A DNA stretch of 59,508 bases, filler included, from Thelocarpon superellum (lineage: Eukaryota): NCBI GenBank assembly GCA_026025795.1. It is 2 parts of 2 records of this genome, joined end to end, with 100 filler letters (N's around TTAATTAATTAA, not from the genome) between each part and the next. Parts side by side here need not be neighbours in the genome. Positions count along the whole stretch, not along the records: positions 29,853 to 59,508 come from JAPEUG010000214.1; 1 more part is not named here. One strand, written 5' to 3'. Below are positions 1 through 59,508 of the stretch, piece after piece (position 1 is the stretch's first letter; each line of letters begins with the position of its first letter). Under the pieces are notes generated by a model that was not told the DNA's origin, made no database searches, and saw nothing but the letters and a program-made list of their open reading frames with translations. The position numbers and the translations under genes are program-made.

Positions 1-529
1 AAGAGGAAGCAGGAGAGGGAAAAGACAACGACGACCGTGCAAAAGCCTTCTCTACTCTTCTCCTGGCCACGGATTGATAGAGGCGCGATTGCGGCGACGA
101 GTCCACCGCCGACCAGGACTGAATATTGCGCGTAGAGAATGAGGACAGCGTCGCGAAAGCATGCGACGAGAGATCCGAGACGGGCGCTGTTCCTGGGCCT
201 CGCGACACAAAGCCCGGTGCGAATTCGGGGTCGGGGCGTGGTGCTCCTAGTAGAGGATTTCGTGACGGGTGCAGAGGAGGTGAATGCCGTGTGGGGTGTG
301 GAGGCGGTGACGATGGACTCGGATCGAAATGAACTGTGGGTCGAGTCGTGGGCCGAGGCCGAGGCGCCACTGCAGGTGGAGCGGCCGAATGATACGATGG
401 CGCCTCAGACCGGTAGGAGGGTGCACTGCTGCGGATGGAGGCGCTGTCAGAGTCGGCATCTCGTGTCCGAGCCGTGTACAATGGTGGTGCCTCGGGCACC
501 GACGACGTCGGCGTGATGTTGCACGTCAT
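1..529 (-). CDS. Hypothetical Pro/Ser-rich fungal protein, 5' part (runs off the left edge)
   Basis: ATG at 529 opens a frame with no stop for 176 codons down to the window edge: MTCNITPTSSVPEAPPLYTARTRDADSDSASIRSSAPSYRSEAPSYHS...WSAVDSSPQSRLYQSVARRR. Absent from the ORF track because it has no stop inside the window. The SAPSY-x-SEAPSY and YQSVARRR blocks resemble hypothetical Pezizomycotina proteins (recollection only). Confidence 0.6.
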   Translation of the reverse strand, partial: MTCNITPTSSVPEAPPLYTARTRDADSDSASIRSSAPSYRSEAPSYHSAAPPAVAPRPRPTTRPTVHFDPSPSSPPPHPTRHSPPLHPSRNPLLGAPRPDPEFAPGFVSRGPGTAPVSDLSSHAFATLSSFSTRNIQSWSAVDSSPQSRLYQSVARRRVEKAFARSSLSFPSPASS

Positions 530-1310
530 GGTATAGAGGGAGTAGGGTGAATGGCGGGAGCGCTGGCGGGCCAGAGAGAGCCAGAGAGCGTGATGCTTGG
601 ATGCCGTCCGGATGGGGGAGATGGAGAGAAGAAGCAGTATCTAGACAGGTGCTCAGCCAGCCTGGGTCAGCATGCATGGAAGCCACAACGACGAGGCTGT
701 TGGACTTCGCCCAGAAGTGGGGTGGAGCCACAACTGCGGGACCGTTCCGTCATGGAAGCCGCAGCTACTCGTATTAGCTTGAGCACGCCGTCTGATTCGT
801 CGAGATCCATGGGCCTCCTATTCCTTGGCACTTGTTAGTCAGTTCATTCTTCACTCTTCGCGGACTACGAGTCAGTCGGCAAAAGATTACGATTTGTGCG
901 ACTGTGGCTCCGGCCTCCTCCGGGAGCGCCAGTATGAGCATACACATTGAGGCGGTGCACCTCTCGTCTTAGCGTCATCCCGGCTCGATATCACCGGCGT
1001 AAGCGAAACGAGAGCGACTGCTAGTATCGTCGTGCCTCCGCGGCTCCCAAGCATCAAGCGTAGGAAGGCGCCGAGATGAAAGATCGTCACGGCGCCTGGC
1101 GAGGAAAAGGGGGCCTGGCGATCACCTCGAGACAATGTGGCAACCAGGAGCCCGTCCGAATATGTAGAGACACGGGGGTCGGTGTGAAGGGTTCCTGGTG
1201 ATGGAGAAAGACTAACGAAGAGCCAAGGGGCGTCACATCATGGGAGAATAGTACCGAAGACGGGGGGACTCCGACTTTCCACGGTCTTCATCATTCTGCA
1301 TTCCATTCAT

Positions 1311-4110
1311 TTATTCGTCAATTCCGTCATCAGCACCCGCCCCATTGACCGCCTCGGTCCCATTCTCCTGCACATCCACCAACTTCTCCGTCGGTCCGTT
1401 CTTCTCCAGCTGCAGATATTGCTCCCAGTCGGGAAAGAGGTCATCGTCCGACCCTTCCACGCCCGGCGGGATCCCAATGGTCTTGGCCACCTTGCCCTTG
1501 CCCGCCTGCTCCAAGCTCTGCTTCCACTGGAGCGCCACCCCACCCGCCTTGGATGGGCTGTACGTCTGGGCGAAGAGGGCCGCTTCCGCATGTCGCTCCG
1601 CGTGGAGGAGCACCCCCAAGCATGCTCCGACGTCGTTCAGTTGCCAGTAGCACGCGAACGCAATGTTGGCCTGCCCCCCCGTTTCCGCCGCCGTGGCCAA
1701 GCCCCGGAGTTTGTCCGCGTCCGCCGACGAGCCGTAGATCATGAGGAGCGACGCCAGGTCCTTGGCGTGCGTGTAGCATTCCTCGGCCAGCGCCAAGTTC
1801 CATCCCTCGAGCGCCGCGTCCCCCACCGTCTTCCACTTGTGCTCCACGTTGGCCGTCCGCGCAATCTCCAGCGCCACGTCTAGCTTGTGCAGGCCCAGCG
1901 CCAGATCGAAGCGGTGCTCAGCATCCGTCGCCACGTCCAGAGCCATGTCCGGGTAGCCCTGACCCTCAAGAAAGCGCGCAATCTTGTTCTGCTGCTCCGC
2001 TGGAATGCTCTCCAACAGCTCCGCCGCCGCATCCATATCGCCCCGGAGCACGAGCGTCTGATATTCCACCACGGAAAGCGACAGGGCAAACGACACCACC
2101 TTGACGTCTTTGTCGGCCAGGTAGATACGCCCGTCGCGCGGCAGGTATCCGAGCACGTACATGGCCGTGTCAAAGTGTGAGATGGTGTACGTCTGGTCAC
2201 CCACCAGGTAGTTCAACCGGTTCGTGTCGTTCGTGTAGATGAAGCAATCCCCTACCCACTCGCCCGTTTGCACCCTATCACCGTCGATCATTAGCCACCC
2301 GTCATGCCACTCATCGCATGCGCTCTATCGACGGCACGCACTGTTCTTCGATCTCCGCCACCACGTCAAAGGCCGCCTCTACACCGTCCTCCGCAACTTG
2401 CTCCGAGTGGACCGCCTCGACGTACTTCTCGCGCGAGAAGCGGAGCACGTAGAAACTGCCGTCGCACGCGAGCGTGACGAGCTCGCCGCTCTCCGACCAA
2501 AAAACCTACCGCCATCGTTAGCATCGGGGCACGAGGAAGGGCGTCGGCGGCTCCTCACATGCTTCGGCTCGACCTCGATCCGGCGCACCAGCCCACCGGT
2601 CTCCCAGTCGAAGAAGCCGACACCGCCCTGACCCTTGACGCCGAGCAACACGCCGCCGCTCAGACCGTCGGCGAAGAAGCCCACGTCGAGGCTGCCGCTC
2701 TTCTCCTTGAAATTGCGGTAGATGCGTACGCTCGTGCCCGACTCGCGAATAGCGTAGTCGTTGCTGTTATCCTTTGATCCCCACACAAAGTCCAGCGCCG
2801 ACCCGAACGCCTTGTTGCGCCACGCCAGCGCGGTGTAGAGGATGTACTCGCCATCACCACACACGGCGACGAAGCGGCCGTTGGGCGAGTGCACCAGCGA
2901 TTGCGGGTAGATCTCGCACGAGCCGAGGTCCTTGGCCGGGAGACTGAGGGCTTCTCCATCTTTGATGCTCACGTCGCCGCCCTTGATCACGCTGGACAGG
3001 ATCTCGCTGTGTCGCGCCCAGATGAGCTTGCCCGAGTGGTCCATGGACACCGCCGGCTCTTCGCGTCCCATCTTGACGACGACGGCGCCATCGTCGAAGC
3101 CCATGGCGATGCCTTGCTTGCCACGCTGGTAGCTGACACACCACGCTCGCTCGAGGCCATAGCTGAGCGACTGCTCGAGCCGGTAGGTGTTGGCGTGCCA
3201 GATCTTGACGCTGCCATCTTCCGAGCCTGAGATGATGACGGGCAGCTCGGGATGGTAGCAGGCAAAGGATACGTTGCTGCTGTGGCCCTCGAGCGTGGCG
3301 ATCAAGGACTTGTTGGTGTAGTCCCAGATCTTGACGGTGCGGTCGTCCGAGGTCGTGAGGAGATAGGGCTTGTCCGATTGCGGATAGTAGTCCACGTGGT
3401 TGACGCCCTTGGTCTCGTGCGCCTCGAGGGTGAAGTTGGGCGTGCCCGCGCCAAGGCTCCAGATCTTGACCGTGCGGTCCAGGCAGGCCGAGGCGAAGGT
3501 GTTGGTGTCCTTGGGGTTGATAGCCAGGCCCATGACGTAGTGGCTGTGGCCCTCAAACACCTGCACGCACTTCCAATCCTTTTCCCAGTTCCAGAGCTTG
3601 ATCGTCATGTCGTCCGAAGCCGTCAGCACAAACGGCTGGGTCGGGTGCACCACGATGGCGCGGACGTAGTCCGGATGGGCCTCGAAGGCCGTGATGCGCT
3701 CCGAGGTGTTGTAATTGTGCACCCGCAGCTGGAAGTCATCCGAACCACACACAATCCAGTTGCGTCGGGCGATGAAGCGCCCCGCGCGGACCGGCACATC
3801 TGTGAGCTCAAAGGTCTTGACGATGGCCTGCGTCTCATAGGACCAGATGTAGACATGGCCACTGTAGAGCGTGGTCAGGATCCATGGCTCGACCGGGTGG
3901 AAGTCGATGCCCTTGACTCGCTCGGAGCGGGCAAACAGCTGTCTCTGCACCGAGAAGGCGTGGTCAGCACGAGTGTCGGGCCGGGCCCAGCCGGACGCGG
4001 GGGGAGGGTGGAGAGGACGATGCTCAAGCCAAGGCAACACACGCTTCGTCGCATCGATGAAGTGATTGGAATCGTGCTTCATGCTCTCGTACCTTGACGT
4101 CTAGCCGCAT
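1311..4110 (-). CDS. SEC27: Coatomer subunit beta' (COPI), WD40 plus alpha-solenoid
   Basis: Spliced start MRLDVK|RQLFARSERVKGIDFHPVEPWILTTLYSG, WD40 repeats, C-terminal GDCFIYTN...RLNYLVG and KIARFLEGQG. GT-AG introns at 3945-4092, 2506-2558 and 2275-2341 restore the frame. Confidence 0.97.
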
Positions 4111-4603
4111 CGTGACGATCCAGAGCTCGAGGCCGGTGCCTCAAATAACGAGGCGCTCGCTGCCCCCCAGGTCAGGTCTCGACGCTGACACACGGTCACG
4201 GAAAGTGAGATAAATTCGGCCCGCAGAGTTAAGGCACCAAAGGAGGGACGAGAAGGGACGAGGAGTGGAGAGGTCAGGTAAGGTGACTGTGCAATACAAG
4301 AATCCGGAGGTCCACGTCTGATGCAGGACCAATACGATTGCTAGGGCTCTCTTCGTTTGTGCATCTGGCAAGATCCGCCGTCAACTTTACCCGAGTCCAG
4401 TCGCCAGCCCCAGGGAGTGGAGTACTCCACCACGGTGAGCCCCACGATTCACTTGGAGAGGTATCTTCCCAAGTCGCGAGTCACGAGTTATGAATTGTCA
4501 TAATCTGGATAATTTTTCATCCATCTCCTCCGTCCTGACGCCGCAAGTCCTCCCGAACGCCCTTGGCTATTCAAACATGATAATCTTCGGCCATGCGGAC
4601 AAA

Positions 4604-6062
4604 TTAAAAATACCCGCTCTCCCGCCGGTCCGGCATGCCCGCGCGGGACTGTGCCACTCGATGCTCGTATGTCGAGGCCGAGAGACCGCCGGGCACGCTG
4701 CTCCGTTTCAAAGGGCTGCCGTCGCGCTTGACGGGACTCTTCGGTTGGGGAACATCACTACCGTGCGCCGACAAACTTACGCCCTTGTTCGGTCCACAGT
4801 GCTCTTGGGACAGCGGACGCGCAGCAAAGTTGGTCGAGGCCGCCTTGCGAAAAGGAGAGTGAGCATGGGAGAAGACGCCCAGGCTACCCCCATCGCCTCC
4901 GGTGCTGCCACGGAACTGAGGCGGCTTGATCACCGCCCGCCGGAGCGGCGTAGCCATCTCTTGCGTCGCACGAGGCGTCTGGAATGCCGCCGTGGGGTCC
5001 GTAGGTGTCGTTCGCGATTGTGATGGCCGCACCGTCGTCCTCTGTCGGTAAAGATCGGTATGTGCAGCGTAATTTGGGTTGGGATTCGTCCGAAATCCCT
5101 TATTCACGATCGCCGTGGGCGTGTATGTCTCCACCAAACCGTGCGCCCCCTTCTCATCCACCCTGTACTGGATGCCCACGTCTCGCACCGGTACGGTGGT
5201 GCGCGGGTGTACGAACTTGACATCGTACTCGTGGAGCACTTCGCGGTGGATCACCGCGGTATCCTTGCTCTGTTGGCTATACGACGTTTGTAGGACCATC
5301 AGCTGCGTCGACAGAAGCACCCCCAGCACCATGGTCGTCAGAACCGTGGTGCTCGGCCGGGGATCAGATGGTAGCGTAGGGAGAAAGAGCCAGTAGACCA
5401 GCACATGTCCCGGGCTGAACAGGCAGAAGATGCGGAGACAGAGCGGCAAAGGATCCCACACCGCCAGCTCCCACACGTCCCGCGCCGCGTCGGGATGGGC
5501 CCGCGATTCGGCTGCTGTGGCAGCAATCATGCTGGACAGGAAGCGTAATGGAGACGATGACATGGGCGAGCTCTGCACATGCACCCGGTGCGCCGATGGC
5601 GTACTCGGCGGTGCCTCGACCGATTTCTCGAAGAGACGGTAATATCGCGTGCGATAGAAGGTGTAGATGGCATTGAGCAGCGAGACGAGGGTGAGGAGGT
5701 GCACGACAAAGGAGGCCTACCGCGTCAACATGACGGTCAGCAATCATGCCATCATACCATCATTCAAACACCCGACTTCGACCCGGGGAGAGACTCACAA
5801 ACCAACCCCACCACGACAGCCCGCTCGTCTCGTCGCCAAAGACATCATCCACCGGTCCTTTCCCGCCTAGACCGCCGCTATTCGCCCGCGCAATCAAGAA
5901 GAACAGGTTCAGGGAGAGCCCGAGCGGTGTCGCATAGCGTCGTTGGAATTCATCCCAGTCGTTGGAGTCCACCTCCTCTGACAGCCAGAGGAGAAAATCG
6001 AGGGGGTTGAGATAGGCCGTGACGCGCTCGAGCCACGGCCGTCGTCGTACTATACGCGGCAT
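4604..6062 (-). CDS. Nuclear rim protein Nur1/Mug154-like (DUF2418) membrane protein
   Basis: MPRIVRRRPWLERVTAYLNPLDFLLWLSEE, R-x-YRLFE, VWELAVWDP, FCLFSPGH and EVLHEYDVKFVHPR motifs; one intron at about 5717-5798. Confidence 0.85.
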
Positions 6063-6406
6063 GGCATCGGCGCGAGGTTACGATGAGGGGGTTGGGCGGA
6101 AGTGTTCGTTGTTTACTTGGTCAATGGAGATACTCCGCTGTATCTTGCCGGCAGGTACCTGTGCGGCTGGAACTCAGGATCTTGTCAGCGCTTTAGAGTA
6201 AGTTAAGAAGGTCCCCGTCTGGCAGAAAGGACATCCGCTTAACTGGACCGAACCTTAAGGTGCCGCCCAGTTAGGGCGAATGGCTCCTGGCGGGGCCGCT
6301 CGGCTAAGGCCACTTGAGCCCATTACTCGTACGCCAGCATCACCAGCTTGAAAACAGGCGCCCAATAGCTCTGATCGAGTCTTCGGCCTCCAAGACGACC
6401 TGGAAA

Positions 6407-6963
6407 ATGGCGGCTCCTCCGTCGACTTACAAAGACCGACAGTTCTTGGCGGTCATCGGCGATGAGGTGAGTACGAGCTAATCGTACGAGACCCCAAAGT
6501 CCTCCGTCGCTCACCAACGACTCCAGGATACCGTGACTGGCTTGTTACTTGCTGGAGTTGGGGTTTGACATCCGCCGCAGCCGTGGAAGCTCCCACGCTG
6601 ACGGTGAGGGTTTCAGCATGTCACCGCACCGCCAGACTCGCAGCGGAACTTCTTGGTTGTGGATTCCAAGACAGAGAAATCTGTCATCGAACATACCTTC
6701 GACCGCTTCACCAACGAACGAAAGGATATTGGCATTTTGCTGATCAACCAGCACGTATGGCCTGTCACTCCCGTGTTAGTCACGAGTGTTTTGCCAACTC
6801 TCTCACCACCCTGTGCACATAGGTTGCAGAGCGGATCAGACACCGTGTCGACTCCTACACCGCCGCCTTCCCCGCCCTCCTGGAGATCCCGTCCAAAGAC
6901 CATCCCTACGATCCCGAGAAAGACAGCGTGCTAAGACGTGTGCGGAGACTCTTCGGCGAATGA
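6407..6963 (+). CDS. VMA7: V-type ATPase V1 subunit F
   Basis: [32 protein letters not shown]...[56 protein letters not shown]; two GT-AG introns. Confidence 0.97.
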
Positions 6964-7169
6964 AGGACACGGAGGAAGACCTCGTGTCAAGCTAGGGGGC
7001 GGTAGATCATATATACAAGTAAGATACTCGCCACCGTTGCTCCGCGGTTTTTACAATTGCCTCGCGAGAACGACCCTTAGAGCACGAAAGACTGGCAATA
7101 TCACGGCAAAGACATGGAGGGCTTGCCGCTCCATTGTGAAAGTGCACGCGATCCGTCCACCTGAAAGCA

Positions 7170-7801
7170 TTAAGACCCTCTCGGAAAGGTCACCTCTGCC
7201 GTTAGGCAGGTGATCTTCTCGTCGTCCACCGTGTACACGTCGGCGAGCACGGTATATTTGCCCTAGGATCGCTGAATCAGTGTGCATCCCAGGAAATAGA
7301 CTCTGATCACAAGTCGCACCGGAGGCACCTCTTTCGGGATCTCGACCGTCTTGGTGAGGAGAGTCTCGCCCTTCTTGATCGGGCACTTCAAGTCGACCTG
7401 CTCCACCTGCGAGCACAGGTCTGCCTTGGTATTGACCAGCCGGATGAGGCCATATTTCACTTGTAGATTGACGTAGGCCCCTTCTTCGACATCCTTCTTA
7501 AATATGCCCGCAGCTTCGATCGAGAGGTTCTGCCCTCTGCTTCGCCGTCAGCATCTGCGGATGTCAGGCGGACCAGCCGGGTTACCTACGGAACGGGGGG
7601 GTTCGGTGAAAGGTTGACATGTTCAATCACGAGGATGTCATCGTCACTCTGACGACAGTATTGTAGGGGCGAATCGCCTGGGACATCGAGCTTGTCATCG
7701 ATCCCGTGGAGCGTCTGTTGACTCCCAAAGAACGGCAGCGTCTCTGAGGCGACCTGGCAGGCAGCGAGTGCCCAGACGACGGCGGTGAGCAGCTGCATCA
7801 T
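7170..7801 (-). CDS. NPC2: ML-domain phosphatidylglycerol/phosphatidylinositol transfer protein (NPC2-like), secreted or vacuolar
   Basis: Signal peptide MMQLLTAVVWALAACQVAS, VPGDSPLQYC, VNLSPNPPVP|GQNL, VKYGLIRL, DLC...CP, IPKEVPP|GKYTV...ITCL; two introns. Confidence 0.93.
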
Positions 7802-10800
7802 CGGCTCCAGCGTCAGGCGAGCTGTTGAAGAGGGGAACAGTTGGTGGAAGCACGATAGGTTGGAAAGGGTGTTGTCGCCCGGCGGGACGCTGGTCCACAT
7901 GAATGACGGCCTGGCAGGTGATCAAAGTCGGGTTGGATGACTACTCGTTCTGATACTGACGTGGGGGCGGCTAGGTGGCTGGAGCGACCCTATCATTGGC
8001 AGTCTCGTTGCCACATGCTGACATAATCAATCTTCGCCATCGTCCTACGCAGCCCCGGATAAGTGTGCAGTACTTTGATCAATCTCTACGGCTCTTAGAT
8101 GCGCGAAAATGTGACCGGGTGCGGCGGCAGATCGTACCTTTTAGGACCCTCCTGTCCACAAAAACACAACAGGAAGTTGTCCGGGCGCTTGGGCTCGTCA
8201 TCGCTGGTGACGGACTCTTGTATCGAGGCGGCGCCAGCGTCTGCTGTATCATGCGAAGACTGGATGCTACGGAAGACCATAGCGCCTTCTTTCGCCAGCC
8301 TTGGCACGGCGGGTAAGCAATAGTGACGCATGTATATAATCGCTTCCTCCTCCCCACTACCCTTCTCTTTTTCTCCTCATACTTACCTTGTGACGATAGC
8401 GGTGATCATGAAGACCGTTTATCAGCTCGAGAGCCCTGCATTGCACAGCGCGGAGGCGATCGGACTCAAGTATCCTTCGGGGTCCTTGGTCGCGAAATTT
8501 TTTGACATGCTCTCAATTTTCATCGAGTCAGCGCCTTGTGCGATGCCACGAAGAAGAGACCAGGGTACATTGGCTTGAGATGTAGAACGCAATTTAAATA
8601 GAACCCCTCATTAGTGGACCAGATGCTATTGGACGTAACAGCATGCAGGCGGGAGTCAGTCGGCAGGCAGTAAGTACATCCGATATCTAGTGCTCGGAAA
8701 TGCTTCCAAGGATCCCAGTATATACTGGAGTTTCGTCTGAGTCATGTCACGGCCAGTTCTTGCATCAGTATCGAACGGCGGCGGCGGAGAGCGTTATCCA
8801 GGCTGAGAAGCAGGCGGCGTGATGCGATCGACGGATTGGCTATAGTCTCAACACTTGGACACCGGCATCCTTGTACCGTAAGCTCTGGACCATCCTCTTC
8901 CGGCGACGCCAAGGACCAACGCCGCTTTTACCATATTGGATTGAGCCACGATCTTTCACTCGCAAAGAGGCCGGTGTATCAATAGATCCATCGTCATCTG
9001 TCTTTGTGGTCTGCACGATGAATGCCAATCTACTTTGATCCGCTCCTAATACAACCTCCGACAACGACTGAATAAACCTCGCAGGATACCTACTCCTTCT
9101 GACTGCCGAGAAGCTATGAAGTGCGCCCGACGTTGGAGTGGCAATCCTCTTAAGGCGCCCCCGGACACACAGAGATGGCACCATCAACGTGCGAAGCGGC
9201 GATAAAGCCGCCCCCAGCCCCTCAACACGCTCAACTTTTCCACGATCCCGTGCACGGACGACGACCACTTGGGGACCTCATGCAAACCTTTACATCTTCC
9301 TCCCTGTCCACTCCATCTCTATTTTTCTATCCTCGAACGCTTACCTTTCACGGACCGGCGATTATCGGCCCATGCAAAGACAACCTCTTTTTTGCTCGCC
9401 GCTTGTGCGGTCTGAGTAATTACTCAGCTATTGGGGGGGGTTCCCCTGTTCCTAGTAGGTAGCGAGCAAACGCGGCCAAAAAATTTCGATGATTCGTTGC
9501 TTGCGGCTGTCGTGCGTGCTGAATGACCAGCGAGCGAGCTAGGCCGTACCGGGTCAACTAGCTCGGATTACAACGAATCAAGGCGACAGACGAACAGGCG
9601 AGTTGCAACCAAGGCCCGCTGGGGGTGGGAGAACCGTCGCCGGAGATGCTTGGCGCCTGATCAACACGACGCGAAGGACGAGCGACAGGTGCGGGTAGGG
9701 GCTGGGGGGGCATGGCTCAGCGTTGGGATTACCGCTCGTCCGCCCGCCTACTCACGAGTATACTTCGAGGACCACTACCTACGCGTCGCTTCGATCGCCG
9801 CTCATGGCCGGACGCTGAGGCAAGCGGACCCGCGCACCACGACATCTGCGGAGTCTGTCGAGGGCGAGCAGGACGCGAGGAGAATGGCCCGTCGAGAAAT
9901 ACAAGTCTCACTGACGCAGGTGAGAAGGCGGGGGAAGTATGGTACGAGTGCGACCGCTGCAAGGACGATGACCCGTACCGCGCTCGAGCGCCCGTCCGCG
10001 CCGTCACCCACGCTGCCTCTCTGACTACGGGGACCGACCGAAGTGGTGACCCGCCGAACGAGTCGTTACTCGTCCCGCATCGACCCCGGAGCCAGACGCG
10101 GTACGAGCGCTCGTACGGTGCAGGTAGTACTCGTCCCCGTACGAGCGACAGAGAGGCACGGGCTGGGCAGCAGGCGCAAAGGTAACTTTCAGTACCTCTG
10201 GAGCAGGCGTGGTACCCAGACGGCCGACGGGCCTCTGCCTACCTAGGACCCGTCTTGGACCTACCGTGGCTCCAAGCAAATCCAGGCCCGAATCCACGCT
10301 CATTTCTCCTCCTCACGCTCGCTCGTTTCGTCTCGACCCTCTCGCTCGCTCCGGCTCGCGCGCTCTCCTCGCCTTCGCACTCATACCCTCGCATTCTACC
10401 CACGCACCGCCCACCGATTCACTCACACCACCACCTCCTCTTCTTACCCTCCTTCTGTCCGCCCCCCTCCCTCCATCATCCACCTCTCTCCTCTCATACA
10501 CTCATCGTCGTCCAGCCTCCGTTGTACCTCACCCGTCACGTCGGCCCGCACACCTGCACGCCGTCGGTCCCTCGATCTCGATCTGTTCCTCCAGCGCGGC
10601 CGCAAACGGTGCAGGTTGCCTCATTGCGCTCGCCATTCGTTCTCGACCTTGCCACCCACCTCAACCTCCTCAGCGTGCCGTCCAATAACCTTGACGTCGC
10701 CGCCACCCTCTCTCACGGCCGTTACGATCCGACGTTCCTTTCTTCTCCCGCAGCCGAGATCGCCCTGCCTTCGCGCCGGCTTCGTCCGCCATCGCCTCCC

Positions 10801-11040
10801 AGGTCAGCCTTCCTCTTCAAGAGCTTCTTGCCAGTCGACCCATCCTAGCCGTGCGGGAGCCTGATCCTCGATGGCGACATCTTTCTGATCGCCGTCTAGA
10901 CAATCTCCCGCTGCTCGCATCGTCGGACGAAGCCCAGTCGCACGGTCCGGATGTTCGTCATGCGACCCCAACCACAAACCCATTGAATCCCGCTCCACCC
11001 TGATCGTTGAGAGAGCCGGATCAGGGCTGCCCGTCAGATT

Positions 11041-14000
11041 ATGACACAACTTTCCTCCTCCGTCGCCTTGACCACCCACACGGCGCCGTCGCTGCACCCG
11101 GCCGAGTCCGTGCCCGCCACGCCACCTGTCACCAACGGCACGCTATCGTCGAACGACGTACCCGCCGACGATGAGCCGTACACAATCAAGTGCATATGCG
11201 GCTTCCAGGACGACGATGGCAACACCGTCTTCTGCGAAAAGTGCGAGACGTGGCAACATATCGAGTGCTACTACCACGGCAAGAAGGTGCCCGACGTGCA
11301 CAAATGCGTCGACTGCGGACCTCGATCGCTCGACGCCAAACGCGCCAACGAACGACAGCGCCGTCGTCGTGAGCAGCAGGACCTGGGCGAGCGCGAGCGC
11401 AAGCCCAAGCGGCCACTAGTCCCCAAGAGCCACAAGAAGAAGCCACGAGACGCGACCGCGCCCACGTCCACTGGCCTGGTGAATGGTAGGTCGCCTTCAG
11501 ATAAACACGAGCCGAGTGGCAGCGCGGAAAGCGGAGGCAGTCCGCGCGATCAACCGCCGCCGGCCAAACGACCCAAGACCAGCCATCGACCCTCGAGTTC
11601 CATCAGCTCCCAGGTCGACACCAAGGCCTCGTCCCTCACCTCTTCCGATTCTCATCGCCGGTCACGATCTCAGCCTCAGACGGCGAAAAGCCCCAAGTTC
11701 TCGTCGGTCGCGCCCGAGGGCGTGCCAATTGCCGATCAGGACACCCTTTACAGCGAGGAATTCATGCGCCTCCACCCCGAGGACCCGGGCGATTCTCCGC
11801 TCCAGGCCAACCTACTCAGCAACATCAACTTCACCAGTACCTTTTCGTCGTGGATTCAAGATCCCGACGCTTTGCGTCAGGCCACGAATGGCAAAGTCCC
11901 GGGCGAAGTCTTCCAACGGATCGATCGGCCCTTTGACGAATTACAAGTGCCCCAAATCATAAAGCGAACCAAGGACGACAAAACGATTCAGTGTCACGGA
12001 CGGACTCCCGTGTGGCAGTACTTGACCGTTGAGTCGCTGGTACCGTCGGGTGGCCTCGTGGGAGAACTCAAGGGTGAAATCGGGCACCTGCAGGACTACT
12101 GGCACGATTCGGCCAACCGGTCGTCGCTCCGACACCCCGAGCCCTTTGTCTTCTTCCACCCACAACTGCCCATTTACATCGACACGCGTCGCGAAGGGAC
12201 CCGGTGTCGATACGTTCGGCGCAGTTGTCGACCCAATGTCATGATGCGTACCCTCATCTCCGATGGCGCCGACTATCACTTCTGTCTCTGCGCGAGAGAG
12301 GATCTCAGCCCGGGCACCGAGCTCACCGTGGAGTGGGATCCCGAGCCCGAGATCCTGGCCCTGCTCAACCGTGGCCTTCACGACGGCCACTCGGCCGAGA
12401 TCAAGGGCGAGCCACTCTCGCGTGGCGAACACGATTACCTGTCGTCGTGGGTGCAACGGATCTTGGCGAACTTCGGCGGCTGTGCGTGTGAGAGTCCCCG
12501 AGACTGCGTCCTCGCGCCCTTCGATCGCCGACGGACTGGAGGCAGCGAGGCAACGTCAAAGTCGGTCAACGGGATACGATCCAAGAAGACCAAGCGTGGA
12601 AAGCAGCAGGTGTCCCCGCTAAGCACCGGGCAGGCCACGAACAGCCGCGCGGGCAGCGAAGGTGGGCCACGCGATGTCGAGCACGAACACGACGACAGCC
12701 GATCGACTTCAGGCTCGATTCGTAGCCGTCCTCGAAGCCGTGACATGACGCCGCTGACGCACTTCTCGAGCGACATGCCAGCATCGACGGGGCCCGAAAT
12801 GTCCGACCGAGAGAAGCGGAAGATCGCGGCGCTGGAACGGACGTTCGAACAACTGGAGCAGGACAATTCACTTCTGACGCAGAAGAAGAAGCGAAGACCC
12901 GGCAGTGGTTCGAACGTGAATGTGGTCTCCACTCCCAATGGGCCAGTTGCCAACACTTCACAACCCTCAACGCCAGATCTAGCGGGTCGCACCGACTTTT
13001 CCGACGACCAAGGCCATCGGGGTCCTTCGCACTCGCCCCCCTCGAATCATCCCATCGCTTCCGCACCGTCCGGACATACTTCGTTATCGCGACCACCGCC
13101 AAGCACGCACGGGGCCAAGATGACAAAACCGCCGAGCAATTACACCGACGCTTCGATGCAGACCGACGGCAACGGTGGCAGTAGCTCATTACCGGGGCCT
13201 AGCCCTAAGTCGGGACGTCACGCCTTCATTCCCTTGACCAAACGGCTCCTCATGCGATGTCACGACGACAAGGTACGGCTGGCGGAAGAGCGACAGCGCA
13301 AGGCGGATGCGGTGGATGACGGCATACCGGAGAATCAATCGAACACCGGTACCGCCATGACCCCACCCGGGTCGACAGAGAAGGGAACGGCGGCATCGCG
13401 ACGCCAGTCCATCGCTGTGGACCCTACACCGTCTGGAGCGAGCCAGCCGCCGGAGGAGAAGTCGGTGCCCGCTATCCAACCGATCGATCCGAACGTTCAA
13501 AAGCCCGGACGCGCCGACGGGGCGTCGAGCGCCGGTGAATTGGCCCTGCACGACACCTCAGCAGACGCGATCAAGCCTCCTCCGGCCCCATCTCGTGGCC
13601 CCAGTACGTCGGATGCACACGGCCATGCGAATGGCCATCGTCCCACGGATCTTCACGTGCAGCTCCCAGCCACACCGGTGTTCAGCCATCACCCGAACGG
13701 TACCTCGACCCCATCCGCCGCGCTCACACCTACCTCCATGACTGGATCGATGGCACAGTCCCCGATGGGGCTACATCAGCTGTCGACGTCGTTCGGCCCC
13801 TCGGTGGTGCAAGCCGTGCAGCCCAGCCCCATCAAGAAGAAGTTGAGTCTGAGCGACTACAGCCGACGGAAGAAGGCTGAGACTCCCTTGACTACGCCCG
13901 GCGAGAACTTCACGGCAGGCACCAGTCCAAACATGTCGCACGCCGTGCTCCGTCAGTCGTCGTCCATCGCCGACCCGGCAGGGGAGAAACCGGGCGCGTC

Positions 14001-14112
14001 GGCGACCACCACCATCCTCGAGGAGTCGACTGTTCTGGAATCGCCGGCTGTCAAGAATGAAGGCGAGTCAGTTTTCATGGTCTCAACCAAGGAGATTCCG
14101 AAAGCTATCTGA
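11041..14112 (+). CDS. SET3: PHD-finger plus SET-domain protein, Set3/Set4 family
   Basis: Intronless 1023-aa ORF. PHD finger IKCICGFQDDDGNTVFCEKCETWQHIECY...HKCVDC; SET domain with the Set3-type IDTRREGTRCRYVRRSCRPN; later SDREKRKI and KKKLSLSDY motifs. Confidence 0.9.
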   Translation: MTQLSSSVALTTHTAPSLHPAESVPATPPVTNGTLSSNDVPADDEPYTIKCICGFQDDDGNTVFCEKCETWQHIECYYHGKKVPDVHKCVDCGPRSLDAKRANERQRRRREQQDLGERERKPKRPLVPKSHKKKPRDATAPTSTGLVNGRSPSDKHEPSGSAESGGSPRDQPPPAKRPKTSHRPSSSISSQVDTKASSLTSSDSHRRSRSQPQTAKSPKFSSVAPEGVPIADQDTLYSEEFMRLHPEDPGDSPLQANLLSNINFTSTFSSWIQDPDALRQATNGKVPGEVFQRIDRPFDELQVPQIIKRTKDDKTIQCHGRTPVWQYLTVESLVPSGGLVGELKGEIGHLQDYWHDSANRSSLRHPEPFVFFHPQLPIYIDTRREGTRCRYVRRSCRPNVMMRTLISDGADYHFCLCAREDLSPGTELTVEWDPEPEILALLNRGLHDGHSAEIKGEPLSRGEHDYLSSWVQRILANFGGCACESPRDCVLAPFDRRRTGGSEATSKSVNGIRSKKTKRGKQQVSPLSTGQATNSRAGSEGGPRDVEHEHDDSRSTSGSIRSRPRSRDMTPLTHFSSDMPASTGPEMSDREKRKIAALERTFEQLEQDNSLLTQKKKRRPGSGSNVNVVSTPNGPVANTSQPSTPDLAGRTDFSDDQGHRGPSHSPPSNHPIASAPSGHTSLSRPPPSTHGAKMTKPPSNYTDASMQTDGNGGSSSLPGPSPKSGRHAFIPLTKRLLMRCHDDKVRLAEERQRKADAVDDGIPENQSNTGTAMTPPGSTEKGTAASRRQSIAVDPTPSGASQPPEEKSVPAIQPIDPNVQKPGRADGASSAGELALHDTSADAIKPPPAPSRGPSTSDAHGHANGHRPTDLHVQLPATPVFSHHPNGTSTPSAALTPTSMTGSMAQSPMGLHQLSTSFGPSVVQAVQPSPIKKKLSLSDYSRRKKAETPLTTPGENFTAGTSPNMSHAVLRQSSSIADPAGEKPGASATTTILEESTVLESPAVKNEGESVFMVSTKEIPKAI

Positions 14113-14432
14113 ATCACCTCTTCTCACTCTCGCCTCTCGCTGTCTATCTCTGCTTGACTGTCCGCTCGATTCTTTCCCACCGGACGACTCGACCAACACT
14201 TGTACCATAGCTGTGACGTGACGGGATGTGCAGCCGCGGGAAGAGGATTTGATGTCCGTCGTTGATTGTCCGTGATCTTGTCATGTCTGAGGCATGCGAT
14301 GGGAGGAAGGCATTGATTGATTACTCGATTGGTTGAGGGGAGTTGGTTGGTCATCTCGTCATGTCACCTTATCCGTCTCGTCCATGGGTCAACGGGTCCG
14401 TCAGCGCTTCCGCGGTTCCACGGTTCAACGGT

Positions 14433-14456
14433 TCGGTCGGTCGGTCGGTCGGTCGG
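14433..14456. repeat. (TCGG)6 microsatellite, preceded by CGGTTCNN 8-mer units
   Basis: Read directly: cggttcca cggttcaa cggt tcggtcggtcggtcggtcggtcgg. Confidence 0.9.
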
Positions 14457-15267
14457 AGTTTACGGTGTCCGGATTCCCCAAGTCTGCGGTAAAGCGGAAG
14501 CGAGCAGTGGAGCGAGTGAGTCCGTGTGGATGAAGAGGAGTGAAACACTGTGCGAAAGCGTATAGTATAGCGTCATGCAAGCAATGCCCATGCCCAGGCT
14601 TACTTCCACTTCCACACTCAGACGATGCTCGTAATGGTCTAACGGTCCCCTCCACGTCAAACAGTACCTATGTCAACCATCGGACGCCATGTCTATACTC
14701 TACTACGTACGCAGCTCATGCTAGGATCGTGGCATCTTTGGGCGAGCGAGCTGCATATGCGAATGTGTGAATTGTGAAAGTCGCTTCTTTTCTTCATCTT
14801 CTTCGGAGGGTGATCCTGGCAGAGTTGTTTTGTAGTAGATGCCGGGTCTACCCTACCTACACTACCTAGCCTTCCTACCCTGTTCCGCTCCGCTCAGCTG
14901 CGGCCTCGTGTACGTGCGTACGTGTGTGTACTCGACGTACTGTGCGGATGTCCTCCACCCTCTTCTTTCTCTTGCCTCACCCTTCCGTCTTTTTTCTTTC
15001 TCACCATCTCGCTCTTGCTCTTCCCCGTTCCTGCCGAGCGAAGTGATGACAAGAAGATGGGAAAGAGGAAGGGGAAGAAGCAAAATGGGAAACGCTCGAG
15101 TTATGGTCAATTCAACGCTTTCCACCCGCTTTACCCATTCCTTCGTTCTCTTCACCTTTCGTCCTCCCATCCCTCCAGATGTCATCCTTGTCATCAGTCT
15201 CGTCCTCGTCACTACACACCATCGCAGACCTCACGATCCGATAGCATCTGAAGAATGAACGAACGAC

Positions 15268-18200
15268 TCACCCGCTAAAACGAAAGCGGGTCGCCTCTAG
15301 TCGGCCCAGGCCGTCGCGAGGAGCGACATTGCGTCGTCGATAGGACGTTGTGAAGTCTTGTAGCAGGTAGCGCACTTTGCGGATCTCTCCAGCCTGGAGT
15401 CGTCTGGAATTCATCTCGTCAATACGTGTGTGTGTATATGGGTAGTGTTGAGATTGTACAGGGGAAGAAAGCGGACGAGACGAATCACGTACTGATTCAT
15501 TTGACTTATCAGGCGCTCGAGCTCGGCTTGGGTGACGGTGCCGACAGGAAGCATCTGGATGGTTTGAGCGATCCAGGCGCTGATTTGATCGGTAGGGAGA
15601 ATCTCAATCAGGCCCAGCAAGACGCCGCTGGCGTCTGGAAAGCAGTCGCGAGGGAAACTGAACATCATGCCGGTCAAGATGCGCTGGATCAGCGTCTCGC
15701 CTTGGGCTAACATCAGCTTCCGCACGGCCTCTTGTACCTCGGCAGGCACCACGGGAATGTGTTTCTGTTCTTCGAAGTTAGAGTTTGGGGGGTTGGCGCT
15801 GCCGTAGCCCAGTACGTCCCGAACATAGTGCAATGTAGCCGTCAATGGCTCCGTTTGTTGCAGCGTGAGCGCCGTGAGCGCTGCGGAAAAGATGGGCGCG
15901 AAGAGTACTGACGGCACCAGCTTGACGGGGTAGTACAGGAGCGCGTCGATCAGGAGGCGGAAGAAATCTTCAATCACTGTAGTCTGTTAGTGGAGGAATG
16001 GGAAGCAGGGGGAGCACTTACCGTCTGGAAGATCCTCGGGCGGCACGTCATTGAGTGCCCGGAGCATCGAGACAGCCTGTTGCTCGAAGAACTCGTAGAT
16101 GGCGTTGGACGTATTCTCATCCACGTAATCGGCCCCTTCTGAGAACTCACGTACAATGGCATCGGTGGTCCACAGGAAGCATCCTTGCTTGGACGAGGCA
16201 AAGCAGGCGGCAAGCTTGTTGGCCAGGGCCGGCAAGAGAGGCGACATGGCGGTGCGGTAGGAGAAGATCATGCTGCGCCAACACCGGCATATGCGTTCGC
16301 AGATGGGAGGGAAATCAAGGAAGTTATCGACGATGGTGGAGAGCACGGGGAAAATCTCTTGGCAGTATTTGACCGCTGGATTCTCCTGCGATGGCTCCAC
16401 GTACGGTGCGACGATCTGCACGAAGATGGTGATAAGCTGGAGATGATCTGTGGCACGTCAGTAACTTATCTCCCCCAATGCAGCGAGAGGACGGACCAGC
16501 GACGTCTAGTTTCCCATTCGGATCCTGTGCCTGATTCGCTTTCGCCATGAGTCGCTTGATCAAGGGATCGCAGTACAGCTTCATCATGGCGTAGACCTTG
16601 TCGAGCGGCTGAATAGAGACGACATAAGCCACCCCCTCCGTTACCTCTTCCTGGCTGGCCATGGGAAGCCCGTCTAAGACGGACTCGTAGAACTGCTGCA
16701 GCGGCGTCCCGTGCTCTCGGAGCTGGAGACGACAGTCGTGACAGAAGTACTTGAAAGCCAGGGCCGCGGCGCGGACAACCTCTTTCGACTCGTGGCCAAA
16801 GCCGGCGATGATGAAATTCAGCTGGCTCTCCAGGAACTCTGGATGCTCCGAAGTCCACTCCGTGTACCGACCCAGGGCCATGATGGCCGCAAACCGCACC
16901 TTTTCATGCCTAGGCACACGCACGAGCAGGGGCATGATCCGTGGGAGCATGACACTCTCTTCTTTGTCCACCATCAGCCCCATGGCCCGCATACTGAAGA
17001 GTGGCGCTTCCAGCTCTTGCCAGTGAGGCACGTCGGTGTCGGTGGCTTGTGCGCCGTATCGATTCACCCACTGCTGGATCAGCTCCAACGACTTTCCCAG
17101 ACAGGCGGGCACGCCGAGGATCTCGCAGCAGTATTTGAGCACATCCCCCATGGCATGACGAAACTCGCGAAATTTTTCCTCCTGCTCCCGGTCGCCGTCG
17201 AAGAGATCGCTCTCGTCGCCGTCTTCGGGTACGGGGAACTCGAGATGCTTGATCATGATGTCGACCAGCTTGGCAAACTCGGGCGCGAACAGAGCGCGAG
17301 CCTCGATGTATTTCTCGAGCACCAGGTACAGCTTCATCTCGTTCCAGAAGTTAAACGTCAGCGCGACGGCGTCTCGGTCTCGGTCTCGGGCAGCACATTC
17401 TAGTACCGCCTCGACCAGTCCTTGAAACTGCTGGGGCATGCGGGCGATGAGTACGACCCAGGCCTCGCCGGCCTCGGCAAAGAGGCGGGTGATGCCTTTG
17501 TACGTGTCGAGATCTTCCGTCTTGGCCGCCTGGCCAATCTTGGAACGTAGGGCGACGATGCGCGGATATAGCGTTCGGATGGTGCTCTGATACTCGTCCA
17601 CCTCACGCGTCTCCTGGAAGATGGCGCAGAGACAATCGACGGCAGCGTCAAAGGAGCTTTCCTCCGATAGGGAGTTGATGATGATGTCCAGCAGAGGTGA
17701 GTCAACGACGCTGGCAATGGGAACCTCCTTAAGCCACGACGTCATGCACGCCAGCAGCTGGCCTCGATTTGATACCGACGCTGTCGAGCCACCATCAGCG
17801 ACAGCCGTCACCCCGCGGGAAAAAAGGCCTACCTGATGAGAGGGCATATTGGGTCAGAAGCTGGAGCACCTGCGGCGCGTTATCTTCTAACAGTTCCTTG
17901 CTTCTCGTCCGCAGCTCCTCTTCCTACAACACCCAGTCAGCTTTGTCTCCGCTCGTGTAAATAATTCATCTCTTGTCCCACGTACGGTCAAGTTGATCTT
18001 TCGTCCCTCCGTCACCTCCTCCGGCAGAACGCGCAGGAAATCTAGTACGCACGGACCACTCTCCGCATCGCTGCCCAAGGTATGAACGACGACTCCTAAG
18101 ACGTCCTTCCACTCGAGCATCTGCATGGCGAGGATGGCGAGACACACACAGAGTTGGGTGCGGATGGGGCGAGGCCCGGCGCGATAGGTGCTCAGCAGTG

Positions 18201-18608
18201 AAAGCAGCGAGTCGCGGAGTGCCCCGAGCGATTGGCGTGGGAGTTGCGCAACATCATAATTGATCTTGCGGCATCAGGAAGGCTGCTGGCTAGTTCGCCG
18301 GGAGTTCGATGGCTCACCTTGCCCTTGAGCGTGGTTGCGGCGAAGAGCTTCCCTTCAGGTCCGACGTCGTCGGACTGTAGGATGGCATGTGTTGTCGTCC
18401 AAGCTTCCGGCTGTGTAGAGGGCCGTGTCAGTCCACGACCACACCCCGATCTGTAGATGGGAATCGCCGGACGTACCGACTTCTGAAACTTCTCGAGGTA
18501 CTCATGGGCCTGGGTCTTTTGCGTACGATCACCATTGCTCGACATGGTGGCGAGAGCTGCCAGCACCGGCGCATAAGGGGCCTGCGCGGCAGCTCCGCTC
18601 GAGGCCAT
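15268..18608 (-). CDS. MTR10: Importin-beta family nuclear import receptor Mtr10/transportin-SR
   Basis: AHEYLEKFQKS|PEAW, KLFAATTLKGK, LDFLRVLPEEVTEGRKINL, EEKFREFRHAMGDVLK, PHWQELEAPLFSMRAMG, ALGRYTEWT; C-terminus QDFTTSYRRRNVAPRDGLGRLEATRFRFSG*; seven introns reconstructed. Confidence 0.95.
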
Positions 18609-19144
18609 GGTGGCGGAGATCGATGGCGGCCAACCTCAGGTCCGACCCAGCAGGATCATGAAGCGTAGAGAGAGATGGGAGGGTGGCTCATGAATCGGGT
18701 TCCAGCGAGGCCGTGGGATGTAAGACGCAGCGTGTCACTAGTGGCGGGACGTATGTGGAGGAGAAATTGGAACGAATTGTAGCTGAGCCGTAAGCTCCAG
18801 ATCAGACTTGAGTCGGGAGCAAAAGATCGTTGGGTTTACCGTGGCTGGTGTTGCGGCCTGTCGCTGTCGCCGTCGCCGGGGACATGTGGTGGTATGGTGG
18901 GGCTCTCAGATAGGCGGAAGGCGGAGCTGCATCGTTCGCCGTAGTAAGTGCCATAGTCAAGAAGTCGCGCACCGTACAGCACCGCAGCCGACGGGAAGCG
19001 CACAATATCTCCTTGCAAGCGTTGGCCGCGAAACTGTGCATTGTCTTACCAGCATCTGTGTTTGCACTTCGCAACAACTAGGCCCCGCGTGTCAGCCAGG
19101 CCTAGATCCTGATTGTCTTAACCTCAGATTCCTCAGAACTCATC

Positions 19145-19570
19145 ATGGCGGGTCGTGGTGGCGGTGGAGGCGGTCGTCGGGTTCTTCTCCCGCCAATCAA
19201 CTTCATCTTCAATCTTCTTCAGAAACACTCTACCATTCAGATTTGGCTTTACGAGCAGCTGAGCATCCGGATCGAAGGCAAGCTACGGGTACGTCTTATA
19301 TCCCACGGCCTCCTCATCACACGCGGGCTCATGGGATTCAGGGATTTGACGAGTTCATGAACCTGGTCATCGATGATGCGGTAGAGGTCAAGCAAGCGAC
19401 CAAGACCGAAGAAGAGAGTCGGAGACCACTCGGTGAGCCCCGAACCTAGACTCGCCCAGCTTTACCCAGCTCAGGCTGCGTCCCCATGCACAGGTGCTAA
19501 CGGTTTGTGGGCAGGCCAAATCTTGTTAAAAGGAGATAATGTATCGCTCATCCAGAGCTTACAAGGTTGA
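19145..19570 (+). CDS. SME1: Small nuclear ribonucleoprotein Sm E
   Basis: RRVLLPPINFIF...IWLYEQLSIRIEGKLR|GFDEFMNLVIDDAVEV...RRPL|GQILLKGDNVSLIQSLQG*; Sm1 and Sm2 motifs; two introns. Confidence 0.97.
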
Positions 19571-19592
19571 AGACATCCAATGAAGCGTTTGG

Positions 19593-20456
19593 TCATGCTG
19601 TGGCGTTATGGGATGGCGGAAATAGATCTGCAGGAGACGAAGGTCTGCGTAAAACTCGACCGTCACCTACCAACAGCGCATCCAAAGGCCAGTCGGTGTC
19701 ATTGATCGGGACGAGGTCACCGTCTGGGAGGACTTGCTCGTCAAGAGCCAGACCCACTACCGCGCCCAGACTGCTCAGCTACAAGGCTTCTTCTCAAAAT
19801 TGTGCAGTCACGTACCTAGGAGAGGCATCAATGGAGCGTCATCTTTACCGGCATCAAGAGCGTTGCGATAACGCTGCAGGAAGGCATCGTAGTAACCCTT
19901 CCCATGTCCCAGCCGCGAGAGCGCCGTGTCAAAAGCCATTCCCGGCATGACAATCACGTCCAGCCCCGGCTGTGTGCCATCGTTCAAGCCGTGGAGACAA
20001 TCTAGTCGTCCGGCCACGGATGCTGGAGGCAAAGACGGAATCCCCAATCGATCGGGCTGCAAAGATTGATAGTCTCCAAGAGAATGCAACGAGACCATGT
20101 CCATGATTGCTGTGCTACTTCCGCGTGGCCCCGTGTACGTCCGCCGGAGGAATGGGACGTAGACGGCTTTGCTACTCTGGAGGGCGTCATGCACGATAGA
20201 CCCGGTGGAGATCTCGCCCGACGGCATCGACAGATAGACGCCGACTCTTCGAGCTGCCTGATACTCGGGTAGAGAAAACAAAGCCTTGAGCACGATCTGC
20301 GCTATATCCATCGGCTCAGCATCACGCCTTCGGTGTCGTCAACATCGTCCCGCGAGGTAGCATACTTTGTGCACGAATGGATTCGTGGGAGACGTTGGAC
20401 AGCGTCGTCTTGACGACTCGTCGAAGCTCCTGTTTGGCCGTGTTGAGGGCACCCAT
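19593..20456 (-). CDS. FAU1: 5-formyltetrahydrofolate cyclo-ligase (MTHFS)
   Basis: AKQELRR start, VGVYLSMPSGEIST, GLDVIVMPGMAFD...RLGHGKGYYD (ATP-binding motif), VGLALDEQ, DWPLDALLVGDG; two introns. Confidence 0.93.
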
Positions 20457-20760
20457 GATGGGAATGAGCACTCACTACTGTACCCGAATACGACAGTAGC
20501 TCCTCCCTCAAAATCGATGACTGCCCCATCCCACCGACGGCAAAGTCTCGTCCTCGTGGTGGTGTGCCCTTCGCACTTCGCCGGTCGGCATATCTGAATT
20601 TCAGCTGCAAATTGCGAACAATCTCAGACCGAAGATATCGTCTAACCTAGTATAGACTAGCTCATCACCGCCTCCTTGGCTGAATGGGCCAACTTGCCCT
20701 CCCATCACCACCGTCGGCTGCCAACTTCGTCGTTCGAAACCGTTTGTGCTGCCAGTTGAG

Positions 20761-21701
20761 ATGGCTCGATCAGTTCGCCCATGGCTCTTATCGGGCCTGC
20801 TGATCACGTCGGTCGCGTCGCAAGCCATCGACTCCCAGTTGACGGGAACATGGACGACCAAATCCCGCAGTGTCCTCACCGGCCCGGTACGCTTCTACGA
20901 TTAGCCGCGGGCGCTGGAGCGAGAGGTGGCGACTGATGACGAGACACAGGGCTTCTACGACCCGGTCAACGAGAAAATGTTTGAGCCGGCGTTGACAGGC
21001 ATCTCCTATTCCTTTACCGATGATGGCCATTTCGAGGAGGCATACTACCGGGCCATCTCTAACCGTATGCACCCTTCGCTTTACCAGGAGAGGAGGGGAG
21101 GAGTGGTGGACTGATGAGGCGTTGTAGCAACGGAGCCATCGTGTCCGCAGGGCATCATGCAATTCCAGCATGGGACTTTTACCAAAGCCAGTAATGGCTC
21201 CTTGGTGCTCACGCCCTTTGGCGTGGACGGACGGCAACTGTTGTCCGATCCTTGCACTTACTCCGATTCGCTCTATACTCGATACAACCAGTTTGAACTT
21301 TACGAGGTAAGCGGTATTCCTTACGCTCTGATGCTACGGGCCCTTGCTGATGTCTTCTGGTGCAGCGTTACGAAGTCCTTACCGATCCATATCATAACGT
21401 TCCCCGGTTAAACCTCTACAAGTTCGATGGGTCGCCTATGAATCCTATGTACCTCGCCTTCCGTCCACCACAGATGTTGCCGACGGTCACGATGAATCCG
21501 ACCGCCACGGCAACGGGTACCGGCAGTTCTGCCGCCACGAGCACAGGCAGCGGCAAGATCCGACGAGGGCTGGAAGAGCTAAAACTGCCAATGAATCACC
21601 AGGTCATGAGCAAGCGACGAACGCCGATCGATGCGGACAAGTGGTGGTGGGTGGGAGTGGGCATGACCGCGTTGGGTGGAATGTGCTATCTCTGTTTCTG
21701 A
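20761..21701 (+). CDS. ROT1: ER membrane chaperone Rot1
   Basis: Signal peptide, [22 protein letters not shown]...[53 protein letters not shown]-terminal [15 protein letters not shown]; three introns. Confidence 0.95.
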
Positions 21702-21782
21702 TCAACTTGCCACATTTGGGATGTGCGTTGGGCGTTTGTCAGGGACTTGTAGATTGCATGGAGTGTCTATTCATGGCAAGAT

Positions 21783-22339
21783 TCAGACGCGGCTCTTTCC
21801 ATCGTAATGCGTCAATTTCAACGCATTCAAGTCGACATCTCTGAACGTGCGGGCCTGTGTGTCTGGTCAATGTGAGCCCATCGTTGTCGGCCCTGCACTC
21901 ACATTTACGCCCAGCTTTCCGCCATATGTCGCGGAATCAATTGGTTCACCTAGGACACTAGTGCCGCAGGTGGGACAGAAGGAATGCTTGATGGTCTCCC
22001 GACCAAAGGTGTATACCTGGCGAAGCAGCCTGTCAGTCTGTCCACATGAAGTCATATTATGTCGATCTCACCTTGAGTTCGTCACGGCCTTTGTGGAAGG
22101 TGACATCGTCGCCGTCGGGATACACAAATAGGTAGCCATGGCAAGCGCAGATGGAGCCTTGAAGGACGCTCCGATGAGGATATGGACATGTCGGATCAAA
22201 GGGAAGACGCACAATTACAGCTCATCACCGCCTGTTCCTCCAGCGGAGGAGCAAGCTTCACGGTAAAATCCACGGCTCCGCAGTGACAGCCACCATTGTA
22301 GGTCTTGGACGTGGGAGGGGCGTCGGTCTTTTCAGACAT
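21783..22339 (-). CDS. GFA/CENP-V (Mss4-like) zinc protein
   Basis: Spliced: MSEKTDAPPTSKTYNGGCHCGAVDF...SCN|CSICACHG...|VYTFGRETIKHSFCPTCGTSV...GVN|ARTFRDVDLNALKLTHYDGKSRV*. The CHC / CNCSIC / FCPTCG pattern is diagnostic; three introns. Confidence 0.9.
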
Positions 22340-23144
22340 GTTAGAGGTAGAGGTACAAGAAAGTGGAGGATGAATGGATTGTCAGTTGCGTCAAGTCTTA
22401 TGCCTCAATTGCTCCGCTTGTCTGAAGAGAGATTCGTCCCTTCCCACACCTACGCCGGCATCCCTCGTCTTATCAGAGCTGCCCACATCCCCTTACCGAC
22501 CTACTTTGCTACCAATATCTAGCCGCATGGCTTCAGGATGTTTGCCCCTCTTGACTTGCGTAACCGCACGCAGCATAATCTTCCTTTTCTCTCTGACATG
22601 ACTCATATCTGCAGGGGAGCGGAAAATGGCGGTCAGTAAGATGCGTGGTCTGGAGCGGAAAGCGGCAAGGGTGGGTCATCTGACTACGCGTTACCCCCAC
22701 CCTTGATACCGCGTACCCACCGACGATCAACGCGACCGAAACTCAATTGAGAAGCAGCCCGCTCGGGGGCTCGTGGTGAGTTCCATCCAGCCGCACTTCC
22801 CATTCATTCTGGCTCTTGCTCCTGTGGTACTTTCCTAGACGAGGTCCCCCTGTTTGACCAGCTCATCAGCGCGTCAGCTGTTACTCACTCTTCTATCAGC
22901 TGGATGGGACCGGCGAAGCCACTCGCGTGACCACGGCCGCTCTATCTGCTTCGAATCTCGCCGTCCGTAGCGGAGTTCAGAGACAAGGCCACTTTCTCTC
23001 TCCAAGAGGCCATCAGCGGGTGCTCTCAACTTTTTCGTCCGTTCACATAAGTTGCTGCATGATGACCCAGTCTGCACCTCACTGCGTTGACCAAAGACTG
23101 AGTTCAGCCGTATAGTTCTCTCCTTTGTCCTGTCCAGTCCAATT

Positions 23145-24658
23145 ATGGAACCAGAAGAGGTCGTTGGGGGCCATTCTCCGAGGTCCAGGCGACGGAGAAG
23201 GGCTAGCAAAACAGCCAGACTTCTCGCCTCTGCTAAATTAGAGCACGAGGCGGAGCAGCGACGCCGAAAGCGGGCTCTCCGCAAGCTGGAGGTGAATCAT
23301 GCGAGAGAGTTCAAGGCCGAGCGGGATCGAATTGCCGCCTTCGAACTCAATGCCACCATCGCAGCTGCTCGTCTCCGCGAGATTGAGCCAGCTCTTGAAG
23401 TGCCAGTGGTCAGCAACGAATCAACTTCGTCGCGATGGTCCCCGACAATTTCACCACCTCAAGCCAGACCGAAGGAATCCTCGGAGAAGAGCAAAGTTGC
23501 GGAAGAAGAGCTTGATCGGCTCCTCAATTCATTCAACGCCTACCAAGGCCCCGCTCGTGGGCAGGAGACTCCAACTCAACTAACGGATGACTCCGAGGAG
23601 GTAGTCCAGTGGAGACGGTCGAGCAAAACGGCTCGAGACAAACCACCGAGGTCTGACACACACGCTCAACGCCAAGATGTGAAGTTCTCCCGCAGGTTTC
23701 TGAGCGAAAGCCTTGGTGGAGGAATCATGCAATCCACGTGCACTGTCAGCAAAGAGCGACGAGACTCGCAAGTCTACGATGTCGCCGAATACAGCTGCTG
23801 GGACGGCACCTGGAACCCGCGGATACCTTTGCGACGAGGAACGAATGGATCACTCCTATGCATGGAGTTTGGATCTGGCCAGCCGAGAATCAGAGATCAC
23901 CCACCCCGTCATATGTTTTGTCGGAGAAGGTCAAATGAGTGGGAGTGAGTCGACCTGTGCCTCAGTATTTCAAGATTGTTTATACTGGCTAGATACGTCG
24001 GGCTCTATATCCACGGAAGACAGTTCACCCCCCTTACGTCCGAGGAATACGCCGACCAACTACCAGAAGCAACGAAGGATAAGTGGGCCTCAAATTTCAT
24101 CACGACCAATTGGGGAACTACAAAGTTGGTGGAGGTGGGGCTAGCCACGACGAAAGAGGCAGCGAGACGGATGCGGGTCCGGCAGATCCGAGCCATGATG
24201 GACCGAGTATGACTTTCTTCACATTAGCCACTGTACAGAAACGAATCCTGCTTATCAAAGACACATAGGGCGACAGCGACGATGACAAACCAAAGCTACG
24301 CATGTGGTGGGACGCGCTGGAATTCCAACGGTACGACTCGGCCTTTTACGAGGCTCTGTGCGCCAAAGGACGAGAGCAAGGCTCGACCACGAACGGAGAC
24401 AATGACGGTTTTCCTTTCGGCCATCCGTCCGAGGATCAGGCTGGCGATGCTGTGAATGAAGGAGATGGAGGAGAGGAAAGAGTAAAGTTCCCAGAGGGCG
24501 TGTTTGTTGAAAATCCCAATGGACTTTATGAGGATGAAGCCCGGGCCGACAGGGACGCGAATGATGATAACGGGGACGAACAGGGGAGAAGGGACGGAGA
24601 AGAGCAGGAGGAACAGTACGATGCCGTCGACGGCGACGTAAATTATGACGACTCATGA
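23145..24658 (+). CDS. Hypothetical fungal protein, probable DUF6697 domain with acidic tail
   Basis: Three ORF blocks joined by GT-AG introns (about 23945-23992 and 24207-24269): ...NEWE|YVGLY...KDKWASNFITTNWG...MMDR|GDSDDDKPKLRMWWDALEFQRYDSAFYEAL. The W-x-Y-x-G-x-Y and LRxWW...YD-x-x-FY pattern recalls DUF6697 (from memory). Confidence 0.65.
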
Positions 24659-24788
24659 ATAGCAAAGGATAGATAGGTGCCTCAGTCACTTCATCCCGCT
24701 CTCAATGGAGCACATGCACCTCCAATATTTTCTGAACACCTCGAAATCTCCTTGTATGAGTGCAAAGCACAACTCCACTCCCCGAAGC

Positions 24789-26525
24789 TCACTCTGTTCC
24801 CCCCCTTCTGCTTTGCTCTGCTTCGCTTTGTGTCCATGAGAACTCCCGGGCCCAAATCAATTCAATCACCACGTCTTCCTCGTCTTCAAAGTCGCCCTTG
24901 GCTTTCCCAGGCTCCTTGCTGCTCTTTCCCCGCTTGATGTAGACCTGTCTCACGCGGCCGCCGGGCTCGCGGATGGAATCGACAAGGTCGTAGGAGATTT
25001 TATCCTTGCCTTCTTCAAGCTCGGCCCGGATCGGCGCCAGGCTGTGCGCAAAGTCGGTCGCGTCGTCGGCGAGCGTGCGCGTGTGATCGTCGCGCAGGTC
25101 GGCGTTGATGTCCCACGTCTTCTCCACTTGTTGGAAATCGGGCGGCAAAGGGGTCAGGTACTCGACGATGGAGAAGCCGTTGTTGAGCACTAGAGCGGAC
25201 TGCGGCGGCTTGGACTGCGACGAGAATGTGGTGCTGATGAAGGGAATGGTCACTGGTCGTTTGGGAACGGAGATGGGAGACGGTCGGAAGGTCCATCGCT
25301 GCAGGATGCAATCTTCTCCACATACATCCGCGATCATGCTGAGCTTCATCACGTCTAGCCTGAACCAGCTCTTCCAGTGATGGAGCGACAGCAGGCTGCG
25401 ACCGGACTCAAAGAGGCCACGGGGATCGCCAAAAAGGTCCATTTGGTGGAGGCCGTGCTCCACGGACAGCTTGGTCGTCGTGTGGTGGAAGATGCAGTGA
25501 ACCAAACGTAGGTCGCCTTGGTCCACATTTTCCTCGCTCTGTCGGCACGCCGGGTATGCGGCCATAAGCTCATCGAGGAGAGGAAGGGAGAGGAAGATGC
25601 CGGCCCCGCCAAAGGCAAAGTACCCATGTCGCACGATCTGGTGGAAGTCTTCCGACACAGCGCCGACGTATTGCGGTTTGGTGTGGTCGTGCGTCTTGAG
25701 CATGCTGATGAGATTCGTCATCGACGGGAAGAAGGTATCGTCGTCGATCAACGACACCCACTGCACCGGCGCATGCAGGCTGGATAATGCGCGAACCTCG
25801 TTATGGAGCTCCTTGACTAGATCGAAGTATCGTGACGGGTAGTCGGCCTTGGATATCTTGACCGTGCCGTCGATCCCCCACGCCTGCATCTCTGTCCGCA
25901 CCTCAGGTATCATTTCGTCATTGGGAACCAAGGCCACCAGTCGACCGTTCCCCCGTGTGAGCCAATGGTGCATCTGTGGCAATGAGTCCTTCAGCCGTTG
26001 CGCTGTTGTCGCCACCCCAAACAATACCGTCGCGTTGTCGTAGCGCCGCCTTGCTGGGCGGATGGACAGAGCCAAGGGTTCTTCTTGGCAGTAGGACAGT
26101 GGGATCAGATCGTCCTGCGCCCGGGAGACGTGCTGCAGCTGTGGGACGAGATCTCCCTCGACCTTCCCCATGGGCCGGGATTGCTCGTCTTCGACCACTT
26201 GTGTGGTGATGTAACGTCGGGCATAGTGGAAGTCGGGCGAGAGCTCGTAGCGGTGCAGTGACGAAACGTTCAGGTCGCAGATGCTGCCGGGGAAATGCTG
26301 GAGGCCCTTCTGGTCGACACCATGGGGCCGATGAATATGCCGGGAATGCGACAGCCGGGGACCTGTCACGTAGAAGCCGTAGAGGAAGAAGATGACAAAC
26401 ACCGCGTACCCGGCACGCAAATATCGACGAGAAAGAATGGTGGGGTAGGGTACGCGTGCACCAATCGTCATCGCGCCAGGCGATGGGACATGGGAGGGCG
26501 GTAAATGCTCAGAGGCAGGAAACAT
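24789..26525 (-). CDS. Glycosyltransferase family 31 (Fringe-like), type II membrane protein; start codon uncertain
   Basis: N-terminal TM AGYAVFVIFFLYGFYV, LFGVATTAQRL, WVSLIDDDTFF (DxD), YVGAVSED, AFGGAGIFLS, GDLRL, LHQMDLFGD, LLSLHHWKSW; intronless. Alternative in-frame ATGs at 26471 and 26801. Confidence 0.9.
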   Translation of the reverse strand: MFPASEHLPPSHVPSPGAMTIGARVPYPTILSRRYLRAGYAVFVIFFLYGFYVTGPRLSHSRHIHRPHGVDQKGLQHFPGSICDLNVSSLHRYELSPDFHYARRYITTQVVEDEQSRPMGKVEGDLVPQLQHVSRAQDDLIPLSYCQEEPLALSIRPARRRYDNATVLFGVATTAQRLKDSLPQMHHWLTRGNGRLVALVPNDEMIPEVRTEMQAWGIDGTVKISKADYPSRYFDLVKELHNEVRALSSLHAPVQWVSLIDDDTFFPSMTNLISMLKTHDHTKPQYVGAVSEDFHQIVRHGYFAFGGAGIFLSLPLLDELMAAYPACRQSEENVDQGDLRLVHCIFHHTTTKLSVEHGLHQMDLFGDPRGLFESGRSLLSLHHWKSWFRLDVMKLSMIADVCGEDCILQRWTFRPSPISVPKRPVTIPFISTTFSSQSKPPQSALVLNNGFSIVEYLTPLPPDFQQVEKTWDINADLRDDHTRTLADDATDFAHSLAPIRAELEEGKDKISYDLVDSIREPGGRVRQVYIKRGKSSKEPGKAKGDFEDEEDVVIELIWAREFSWTQSEAEQSRRGGTE

Positions 26526-27439
26526 GGCGTTGGAGAGCGTGGGCCATAACACGGTGAGATGCCCTTGCCTGGTCTGGACACCCTCGGCGACAGAACTCCA
26601 GGAGATGCAATGTCCCCAGAGATGGAGAAGACGGTAGTGGGAAAGCAGATGAAGAATGGCAAGCGTGTCCGGTCGGTACCGGAGTTGTCCCAGTCCCCCA
26701 TGGGCGCTCTCCAGTATAAGACCGAAAGACAAACGACTTCGGACGTGGATAAATCCAGTGGCTAGGGAGCACCTCGTCTCTACGAGGCACTCCCTAACCA
26801 TTCGGGTAGGTACGAGCACAGTGGCTTCAAGATACCTCCTGGCTTGTTCCGCGTACAGGGGAGGCACCCCTAAATAACGTACTATCGTCTCGAAGAATTA
26901 GGAGCCGAGGAGAGCCACACGCTCAAGTCCGTTCGTTGAGAGGAGGATCTGTTTTAGGAAAGTCGGCCAACTAGACCGTAAATGCGCCTGATCCCGCTTG
27001 ACGGGCGCGCTAGAGCGTTGGTGTTGAAGGCGACTTGCGCTGTTGGTGCGTCACCGCTTTGACGACGGAATGGCACCAGTGAGCTCATCCAATTGCCCAC
27101 CGTGTCGACCGGTGGCGCTCAGCCTTGCTCTCCACCCAAGGGCTCGGACAGCGGAATCCACATCCGCCCAAGCTGGGGGCGAAAAGTGGACCTGGGATCA
27201 AGCGAAAGGAACGCCGAATACTCGTACCAGCCGTTTCAAACACATCGTCCGAGTACGAGTATCAATGCGATAGTCGCCGGCTACTGCGATATCGCAGCCA
27301 AACGGCCATAGCGTCCAGCGGGGCGTGCCAGTTCATCTGAAATGTCACGCTGACGTATCCTTCTGCGTTGATTAAGAAACGTATCATGCTTTGCACGCCT
27401 ACAGCAAGTACAGCCTACAAATATATGACCACCTCATTG

Positions 27440-28487
27440 TCAGGGACTTTTCGCACTTAGATGCTCCCTCAAGATCCCCAGATGAATGACGAACCCGGAG
27501 CCTTCTTGCAGTCCCTCAGTCAGTTCCACGTCCGAGATCCGCCAGACTCGGAATAGACGGTGGAATTCCTCTAACCACGCCCGAAAGACATCCACAGTTC
27601 GCAATTGCTGCGCAATGAGACAGACGGTTGGGCGGTGCGTGTGCTGCTCATGGCCAAAGCGACACGCATCCACACATGTCGACACCAATGGCATGACGAG
27701 GGACTCGTTGTACATACAGTCGCAGGCCAAAACCAAGTCCAGTGGCGTGGCCGGACCTGCATCGCCAAACAATTGAGATGATACAGCATGCAATTCCCAG
27801 TCCAGCACTGCGGTTCTCACTGCTTCCCCAGCGAACATGCGTGCCGGCAAATTCTTTCTATGTCTCAGAGGTCCTACCTCGTTTTCCGAGAGATTCCGAG
27901 CCAGCGTCTTGACGACATACTCCTGATCAGTCGCGAAATACCGTCCAATCCTCGGGGATAGCAGTAAGCCCACGATGCCGGAGACGCCGCATCCCAGCTC
28001 AAGCACTCTGGACGAACTTGTGAGGACCCCCTTCCGAAACAGTAGGTTTTGCGGGGAGACGATCCATTCAGCAAATAACGGCGTGACCTTCCACACCACT
28101 AGGTTGCGTCGAGGTCAGCACCGTCGACCGTGCAATCGTAGAAGTGCTTGGACCGTACCCGCGCCCGTTGTACCTCCTGCGCGGTTTGAGGAGAGCAAGC
28201 CCGGGGATTGGTGGATGGTCAGATCATGGCCTCCAACGGCGAGTCTGAGCTCGTGTGCGTTGGGGTCGATGAAGCCCAGGTTGTCAGAGGGCGTGAAACG
28301 CGAGAAGAGAATGAATACCTCTAGTTAGTCACCATACATTGTCAACACCTCTCCTACCGCGGTGGTGGTGGAAGCCACAGGAAACGACAGCAAGCGAGAT
28401 GACGGCCACTATGTTACCTTCCTCTACCTCGGTCACTTCGTCGCCGAGCGCAACCAACAAGTCACGATATGCCATCTCCGCCGGCAT
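27440..28487 (-). CDS. Seven-beta-strand protein-lysine methyltransferase, Rkm5-like (Methyltransf_16)
   Basis: NLGFIDP, LTIHQSPGLLSSNRAGGTTGA|VVWKVTPLFAEW, motif I VLELGCGVSG, ATDQEY, LDWE, LVLACDCMYNESL, AQQLRT; two introns. Confidence 0.88.
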
Positions 28488-29378
28488 CCTGCTTATCTGC
28501 CGAAAAGTATACCCGGTGCCTGGCTGGTAATCCAGGCCGCCGGTACAGGAGATCAAAGGCCGGGCAGGACAGTGATAGACGGAGTGAACCCTCGCGGCTA
28601 AGCGATCATGCGACGATCCGGGGGGGCTGGTTCAATTGCCTTTTCCTACCGAGGGAGACCTCCCAGATATGCGAAGATGGTCTAACGCTGACAGGAACGA
28701 GGTCCCCCGAAGCGATGGTCTGGATCGGCAAGTTGCTGGTGGGCTGGTGGACTTTACTACTGCGGAGGTATAGGGTTCCTCGCCGGCAACCGTGCAAGGA
28801 TGGCGGGAAACCGTTGAGGCGTTGGCAATTGTTCATAATGATGGCAATACCGTAGTACCAATGATTCCCGTCATGAGCGTCACGCCGCAGGTCATGCACA
28901 ATGATGAGTCGTCCTCGTACTAGGGGGCCTAATTGTTTGCAGGGCGCCGTCATCACCGGTCGCTGTTTGCCCGACCAGCCGACCAGTCACTCGACTACGA
29001 GCGGCAGCCTAGGACAAGAGCTGCCACAACGTTCTGCTTTAGTTAGGTCCGAAGCTGCCTTGTCGCCATTAACCCAGCCCAAACTGTCGGCTCTCACGTA
29101 ACGCCCAGTTACGCCGGCAACGACCCTGTCACCATCGTCCGCCCTGGCCTGCCGAGATCTGCCTACCCCCGTCTCCGGGTCGCTGGTCATCTCCTTCCCA
29201 ACGCTTCGCTCTTCTCCACCCGTTCCCCGCCGTCATCCTCCCCTCTTCCATCGTCGAGCTTTTCCTGCGCGGCGCCGTCGTGCATCCTTTGGGCATTCTC
29301 ACTGCCATCATCCTCGTCCTCCTTACCCACCTACCCGTCCACCAGCTTCCCGACCTCCATCGCGTGCCTAGCCGAATC

Positions 29379-29752
29379 ATGACGGTCACCGACGTCTTCT
29401 ACCCGCGCATGGTGCGGCGGCCGCCCTTCAGCGTCGAGGTGCCAGGATATAAGAAGGTCGAGGGTGAGACCATCCCGCGCCGTAACCCGTTGGCAGTCAA
29501 CGGGCTCTTCACCACACCAGAAGAGGGCGTCCATACCATCTATGACATCCTTCGCCGAAGCGCGGAGAAGTACGGCAATGCCAAGGCCATCGGCACGCGT
29601 CCGTTGGTCAACACCCACGTTGAGACCAAGAAGATTAAGAAGATCGTGGATGGCAAGGAGCAGGAGGTCGACAAGAAATGGACATATTTCGAGCTTGGCC
29701 CGTATGAGTACATGAGTTACGTCGAATACGAGAAGCTCGCCCTGCAGATCGG
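29379..29752 (+). CDS. FAA1: Long-chain fatty acyl-CoA synthetase, N-terminal fragment cut by the gap
   Basis: PPFSVEVPGYKKVEGETIPRRNP...KYGNAKAIGTR...HVETKKIKKIVDGKEQEVDKKWTYFELGPYEYMSY is the typical Faa1/Lcf N-terminus; the frame runs into Ns. Confidence 0.88.
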
Positions 29753-29852
29753 NNNNNNNNNNNNNNNNNNNNNNNNNNNNNNNNNNNNNNNNNNNNTTAA
29801 TTAATTAANNNNNNNNNNNNNNNNNNNNNNNNNNNNNNNNNNNNNNNNNNNN
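29753..29852. other. Artificial contig linker/gap: N44-TTAATTAATTAA-N44
   Basis: Exactly 100 nt and symmetric; the central 12-mer puts stop codons in all six frames. Confidence 0.97.
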
Positions 29853-30646
29853 TGCCATCGCGGTGCTTGGCTCCCGACTGGGCTCGCCCGCGCACAACCG
29901 CAGAGAGACGAGCATGACCCACTGCGCCTCCTCTTGAGCCTCTTCAGGAACATGCCTGACTTGTGTCTTCGTGTCCAGATCTTCTTGGACTACGCGCTGT
30001 TCATGCAGAGGTGTGTGCCCCGCTCGTGGTCGAGAAGGGACACATCCCCTTCGCAATGGTCTTCTGATGCACTCTGCAGCGTAATGCGAGAAGCTTCCAT
30101 CCATGCCAAACAAGCCGGCGAGCGCGGGATCTCGGCCCGCAATGTGAGAGGTGTTACCGAGGTGGGTGTCATCGTGAGAACAGGGAGCGCGCCGGGCTGA
30201 CGGACCCCGGCCATAGGATTGTCTACGGAAGTTCAAGGGATGATGGGTGGCTCTACTTGGTTTCAATCTCAGTGCATTTGGGCAGGCGTATGGCGACGGG
30301 ACATGTGGCATACTGTCCACAGGAGGCGTTGAGACGACTTGCAGAACTGGTGACAGGCGTGGGAAGCGAACGATTTCCTGTGAAACCCGGGAGATTCCGC
30401 GTACGAGTATACCTGTGCCCGATGTGGCCATCGTTGAGGACCAGGGCGAGCGTTGACGCGCATCGTGCACCGTACACCACCATTCCGCGAGCTTCGGAGC
30501 GATTCGAGGGCCGTAAATGACGGATGACTCATCTGCCGTGGGTACTCTGTTCCCTGGTGTCCGACGTGGTCTGGAGTGTCTGGCTACGGGATCTCGTAAA
30601 GCGCTTCTTGTCATTATTTGTTCAGCCGAGCTGTCGAGCAAAAAGT

Positions 30647-30693
30647 AACAGTGACGGTAACAGTAACGGCAACAGTAACGGCAACAGTAACAG
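30647..30693. repeat. 12-bp tandem repeat, consensus AACAGTAACGGC, about 4 copies
   Basis: aacagtgacggt aacagtaacggc aacagtaacggc aacagtaacag, upstream of the RGG-protein gene. Confidence 0.85.
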
Positions 30694-30918
30694 ACGCTGC
30701 CGACTCTTCCCTCTGTAGACTCTAGCCGTCTCCACATCTCCTTCCACCTCACCTTGACACTTCCTTCCCGGACAAATTTGGTACGCCAATCCACTCCTTT
30801 GAGATTCCTGGGTCTATTCCGGCAGCATTTACCCAGGATCGAGCTTTCCTGTTCAGACAGAAGAGCGTCTGTCCGTGAACTCCCAGACGCCGTGTCTGCC
30901 TTCACGCAAGCTGTCACC

Positions 30919-32596
30919 ATGCCTGATGTGACCCCCGCCACCCATCCCTCTGTGCGAAATGAGTCCAAGAGCGCCAAGAAGAAGAAGAACAAGCAAGAGG
31001 TGACCGCCACATCGTCGAGCATGACCTCGGCGAGCGGCGCCGTCGACGCGGCGACCAAGCCTGTTATTCACGCCGAGAGCCCTAATGGCACGGAGAGTCG
31101 GGAATATGAGAGTCCGTACATCCAGGAGCTTTACAAGTAAGACGCTACGCGCGATAACCCTCGGTGCGCACCGTGAGACTCTCCACACATGCTGATTCAC
31201 AACTTCAGATCGATCCGCAACATCAACAAAAAGATCGTACGTCACGGTGCCCTGCATCATGCCGACGCGGGCTAACATGAGAACTCATAGAATGCGACCG
31301 CCAAGGTGGACTCCATCCTCGCCGAATACCCGGGCAAGAGCCTCGACGAGCTCGTCGCCGACCGCAAGATCAACAACGACCAGAAGGCCCAAGCGCTGAA
31401 GAAACCGGCATTACTGGCCTCGCTCACGCAACTCCAAGAGCAGGTGGCGCAGTACAAAAAGTTTGACCACGAATACCAGGCCCGTCTGCAGGCGGAGAAG
31501 GACGCCCTGCAAGCCTCGCATCAGGCTGAGCTGGACAAGGTGCGAGAGGAGAGTGCCAAGGCCGCCGGGGCCGAGGTCCGCGTCGAGGCCCGTCGACAAG
31601 AGCGGGAGCATACGTTGTTGCTGTCCAAATTCCTGCGACTCGCCGCCGCCAAGCGACAAGAGGGAGATGCGGACACAGACGATGCCAAGGCGCTCGAGGG
31701 CCTGCTCCTCATGGTCTACGGTGGTGATGCGAGCGCCGTCTCGGCGGCGGAGAAGCTGATCCAAGGCGTGCCCGAGCCCGTCCTCAGCACGGACCATCAG
31801 CCCCTGGATTACACCTGTGAGTGCCCGCACGAGTCTGCGTCCGGCGGAGAGACACGAGCTGACCTGTCCGATGGCAGATGCCCAAGTCAAAGAAGCCGCG
31901 ATGAACTACGAGCCCTACCTTCCTTCGACCGAGGAAACCCTGGGCGACGCCTTGACGTCGTACCCCACTCCCCCCGCCGATGGTGCTGCCCATACCCTGC
32001 ACGCAACCGACCCTACCCTTGCACACGCTGGTCTGAGTGAGCTGAACGACTCCCCTCTCCCGGTCAATGGTATCCACGACGCCCACGAGGTTTCGGATAT
32101 CCCACACCAGTCGATCGCCGGTGCTGACGCGGCCAATGAGATTGCTGCCTCTCACTGGGACGCGACCTTGTCCGCCTCGGCCGAGGGCGAAGGCTGGGTG
32201 GACGTTCGGGTCCCTCGGGATCCCACGGAGACGGAGACGGGCCTTGGGGCTACCCCAGCCGGGATGAACGGTACCCAGAGCTGGGCGGATGAGCAGCCCC
32301 CGGCGGCGCCCCCGGCCCCGCCCGTTCTCGAGGACCTGACCAATAGCAACGACGGATTTCACGAGGTCCATCATTCGCGAGGCGGACGGGGACGCGGGCC
32401 GAGCGGACCGCCGGGAGAGCGACGAGGCAGCTTCCGTGGTCGCGGTGGCCATCGGGGCGGCGGCGAGAGTGGAGGCTATCGCGGACGGGGCGGGTTCCGT
32501 GGAGATCGGGGTGGGAGTGAGGGCGGCTATCGTGGCCGCGGACGGGGGGCTCACCGAGGCGGTGGACGAGGGCGAGACGGGGAACACCCGCGATGA
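30919..32596 (+). CDS. YAG7-like (caprin-1-like) coiled-coil protein with C-terminal RGG box
   Basis: ESKSAKKKK, SPYIQELYK|SIRNINKKI|NATAKVDSI...SLDELVADRKINNDQKAQALKKP, LSKFLRLAAAKR, ALEGLLLMVYGGD, DPTLAHAGL, WVDVRVPRDPTETETG, SWADEQP, DGFHEV, then RGG repeats; three introns including a 28-nt exon. Confidence 0.8.
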
Positions 32597-33066
32597 TCTG
32601 ACCACGTCCGCCGACGAGCATCTCATCTCGAATTCCTCCCCTATGTCCCATGTCAAGTCACGACGCGCACCATCTCCCAGCATTCTTTCTTCCTTCAGCT
32701 AGGTGCAGCACACTGCAGGTTCTACAGCGAAATCATGAGAAGACACAGGAATGGACAGACAGATGCAAGTCTCGTGCGCCTTGTGATCGGCTCTTCCCCC
32801 TCTTCGCTCCGCTTCCGCGTGGACAGTAATCTGCACCCCAGGAGCGGGTGTTCTGGTTCTCGAAGGCGACAATGGACGACAGGAGCACGGCGGCCGAGCG
32901 ATGCTGGCCCAGGCATGGTGATGCCGCGACGACAGACTATAGGCATCGCCGAGTGTATCGTGCAGTCTTCTCGCATCTCCACGACACTATCTACAGAAAA
33001 GGGCAGCTGCGTCGCGTACGAGTACACGCTCGTCGCTCGCCCCCGCTCCGCATGCGTATGGTCTGT

Positions 33067-33678
33067 TCAGAAAGGAGACTGCGCCACCCGCCCGAAGAAC
33101 GCCTCGCCGAAGAAATATCCCACGATGACGGCAAAGAAGAAGCCCACGTTCATAGTCATGACAGCGATCATCCTGGAGGTCGTGAGCAGCTGGTCAGGAG
33201 GGACACGACAAACGTAGTCATTGTTGCACCGTCGTTGCACAGTGGCACGGCACTTAGCGGGGGGCACATACAAGAGATACGCAACGCCCTGCGCCACCAT
33301 CGCCAGCGCCGCCCTCGGGAGATTGACCGAGAGTCTCCACGCGAGCACGGTGTTTCGTCTCGTGGCCTGGTCCAGCCCGCCGTGGATCAAAATCAGGTGT
33401 GATTCGTGTTTCCGCACGTAGTAGGCGTCGAGGCGCTTCAGGCCGCGCACGAGTCCGCGCCAGGTCACGGCTAAGATGAATAGGAAGAACCATGTCCCGA
33501 CATAGCCGGAGGTGGTCGTGGGCGCCCAGCTGGAGGAGTAGAGGTTGGTGGCGAGGTTGTTGGTGGAGAAGGCCATCGTGGAGGCGCTCATGGCGCTGCT
33601 GTCCATGGGCATGGCCATCGCCAAGGAGGTGCCGGCGCCCGCGGATGCAGTGGTCGTGGACGAGACCATGGAGGTCAT
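33067..33678 (-). CDS. Ctr-family copper transporter
   Basis: Met-rich N-terminus MAMPMDSSAMSASTMAF, LYSSSWAPTT-x-x-GYVGT-WFFL TM1, YLL|MIAVMTMN (MxxxM), GYFFG (GxxxG); one 99-nt intron at 33173-33271. Confidence 0.93.
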   Translation of the reverse strand: MTSMVSSTTTASAGAGTSLAMAMPMDSSAMSASTMAFSTNNLATNLYSSSWAPTTTSGYVGTWFFLFILAVTWRGLVRGLKRLDAYYVRKHESHLILIHGGLDQATRRNTVLAWRLSVNLPRAALAMVAQGVAYLLYVPPAKCRATVQRRCNNDYVCRVPPDQLLTTSRMIAVMTMNVGFFFAVIVGYFFGEAFFGRVAQSPF

Positions 33679-33908
33679 CGTAATTTCACGAGGTAGGTTC
33701 GCAGCAAGCCAAGGTATTCCGATCAAAGGCCACGGATGGATCGCCCAAACCCTTTATTCAAAGGCAGAGACACATAAATGAGAGTAAGCATGGCCGAGAC
33801 GCGCACGTTCAACATCACTTGCACCCCTACCGTGTGCTTAGGTATTCAAGGACCAGCCCACGGTGACTTGTCCACCCCGTGTCACTCCAGAAGAGGGTGG
33901 AGGGAATT

Positions 33909-34076
33909 TGAGCACTCTAGGCGTGTCACTGGCTGTAATGCAACGCTTATCGACCCGTGCGGGATGGTACGAAGATGTGGCACCCACGCGGGCGCGCCAT
34001 GGCCGGGCGGGACGGTGACTGAAGTGTGATGCTAGGTGAGATCAGAAACGTGCTCATATCTGCTCATATCTGCTCA
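33909..34076. promoter_or_regulatory. Cluster of Mac1-type copper-response element cores (TGCTCA) in the divergent Ctr/reductase promoter
   Basis: TGCTCA at 34051, 34061 and 34071 (tgctcatatc tgctcatatc tgctcacatt) plus TGAGCA at 33909. Matches the GCTCA core of the yeast Mac1 CuRE TTTGC(T/G)C(A/G); the flanking genes are the expected targets. Confidence 0.7.
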
Positions 34077-34671
34077 CATTCCGAGCGCGTTTCACCATAT
34101 TCGTACCGCCAGGCGCCGTAGGCGGGGCGAGTACGAGATGGGGAACGGGTCCACCAGGAACAACGGACGCGCAGGCCGGCCGGCATCCAGTGGGTCCGCC
34201 GTGCGTCGGCCCTAACGAAAGCTTCGCCCTGACGCGAGAGGGATCCAAGGCAGGGGGGCAGCTGGCGGGAATGGAACGAGCTAACGTAAGTGAGACAGCC
34301 GAAGGGCTCAGGTGAGACAACACCACTAATTCCTCTCCAGCTGACAGCACGCCCCACACTGTGGAAGTGCACTTGCTGCGTATCTGCCGTTCCGATCGTT
34401 ATTCACTAGTTCACGTTTTCTAGCAAGATTCCAGGTCCAATCATGACACGGCCCTTGCATTGGGTGGTCCCAGCGTCGATGTCGCAAGGTTCGAGTGCTG
34501 TGCCCACGGATCAGTCGGTAACCTGGCCGAACATCTATGTAAATAGAGCCGCTCCATGAACAACCCAACCCGAACACGTCCTCTTCCCCAGGCATTCAAT
34601 CTCCATGCGAACGTCATCTGCATGTCCTCTCTCAGTGGAGCCACTTCTTCCACTGTGAAAGCTTGGCCGTC

Positions 34672-36903
34672 ATGTCGTCCTCCATGGGCAACGCCGCCAC
34701 TGCCGCGGACATGGGCGGCTCCATGCCCAGTGCCATGCCCAGTTCCATGCCGTCCATCCTGTCCGATGCGGGCATGGACATGTCCAACTACACCGTGGCC
34801 TCCAACTTTCTCCAAGAAATCCTCGATGACTCGGTGCTGCAATCGTCAGACTTTGCCATCGCCCGCGCGTTTTGGTATGGGATGGTGATTGTGATTGTCC
34901 TCGCCGGCATCTTTCATTGGGGACGTTGGGTGGCGCTAAAGGCACGGTACGCTCACCATCTTTCAATCGTCTTGTCACAGGCTGACGCTCTGGTAGCCTG
35001 CGTGCCGCGGCGGCCAAGCAGCCCCGACCCAGCAGTCCGTCCAATCCCGTAAGCTCTCTCTTCGCCGCCTGCACCGCGGTCGTGCGCGAGGCGACGTACT
35101 ATCAGATCACCCCGTCAAGTTCGAAATGGATTCGGATTCCTCCGTTCGGAATCATCCTCCTTCTTCTGACCTACCTGGGCTATATTCTGGGGCTCGAATT
35201 CTACAATGTCGATATCGCGGGAGCGCAATATTGGCAGGCTCGAGGTCTCCGAGCGGCGTGGATCTCCGTGGCTCAGCTGCCCCTGCTGATCCTCTTGGCC
35301 GGGAAGAACAACCTCATTGGCTATGCGGTGGGCTTGTCCTACGAGCGGCTCCAGGTCTTCCATCGATGGATTGCCCGGATCATGCTCCTGACGGCGACCT
35401 TTCATGGGGGATTCCAATCCTACGGATGGAACCAGTATGGCGTGCTCCAGATTGAGATCAACACGGACACGTGTATCCCGACGGGTGAGCGAGTCACACC
35501 CTTCATGTCCCGATCGAGGAGGCTGATGGAGGATAGGCTTTGCGACGTGGATGATCCTCGTCTGGATGGTGTTCAGCAGCTTCGCCCCGATCCGAAACTT
35601 CCGATACGAGATCTTCCTAGTCCAGCACATCATCAGTTGGATTGGCTTTGTGGTCGCCATCTTCTACCACATTCCTTCCACAGCACTGAGCGCGAGGTAC
35701 GAACGCGCACCCCTGTCATGCAGAGATCCATAGAGTCTTGCTGACCCAGACAGGATCTACGTGTACATCGCCATCGGCTTCTTCGGCCTGGACCGACTGA
35801 CCCGGCTGGCACGGTACGGCATCAACAATGTCAAGCCCGGCCGAGCCACACTGGCCAGTCTACCCGGCGAGGTGACCAAGATCCGAGTACACGCGTCACG
35901 CGTGAAACGCTGGAGCCCAGGCCAACACGTCTTTCTGTCCCTCCCGTCCCTTGGGATGGGCCAATCGCACCCCGCGACCATCGCGTCGACCCCGACCTCG
36001 CACGACGGCGACCTGGTGTTCATCCTGCGGGCGCACCGGGGGTTCACGCTGCGCTGTCTCCGCCAAGCCAACTCAGCCTCCTCGTCCACGACCAGTCTGC
36101 TTCCCAAGGCAGAAGCCACCCTCGACCCTCTCCCATCCACCTCTACTCCTCCGACAGAAGAAACGCACACCGCGCTGATCGACGGGCCGTACGGCGGCTC
36201 ACACAGCGATTTTGGCGCCTTCGACACGGCCGTGCTGATCGCCGGCTCAACAGGGATCACGTTCACGCTGCCCATCCTCCTCAATCTCGCGCACCGCGCC
36301 TCCTCACGCACGCCGCTGCCCTTGCGACGCGTCGTGTTTATGTGGATGATCAAGAGCCGCGCCTACACGGCCTGGATCCGCGACGAGCTGAGCCACGCCG
36401 CCAAGGCCCTCCACGACGCCGGCATCGAGCTCGAGGTCAAAATCCACGTCACCTGTGATCCGTCCTTTTCCGATTCCGACTCCCCGAGCGGTATGTCTGG
36501 CGTGAAAGCCGGCTGCACCTGCGCCCACACCTCTACCGACGGGCCGTGCTGCTGCGACACGTCCAAATCTCCGACCGAGAAGATTGACGCCGTTGCAGCC
36601 ACCACCACCACCACCCCCACCACCATTACTACGTTGACGAGCTCACCGTCGTCAGGTGGTCGTGGTGGTAGTGACGACGAATTAGCACACGCAACATACG
36701 CATCGGGCCGCCCCGCGCTACGAGCGGACCTATGGAGGATTCTGGACCGCGCGGACGGCGAAACGGGCGTGGCGGTGTGTGGGCCGCTAGGTCTCTCCAG
36801 TGCTGTCCGACGCGCCGTTGCCGTTCTGAGTGATCATCGGGGCGCAGCCAAGGGAACGGGGGCGCAGGGAGTCTACTTGCATGCTGAGGGGTTTGCATGG
36901 TGA
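34672..36903 (+). CDS. Ferric/cupric reductase transmembrane component (FRE family)
   Basis: Heme His pairs FHRWIARIMLLTATFHG and QHIISWIGFVVAIFYH, LAGKNN, WSPGQHVFL, SHPAT (FAD), DGPYGG, IAGSTGITF, VCGP and HAEGFAW*; three introns; Met-rich N-terminus. Confidence 0.93.
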
Positions 36904-37426
36904 TTTGGATTTTTTTCTACCTTTCATGCCGAGGGATTTGCGCGGTGATTTGATTCTTATGGGACTCTCTGCTTTTCTCCTCCCTTTTCCTTTTCTGAGG
37001 CTGCGGCGGTAATGTTGTGATGCTGTGACGCGGTCATATAGTGATACGGTGATGGATTATGACGAAGACGAAAGAGAAAACAAATCCCACATATTGGTCA
37101 TAATCGTGATGAAGCGTGAATTGTGAATGGTAAAGTGAGAATCGTGTGTGTGAGTCTTTCTGTCCAGCCCTTCGCGAGTGCTATTGGGACAAGGCACGTT
37201 CTCGCCGTACAGTTTCAGAGTGTGCACGGCCCGTGTCCCATCCATCCGTCCATCTCTCCTCTTCAATGTATCCACCCATCTTCTGCCCACCGGCATCTCA
37301 CGACTTGGCACTTTGTCAGGCCAGTCACCCCGTCGCAAGTCCCGTGTCTCCCGTGTCCACCGTGTCGGTCTCCCTAGTCCCCAGTCCAGTGTCCGCCATG
37401 TCAGTCACGTTATCCATTTACCGCGG

Positions 37427-38481
37427 TCAATACTTGGCCGACCCGTTCACACCGACAGATAGCTTGGTGCGAGCCGGCCCGTTCGCGACCACAGGCAGCT
37501 GGGTGCGGGCCTGGAACGAGTGCTTAGCCTGGGCCAGATCGCCCGCCATGCCCGCCATGGCCATGACCTCTGCGGCGACGACGATGAACGACTTGCCCTG
37601 GGCCATGGGGACGGCGACCTCCGGGGGTCCGAGGGCGAGGCCGGCGTAGGGCTTGTTGTGTTTCTGGATGACGGCCTCGGCCTTGGCTTTGGCCGCGAGG
37701 AAGTCGGGCTCGACGCCCTGGCCCATCTGCGCGGGCAGGTTCATGGACACGCGCAAGTCCAGCGTGCCGATCCACACGGCGTCGATGTCCGGCACTTCCG
37801 TCAAAATGGCATCCAGGTTGTTCACGCCCTCCAACGTCTCGATCTGGACGATGATCGCCGCTTGCTCGTTGAGGTTCTGGTGCAGAGAGCGCGAGGCATC
37901 CACGCTGCCGTCCGTCAGGCCTGGAATGAGGCGGAAGGGAGGCGCAGAGCGTGTCCCCTTGGACTTGGTCCCGTACTTTGCGTACGACACCACTGAGCGC
38001 GCTTGCTCGACTGTGTCGACCTGCGGGATGACCAGGCTAGCTCCGGCGTCGAGCGCGTACCCGATGGCAGCGTGGTCGTGTCCGGGAACACTACGGAGGG
38101 TCAGAGGCCGTTATGCGCGTTCGTCTCGTTGGGACACTTACCGGACAAATGGGATGCTACGGCCCTCGCTCATGAACATGATTTCATGCACCATCTGAAT
38201 CTATTAGCAACGTCACCTTCGTATCGGTCGGAGCTGCTCACGGTGGTCATGGTCTCCACGCCACAGGCAGAATGCTCCCAGTCCACCCACACGACGTCAA
38301 AGTTCATGGGCGCAACGAAGCGTGCAGTGGGCACTGTACTCAGGCCCAGGTAGAGCCCAATTAGCGGCGGGATCTTGCCGTCGTGGGCGTCACGGATCGC
38401 TTGACGGGCCCGATGGGGTTGGAAGAGCGTTGGGGCACGATAGGCAGCCATGCCGGTGGTGGAAGAGAAGTGTTCAGCCAT
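37427..38481 (-). CDS. HpcH/HpaI aldolase/citrate lyase family protein
   Basis: FDVVWVDWEHS, PFVRVPGHDHAAIGYALDAGASLVIPQVDTVEQAR, GTRSAPP, IVQIETLEGVNNLDAIL, DAVWIGTLDLRVSM; two introns. Confidence 0.9.
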
Positions 38482-38732
38482 TGCAATGCTTGAAGCGGAA
38501 GTTGTACCGAGAAAGCTCAAGGGGAGTGGTCGACAGAGCCTGTGGACAGGGTGGGAGAAGTGAGAGGAGATGTGCGAGTGGAAGTGCGGAAGGAAATTTG
38601 AGGATAAGTTCTGGAAGATGTTTGGAGGATGACTTCACATGAGAAGAGCAGCCGTATACTGTGCCCAACGACACGAGACTTCTGATCTGGAGTGAAGACA
38701 GCAACAAGTAACACTCCGCGGGCAGCGCCATC

Positions 38733-38738
38733 TTTATA
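38733..38738 (-). promoter_or_regulatory. Putative TATA box of the HpcH aldolase gene
   Basis: TATAAA on the minus strand about 250 nt upstream of the ATG, followed by a CT-rich leader. Confidence 0.45.
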
Positions 38739-39855
38739 GTTGGCGTTCAGTGGTTGGTAGCGGTGCGTGAATGAAAACCCATCGCCCTCCTGACAGGGGG
38801 TGACGAATTAACACCCTCCCCGCCCCTCGGTTGAAGGTTTACGATGTAAGACGCCAACGTCCAGCTCTGACTGCTCACGGCGCTTCCGACGACTCAGGCC
38901 AATAGTCCATCCATCCTTCTCCTTAATTGATCAGCGCCATCGTAGGCTCGGACCGTACGTGGGTCGAGTGAGACAAAAAGTTTGGCTGGTTCTATGTGGG
39001 GCGACAATATATTGATTAGTAGTCCCTGTCGCCATGGCTGTCGCACAAATTCCCACAAGGGGTCTAGGGTCCTCATGTCAGAAATAAGTCATCCCAACTC
39101 TAGCAATACTGGCACAGTACACTACGGTGCTCGTCCTCAGAATGCCCAGCCCGGCATTGGGGGCGAATGCTCATCCGGGAATGTGAACTGTCGACGGGAG
39201 TCGGATACAACAACACAGACGGATGAGGGGAGTAGCCCTGCGATGCTGGGAGAACCGCGCGATCGGATAAGGCCGAGAAGCTCCGTCATCGTGCAGGAGA
39301 CCGCTTCCGAGCGTTGGGATTAGCAGACTGGTGACTACTCAATGGTGACTAATCAGTCATCTCGTCAGATCTCGCTGGGTCCAGATTCCTGAACAAGCGA
39401 TGGCTTCAATGCAGATACGGAACGCCCAAAGTAATCTTGGCTCGAGCACAAGGCTGGAGCTGTCATGCAGTCATGCAAGGAGTCATCAAGTAGATCAGCG
39501 AATGAGCGGATGAGGTCAGTGGTAAGGAGCGCGTGATTGGTGGCGATATTGTGCCTACGATACGGGTGGTAAGTGGGACAAAACGAGGAAAACGTTACCG
39601 GCGACATCACGTGCATGGGGTGCAGCGAGTCTCGACTGCTGCGGCTCAGCGGAGACGCCAGTGCTGCACTCGTCAACTAGCGACTCCTCATCTCTGACCG
39701 AGTGCCAAGTGCGACGTGCAAGGTGCAAGGCACCGGCTTGAGCAACGGTCGCGGGACCTATCAGAATCCATCCCATGTCGAGCCTCGAATAACCTCACCC
39801 ATCGCCGACGCGCCTGCTGCCCATCCATCGCTGACGAAGCGTACCGCTCGCCGCC

Positions 39856-42800
39856 ATGGCGGCCGCTGCTGCGGTGTCCCAGCCGGACGCTCTGGTCCCT
39901 CCAGACGCGCCCGCCGCCATGGATCCCTCTCTCACGCCCCCTCCAAGCGAGAAGAAGGTTAAGCCTGATGACGCCTCCTCCTCCGACCTGTCCGATCTCG
40001 ACGACGATCCCGATCTTGCCGATGTCGAGCCCGATCATTACTATGAGGGTGGTCGCATCCCCGTTTTCAAGCCGGTCAGTGCCAATCCTTTCGGTCGATC
40101 GCAATGCGCCGAGATCTGTGGCCCGCGCGGATCTGCGTCGTCCATCACCCCACCTCACCCCTCCACCCCATCCATCGGCATACTGACGGGACGCCTCTAG
40201 ACCATGAGTCAATTCCGAAGCTTCAAGGCCTACATTGAGAAGGTTGACAAGTATGGCATGAAATCCGGCATCATCAAAGTCATTCCCCCAAAAGGGTGGT
40301 ATGTTCTGCGCGACACTCCAGCTGCATCGTTCGGCCGCCCTGACCGTCACTGACACATGTCATCTCTGCAGGCGCGATGCCCTTCCCTCGCTCGATGAGG
40401 CCATCAAGAGCATCAAGGTCAAGAATCCCATCACCCAAGAGTTTGAAGGCACCCAAGGCACCTACGTACAGAAGAACATGGAGAAGCAGCGCTCCTACAA
40501 CCTACCACAGTGGAGGGAGTTAAGTGAGGCCAGCAATCATCAACCACCGGCGCGCCGGGGAGAGCGACGACGGAATCAAGAGAAGGTGGTCCGCTCCGGG
40601 CCGAGAACGTCGACGGACGGAGCCACGACGGGACGAAAGCGAGGGCGAGGGAAAGCAGGACGGAACAGCAAAGCTGACGAGTCGACCGAGGCCGCCAGCG
40701 GCGTAACGAAGACCAAGCTCGCCCGCCCATTGACGCCCACCTCACCCGGCGCGAAGCAGGCTCAGGCCGAGGAGGAGGATCTGAAGACGCCGGTAAAGCA
40801 GGATGCCAAGCACACGCCCGTCGAAGAGACGCCCGAAGAGCCCACGTCCGCAACGAAGGGCAGGCAGCCCAAGTCGGTCTCGTCACGACGAAAGAATAAC
40901 CGCCGCGAGGCTGCCGACATCATCGACGAAGCAGCGTTCGCCGATTTCGACTACCGCATCAACAACGCCGACGAATACACGCCGGAGCGCTGCGAAGAGC
41001 TGGAGCGCAGCTACTGGAAGTCCATCACCTACAACAGTCCCATGTACGGCGCCGACATGCCCGGCTCGCTCTTTGACGACTCGACAACGACGTGGAACGT
41101 GGCCAAGCTCGAGAATTTGCTCGATGTGCTGGGACAGAAGATCCCCGGCGTCAACACGGCCTACCTGTACCTGGGCATGTGGAAGAGCACGTTCGCCTGG
41201 CATCTTGAGGATGTCGACCTGTACAGCATCAATTACATTCACTTTGGCGCACCCAAGCAATGGTACAGCATCTCGCAAGAGGACGCGCGGAGGTTTGAAG
41301 CTGCCATGCGAGGTATGGTCGCCCAACAGTCTGGTGAATAATTCGAGCTGACCCACCGCAGATGTCTGGCCGATTCCCGCCAAGGCGTGCAGCCAGTTCC
41401 TGCGACACAAGACCTTCCTCGTCTCTCCCTCCCTGCTCCAGTCCAAATACAACATCCGCGTCAACCGTCTCGTGCACCACGAGGGCGAGTTCGTCATCAC
41501 CTTTCCCTACGGCTACCACTCGGGATATAATCTGGGCTATAACTGTGCCGAATCCGTCAACTTTGCCACCGAGTCGTGGCTTAACTATGGCCGCGTGGCG
41601 AAGAAATGCAACTGCGAGGCCGACAGCGTCTGGGTGGATGTGAACGATATCGAACGGAAGCTCCGAGGGGAAGAGACCGAATACGAGGAGACCGATGCGG
41701 AGGAGGACGACGAGGAGCTGGATGACGACGAAGACGGGACGGAGCGGACGTCGAACCTCCCCACTCCCCCCGAGAGCGTCGAGGGCGTCGAGGGGAAGAC
41801 CAAGCCGCTGCGGCCTCCCAAGCGCAAGCGTGTGCGAGACGGTCTCGATGCCCTCGCCAAGGTGAAGCGGATTCGTCTCAAGGCCAAGCCGCCGGCGCGC
41901 GAGCCGTGCGCGCTGTGTCCGAACGAGATCCCCACGGAACCGCTGCTGCCGACGGACGACGACACCAAGGCGCATCGGCTCTGTGCCCTGTACACCCCCG
42001 AGACCTTCATCGACGCGAGCGACGGGACGGAGAAGGTCAGCAACATGGCCAACATCGACAAGGCTCGGCTGGAGCTCAAGTGCAACTTCTGCCGCTCCAA
42101 GCGGGGCGCCTGTTTCCAGTGCTCGTCCAAGAAGTGCATCCGCGCCTACCACGCCACGTGCGCCGCCGCAGCCGGGGTGCTCGTGGACATGCGAGATGTG
42201 CCGGTGTTTGGCGAGGATGGGATGGAGTACACGGACATCGGGGTGGACTACCGATGCCGCTTCCATCGACCGAAGCGATCGAAGAGTTTGGATGGCGAGA
42301 CGATGGAGGAGAGTGAGTTGATCCAGAACACGGCGCGCGCCTTGAACGTAGGCGAGATTGCGCAGATGCAGTACTACAAGGGCGAGATCTTTGCCGGCGT
42401 GGTGGTGGAGAACCGGCGAACGGAGCGCACGATCGTGGTCGACGTGCTGCCGCGAGGGTAAGTGCCGCGGATGGACGGGAGATGCAGCGTCGCCGCTAAC
42501 CACCTGCCAGGCACCGCGTCGAGGTGGAGTACAAGTGGGTGCTGGCGCTGGACCCGGCGGACTCACATCTGCCGGTGCCCTCGGCCAACGCCAAGCCGTT
42601 GTTGGCGCAGACGCAGCAGTTCCGCAGCACGCTGGTGCGCCCGCGTCGCGAGCGACCGGCCGAGGGTGACGCCTTCTGCGACGCGGATGGGCCGCACGTG
42701 TGGTCGGAGTTCCACTCGCTCGACCTCTCGCGTAATGCGGCGCAGGCGAAGGTGGACCTGGGCAAGGCCAACGCTCTCTGGTACTACCTGGGCGCCGACA

Positions 42801-43789
42801 GCACCGACGCGAAGGCGCGGTATACGGAGGATCCACGGCGTCCTCGCCACAACGCCCTCAGCAACTTCCTGGACTTGGTCAAGCCCCCACCCGCCCCGTC
42901 TCCCACGACCGCCACCCCACGACGCTCGTACCTGGCCCCACGTACCATCCCCGCCCCCATTTCGAGCCGACCCGCGACCGAGGCAAAGCCGGTACCGCCA
43001 CTCCACGCCGCTCCTCCGCCCACCAACGGCAAACATCCCATGGGCCCCCCGGCAGTTCCGCACCGAGACGCGGTCGCATGGCACACCATCCAAGAACAGC
43101 TCCCGGCTGTCCCGGCACCTCGTGTGGCGAGCTTCCTCGAGTCGGGAGGCGCCGGGCCCCCGGGGTCACAACCGCACGCTCACTACTACCCGAGCGGTCA
43201 CGGAGCACGGGCGCCGACCGCGAATATGAGCCGCCAACAAGAGCGGCCGGCTCCGGCTCAGCCGACCGCGGGACCAACCTCGGGGAACCCTCACCCGCGT
43301 CTCTTCCCAGTGGCGAGTGCGAGTGCGATCAACACCAGCTCGGAGTCCGGACAGACGGTCAACGATCCGCGTCGCGCGTCTCAGCCTCGCTCCAGCCCGC
43401 CGCAGCTCGCACAACAGCCGACAACCATCACGACGGCCACCGACCAGGACGCGAACGCGGCCAAGGTCGCCGGAGCCGGGGCAGGAAGCTCTTCCGTGCC
43501 ATACCCGTACGTTCCCTCTGACCACACGCCACCTCCCATCTCTTCTTCTGCTGCGTCCTCTCCTTCTCCCACTCCCGCCGGATCGTACGGTTCCCTGTAC
43601 CCTGACGACGACGAGGATGATACCGTGGTCTTGTCGGCTTTCTTACCAAAATCCCTACCTAGATCCACGTCATCATCTATTTCCGACTCGGTGCACACCG
43701 GCATTACTCCTCGCGCGGACCCTCCTACCATTCTTCTTCCGCAGCCGCAGCAACAGCCGGGTTTGCATGTACCTCCTTCAGCAACCTAG
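39856..43789 (+). CDS. RPH1: JmjN/JmjC histone demethylase, KDM4/Rph1/KdmA family, with PHD-like zinc module
   Basis: JmjN IPVFKP|TMSQF...[13 protein letters not shown]; Jmj[67 protein letters not shown]...AHRLCA...CNFC...GACFQC...YHATCA; four introns; low-complexity tail. Confidence 0.93.
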
Positions 43790-43837
43790 ACGAGGACACG
43801 ATCAGACAGCAAGCCATAGACGAAGACGAAACGCAGC

Positions 43838-43880
43838 GAAAAGGAAAAGGGAAGGAAAAGGGAAGGAAAGAAGGAAGGGA
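43838..43880. repeat. Purine-only low-complexity tract (GGAAAAG-like units)
   Basis: gaaaaggaaaagggaaggaaaagggaaggaaagaaggaaggg in the 3' region of the demethylase gene. Confidence 0.7.
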
Positions 43881-44368
43881 TCGGCGCACGTGTCATACGT
43901 ATCCTTGTCAGGACTGTCGGATTGAGGATCGAGCGTTTCAGGCTGTTTCGAGAGCTCCTTGAAGTTGCGTTCCTTGAAATTGTTGAGCGTTGCGGTGCGT
44001 TGTGGCGGGACGGTGTGGGACGAAGCTCTGAATGGACGTAGTGGCTTCTTCTCCCACGTCGTTAGCCGTTCCTCGCGCTGATAATAGGCTGTGCTTTCTG
44101 CATATTCTGCGGCTGCCGCTATGGCTACTGCAGCTGCTGCAGACGTCGTATCCTAACTCTTACGCTCCGCACCTCCCGTCTCTTCCCTGCTCCCTCTTCC
44201 TCTCTGCCTTTACTACCCCGCTCACGGATGATGCAACCCCCCATCCCACCTCGTGATGAGATTGCTGTGATTTTCACTCATGGCTCTTATGTAATGAAGC
44301 GCAAGATACGAAAGAAACTCACTTCGCTTTTGTCCCCGGCTTTCCACTATCTCTCTCTCCCCTAATCG

Positions 44369-45890
44369 CTACGTCTCCCGCTTATCATCACCACCACCGC
44401 CGCCGCCGCCGCCGCCACCATCACCACCATCGTCACTGACGTAGCCTACACCCTTGACGCCCGCGCTAGAAATCTCGAATTCTACCCCGTCGCCACTTCG
44501 ACCCACGCCTTTCGTCCACGGCGCAAACACAACGTCCATTTTGCGTTTCCACCCGCTGGAAGGGACATGATCTACGCCGCTTCTATCTTCCTTGGTCTTG
44601 GCTTGGCTGGACATGTCAACTGCACTTCTGACTTGCCCCGGCGATGACAGTGGCTGGGCGATTCGATCCAGTTCTGGTACGTGACCTCGATTCCGCGCGG
44701 TTTTGATCAGGGCGATACGTGCGCTGATTTGAAGAGACCAGACGTGCCCGAGTGATGGGGTTTTGGCGTTTGCATTGTGGCTGCTGCTCGTGTACGGCGC
44801 ATTGCCCCATCCAGTGTACCATCTTTGTTGGTGGTCGAGGGTCAGCGGGGTGGGCAAGGTGGAGGAGAGTGGTTGGCTAGAAGGAGTGGGAGTCGAGTGA
44901 GGAAAGGGCGAGGATGGAGGGGCCCGGTGCGAGCCGATTGGGGACGAGGTGGAGAAGGACGGCGGAGGTGGAGGAGCAAAGCGGTCTGCTACTTGGTTGG
45001 CAACGACCACGGCGACATCCTCTGTTCTCGCGAGATCACGCAGCAAGGAGCCCAGACGGACGAGCGAGGCGCTGCGCCGGGCAAAGGTGGCGCCGTCCCC
45101 GCGGGACCCCGACCGTCCGTACTCCGCGCGATAATTGGCTGCTACCGAATCGAGCACGACCAGTCCGACCTTGTGGCGGCGGATGGCCACCGGGAGCTGG
45201 TACTGCAGGATGTGGTCTTGTGATTCGAGATCTGGTACGCTGATGCTCAAGATGTTGGATAGGGTTGGAGATGGTATGCCCGGGGGAAGGGACGTGAGCC
45301 GCGGATGTCGGGTGAGTAGCTGAGTGAGTCGTTGCGTCGAGAGAGGGGCTTCTGTTGAGATATACAGGCTAGGTCGTGCCAGGCCGTGTGGAGATGGAAG
45401 TTGCGCTGCCAGGAGGAGCGTCAGGAGGAATTGGGTTTTTCCTGCGCCGCTGCCAGGCCATCGTGTCAGCCACATCCTCGATCGATAACGCCCGAACAGG
45501 CACCTACCTCTCCCCCGTTATCTCCGTGACGTAGCCCGTCGGGATTCCTCCATTGAGCGCTGTGTCGAGGGTTGAATCAAGGGTGCTGATGAGAGACCAC
45601 CTTTGCACCAGCTCGAATCCATTTCTCTGTTGATGCCCCTCGCGCTCCTCTTCACGCTTGACGTCCTTTACGCCCACGTTACACGCCTCAAGGTCTTGTC
45701 GAAGCAAAGTCACAACTGTACTGGCCAGTCGGCGTATGTCAAGTACGGGGAGTTGTGCGCGCTTGGCAATCTCTACGGCGTCGAGCGTGACCAGGTCCGT
45801 GGTCGTGATGAGGTTCCTCTCCAGGGATGGTAGAAGGTGGGTGAAGGTCTGGGTGGGAAACGCCGGGATGATGTGCAGTAGATCGGTCAT
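44369..45890 (-). CDS. RAD57: RecA-family DNA repair protein Rad57/XRCC3
   Basis: MTDLLHIIP, ISTLDSTLDTALNGGIPTGYVTEITGE|SGAGKTQFLL (Walker A across an intron), LYISTEAPL, LVVLDSVAANYRAE (Walker B), VVVANQVADRF, LDHQQRWYTGWG, KTPSLG. Confidence 0.95.
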
Positions 45891-45907
45891 CTATTCAACT
45901 ACTCGTC

Positions 45908-46009
45908 TTCGCGTCCGTTGTCCCGTTCATGATTCGCGTCCAATGGACATGAAAATCAACTTGATATGCCCACACGAGACCTGGGACGAGTACGTGTTCT
46001 GGCACGCGT
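45908..46009. promoter_or_regulatory. MCB-like elements upstream of RAD57
   Basis: ACGCGT at 46004-46009 and GACGCGAA (minus strand) at 45908-45915 and 45933-45940, all within 120 nt of the ATG. MBF-type sites are typical of DNA repair genes. Confidence 0.45.
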
Positions 46010-46507
46010 GTCGGGACGGTTCCCATAATTCGGTCATACGTCGCAATGTCACACTAACAAACTACCCGCTTCCTTATCCGAGTAGAGAGGGGTCGGGGCG
46101 GACAACCCCACGTTCGGCTCTGGTGGGGCATGTTCCAGGACCCCGCCCTCAGGTCAAGCAGTCCCTCCATCTGGTAGCTCCCAATCTTCCGATCATATAG
46201 TAGACCATATCAAGTCAAGCGTTGTCCCATCGTATCTCCAACGTCCGATCGAGTCTTGCCACCAGCACATGACGGATTCTTCGTCTTTCTCCCTTTAGCC
46301 GGGCGAGAGAGCCAACAAGGAAGGCCGTAGCGACCGCGGAGACAACCACGCGTCCGCCCCCTCGACTTCCACCACGGTCCTTTTGCTCCTTGACCATCCA
46401 CTGTCTTGATCCGTATTCTCAACCCTTACTCCTCAAAGCTCCTACCCCCATACGGATCAACCCTTCAGTTGATTGCCGTTCGGCCATCCCTTGCCCCCAC
46501 CTTCATC

Positions 46508-49500
46508 ATGGCTGCTGCGGATCGTGATGTTCTGCCCGACTCGTGAGTACACTCCTCATGTCTCGATCTGATCCGCAATGACTGAGCGGATGTCTAGGGT
46601 CAAGCCGATCAATTACGCCATCTCTATCCACGACATCGAGCTCGGTGGAGCGTACAGCTACCAGGGCACCGTGCACATCGATCTTGACGTCCGCAAGACG
46701 ACCAAGGAAATCGTTGTAAATGCTCATCAGCTTCAAATTAAGGAGGCTCAAGTGTTCCTTGAGCATGGAAAGAGTTGGTGACCCGTGAGAATGCGCACGC
46801 CTCGTACTAATGCGTCCTGGGAGCAGCTCAGCAATCCATCAAGGCCTCGGATATTTCCTACCAGGAAAGGTCTCAACGAGCGACGCTCACCTTCCCTAAC
46901 CCCATCGCGGCACCCGGAAAGGTGGTCCTCCGTCTGGACTACAGTGGTACCATCAACAATGTCATGGCAGGCTTCTATCGATCCAAGTACAAGCCCGCGG
47001 CCCCACCCGTCCCATCGGTTCCCAAAGACGACGAATACCACTACATGTTTAGCACGCAATTCGAGTCGTGTGATGCGCGGCGCGCCTTCCCGTGCTTCGA
47101 TGAGCCCAACTTGAAAGCGGTCTTTGACTTTGAGATTGAAATTCCGGACGACCAGGTGGCCTTGAGCAACATGGATGAAAAGGAGGTCAAGGCCAGCAAG
47201 CCCGGATTCAAGGTGGTCTCCTTCAACAAGACGCCCATCATGAGCACATACCTCCTGGCCTGGGCCTTTGGCGATTTTGAGTACGTCGAGGACTTCACCA
47301 AGCGCAAATACAACGGGAAGTCCTTGCCCGTGCGCGTCTACACGACCAAAGGACTCAAGGAGCAGGGCCGATTCGCACTGAAGAATGCCCATCAAGTTGT
47401 TGACTACTTCTCCGAGATCTTCCGGATCGACTATCCCCTTCCCAAGGCCGATCTCCTCGCCGTCCATGAATTCTCTCACGGCGCCATGGAGAACTGGGGT
47501 CTCGTCACCTATCGGACCACCGCCGTGCTCTTTGACGAGGCCAACTCCGACGCCAAATACAAGAACCGCGTGGCCTATGTCGTTGCTCACGGTAAGCCAT
47601 GACGAGTGTTCCCCCCTTTTCTCGTTTGAGCAGGGTACTGATGAGGAACAGAATTGGCCCATCAATGGTTCGGAAACCTCGTGACGATGGACTGGTGGAG
47701 CGAGTTGTGGCTCAACGAAGGCTTCGCCACCTGGGTGGGCTGGCTGGCCATCGATCACCTGTACCCTGGTGAGAGCTCTGAGACGACGCCATGACGCCGA
47801 CTGAGCTGACCCATAGCTGGCGATAGAATGGGATGTGTGGGCGCAATTCGTCACCGAGTCGGTGCAGATGGCCTTCCAGCTCGACTCGCTGCGGGGTTCG
47901 CATCCGATTGAAGTGCCGGTCAAAGATGCACTGGACATTGAGCAGATCTTTGACCACATCAGCTATCTAAAAGGCAGCTCCGTCATCCGTATGTTGAGCG
48001 GACACTTGGGTGTGGATCCATTCCTTTTGGGTGTGTCCAACTATCTCAAGGCACACGCCTATGGTATGGATTTCACGCTTCGATCCACATGACATCGCCT
48101 TGTCTTACTGAGGAACATAGGAAACGCGACAACCATTGACCTCTGGAAGGCGCTCAGCGAGGCCTCCGGACAAGATGTTCCACATTTCATGGTAAGTCTT
48201 TCACGTGTCCATTTTGTGATGTAGATGAGTCCCGCGCTCACCAGCGCAGGATGATTGGATTCGCAAGATTGGCTTTCCCGTCGTGACGGTAGCGGAAGAG
48301 CCGGGCCAGATCAGCGTTCGTCAATCACGATTCCTCTCAACCGGAGACGTCAAAGCCGAGGAAGACCAGACGACGTGGTGGATCCCACTGGGGTTGAAGT
48401 CGGCCTCGCAAACGTCGCCGGCGTCCGCTGGAGCATTGACGAGCAAGGAAGACACGGTCCGGGAGGTGGATGATGGCTTCTACAAGCTCAACAGCAACCA
48501 GACTGGCTTCTATCGCACGAACTACCCACCCGCGCGGCTGGCAAAGCTGGGGGCAGCCAAGGATCAGCTCACGGTGCAGGATCGCATCGGTCTGCTGGGC
48601 GATGCCGCCGCATTGGCCCAGGCGGGTAACGGCACGACGGCGGGCCTGTTGGGCTTCGTGGAGAATTTCAAGACGGAGGAGAGCTATCTGTGCGTAAGCC
48701 GGGACCAGATCGTGATGATGGCTGACGAGTCTGCAGGGTATGGAATCAGATCGTCACGTCCATCGTCAACATTCGATCCATCTTCGCTGAAGACGCGCCG
48801 GTGCGCGAGGGTCTCCGCAAGTTTACCCTCGACCTCGTCACCCCGGCGGCCGAGAAGCTCGGGTGGGACTTTGATCCCAAAGAGAGCTTCCTGACGGGTC
48901 AGCTCCGTGCCCTGCTCATCTCCGCTGCCGCAGGTTCGGGACATCAAGGGTGAGTGTGAGCATGAAAGTTGAGGTGAGGCCAAATGGCTGACGCGAGATC
49001 AGGTTCATCGCCGAGGCGCAGCGTCGATTCGAGCTGTACTTCTCGGGCAAAGACACGTCGGCCATCCACCCGAATCTTCGTCTGGCCATCTTCCGCATCG
49101 TCGTTGCCGAGGGCGGGAAAGAGACGTATGAGGCGATCAAGCAGGAGTACCTCCATACCACCTCGGTGGATGGAAAAGAAATCTGTCTGCAGGCTTTGGG
49201 CCGGGTGCCGACACCGGCGCTGGCTGAGGACTTTCTCCAGCTGCTCTTCTCAGACGCTGTGGCCATCCAGGACAAGCACAGCGGTGGGGCGTCATTGGCG
49301 GCCAATGCCAAGGTCCGCCTCTCGCTGTGGAAATACATCGAGGCCCACTGGGAGGAGGTGCACGGAACGCTCAAGGTCAACCCCGTCGTCCTCGACCGCT
49401 TCCTCAAGACTAGTCTGTCCAAGTTTGCGAGCCACGACATCGAGCAGAAGATTGCCAAGTTCTTCGCGAGCAAGGACAACCGGGGATACGACCGCGGTCT

Positions 49501-49594
49501 CGTCGTCATCTCCGACACCATCCGAGGCAACGCCAACTACAAGGAGCGGGACGGGCCGCTCATCCTGGAATGGCTCAAAGCACATGGTTACTGA
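46508..49594 (+). CDS. APE2: M1 family alanyl aminopeptidase (Ape2/Aap1-like)
   Basis: [63 protein letters not shown]...WLNEGFA (HEXXH-18-E), [14 protein letters not shown]1-like C-terminal domain; eight introns. Confidence 0.95.
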
Positions 49595-50351
49595 GGGATG
49601 GGGGACGATCGACAGCGGTATCGAACATGATGGTTGAAGATCGACATAGTCAGCTAACAAATCGCTAGGTAGCCGTCCGTCTTACACGCTGCTCCTACTC
49701 CAGGAGTAATGGAAAATAGGTATGCGTAGTGCTCGTAGCTAGCAATGGATAACCATGAGCGTCGTGACCGATCGTATCTGATCCGGTGGTGCCATCTGAC
49801 ACCAATCGTCTACCGTAATTTGGTAGGTCGATCTCGTGACCGTCTCGTCCGTCGACTCAGACGGTGGCGCCGAGTGGCACTACTCCAACGCGCTAACCAA
49901 AAGTGGGGCACTAGCGCAGGTCAGCCATACGTCGAAGGAGGACAGAAGGAGGGAAGACACCGGACGACTGTAGGAGCCCTCGGTATTCGCGGTCATAGGC
50001 GTAGTCTTGTCGCTAGAGGACGAGTACGAGTCCCCGTGGTAGTACCGGCACTGTGTACCTCCAGGCGGCCACGGAGATCATCCAGGGCGAGAGCGAAAGG
50101 CAAAGCCAAAGCGAAAGCGAGACGGGTACTGGCGACAGCGTCACCTGCAACGACCACCTCCTTCACCCGCCATCGTCTCCGCCAGCCCTGTCTCCATCCG
50201 TCCATCACAACCACCACAACCATCACATCCACCAGAACCGACCCGTCATCTCCTCCGCCTGTGTCTCTGCCGCCGTCGCGTCTCGCCACGCTCTCTCTCT
50301 CTCCTCTCCTTATACCCAGTGCAGCCCGTCTCCTCTCTAGCGTTCATCATC

Positions 50352-51277
50352 ATGAATCCCGAGTAGTATGTGATGCACCACACCCTGGCCGACGTGGGCG
50401 TACGCCGTCGATGACCGTCTACGCTGCTGACCCGCTGCTACGTGTAGAGTGAACCACGATCACCTCCTCCCTTGTCGACGCGTCGGCTCCCAGGGCCGCG
50501 CAGACTGACGTCCGGCTCTAGATACGATTATCTCTTTAAGCTGCTGCTCATCGGTGACTCGGGCGTCGGAAAGTCGTGTCTGCTGCTGCGGTTCGCCGAT
50601 GATACCTACACCGAAAGCTACATCTCCACAATCGGCGTTGACTTTGTGCGTCGTACCCGGGTACCCTACTCTCAGGATGGAGGCTGACGAGGCCGATAGA
50701 AAATCCGAACGATCGAGCTCGATGGCAAGACGGTGAAGCTGCAGATCGTACGTCTCGTTCTGGCCATGGGTCCGTCCGGCTTCGTACTGACGTGAATGAA
50801 GTGGGACACGGCTGGTCAGGAGCGTTTCCGCACCATCACCTCGTCGTACTACCGTGGAGCTCACGGCATCTGCGTCGTGTACGATGTGACGGATATGGAT
50901 TCCTTCAACAATGTCAAGCAATGGTTGCAGGAGATTGACCGATACGCCACGGAAGGCGTCAACAAGCTCCTGGTCGGCAACAAGAGCGACATGTCGGACA
51001 AGAAGGTGGTCGAGTACACGGTGGCCAAGGTGGGCGTGATCCGCGCGGGGTCTGAGTATGGGGATCTGACGGACAATGATAGGAGTTCGCCGACAGCCTC
51101 GGCATTCCCTTCCTCGAGACGTCGGCCAAGAACGCATCCAACGTCGAACAAGCCTTTTTGACCATGGCCCGGCAGATCAAGGAGCGGATGGGTACGACGA
51201 CGGTCAACAACAAGCCCACCGTGCAAGTTGGGCAAGGCCAGGGGGTGCAGTCGGGTGCAGCCGGAGGTTGCTGTTAG
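50352..51277 (+). CDS. YPT1: Rab1/Ypt1 small GTPase
   Basis: [66 protein letters not shown]-terminal GGCC prenylation motif. Confidence 0.98.
50363..50521 (+). other. Nested spliceosomal twin intron (stwintron, [D3,4]) in YPT1
   Basis: GA|GTA[GTATGT...GCTGAC...TGTAG]AGTGAAC...ACTGAC...CTCTAG|ATAC. The internal intron 50366-50447 splits the external donor GTA/AGT. Confidence 0.8.
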
Positions 51278-51955
51278 ATGGCGAGGCCAATCTCAGAGGC
51301 GAGACGTCGTTGCTTGACTTGGATCTCCACCGGGACACCATGACCATGACATGACGTAAAGGCAAACTCTGTCCGGGGGTGTGGGTGTCCGTGTCCGTGG
51401 CCTGGTAGTGACACGATGGTGGTAATCATTTGGGAGGAGACCAGGGGAGGGGGGTGAGAGCGAACGCGGAGTCAGTCATCCAACCACCCGTGCATTGATG
51501 CGCCTTATGATTCCCATCGATGGGTCTCAGCCATGCGATTGATCGAGTCGTGCGTGAAATGCCTCGTGGTTTTACTTCCTTTCCTCCCTCGGCATTGTAT
51601 TTTTCTGCGCCTTGACTTGACGGATTGTTGCAATCTGATGCTATGCTTGAGAGTGCGTGATCCTCGATCCTTTGATCCCTTGACTCGTGATTTCTACATG
51701 TATGTCATGATTTGAGATTATAGAAGATCATGTCAGAGAGAAGAGCTGTTCGTAGGGGAGAAGATATTCTCATAAGAAGACACGAGTATCCATCATCTTC
51801 GATAACAAGGATCGCCCGCAAGTATCAAATGCAGCGGTAAAAGTTGGATCAGTACTGGCTCGATCGACCGGACAATGGGGTCAATGTGGACCATTCGCCC
51901 TACCCCGTCACCATCCCACCGTCTACCACTCACCACTCAGCATCAGCAGCCCAGA

Positions 51956-53935
51956 ATGTCTCGAGCAGCCGCCATTGAAGCAGAGCATTACTTTCAAACC
52001 GAGTACGTAGGGTCTATCATCTCCTTGTAAACGCTCTCGTACATTGACCTACACGACGCATCTGATCTCCATCATAACCGCCGCTATGACGCGTGAAGGT
52101 TTTCCGGAAATGATGCACTGAGTCACCTTGAGTCGACATGCCAGATGATGATGATGATGATGTGAAGCTAACTTGGAGAATCTCTACGCAGGACATCCAT
52201 CGCCGAAGCCAAACGCAAGAGGGCAAAATTCGCCAAGCACAAGTCCAAGGGTGATGCGGTCAAGTTGGCCAGTAAGATCTTGGCTGTGACCACCAGTGTT
52301 ACGGCGAGAGCAGAGGGCGGCGAAGGCGAGGTTAATGGGGAGGAGAACAGCGTCTACGTGGCCGAGAGTGCGGGGGTGGTGCGAAAGGTGCTGCTTGATG
52401 TGGGTGTTAGCTGTCTATTGAACAGTATCCCGCCTTCTGTCTCTGCCCTATTCCTCTCTGTCCACTTTTCACTCCCATCCCGGGAAGATCCAATCAAGGC
52501 CGGGAGCGATACTGATGTGAGGTGGAGCGCAGAGCAAAAAAAAAAGCCGCGTGTTCCGTGGTCCCACTGCCCCCCTCACCAGCGTGGTGATTTACAAAGG
52601 CCTAGTGGTGGCAGGAAGCTGGGACAAGACGATCTGGACGTGGGACCTGGCGAGTGGAGAAGTCAAGCGGCGGTTCCAGGGGCACACCGACTTCGTCAAG
52701 GCTGTTTTGTGCGTTCCGTGCCGACTACCACCTTTGATTGAGTCAGGCTGCGGTCGAGGGGTGGCGCAGCCACACGCAGGAGAGACAGAAGGGAAGGAGG
52801 CGAAAGGAAGAGAGCAACGAGGGGAACGACCAGTTTCCGATCTTCTCATCTCCGCGAGTGCAGACGCTTCAATCATCGTCTGGGACTTATGGAGCGGGGA
52901 GCGGTTGTGTACGCTCAAGGGGCATGCGCGGGGGGTGTTGGACCTGGCGGTTGACCATTTCGAGGACTGTTCTGCCCCTCATTCTGCCTCCACTTCTTCC
53001 ACTTCTCCCGCTACCGCCGACACCACCACCACCACCTCCTCCACCAGCAGTATAACACTCTTCAGCAGCGCCAGCTCGCCGGAGATCCTTCGCTGGCGAC
53101 TTGACATCAGGCCGCGCGCCACCGCTAACGGGCCAACCGGCACGAACAAGCCACCCGTTGTCGTGACCGCGACCCAGATCCAACCCGACAAGCCCATCCT
53201 CGCGCACGAAACAAGCGTGTACCGGCTCCGATTCGACAACGACGACGACGACGGCGACTTGTGGACCGCGTCGGCCGATAAGACTGCTAAATGTCTCTCG
53301 CGTGAGCGCGGCTGGGAGGCTGATACGATACTGGTCCATCCTGACTTCGTGAGAGACGTCGTTGTCGTGGACGAGAGAGGGCTGGTCGTTACGGCGTGTA
53401 GAGATGAGGAGGTCAGGGTTTGGGATAGAAGTGTGAGTGCTTTCTTTTCCCCTTCTTGTTTCCCCCGCTTCCCCTCCCCACTCTCTTTTCCCCTTTCTCT
53501 CTGCTGATATCAAGAGCGAGGATTGGCGGAGACCAGAGCGGAAACCTACGACACAAATTCTCAGGCCACCATGAAGAAGTGACGGGCCTAGCGCTCCTTC
53601 TCGCACGCCCATCGCCGCCATCTCCGGCGAAAATAGCGAGTGTATCCATCGACGGCTCCATTAGGACCTGGTCTCTTCTGGAGGCTGATTGGATCGTTGA
53701 TCCTGATCCTGATCCTGATCCTGATCCTGATCCTGCAGTTGCAGTTGCAGGTCGAGATGGAGGTGCAGGTGCAGGTGCAGAAGAGGAGGGGAAGAAGAGC
53801 GCCGACGGAGGTGGTCTCACGGAGAACAACGAGCACGAAGAGAAGACGGGTAAGAAAGATGCGACGTCGGTGTCGGCGTTGATGACAGAGGATGAAGAAC
53901 GCGAACTCGCGGAACTAATGGACGATGAGGAGTAG
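51956..53935 (+). CDS. Conserved fungal WD40-repeat protein of unknown function
   Basis: MSRAAAIEAEHYFQT|...KLASKILAV...VYVAESAG|...FRGPTAPLTS, AGSWDKTIWTWD, GHTDFVKAV, SASADASIIVWD, GHARGVLDL, AHETSVY, WTASADKT, HPDFVRDV, TACRDEEVRVWD, GHHEEVTG, SIDGSIRTW, MTEDEERELAELM; three introns. Confidence 0.88.
52144..52161. repeat. (GAT)6 microsatellite in intron 1 of the WD40 gene
   Basis: gatgatgatgatgatgat just upstream of the GCTAAC branch site. Confidence 0.85.
53699..53734 (+). repeat. (GATCCT)6 coding microsatellite encoding (DP)6
   Basis: Six perfect units in the last exon of the WD40 gene, followed by GCAGTT and GCAGGT units. Confidence 0.92.
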
Positions 53936-54151
53936 CATCACCATTGACACATTGGCACATGCACGTTTGCATTGGCTCGCAGACGATTGATCAATTTGAT
54001 TTATACATCGATACAAACCTCGATCGATACATCGTGTACATATAGTACATACATTCATACCTGCGCATGCCCAGTGTCCAATTCCTATTCGCCCCTGCAT
54101 AACCATCTCCCAACTTATCATACTGCCTACCACCTCCGTGCTATCCTTCTC

Positions 54152-56812
54152 CTAATACTCAGTCAACCTCAATTTCTTACCGACGTTTCTCCTCGCCGCT
54201 GCCGCTGCTGCTGCCGCTTCCTTGTGCGCCGCCGCCACTTTATCCTCCTTCTCGCCGCTGCCTCCTGCTCCGCTGCTTTTGAGGGCCTGGAGAAGCTGTC
54301 CGGCGTCGAAGAAACCATCTTCATCGTCTCAGTCAGCCCTTTACACCTCAAGCATGAGACATGCATGCAGAATAGAAGTGACTCACATCCTCCAAGCCCA
54401 TCTTCGTCGCTTTCAGCCTGCACTTCTTCCGATTCCGGAGTCTTGCTGCCTTTCACCGGGGCCCCCTGGACCGCTCGACCGCGACTCTTGACTCGGCCGA
54501 GCTTGTTGTTTTGCTCGTCGACTTCGCGCGCTCGACTGGACGTGGGCGATGATCCTTGCCGGGTCGTCGTGCGGAGTAGCTTGCGGATCTCGAGGAGGTA
54601 GCATTCGATCGCCTCGACGAATCGCTTCGTCTGACGATGCTTGGACGACGCGCAGATGGAAACCGAGTCTTCTTTGATGATGTATCCGATCCCGAAGCCA
54701 TCGGCTGATGTCGGCCCAAACCCGAATTGGCGGAGTGCCGGATTGCCGCAGTTGGAGGTCGAGAGGATCGTGTTGTTCAGCTTCTCCCATCCTGGATCGG
54801 CGAAGAGGGCCGGTAGATGCTGAGCTGGCTGTCGTCTCGCGGGACTCCCCCCTTGCGAGATATCGTCCGAAAGCGGGTCGGTGCCCGAGGAACGACCTCC
54901 CTCCGAATCTGCGTCCGCGGGGGTTGACCTTCCGTTGGAACTTCCGCCCCCACTGCTGGCGGCTTCGGCGCCCTCCTCGTCCAGGGCTCGCTGCCAGACG
55001 CAGAATAGGGCGTACAGATGCCGATCTTGTCCTTGGGCCTTGGCACATTGCCGCGTGACGTTGGTATGTTTGGCGCATGCCTTTCTCAACGCATCCACCT
55101 TCTGGACCGCCGGATTCTCTCCCCAGAACGTCCGCACAAAGGCGGCCGCCTCCGACGTGACGGAACGAATGGCCTCCGTGCGGCCGTGCAGATAGATCTT
55201 GGTCATGGCCGGCTCGTAGGTGCACTCGACTCGGCCATACAAGCCGTAGTATGCCGCCTGAAAGGCCATCTGAACGTAGGCGTCGGGAGAGAAGCCCATG
55301 GAAGTCATGAAGGTTTTCCCGTACGCGCTGAACTCCAATGTCTGGAACTCATTCTGTTGGATCAGATCGGCCAGCCGCGTCTCGGCGAAGCGGAGAGCCG
55401 TGTTCAACTCCGGGATCATGTCCCACTCCAACTTGTGCGGCGTGGTGTTGACGTCGCCAAAGCTGTCAGGATCCCGTTTCGATGGGTCCGGACTGGTCGA
55501 GGCCCAGAGACTCGGGGCTTGTCCGTTGATGGTCCGCGCAAATCTTAAGATCGTGTCCGTGTACACGTCGCTCGCCATGCGCAACACCGTATGCCCGTCC
55601 ACGCCGGTGTGCTCAAAGTTGATTCCGGCACTGCCGTTCTCGCACACGATGATCTGCAGCTTGTCATACCAGCGATTGGTACACGTCCCCACCTGCACCC
55701 CCTTCACGATCTCGCTGGTACCACACAGCATGTTCGTGCAGAGATCGGCCCCGGATTGCGGCGAGGTGTAGTCCAAGCACAAGATGAACAAGGCCGAGTC
55801 GACGATCCCCAAACAATCCGCATTGTTGGAATCTTCGTCACGCGTCAGAACATCGCGGAGACCGGCCCAGATCTTCCGATTCTCGGTACTCAAGACACCC
55901 ACGGCGGCTTTGGCTGCTTCTTGAATGGGGATCTGCGCCGCATCTTCAACAATGACCTTGAGATTGACCGCCACGTCTTTCTCCGTCATGATTAGATCAG
56001 AGTTGTCGTCGAGCACATCGAACCAGTAGAACTGTCCTCGACATAGCACGACCATGTGCTTGGACGTAGGATCTTGTCCGATATGACATCCATTCTCCGT
56101 CGGCACCCGAGCCGTGCCAAAGATTCGAGAGTATTGGTACATGCACAAAGGTTGACCCCGGAGTGTGTCCGGGGGTAGCTCCTCTTTCCGAATGGCCCGG
56201 ACAAAGGACAGGGCCGAGATGACGAGTGACGCCGCCCGCGTAACTTGGTTGTTCCGAGCCGGGGTGGGGTCATCCTCCAAGAGAAAGCTATGAGATCAGC
56301 ATGACCCTGAAACGAGTGGAGGTGTTTGGCATCTCACAATGGATTGAGGTTTAGAACAACGGCTGAAGATGGCATTAGTGAGATAGCAAGGGAGCGGATC
56401 AGGTCGGGACTCACGATTATCAAAGTTCAAATACGAGTCGTACCCTGAGCCGATCAGCTTGGGAAACAGCTCTTGTCTGAATGGACCTACAAAATTGCTC
56501 AATGTAACTCGACTTTCCCGTCGAATACTTCTTGAGGCGTTCTTGCAGGAGCGGACCTTCGGAGCGGAGAAACTCTCGCACGGCCGCCTGGGTCTCCTCA
56601 TGCTCGCGATCATTTTGGAGAGGCCGTAGGGCTTCGAGATATTGCTGACATGTATTCTTCAGGTCGGGGATGGGAAGCTTCGGAAGCCGATCTTGAGCGG
56701 CAAAGGTGATGCCGGGCTTGGAGGTGGTGCCGTGATGGGCCAGGGGGTCTTTAGCTGCCGGCGAGTAGGCGTAGGATGCATTCATGGCGCCATCTCGTGC
56801 ACGGCGAGACAT
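54152..56812 (-). CDS. YAT1: Carnitine O-acetyltransferase, Yat1/FacC type
   Basis: GITFAAQDRLPKLPIPDL, YIEQF|WYDSYL..|PVVLNLNPF|FLLEDDP, TCTNRWYDKLQ, GINFEHTGVDGHTVLR (catalytic His), SPDAYVQMAFQ, YEPAMTK..LHGRTE, LSTSNCG, GFGPTSADGFGIGY; spliced end YGFFDAG...VGKKLRLTEY*; four introns. Confidence 0.95.
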
Positions 56813-57670
56813 GGTGACGTTGGACGATGAGGTGGGCGAGGAGAGTAAATGTCTCAGCCTGGAGAAGGGCGCCTGGAGAATCAAATACAATACCACGCAC
56901 GGCATGGACCAGCCGCTGTCCTATGCGTGTAATCGGCGGCGAGAAAGATACCAAGCTCGGGCCGGAGGTCGAGTGCGGAGTAATGGCTTCATGAGGGAGA
57001 CATGACAGCGGGGGCGAGGTGGGCAGGGAAGTCCACCGGTGCGGTCACGCTCGGGGCAACGGATGGCCTGGCTCACTACTACTGGCAGCGGCGAGATCAC
57101 GGCAAAGGCGTGCGGAGCATGTCTACCTGCGACTATGCGTAGTTCGTGGCACGGTAGCAGGTAGTAGGCTGCCCACCCTGCTGACGAGAGGAAAAACACG
57201 CCTACAGCATCAGACGCAGTAATCGGATGATAGCCGGGCCCAGCGCCGTCACATGGCCGGGCCGGATCGTCTGGGGTAAGGGGGGACAGGTGTGGTGGTC
57301 GGCGAATGGCTTGCCGACCAACGATCAGACTGAGGGGGGTCGTGAGGCAGTGGGGCAGGGTGGGGTCAGTGTGGTCGTGCGGGTAAAAGGGAGCTAATCT
57401 GGGCCGGCCGGCTAACTGGAGCCAGTCAAAATGCGCCGCGGACTCTGGATTCAACTCGAGTCGAGAGAACAAGAGACTTACTTTTCGGCAAACCCATCTA
57501 GCTGTCCGGGTTTGCCGATTATGCTCGCGTGCCGTCGGAGTATGAGTCGTCGCACAAAGTCTGTCTCCCACTGACTTGGCCTTTTCCTTTGACGTAATCT
57601 AGGAAAGACACGTATACGGTCGACTTGCCCGAATCGCGATAGATATCGTAGGTGCTTCGTGCAGATCGAA

Positions 57671-58739
57671 TCATGCAAACAATACACTGGGATCCAGCTC
57701 GCTCTTTTCCCGTTGCTTCCCGCCATGTGACCGTAAGCCCAACTCTCCCTTCTTGGCCATTCGCTCCACACCCTGCTCGCTGCGCCGATTGTATTTCCCC
57801 GCCCGACTCCTCCTCAGATCAGACCGGATCTGGTTGGGGCTGACAAACTCCTTGTTCTCGTAGATGACCGGACCCCCAAAGGACCCTTCCAGGATCACAA
57901 TGGGCGTCAACACAAATCGAGGTCCAATCTCCACCAGCGCGATATTGGTCTCCTTGCTTTGGCTCGATCCCCTCGGAGACCCGTCCGTCATCGTCCCATC
58001 CACTACGCCATCCGCAGTCACCGGCGTTTGGCCGGGCTCGGTCTCGTTGACCTGGTAGCAGCGGATCCAGATCTTGCCGTCGGCCAACGTGAACCCCATG
58101 ACGTGATCGACAAAGGGCTTACTTTTCCGTGCGCCTTTCGGTACGGCAAAGACGTGCAAGAAGAGCTCTTTGAGGAGCCGTAGATGTGGCTGGCTATCGA
58201 ATTGGGCGTCAAACGACAGGATCGGTCGTGATCCCTTGAGGCAGTTTCCCGTGAAGTGCAGCTCTTCCATCGTATGTACTGCAGCACGTCTCGGATCAGT
58301 AACCGCCCGAATACTCACGACCCAAGAAACATACGGTTCTGCATGTGCATCTTCACCGTCGGTCCGTTCGGCGCCTTGCTCATCCAGACGTAGAGATCCT
58401 TGCCCTTGCGCGCCTCGAAAAAGACGACATTGTTGCAATTGTACAGCTCCGCCAGTTCGTTCAGCTGATACAGCTTGGTCTTCGTGTCTAGCTTGGCATC
58501 CTTGCGGCTGTGTGGCAGGAGGGAGTAGAGGTCATTGAGTAGGTGTCGGTGTCTGGCCAGTCACTCATCTCGTCAGCCAAGCTGCTCGTGGGTCAGCAGG
58601 GGACTGAGACGGACCGGTATGTCACGCCTCTTGACGATAAGATCAGTACCCGTTGCTTATTTTTGCGTGAGATGGGATCATTGGACGGCTTGACTTTGCT
58701 TCCTTCCGACTTAGACAGCGATCGGTAGACGGTCGCCAT
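57671..58739 (-). CDS. BRX1: Ribosome biogenesis protein Brx1 (Brix domain)
   Basis: MATVYRSL, KQRVLILSSRGVTYR|HRHLLNDL..LLPHSRKDAKLDTK, AELYNCNN, HTMEELHFTGNCLKGSRPILSFD, EIGPRFVL (sigma70-like Brix motif), SFGGPVIYENKEFVSPN; two introns. Confidence 0.97.
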
Positions 58740-58800
58740 GGTCTGCGATGTTGATGACCTATGACTTGACTTCTTGAATCGATCATTTTCGTGCCGGCTC

Positions 58801-58808
58801 GCTCATCG
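58801..58808 (-). promoter_or_regulatory. PAC-like element (CGATGAGC) upstream of BRX1
   Basis: Near match to the ribosome-biogenesis PAC motif GCGATGAG, about 60 nt upstream of the ATG; single imperfect copy. Confidence 0.3.
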
Positions 58809-59508
58809 AATTCTTCGTCGCCGGCGGTTGAGTGCGCTTCAGGCGTTCTAACTTCGCGCTAACCCACCACCCACCAAAACCCGCCACCAGCGGCCCACCA
58901 GGTTCATGGGAATTGGCATATATCTTCCTTCGCCATCATCACCTCACTCAAGTCTCTCGCGCCTACCGTCATCTTCGCAACAGATGCTTTACTACTGCTG
59001 GCATAACTTTCTGCGGCTGGGCTTTACTTCCCAGATATCTTAAGGGCAGAGTGTTCCCGCGCAAGGTCTGGTCGTAGTCCTGTTAGTACTCTTTGACCCT
59101 CCCCCTCCCCACATGGCTAGCAGAAGAGCTGTACTATGCGCGTCAATTTGATCCGGCAGGGACGGTAAGATTCGCGTGGACCGAACGGTTGGGCTCGGAA
59201 TGGGGGATAAGAATTCAACAGAAAATAACTGCACGACGAAAAGTTGGTTCGAAGTGCCTACCGTCGAAAGCTGATCGCGCGAAAACACCCTGCCGGTGGG
59301 AGACGAAACATCCGACAGCGGATCGGATTAGCACGACGCCACCATATGAACTGTCTAGTTCCAATCCTCCCAGAACAACGGTAGTGCCTCTTTCGACCTG
59401 ACAATCCAGAAAGTATCTCCCTATCGTAACGTATGGTAAGCGGCGGTCAGCACCGCACGGCTGGGGAAGCACCGGCGACTAGAAATTACTAAAGATCTAG
59501 GTCGCGTT

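Follow-up and report, generated by a model that had tools for sequence, protein, structure and literature searches.

Nothing in nature shows more clearly than stwintrons that the spliceosomes of fungi define introns as single small units, one after another; stwintrons also serve as models of intron gain and loss. Most of the described stwintrons are young and species-specific, and the founding papers reportedly date from 2013 and 2015. The types that have been demonstrated, as set out in passages of two papers (PMC5639578, PMC7138796), are [D1,2], [D2,3], [D4,5], [D5,6] and [A2,3], with [D6,7] and [D7,8] included in a looser sense. Passages from the work of Flipphi, Fekete, Karaffa, and co-workers place a [D2,3] stwintron in bioDA, a [D4,5] stwintron in a reticulon-like gene of Lipomyces lipofer and a [D5,6] stwintron in rtnA. 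Almost all known stwintrons belong to the [D1,2] type and the other types are rare, according to part of the text of a 2025 paper (PMC12403724). The original prediction for the locus described here had listed the classes [D1,2], [D2,3] and [D5,6], which is roughly right but omits [D4,5], which has also been shown. Passages of three stwintron papers invoke intron definition for the filamentous ascomycetes (PMC12403724, PMC5639578, PMC7138796). For the bioDA stwintron the authors argue, in one such passage, that the arrangement persists since the loss of an internal signal would inactivate the gene (PMC5639578), and a model termed "stwintronisation", outlined in part of a further text, derives stwintrons from the duplication of donor nucleotides (PMC7138796). 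A [D3,4] stwintron is named in a figure legend as a conceivable [D] type only (PMC9024468), and the main texts of the stwintron papers that followed the founding ones contain no exemplified [D3,4] case and no split between the third and fourth nucleotides. The same main texts make no mention of ypt, Rab1, GTPase, or GTP-binding, the supplement of PMC9024468 holds no ypt1, Rab or GTPase entry, and no paper among the matches listed links ypt1 or Rab1 to twin, nested or recursive introns. Within this scope, the [D3,4] subtype seems not yet to have been documented and the host gene described below would be new for stwintrons.

The window, which is the whole stretch of DNA that was analyzed (59,508 nucleotides from Thelocarpon superellum), contains a YPT1/Rab1 gene on the + strand (50352-51278) with five exons, rebuilt from the window sequence, and four introns. 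The coding part of exon 1 (50352-50362) consists of the ATG (50352-50354) and a further 8 nt, the last of which are GA (50361-50362), and ends after the second base of codon 4. Intervening sequence 1 (50363-50521, 159 nt) separates it from exon 2, which encodes the P-loop (50522-50645). Exon 3 (50700-50747), exon 4 (50802-51029, 76 codons) and exon 5 (51083-51278), which encodes a C-terminal CC prenylation motif and contains the stop codon, complete the gene. Three canonical introns that were used as controls lie between these exons: intron 2 (50646-50699, 54 nt, donor GTGCGT), intron 3 (50748-50801, 54 nt, donor GTACGT) and intron 4 (51030-51082, 53 nt, donor GTGGGC). Intervening sequence 1 is the longest of the four. 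The spliced product has 201 residues and carries the double cysteine of the Ypt1/Rab1 GTPases at its C-terminus. Exon 4 has a hit to the Ras family of Pfam (E = 1.6e-28), many Pezizomycotina proteins annotated as ypt1 match it at 100% identity, and the spliced protein is 98-99.5% identical to annotated ypt1 over 197-198 residues (best among 120 matches listed). The Ras-family match and the near-identity to fungal ypt1 proteins therefore identify the gene as YPT1/Rab1 of a filamentous ascomycete. YPT1 is taken here to be an essential, single-copy and highly expressed trafficking GTPase gene. Many fungal ypt1 models in the public record start with an incorrect N-terminus or are merged with neighboring genes, and the combination of a short exon 1 and a stwintron directly after it is a plausible cause of these faulty annotations.

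Intervening sequence 1 can be read as two nested introns. It begins with GTA (50363-50365), corresponding to nucleotides 1-3 of the donor of an external intron, and continues with an internal intron of 82 nt (50366-50447) that has its own donor GTATGT (50366-50371), branch element GCTGAC (50426-50431) and acceptor TAG (50445-50447). The internal branch A (50430) is located 17 nt before the 3' end, with 13 nt between GCTGAC and TAG. The remaining 74 nt (50448-50521) form the 3' part of the external intron and start with AGT (50448-50450), corresponding to donor nucleotides 4-6; they include the branch element ACTGAC (50504-50509), with its branch A (50508) 13 nt before the end, and, after a spacing of 9 nt, the acceptor TAG (50519-50521). 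The length of the external intron is 77 nt (3 + 74). [quoted passage not shown] The outer donor of the unspliced RNA, GTAGTA, turns into GTAAGT when the 82-nt internal intron is removed, and is predicted to be a non-usable donor before that excision. Read from the sequence, the unspliced RNA contains four codons followed by TAG and the intermediate contains four codons followed by TAA. The re-reading of the window sequence found all of the coordinates that had been proposed inside the 159-nt interval to be exact and bears out the earlier claim that both of these RNAs encode MNPE followed by a stop.

Intervening sequence 1 is very probably a [D3,4] stwintron that is removed by two ordered and otherwise ordinary U2-type reactions. 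In the first of these, intron definition would pair the GTATGT donor at 50366, the one good 5' site available, with the branch A at 50430 and the TAG ending at 50447, and an 82-nt lariat would be excised. Because intron definition pairs the nearest good donor, branch and acceptor first, the internal intron would be the one to leave first. Ligation would then join GTA to AGT and place a GTAAGT donor directly after exon 1. In the second reaction, the rebuilt donor would use A50508 as its branch point and the TAG that ends at 50521 as its acceptor. This would release a 77-nt lariat, and the joining of GA to A would complete codon 4. This order of reactions and the existence of the intermediate in T. 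superellum are predicted from the placement of the splice signals.

The arrangement was compared with related loci. A metagenome scan with exon 4 as the query identified 565 relatives, of which the best 80 were kept. The loci L001-L010 were searched with tblastn, and all 80 loci were scanned with a regular expression that represents the beginning of exon 2; 34 of them matched and 46 did not. The start codon is contiguous with exon 2 in 15 of the 34 matched loci, and these loci, which come from other lineages as transcripts or intronless genes, are uninformative on the intron. Seven of the 80 kept loci have an acceptor at the same position and in the same phase before exon 2. One of the seven (L005) is cut off upstream and was left out; L002 is also without the 5' part of the gene. 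The remaining six relatives (L001, L003, L004, L006, L007, and L035) could be judged, and every one of them displays the [D3,4] layout, in which GTR comes first, the internal donor starts at +4, and the internal branch site precedes a YAG with WGT directly behind it. Five pass strict criteria and L035 was judged by eye. The original prediction had called for a search for a conserved pattern of the type GTA-GT...AG-AGT among YPT1 first introns, and such a pattern is thus present in six out of six judgeable relatives.

The two units vary in length between the loci. Compared with 159 nt in the window, the total length of the intervening sequence is 235 nt in L001 (99 nt internal, 136 nt external, rebuilt donor GTATGT), 180 nt in L003 (69 and 111 nt, GTAAGT), 261 nt in L004 (183 and 78 nt, GTGAGT), 192 nt in L006 (60 and 132 nt, GTAAGT), 192 nt in L007 (81 and 111 nt, GTAAGT) and 163 nt in L035 (63 and 100 nt, GTGAGT). 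The internal introns accordingly measure 60-183 nt in the five strict loci. The first half of the external donor is GTA in four relatives and GTG in two, the trinucleotide directly after the internal acceptor is AGT in five and TGT in one, and the rebuilt donor is GTAAGT (three loci), GTGAGT (two loci) or GTATGT (one locus). The sequence ATGAAYCCNGA stands immediately 5' of GTR in all five close relatives. L003 and L007 have CTCAC variants as their external branch sites. L035, a Rab1-like gene that is far more divergent, shares the intron positions and has only a degenerate internal branch site.

The loci are well separated at the nucleotide level: the identity at third codon positions of exon 4 is 0.41-0.67 for all pairs, with synonymous sites near saturation. 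In an alignment of six intervening sequences (without L035), variation is absent only from the exon ends, from most of the first 9 intron nucleotides, from the final AG and from three isolated columns, and the interiors are otherwise unalignable. The six loci share ancestry and therefore do not represent six independent trials. The best matches of the C-terminal tails are Sordariales-like for L001, Cercospora-like for L003 and lichen- or Eurotiomycete-like for L004 and L006, placements that are weak because they are based on short tails. For L007, the peptide obtained by reading through is similar to the N-terminus of a gene model from Cudoniella. The stwintron seems to be of ancient origin and broadly distributed, and the gene that carries it is essential.

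Spliced sequences of relatives were found in two runs (X1 and X2), each of which shares 0.05 of the sampled words with the window; these were aligned at 80% likeness. The run kind is recorded as a guess at RNA, and the intron-skipping joints argue for RNA. Both runs yielded mixed spliced contigs of other fungi in which introns 2-4 are skipped at the predicted borders (e.g., 50645 joined to 50700), and three X2 contigs contain ...ATGAATCCCGA immediately 5' of 50522. These contigs support the outer borders and the mature junction in the relatives, and the same mature junction is required in the window because of the logic of the gene. None of the contigs covers 50250-50508, none of the joints listed links 50365 to 50448, and the contigs are silent on the splicing intermediate.

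The donor positions were compared with those of the 16 other introns of the same six genes (50-110 nt). All 16 control introns have a G at +5 and none starts with GTRGT. By comparison, the outer donor has a T at +5 before internal excision in six out of six loci and matches GTRWGT after internal excision in six out of six loci. Two other classes of intron were considered and rejected. Recursive splicing through a zero-length exon calls for a donor immediately 3' of an acceptor (YAG/GTRAGT) and does not suit this locus, since in seven out of seven sequences AGT or TGT, and never GT, comes after the internal acceptor. U12-type introns have a highly conserved RTATCCTT-type donor and a matching branch element; this locus has GTAGTA, GTATGT and GTAAGT as donors and uses CTGAC-type branch sites.

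A chance origin of the nested geometry is unlikely. The required geometry was defined as a donor-like hexamer at +4 and a CTRAY branch 8-40 nt before a YAG followed by WGT, with both intron units having a length of at least 45 nt. When GTA was kept and the remainder of the window intron was shuffled, the geometry recurred in 3 out of 200000 shuffles, and when the first 9 nt were fixed it recurred in 48 out of 20000. The corresponding numbers for the five strict loci (L001, L003, L004, L006, and L007) are 1-7 out of 200000 and, once the first 9 nt are kept constant, 102-251 out of 20000. Across both strands of the 59.5-kb window, a degenerate pattern of the complete arrangement has a single match, at 50363, exactly where YPT1 requires an intron, compared with a mean of 0.03 matches in 100 block shuffles of the window.

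[quoted passage not shown] The window allows four single-excision solutions (complete removal of the 159 nt and three others) and nine solutions with a middle exon. The earlier claim that all alternatives lead to a stop or a frameshift was therefore too strong, given that three single-intron and nine two-intron solutions stay open. In the most notable of them, an 84-nt intron (50366-50449) would run from the good internal donor to a GAG acceptor, which would insert 25 residues. Complete removal is the sole open-frame single-excision solution common to all six loci tested: L003 and L006 have no other, and the alternatives in the remaining loci use different, non-homologous acceptors and encode unrelated peptides. 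In the window, and likewise in each of the six judged relatives, a splice from the internal donor to the outer acceptor would leave GTR in the mRNA, and the frame would end at once in GAG TAA or GAG TGA. Two further candidates were rejected: both ATGs within the interval read into a stop, and if the first step ran from 50363 to the internal acceptor, no usable donor would remain and the frame would meet a stop.

These observations bear on three other ways in which the locus could be spliced. A single ordinary intron of 159 nt, running in one step from the weak donor GTAGTA at 50363 to 50521 with incidental internal signals, would produce an identical mature mRNA, and the frame is preserved at every locus when the interval is removed entirely. 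The first four residues are right in some public models, which means that annotators have drawn an intron of this kind, and one-step removal of a nested arrangement has been shown in Lipomyces, though the upstream donor there is itself canonical (in a passage of PMC7138796). The donor of the 159-nt intron, however, fits the consensus at +1 to +3 only, follows a non-consensus exon end, lacks the G found at +5 in every control intron and competes with a strong rival donor 3 nt downstream. A single step also leaves unexplained why an internal branch site and YAG/WGT have been kept in six out of six diverged relatives with unalignable interiors, given that the internal 3' signals arise by chance in just 0.2-1.3% of shuffles per locus when only the first 9 nt are given. 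Removal in a single step is for these reasons regarded as very unlikely. Even less credible, to the point of being hardly worth maintaining, is that the 84-nt intron yields the main product, a Rab1 with a 25-residue insert after residue 5. The frame does stay open in the window, and several public ypt1 models carry comparable N-terminal insertions or extensions before YDYLFK, but the insert has no equivalent in L003 or L006 and no homologous acceptor elsewhere, it requires a GAG acceptor 2 nt past a TAG acceptor, and the spliced contigs of the relatives join ATGAATCCCGA directly to exon 2. Furthermore, the odd public N-termini end in R before YDYLFK, as expected from reading through the acceptor AG plus A, and the public insertions therefore look like prediction artefacts.

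The last of the three keeps the two-step route as the source of the mRNA and adds that a regulated share of transcripts either stalls at the intermediate or is misspliced between the internal donor and the outer acceptor, and is then destroyed via the stop codon, such that the order of the reactions tunes the output of Rab1. The frame of the window stops immediately in the intermediate as well as in the misspliced form, the latter does so in the six relatives too, and occasional one-step missplicing of [D1,2] stwintrons is reported in part of the text of PMC12403724. Against this, the stop arises automatically from GA + GTR + A and selection for it is therefore not required, and the conservation is equally well explained by an essential gene that is locked into the arrangement. 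Such tuning is considered unlikely, and any regulatory role for the second splicing step is a hypothetical possibility. The donor-split [D3,4] reading put forward in the original prediction is the sole one to account for all of the data, and is supported by the layout in six out of six relatives, by the +5 position of the control introns and by complete removal being the only open-frame solution that the loci have in common.

The start of the intervening sequence, GTA-GTA, fits the duplication of 3 nt of a donor, which agrees in spirit with the "stwintronisation" model and with the proposed origin of stwintrons via the duplication of donor nucleotides. The stwintron may accordingly have originated by a 3-nt (GTA) duplication of an older donor. 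The arrangement may persist because the loss of any internal signal would inactivate an essential gene. A broader claim combines the first documented [D3,4] stwintron, its ancient origin and a reliance of YPT1 on two-step splicing with a disarming stop in most filamentous ascomycetes; the evidence tips slightly in favor of it. If it is true, a stop codon disarms every misspliced or half-spliced YPT1 transcript, and the layout has been kept in Sordariales-like, Cercospora-like, lichen-/Eurotiomycete-like and Helotiales-like lineages as well as in the divergent Rab1-like gene of L035. A [D3,4] case would supply the one donor-split position that the published series lacks. The YPT1 stwintron would also be old and widely kept, and its host, presumably essential, single-copy and highly expressed, would allow easy testing in model fungi. 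Knowledge of the structure would let annotators mend ypt1, a gene in wide use as a marker.

The protein encoded at this locus is an ordinary fungal Ypt1/Rab1 GTPase and the oddity is confined to the pre-mRNA, which can be compared with several known systems. Recursive and nested splicing in Cryptococcus neoformans and animals, as described in part of a preprint (bioRxiv 10.1101/224170), likewise takes more than one spliceosomal reaction to remove a long intron, and does so in an essential gene. In recursive splicing, as portrayed there, the donor of the upstream exon is used first and an AG/GT junction regenerates a donor, whereas the first reaction in YPT1 would take place wholly within the intron. 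The nested splicing of the same preprint, in the part that describes it, rebuilds no splice signal, whereas the YPT1 geometry would do so. The [D6,7] and [D7,8] stwintrons of Lipomyces, stwintrons in the wide sense, share with YPT1 the presence of two donor-like elements a few nucleotides apart at the 5' end, as seen in passages of the paper that describes them (PMC7138796). The upstream donor is complete in Lipomyces and can work alone, and one-step splicing is therefore possible there; the upstream element in YPT1 is only GTA or GTG and would become a donor only after the internal excision. The closest likeness in design is to the donor-disrupted fungal stwintrons. The published stwintrons have been verified by RT-PCR, and the YPT1 case, with its split between donor nucleotides 3 and 4, is predicted from sequence. 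[quoted passage not shown] In addition, the stwintrons of bioDA, lipS and rtnA resemble that of YPT1, as far as passages of the respective papers describe them, in combining a conserved intron position with a conserved gene across a wide range of taxa.

Judged from sequence, the N-terminus is apparently wrong in many public fungal ypt1 gene models, among them P0043, P0046, P0050, P0052, P0066, P0068-P0071, P0074 and others of the public proteins that match YPT1 exon 4. Among the matches listed, 33 proteins carry at most 70 residues before YDYLFK, a set biased by the restriction of the search to proteins longer than the 76-residue query: 21 of these 33 begin with unrelated N-terminal extensions, 11 with MNPE and one with a different four-residue start. 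The unrelated extensions frequently end with an R immediately before YDYLFK, as is expected if the acceptor is read through, and two clusters with such extended N-termini contain 207 and 280 member sequences. Within the window, an alternative intron of 84 nt (50366-50449), which pairs the good internal donor with a GAG acceptor, keeps the frame and would add 25 residues near the N-terminus, and this intron could be an easy choice for a gene predictor. The open-frame alternative is limited to Thelocarpon superellum and is not conserved among the related loci compared.

Upstream of the YPT1 coding sequence lies a CT-rich tract (50295-50320, approximately 35-55 nt 5' of the start codon), which together with an A at -3 of the ATG context looks like ordinary fungal promoter or leader features. 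The gene is flanked upstream by a fragment of an M1-type aminopeptidase (ERAP1_C, 48229-48894, + strand) and downstream by a WD40-repeat gene (52521-53507, + strand); a carnitine/choline acyltransferase (54169-56295, - strand) is a further neighbor. According to their Pfam lists, two gene models from lichen fungi are fusions in which ypt1 is joined to an aminopeptidase in P0119 and to WD40 domains in P0117, which, set beside the neighbors in the window, suggests that the synteny is conserved and that the gene models were fused.

A comparison over window positions 50250-51350 matched 57 and 60 records in the runs X1 and X2, respectively. Both runs contain dozens of distinct spliced Rab1-like contigs with 80-95% likeness and look like RNA from mixed communities and not from a single organism. 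A divergent Rab1-like gene was identified on a 345-kb metagenome contig (L035:2028-2800). This gene is AT-richer, has a different N-terminus and shows 76% identity in exon 4; it may be either a paralogue or the orthologue from a distant lineage. It has intron positions in common with the window YPT1, and its layout (GTG|GTAAGT...CAG|AGT) follows the same arrangement as YPT1 intron 1.
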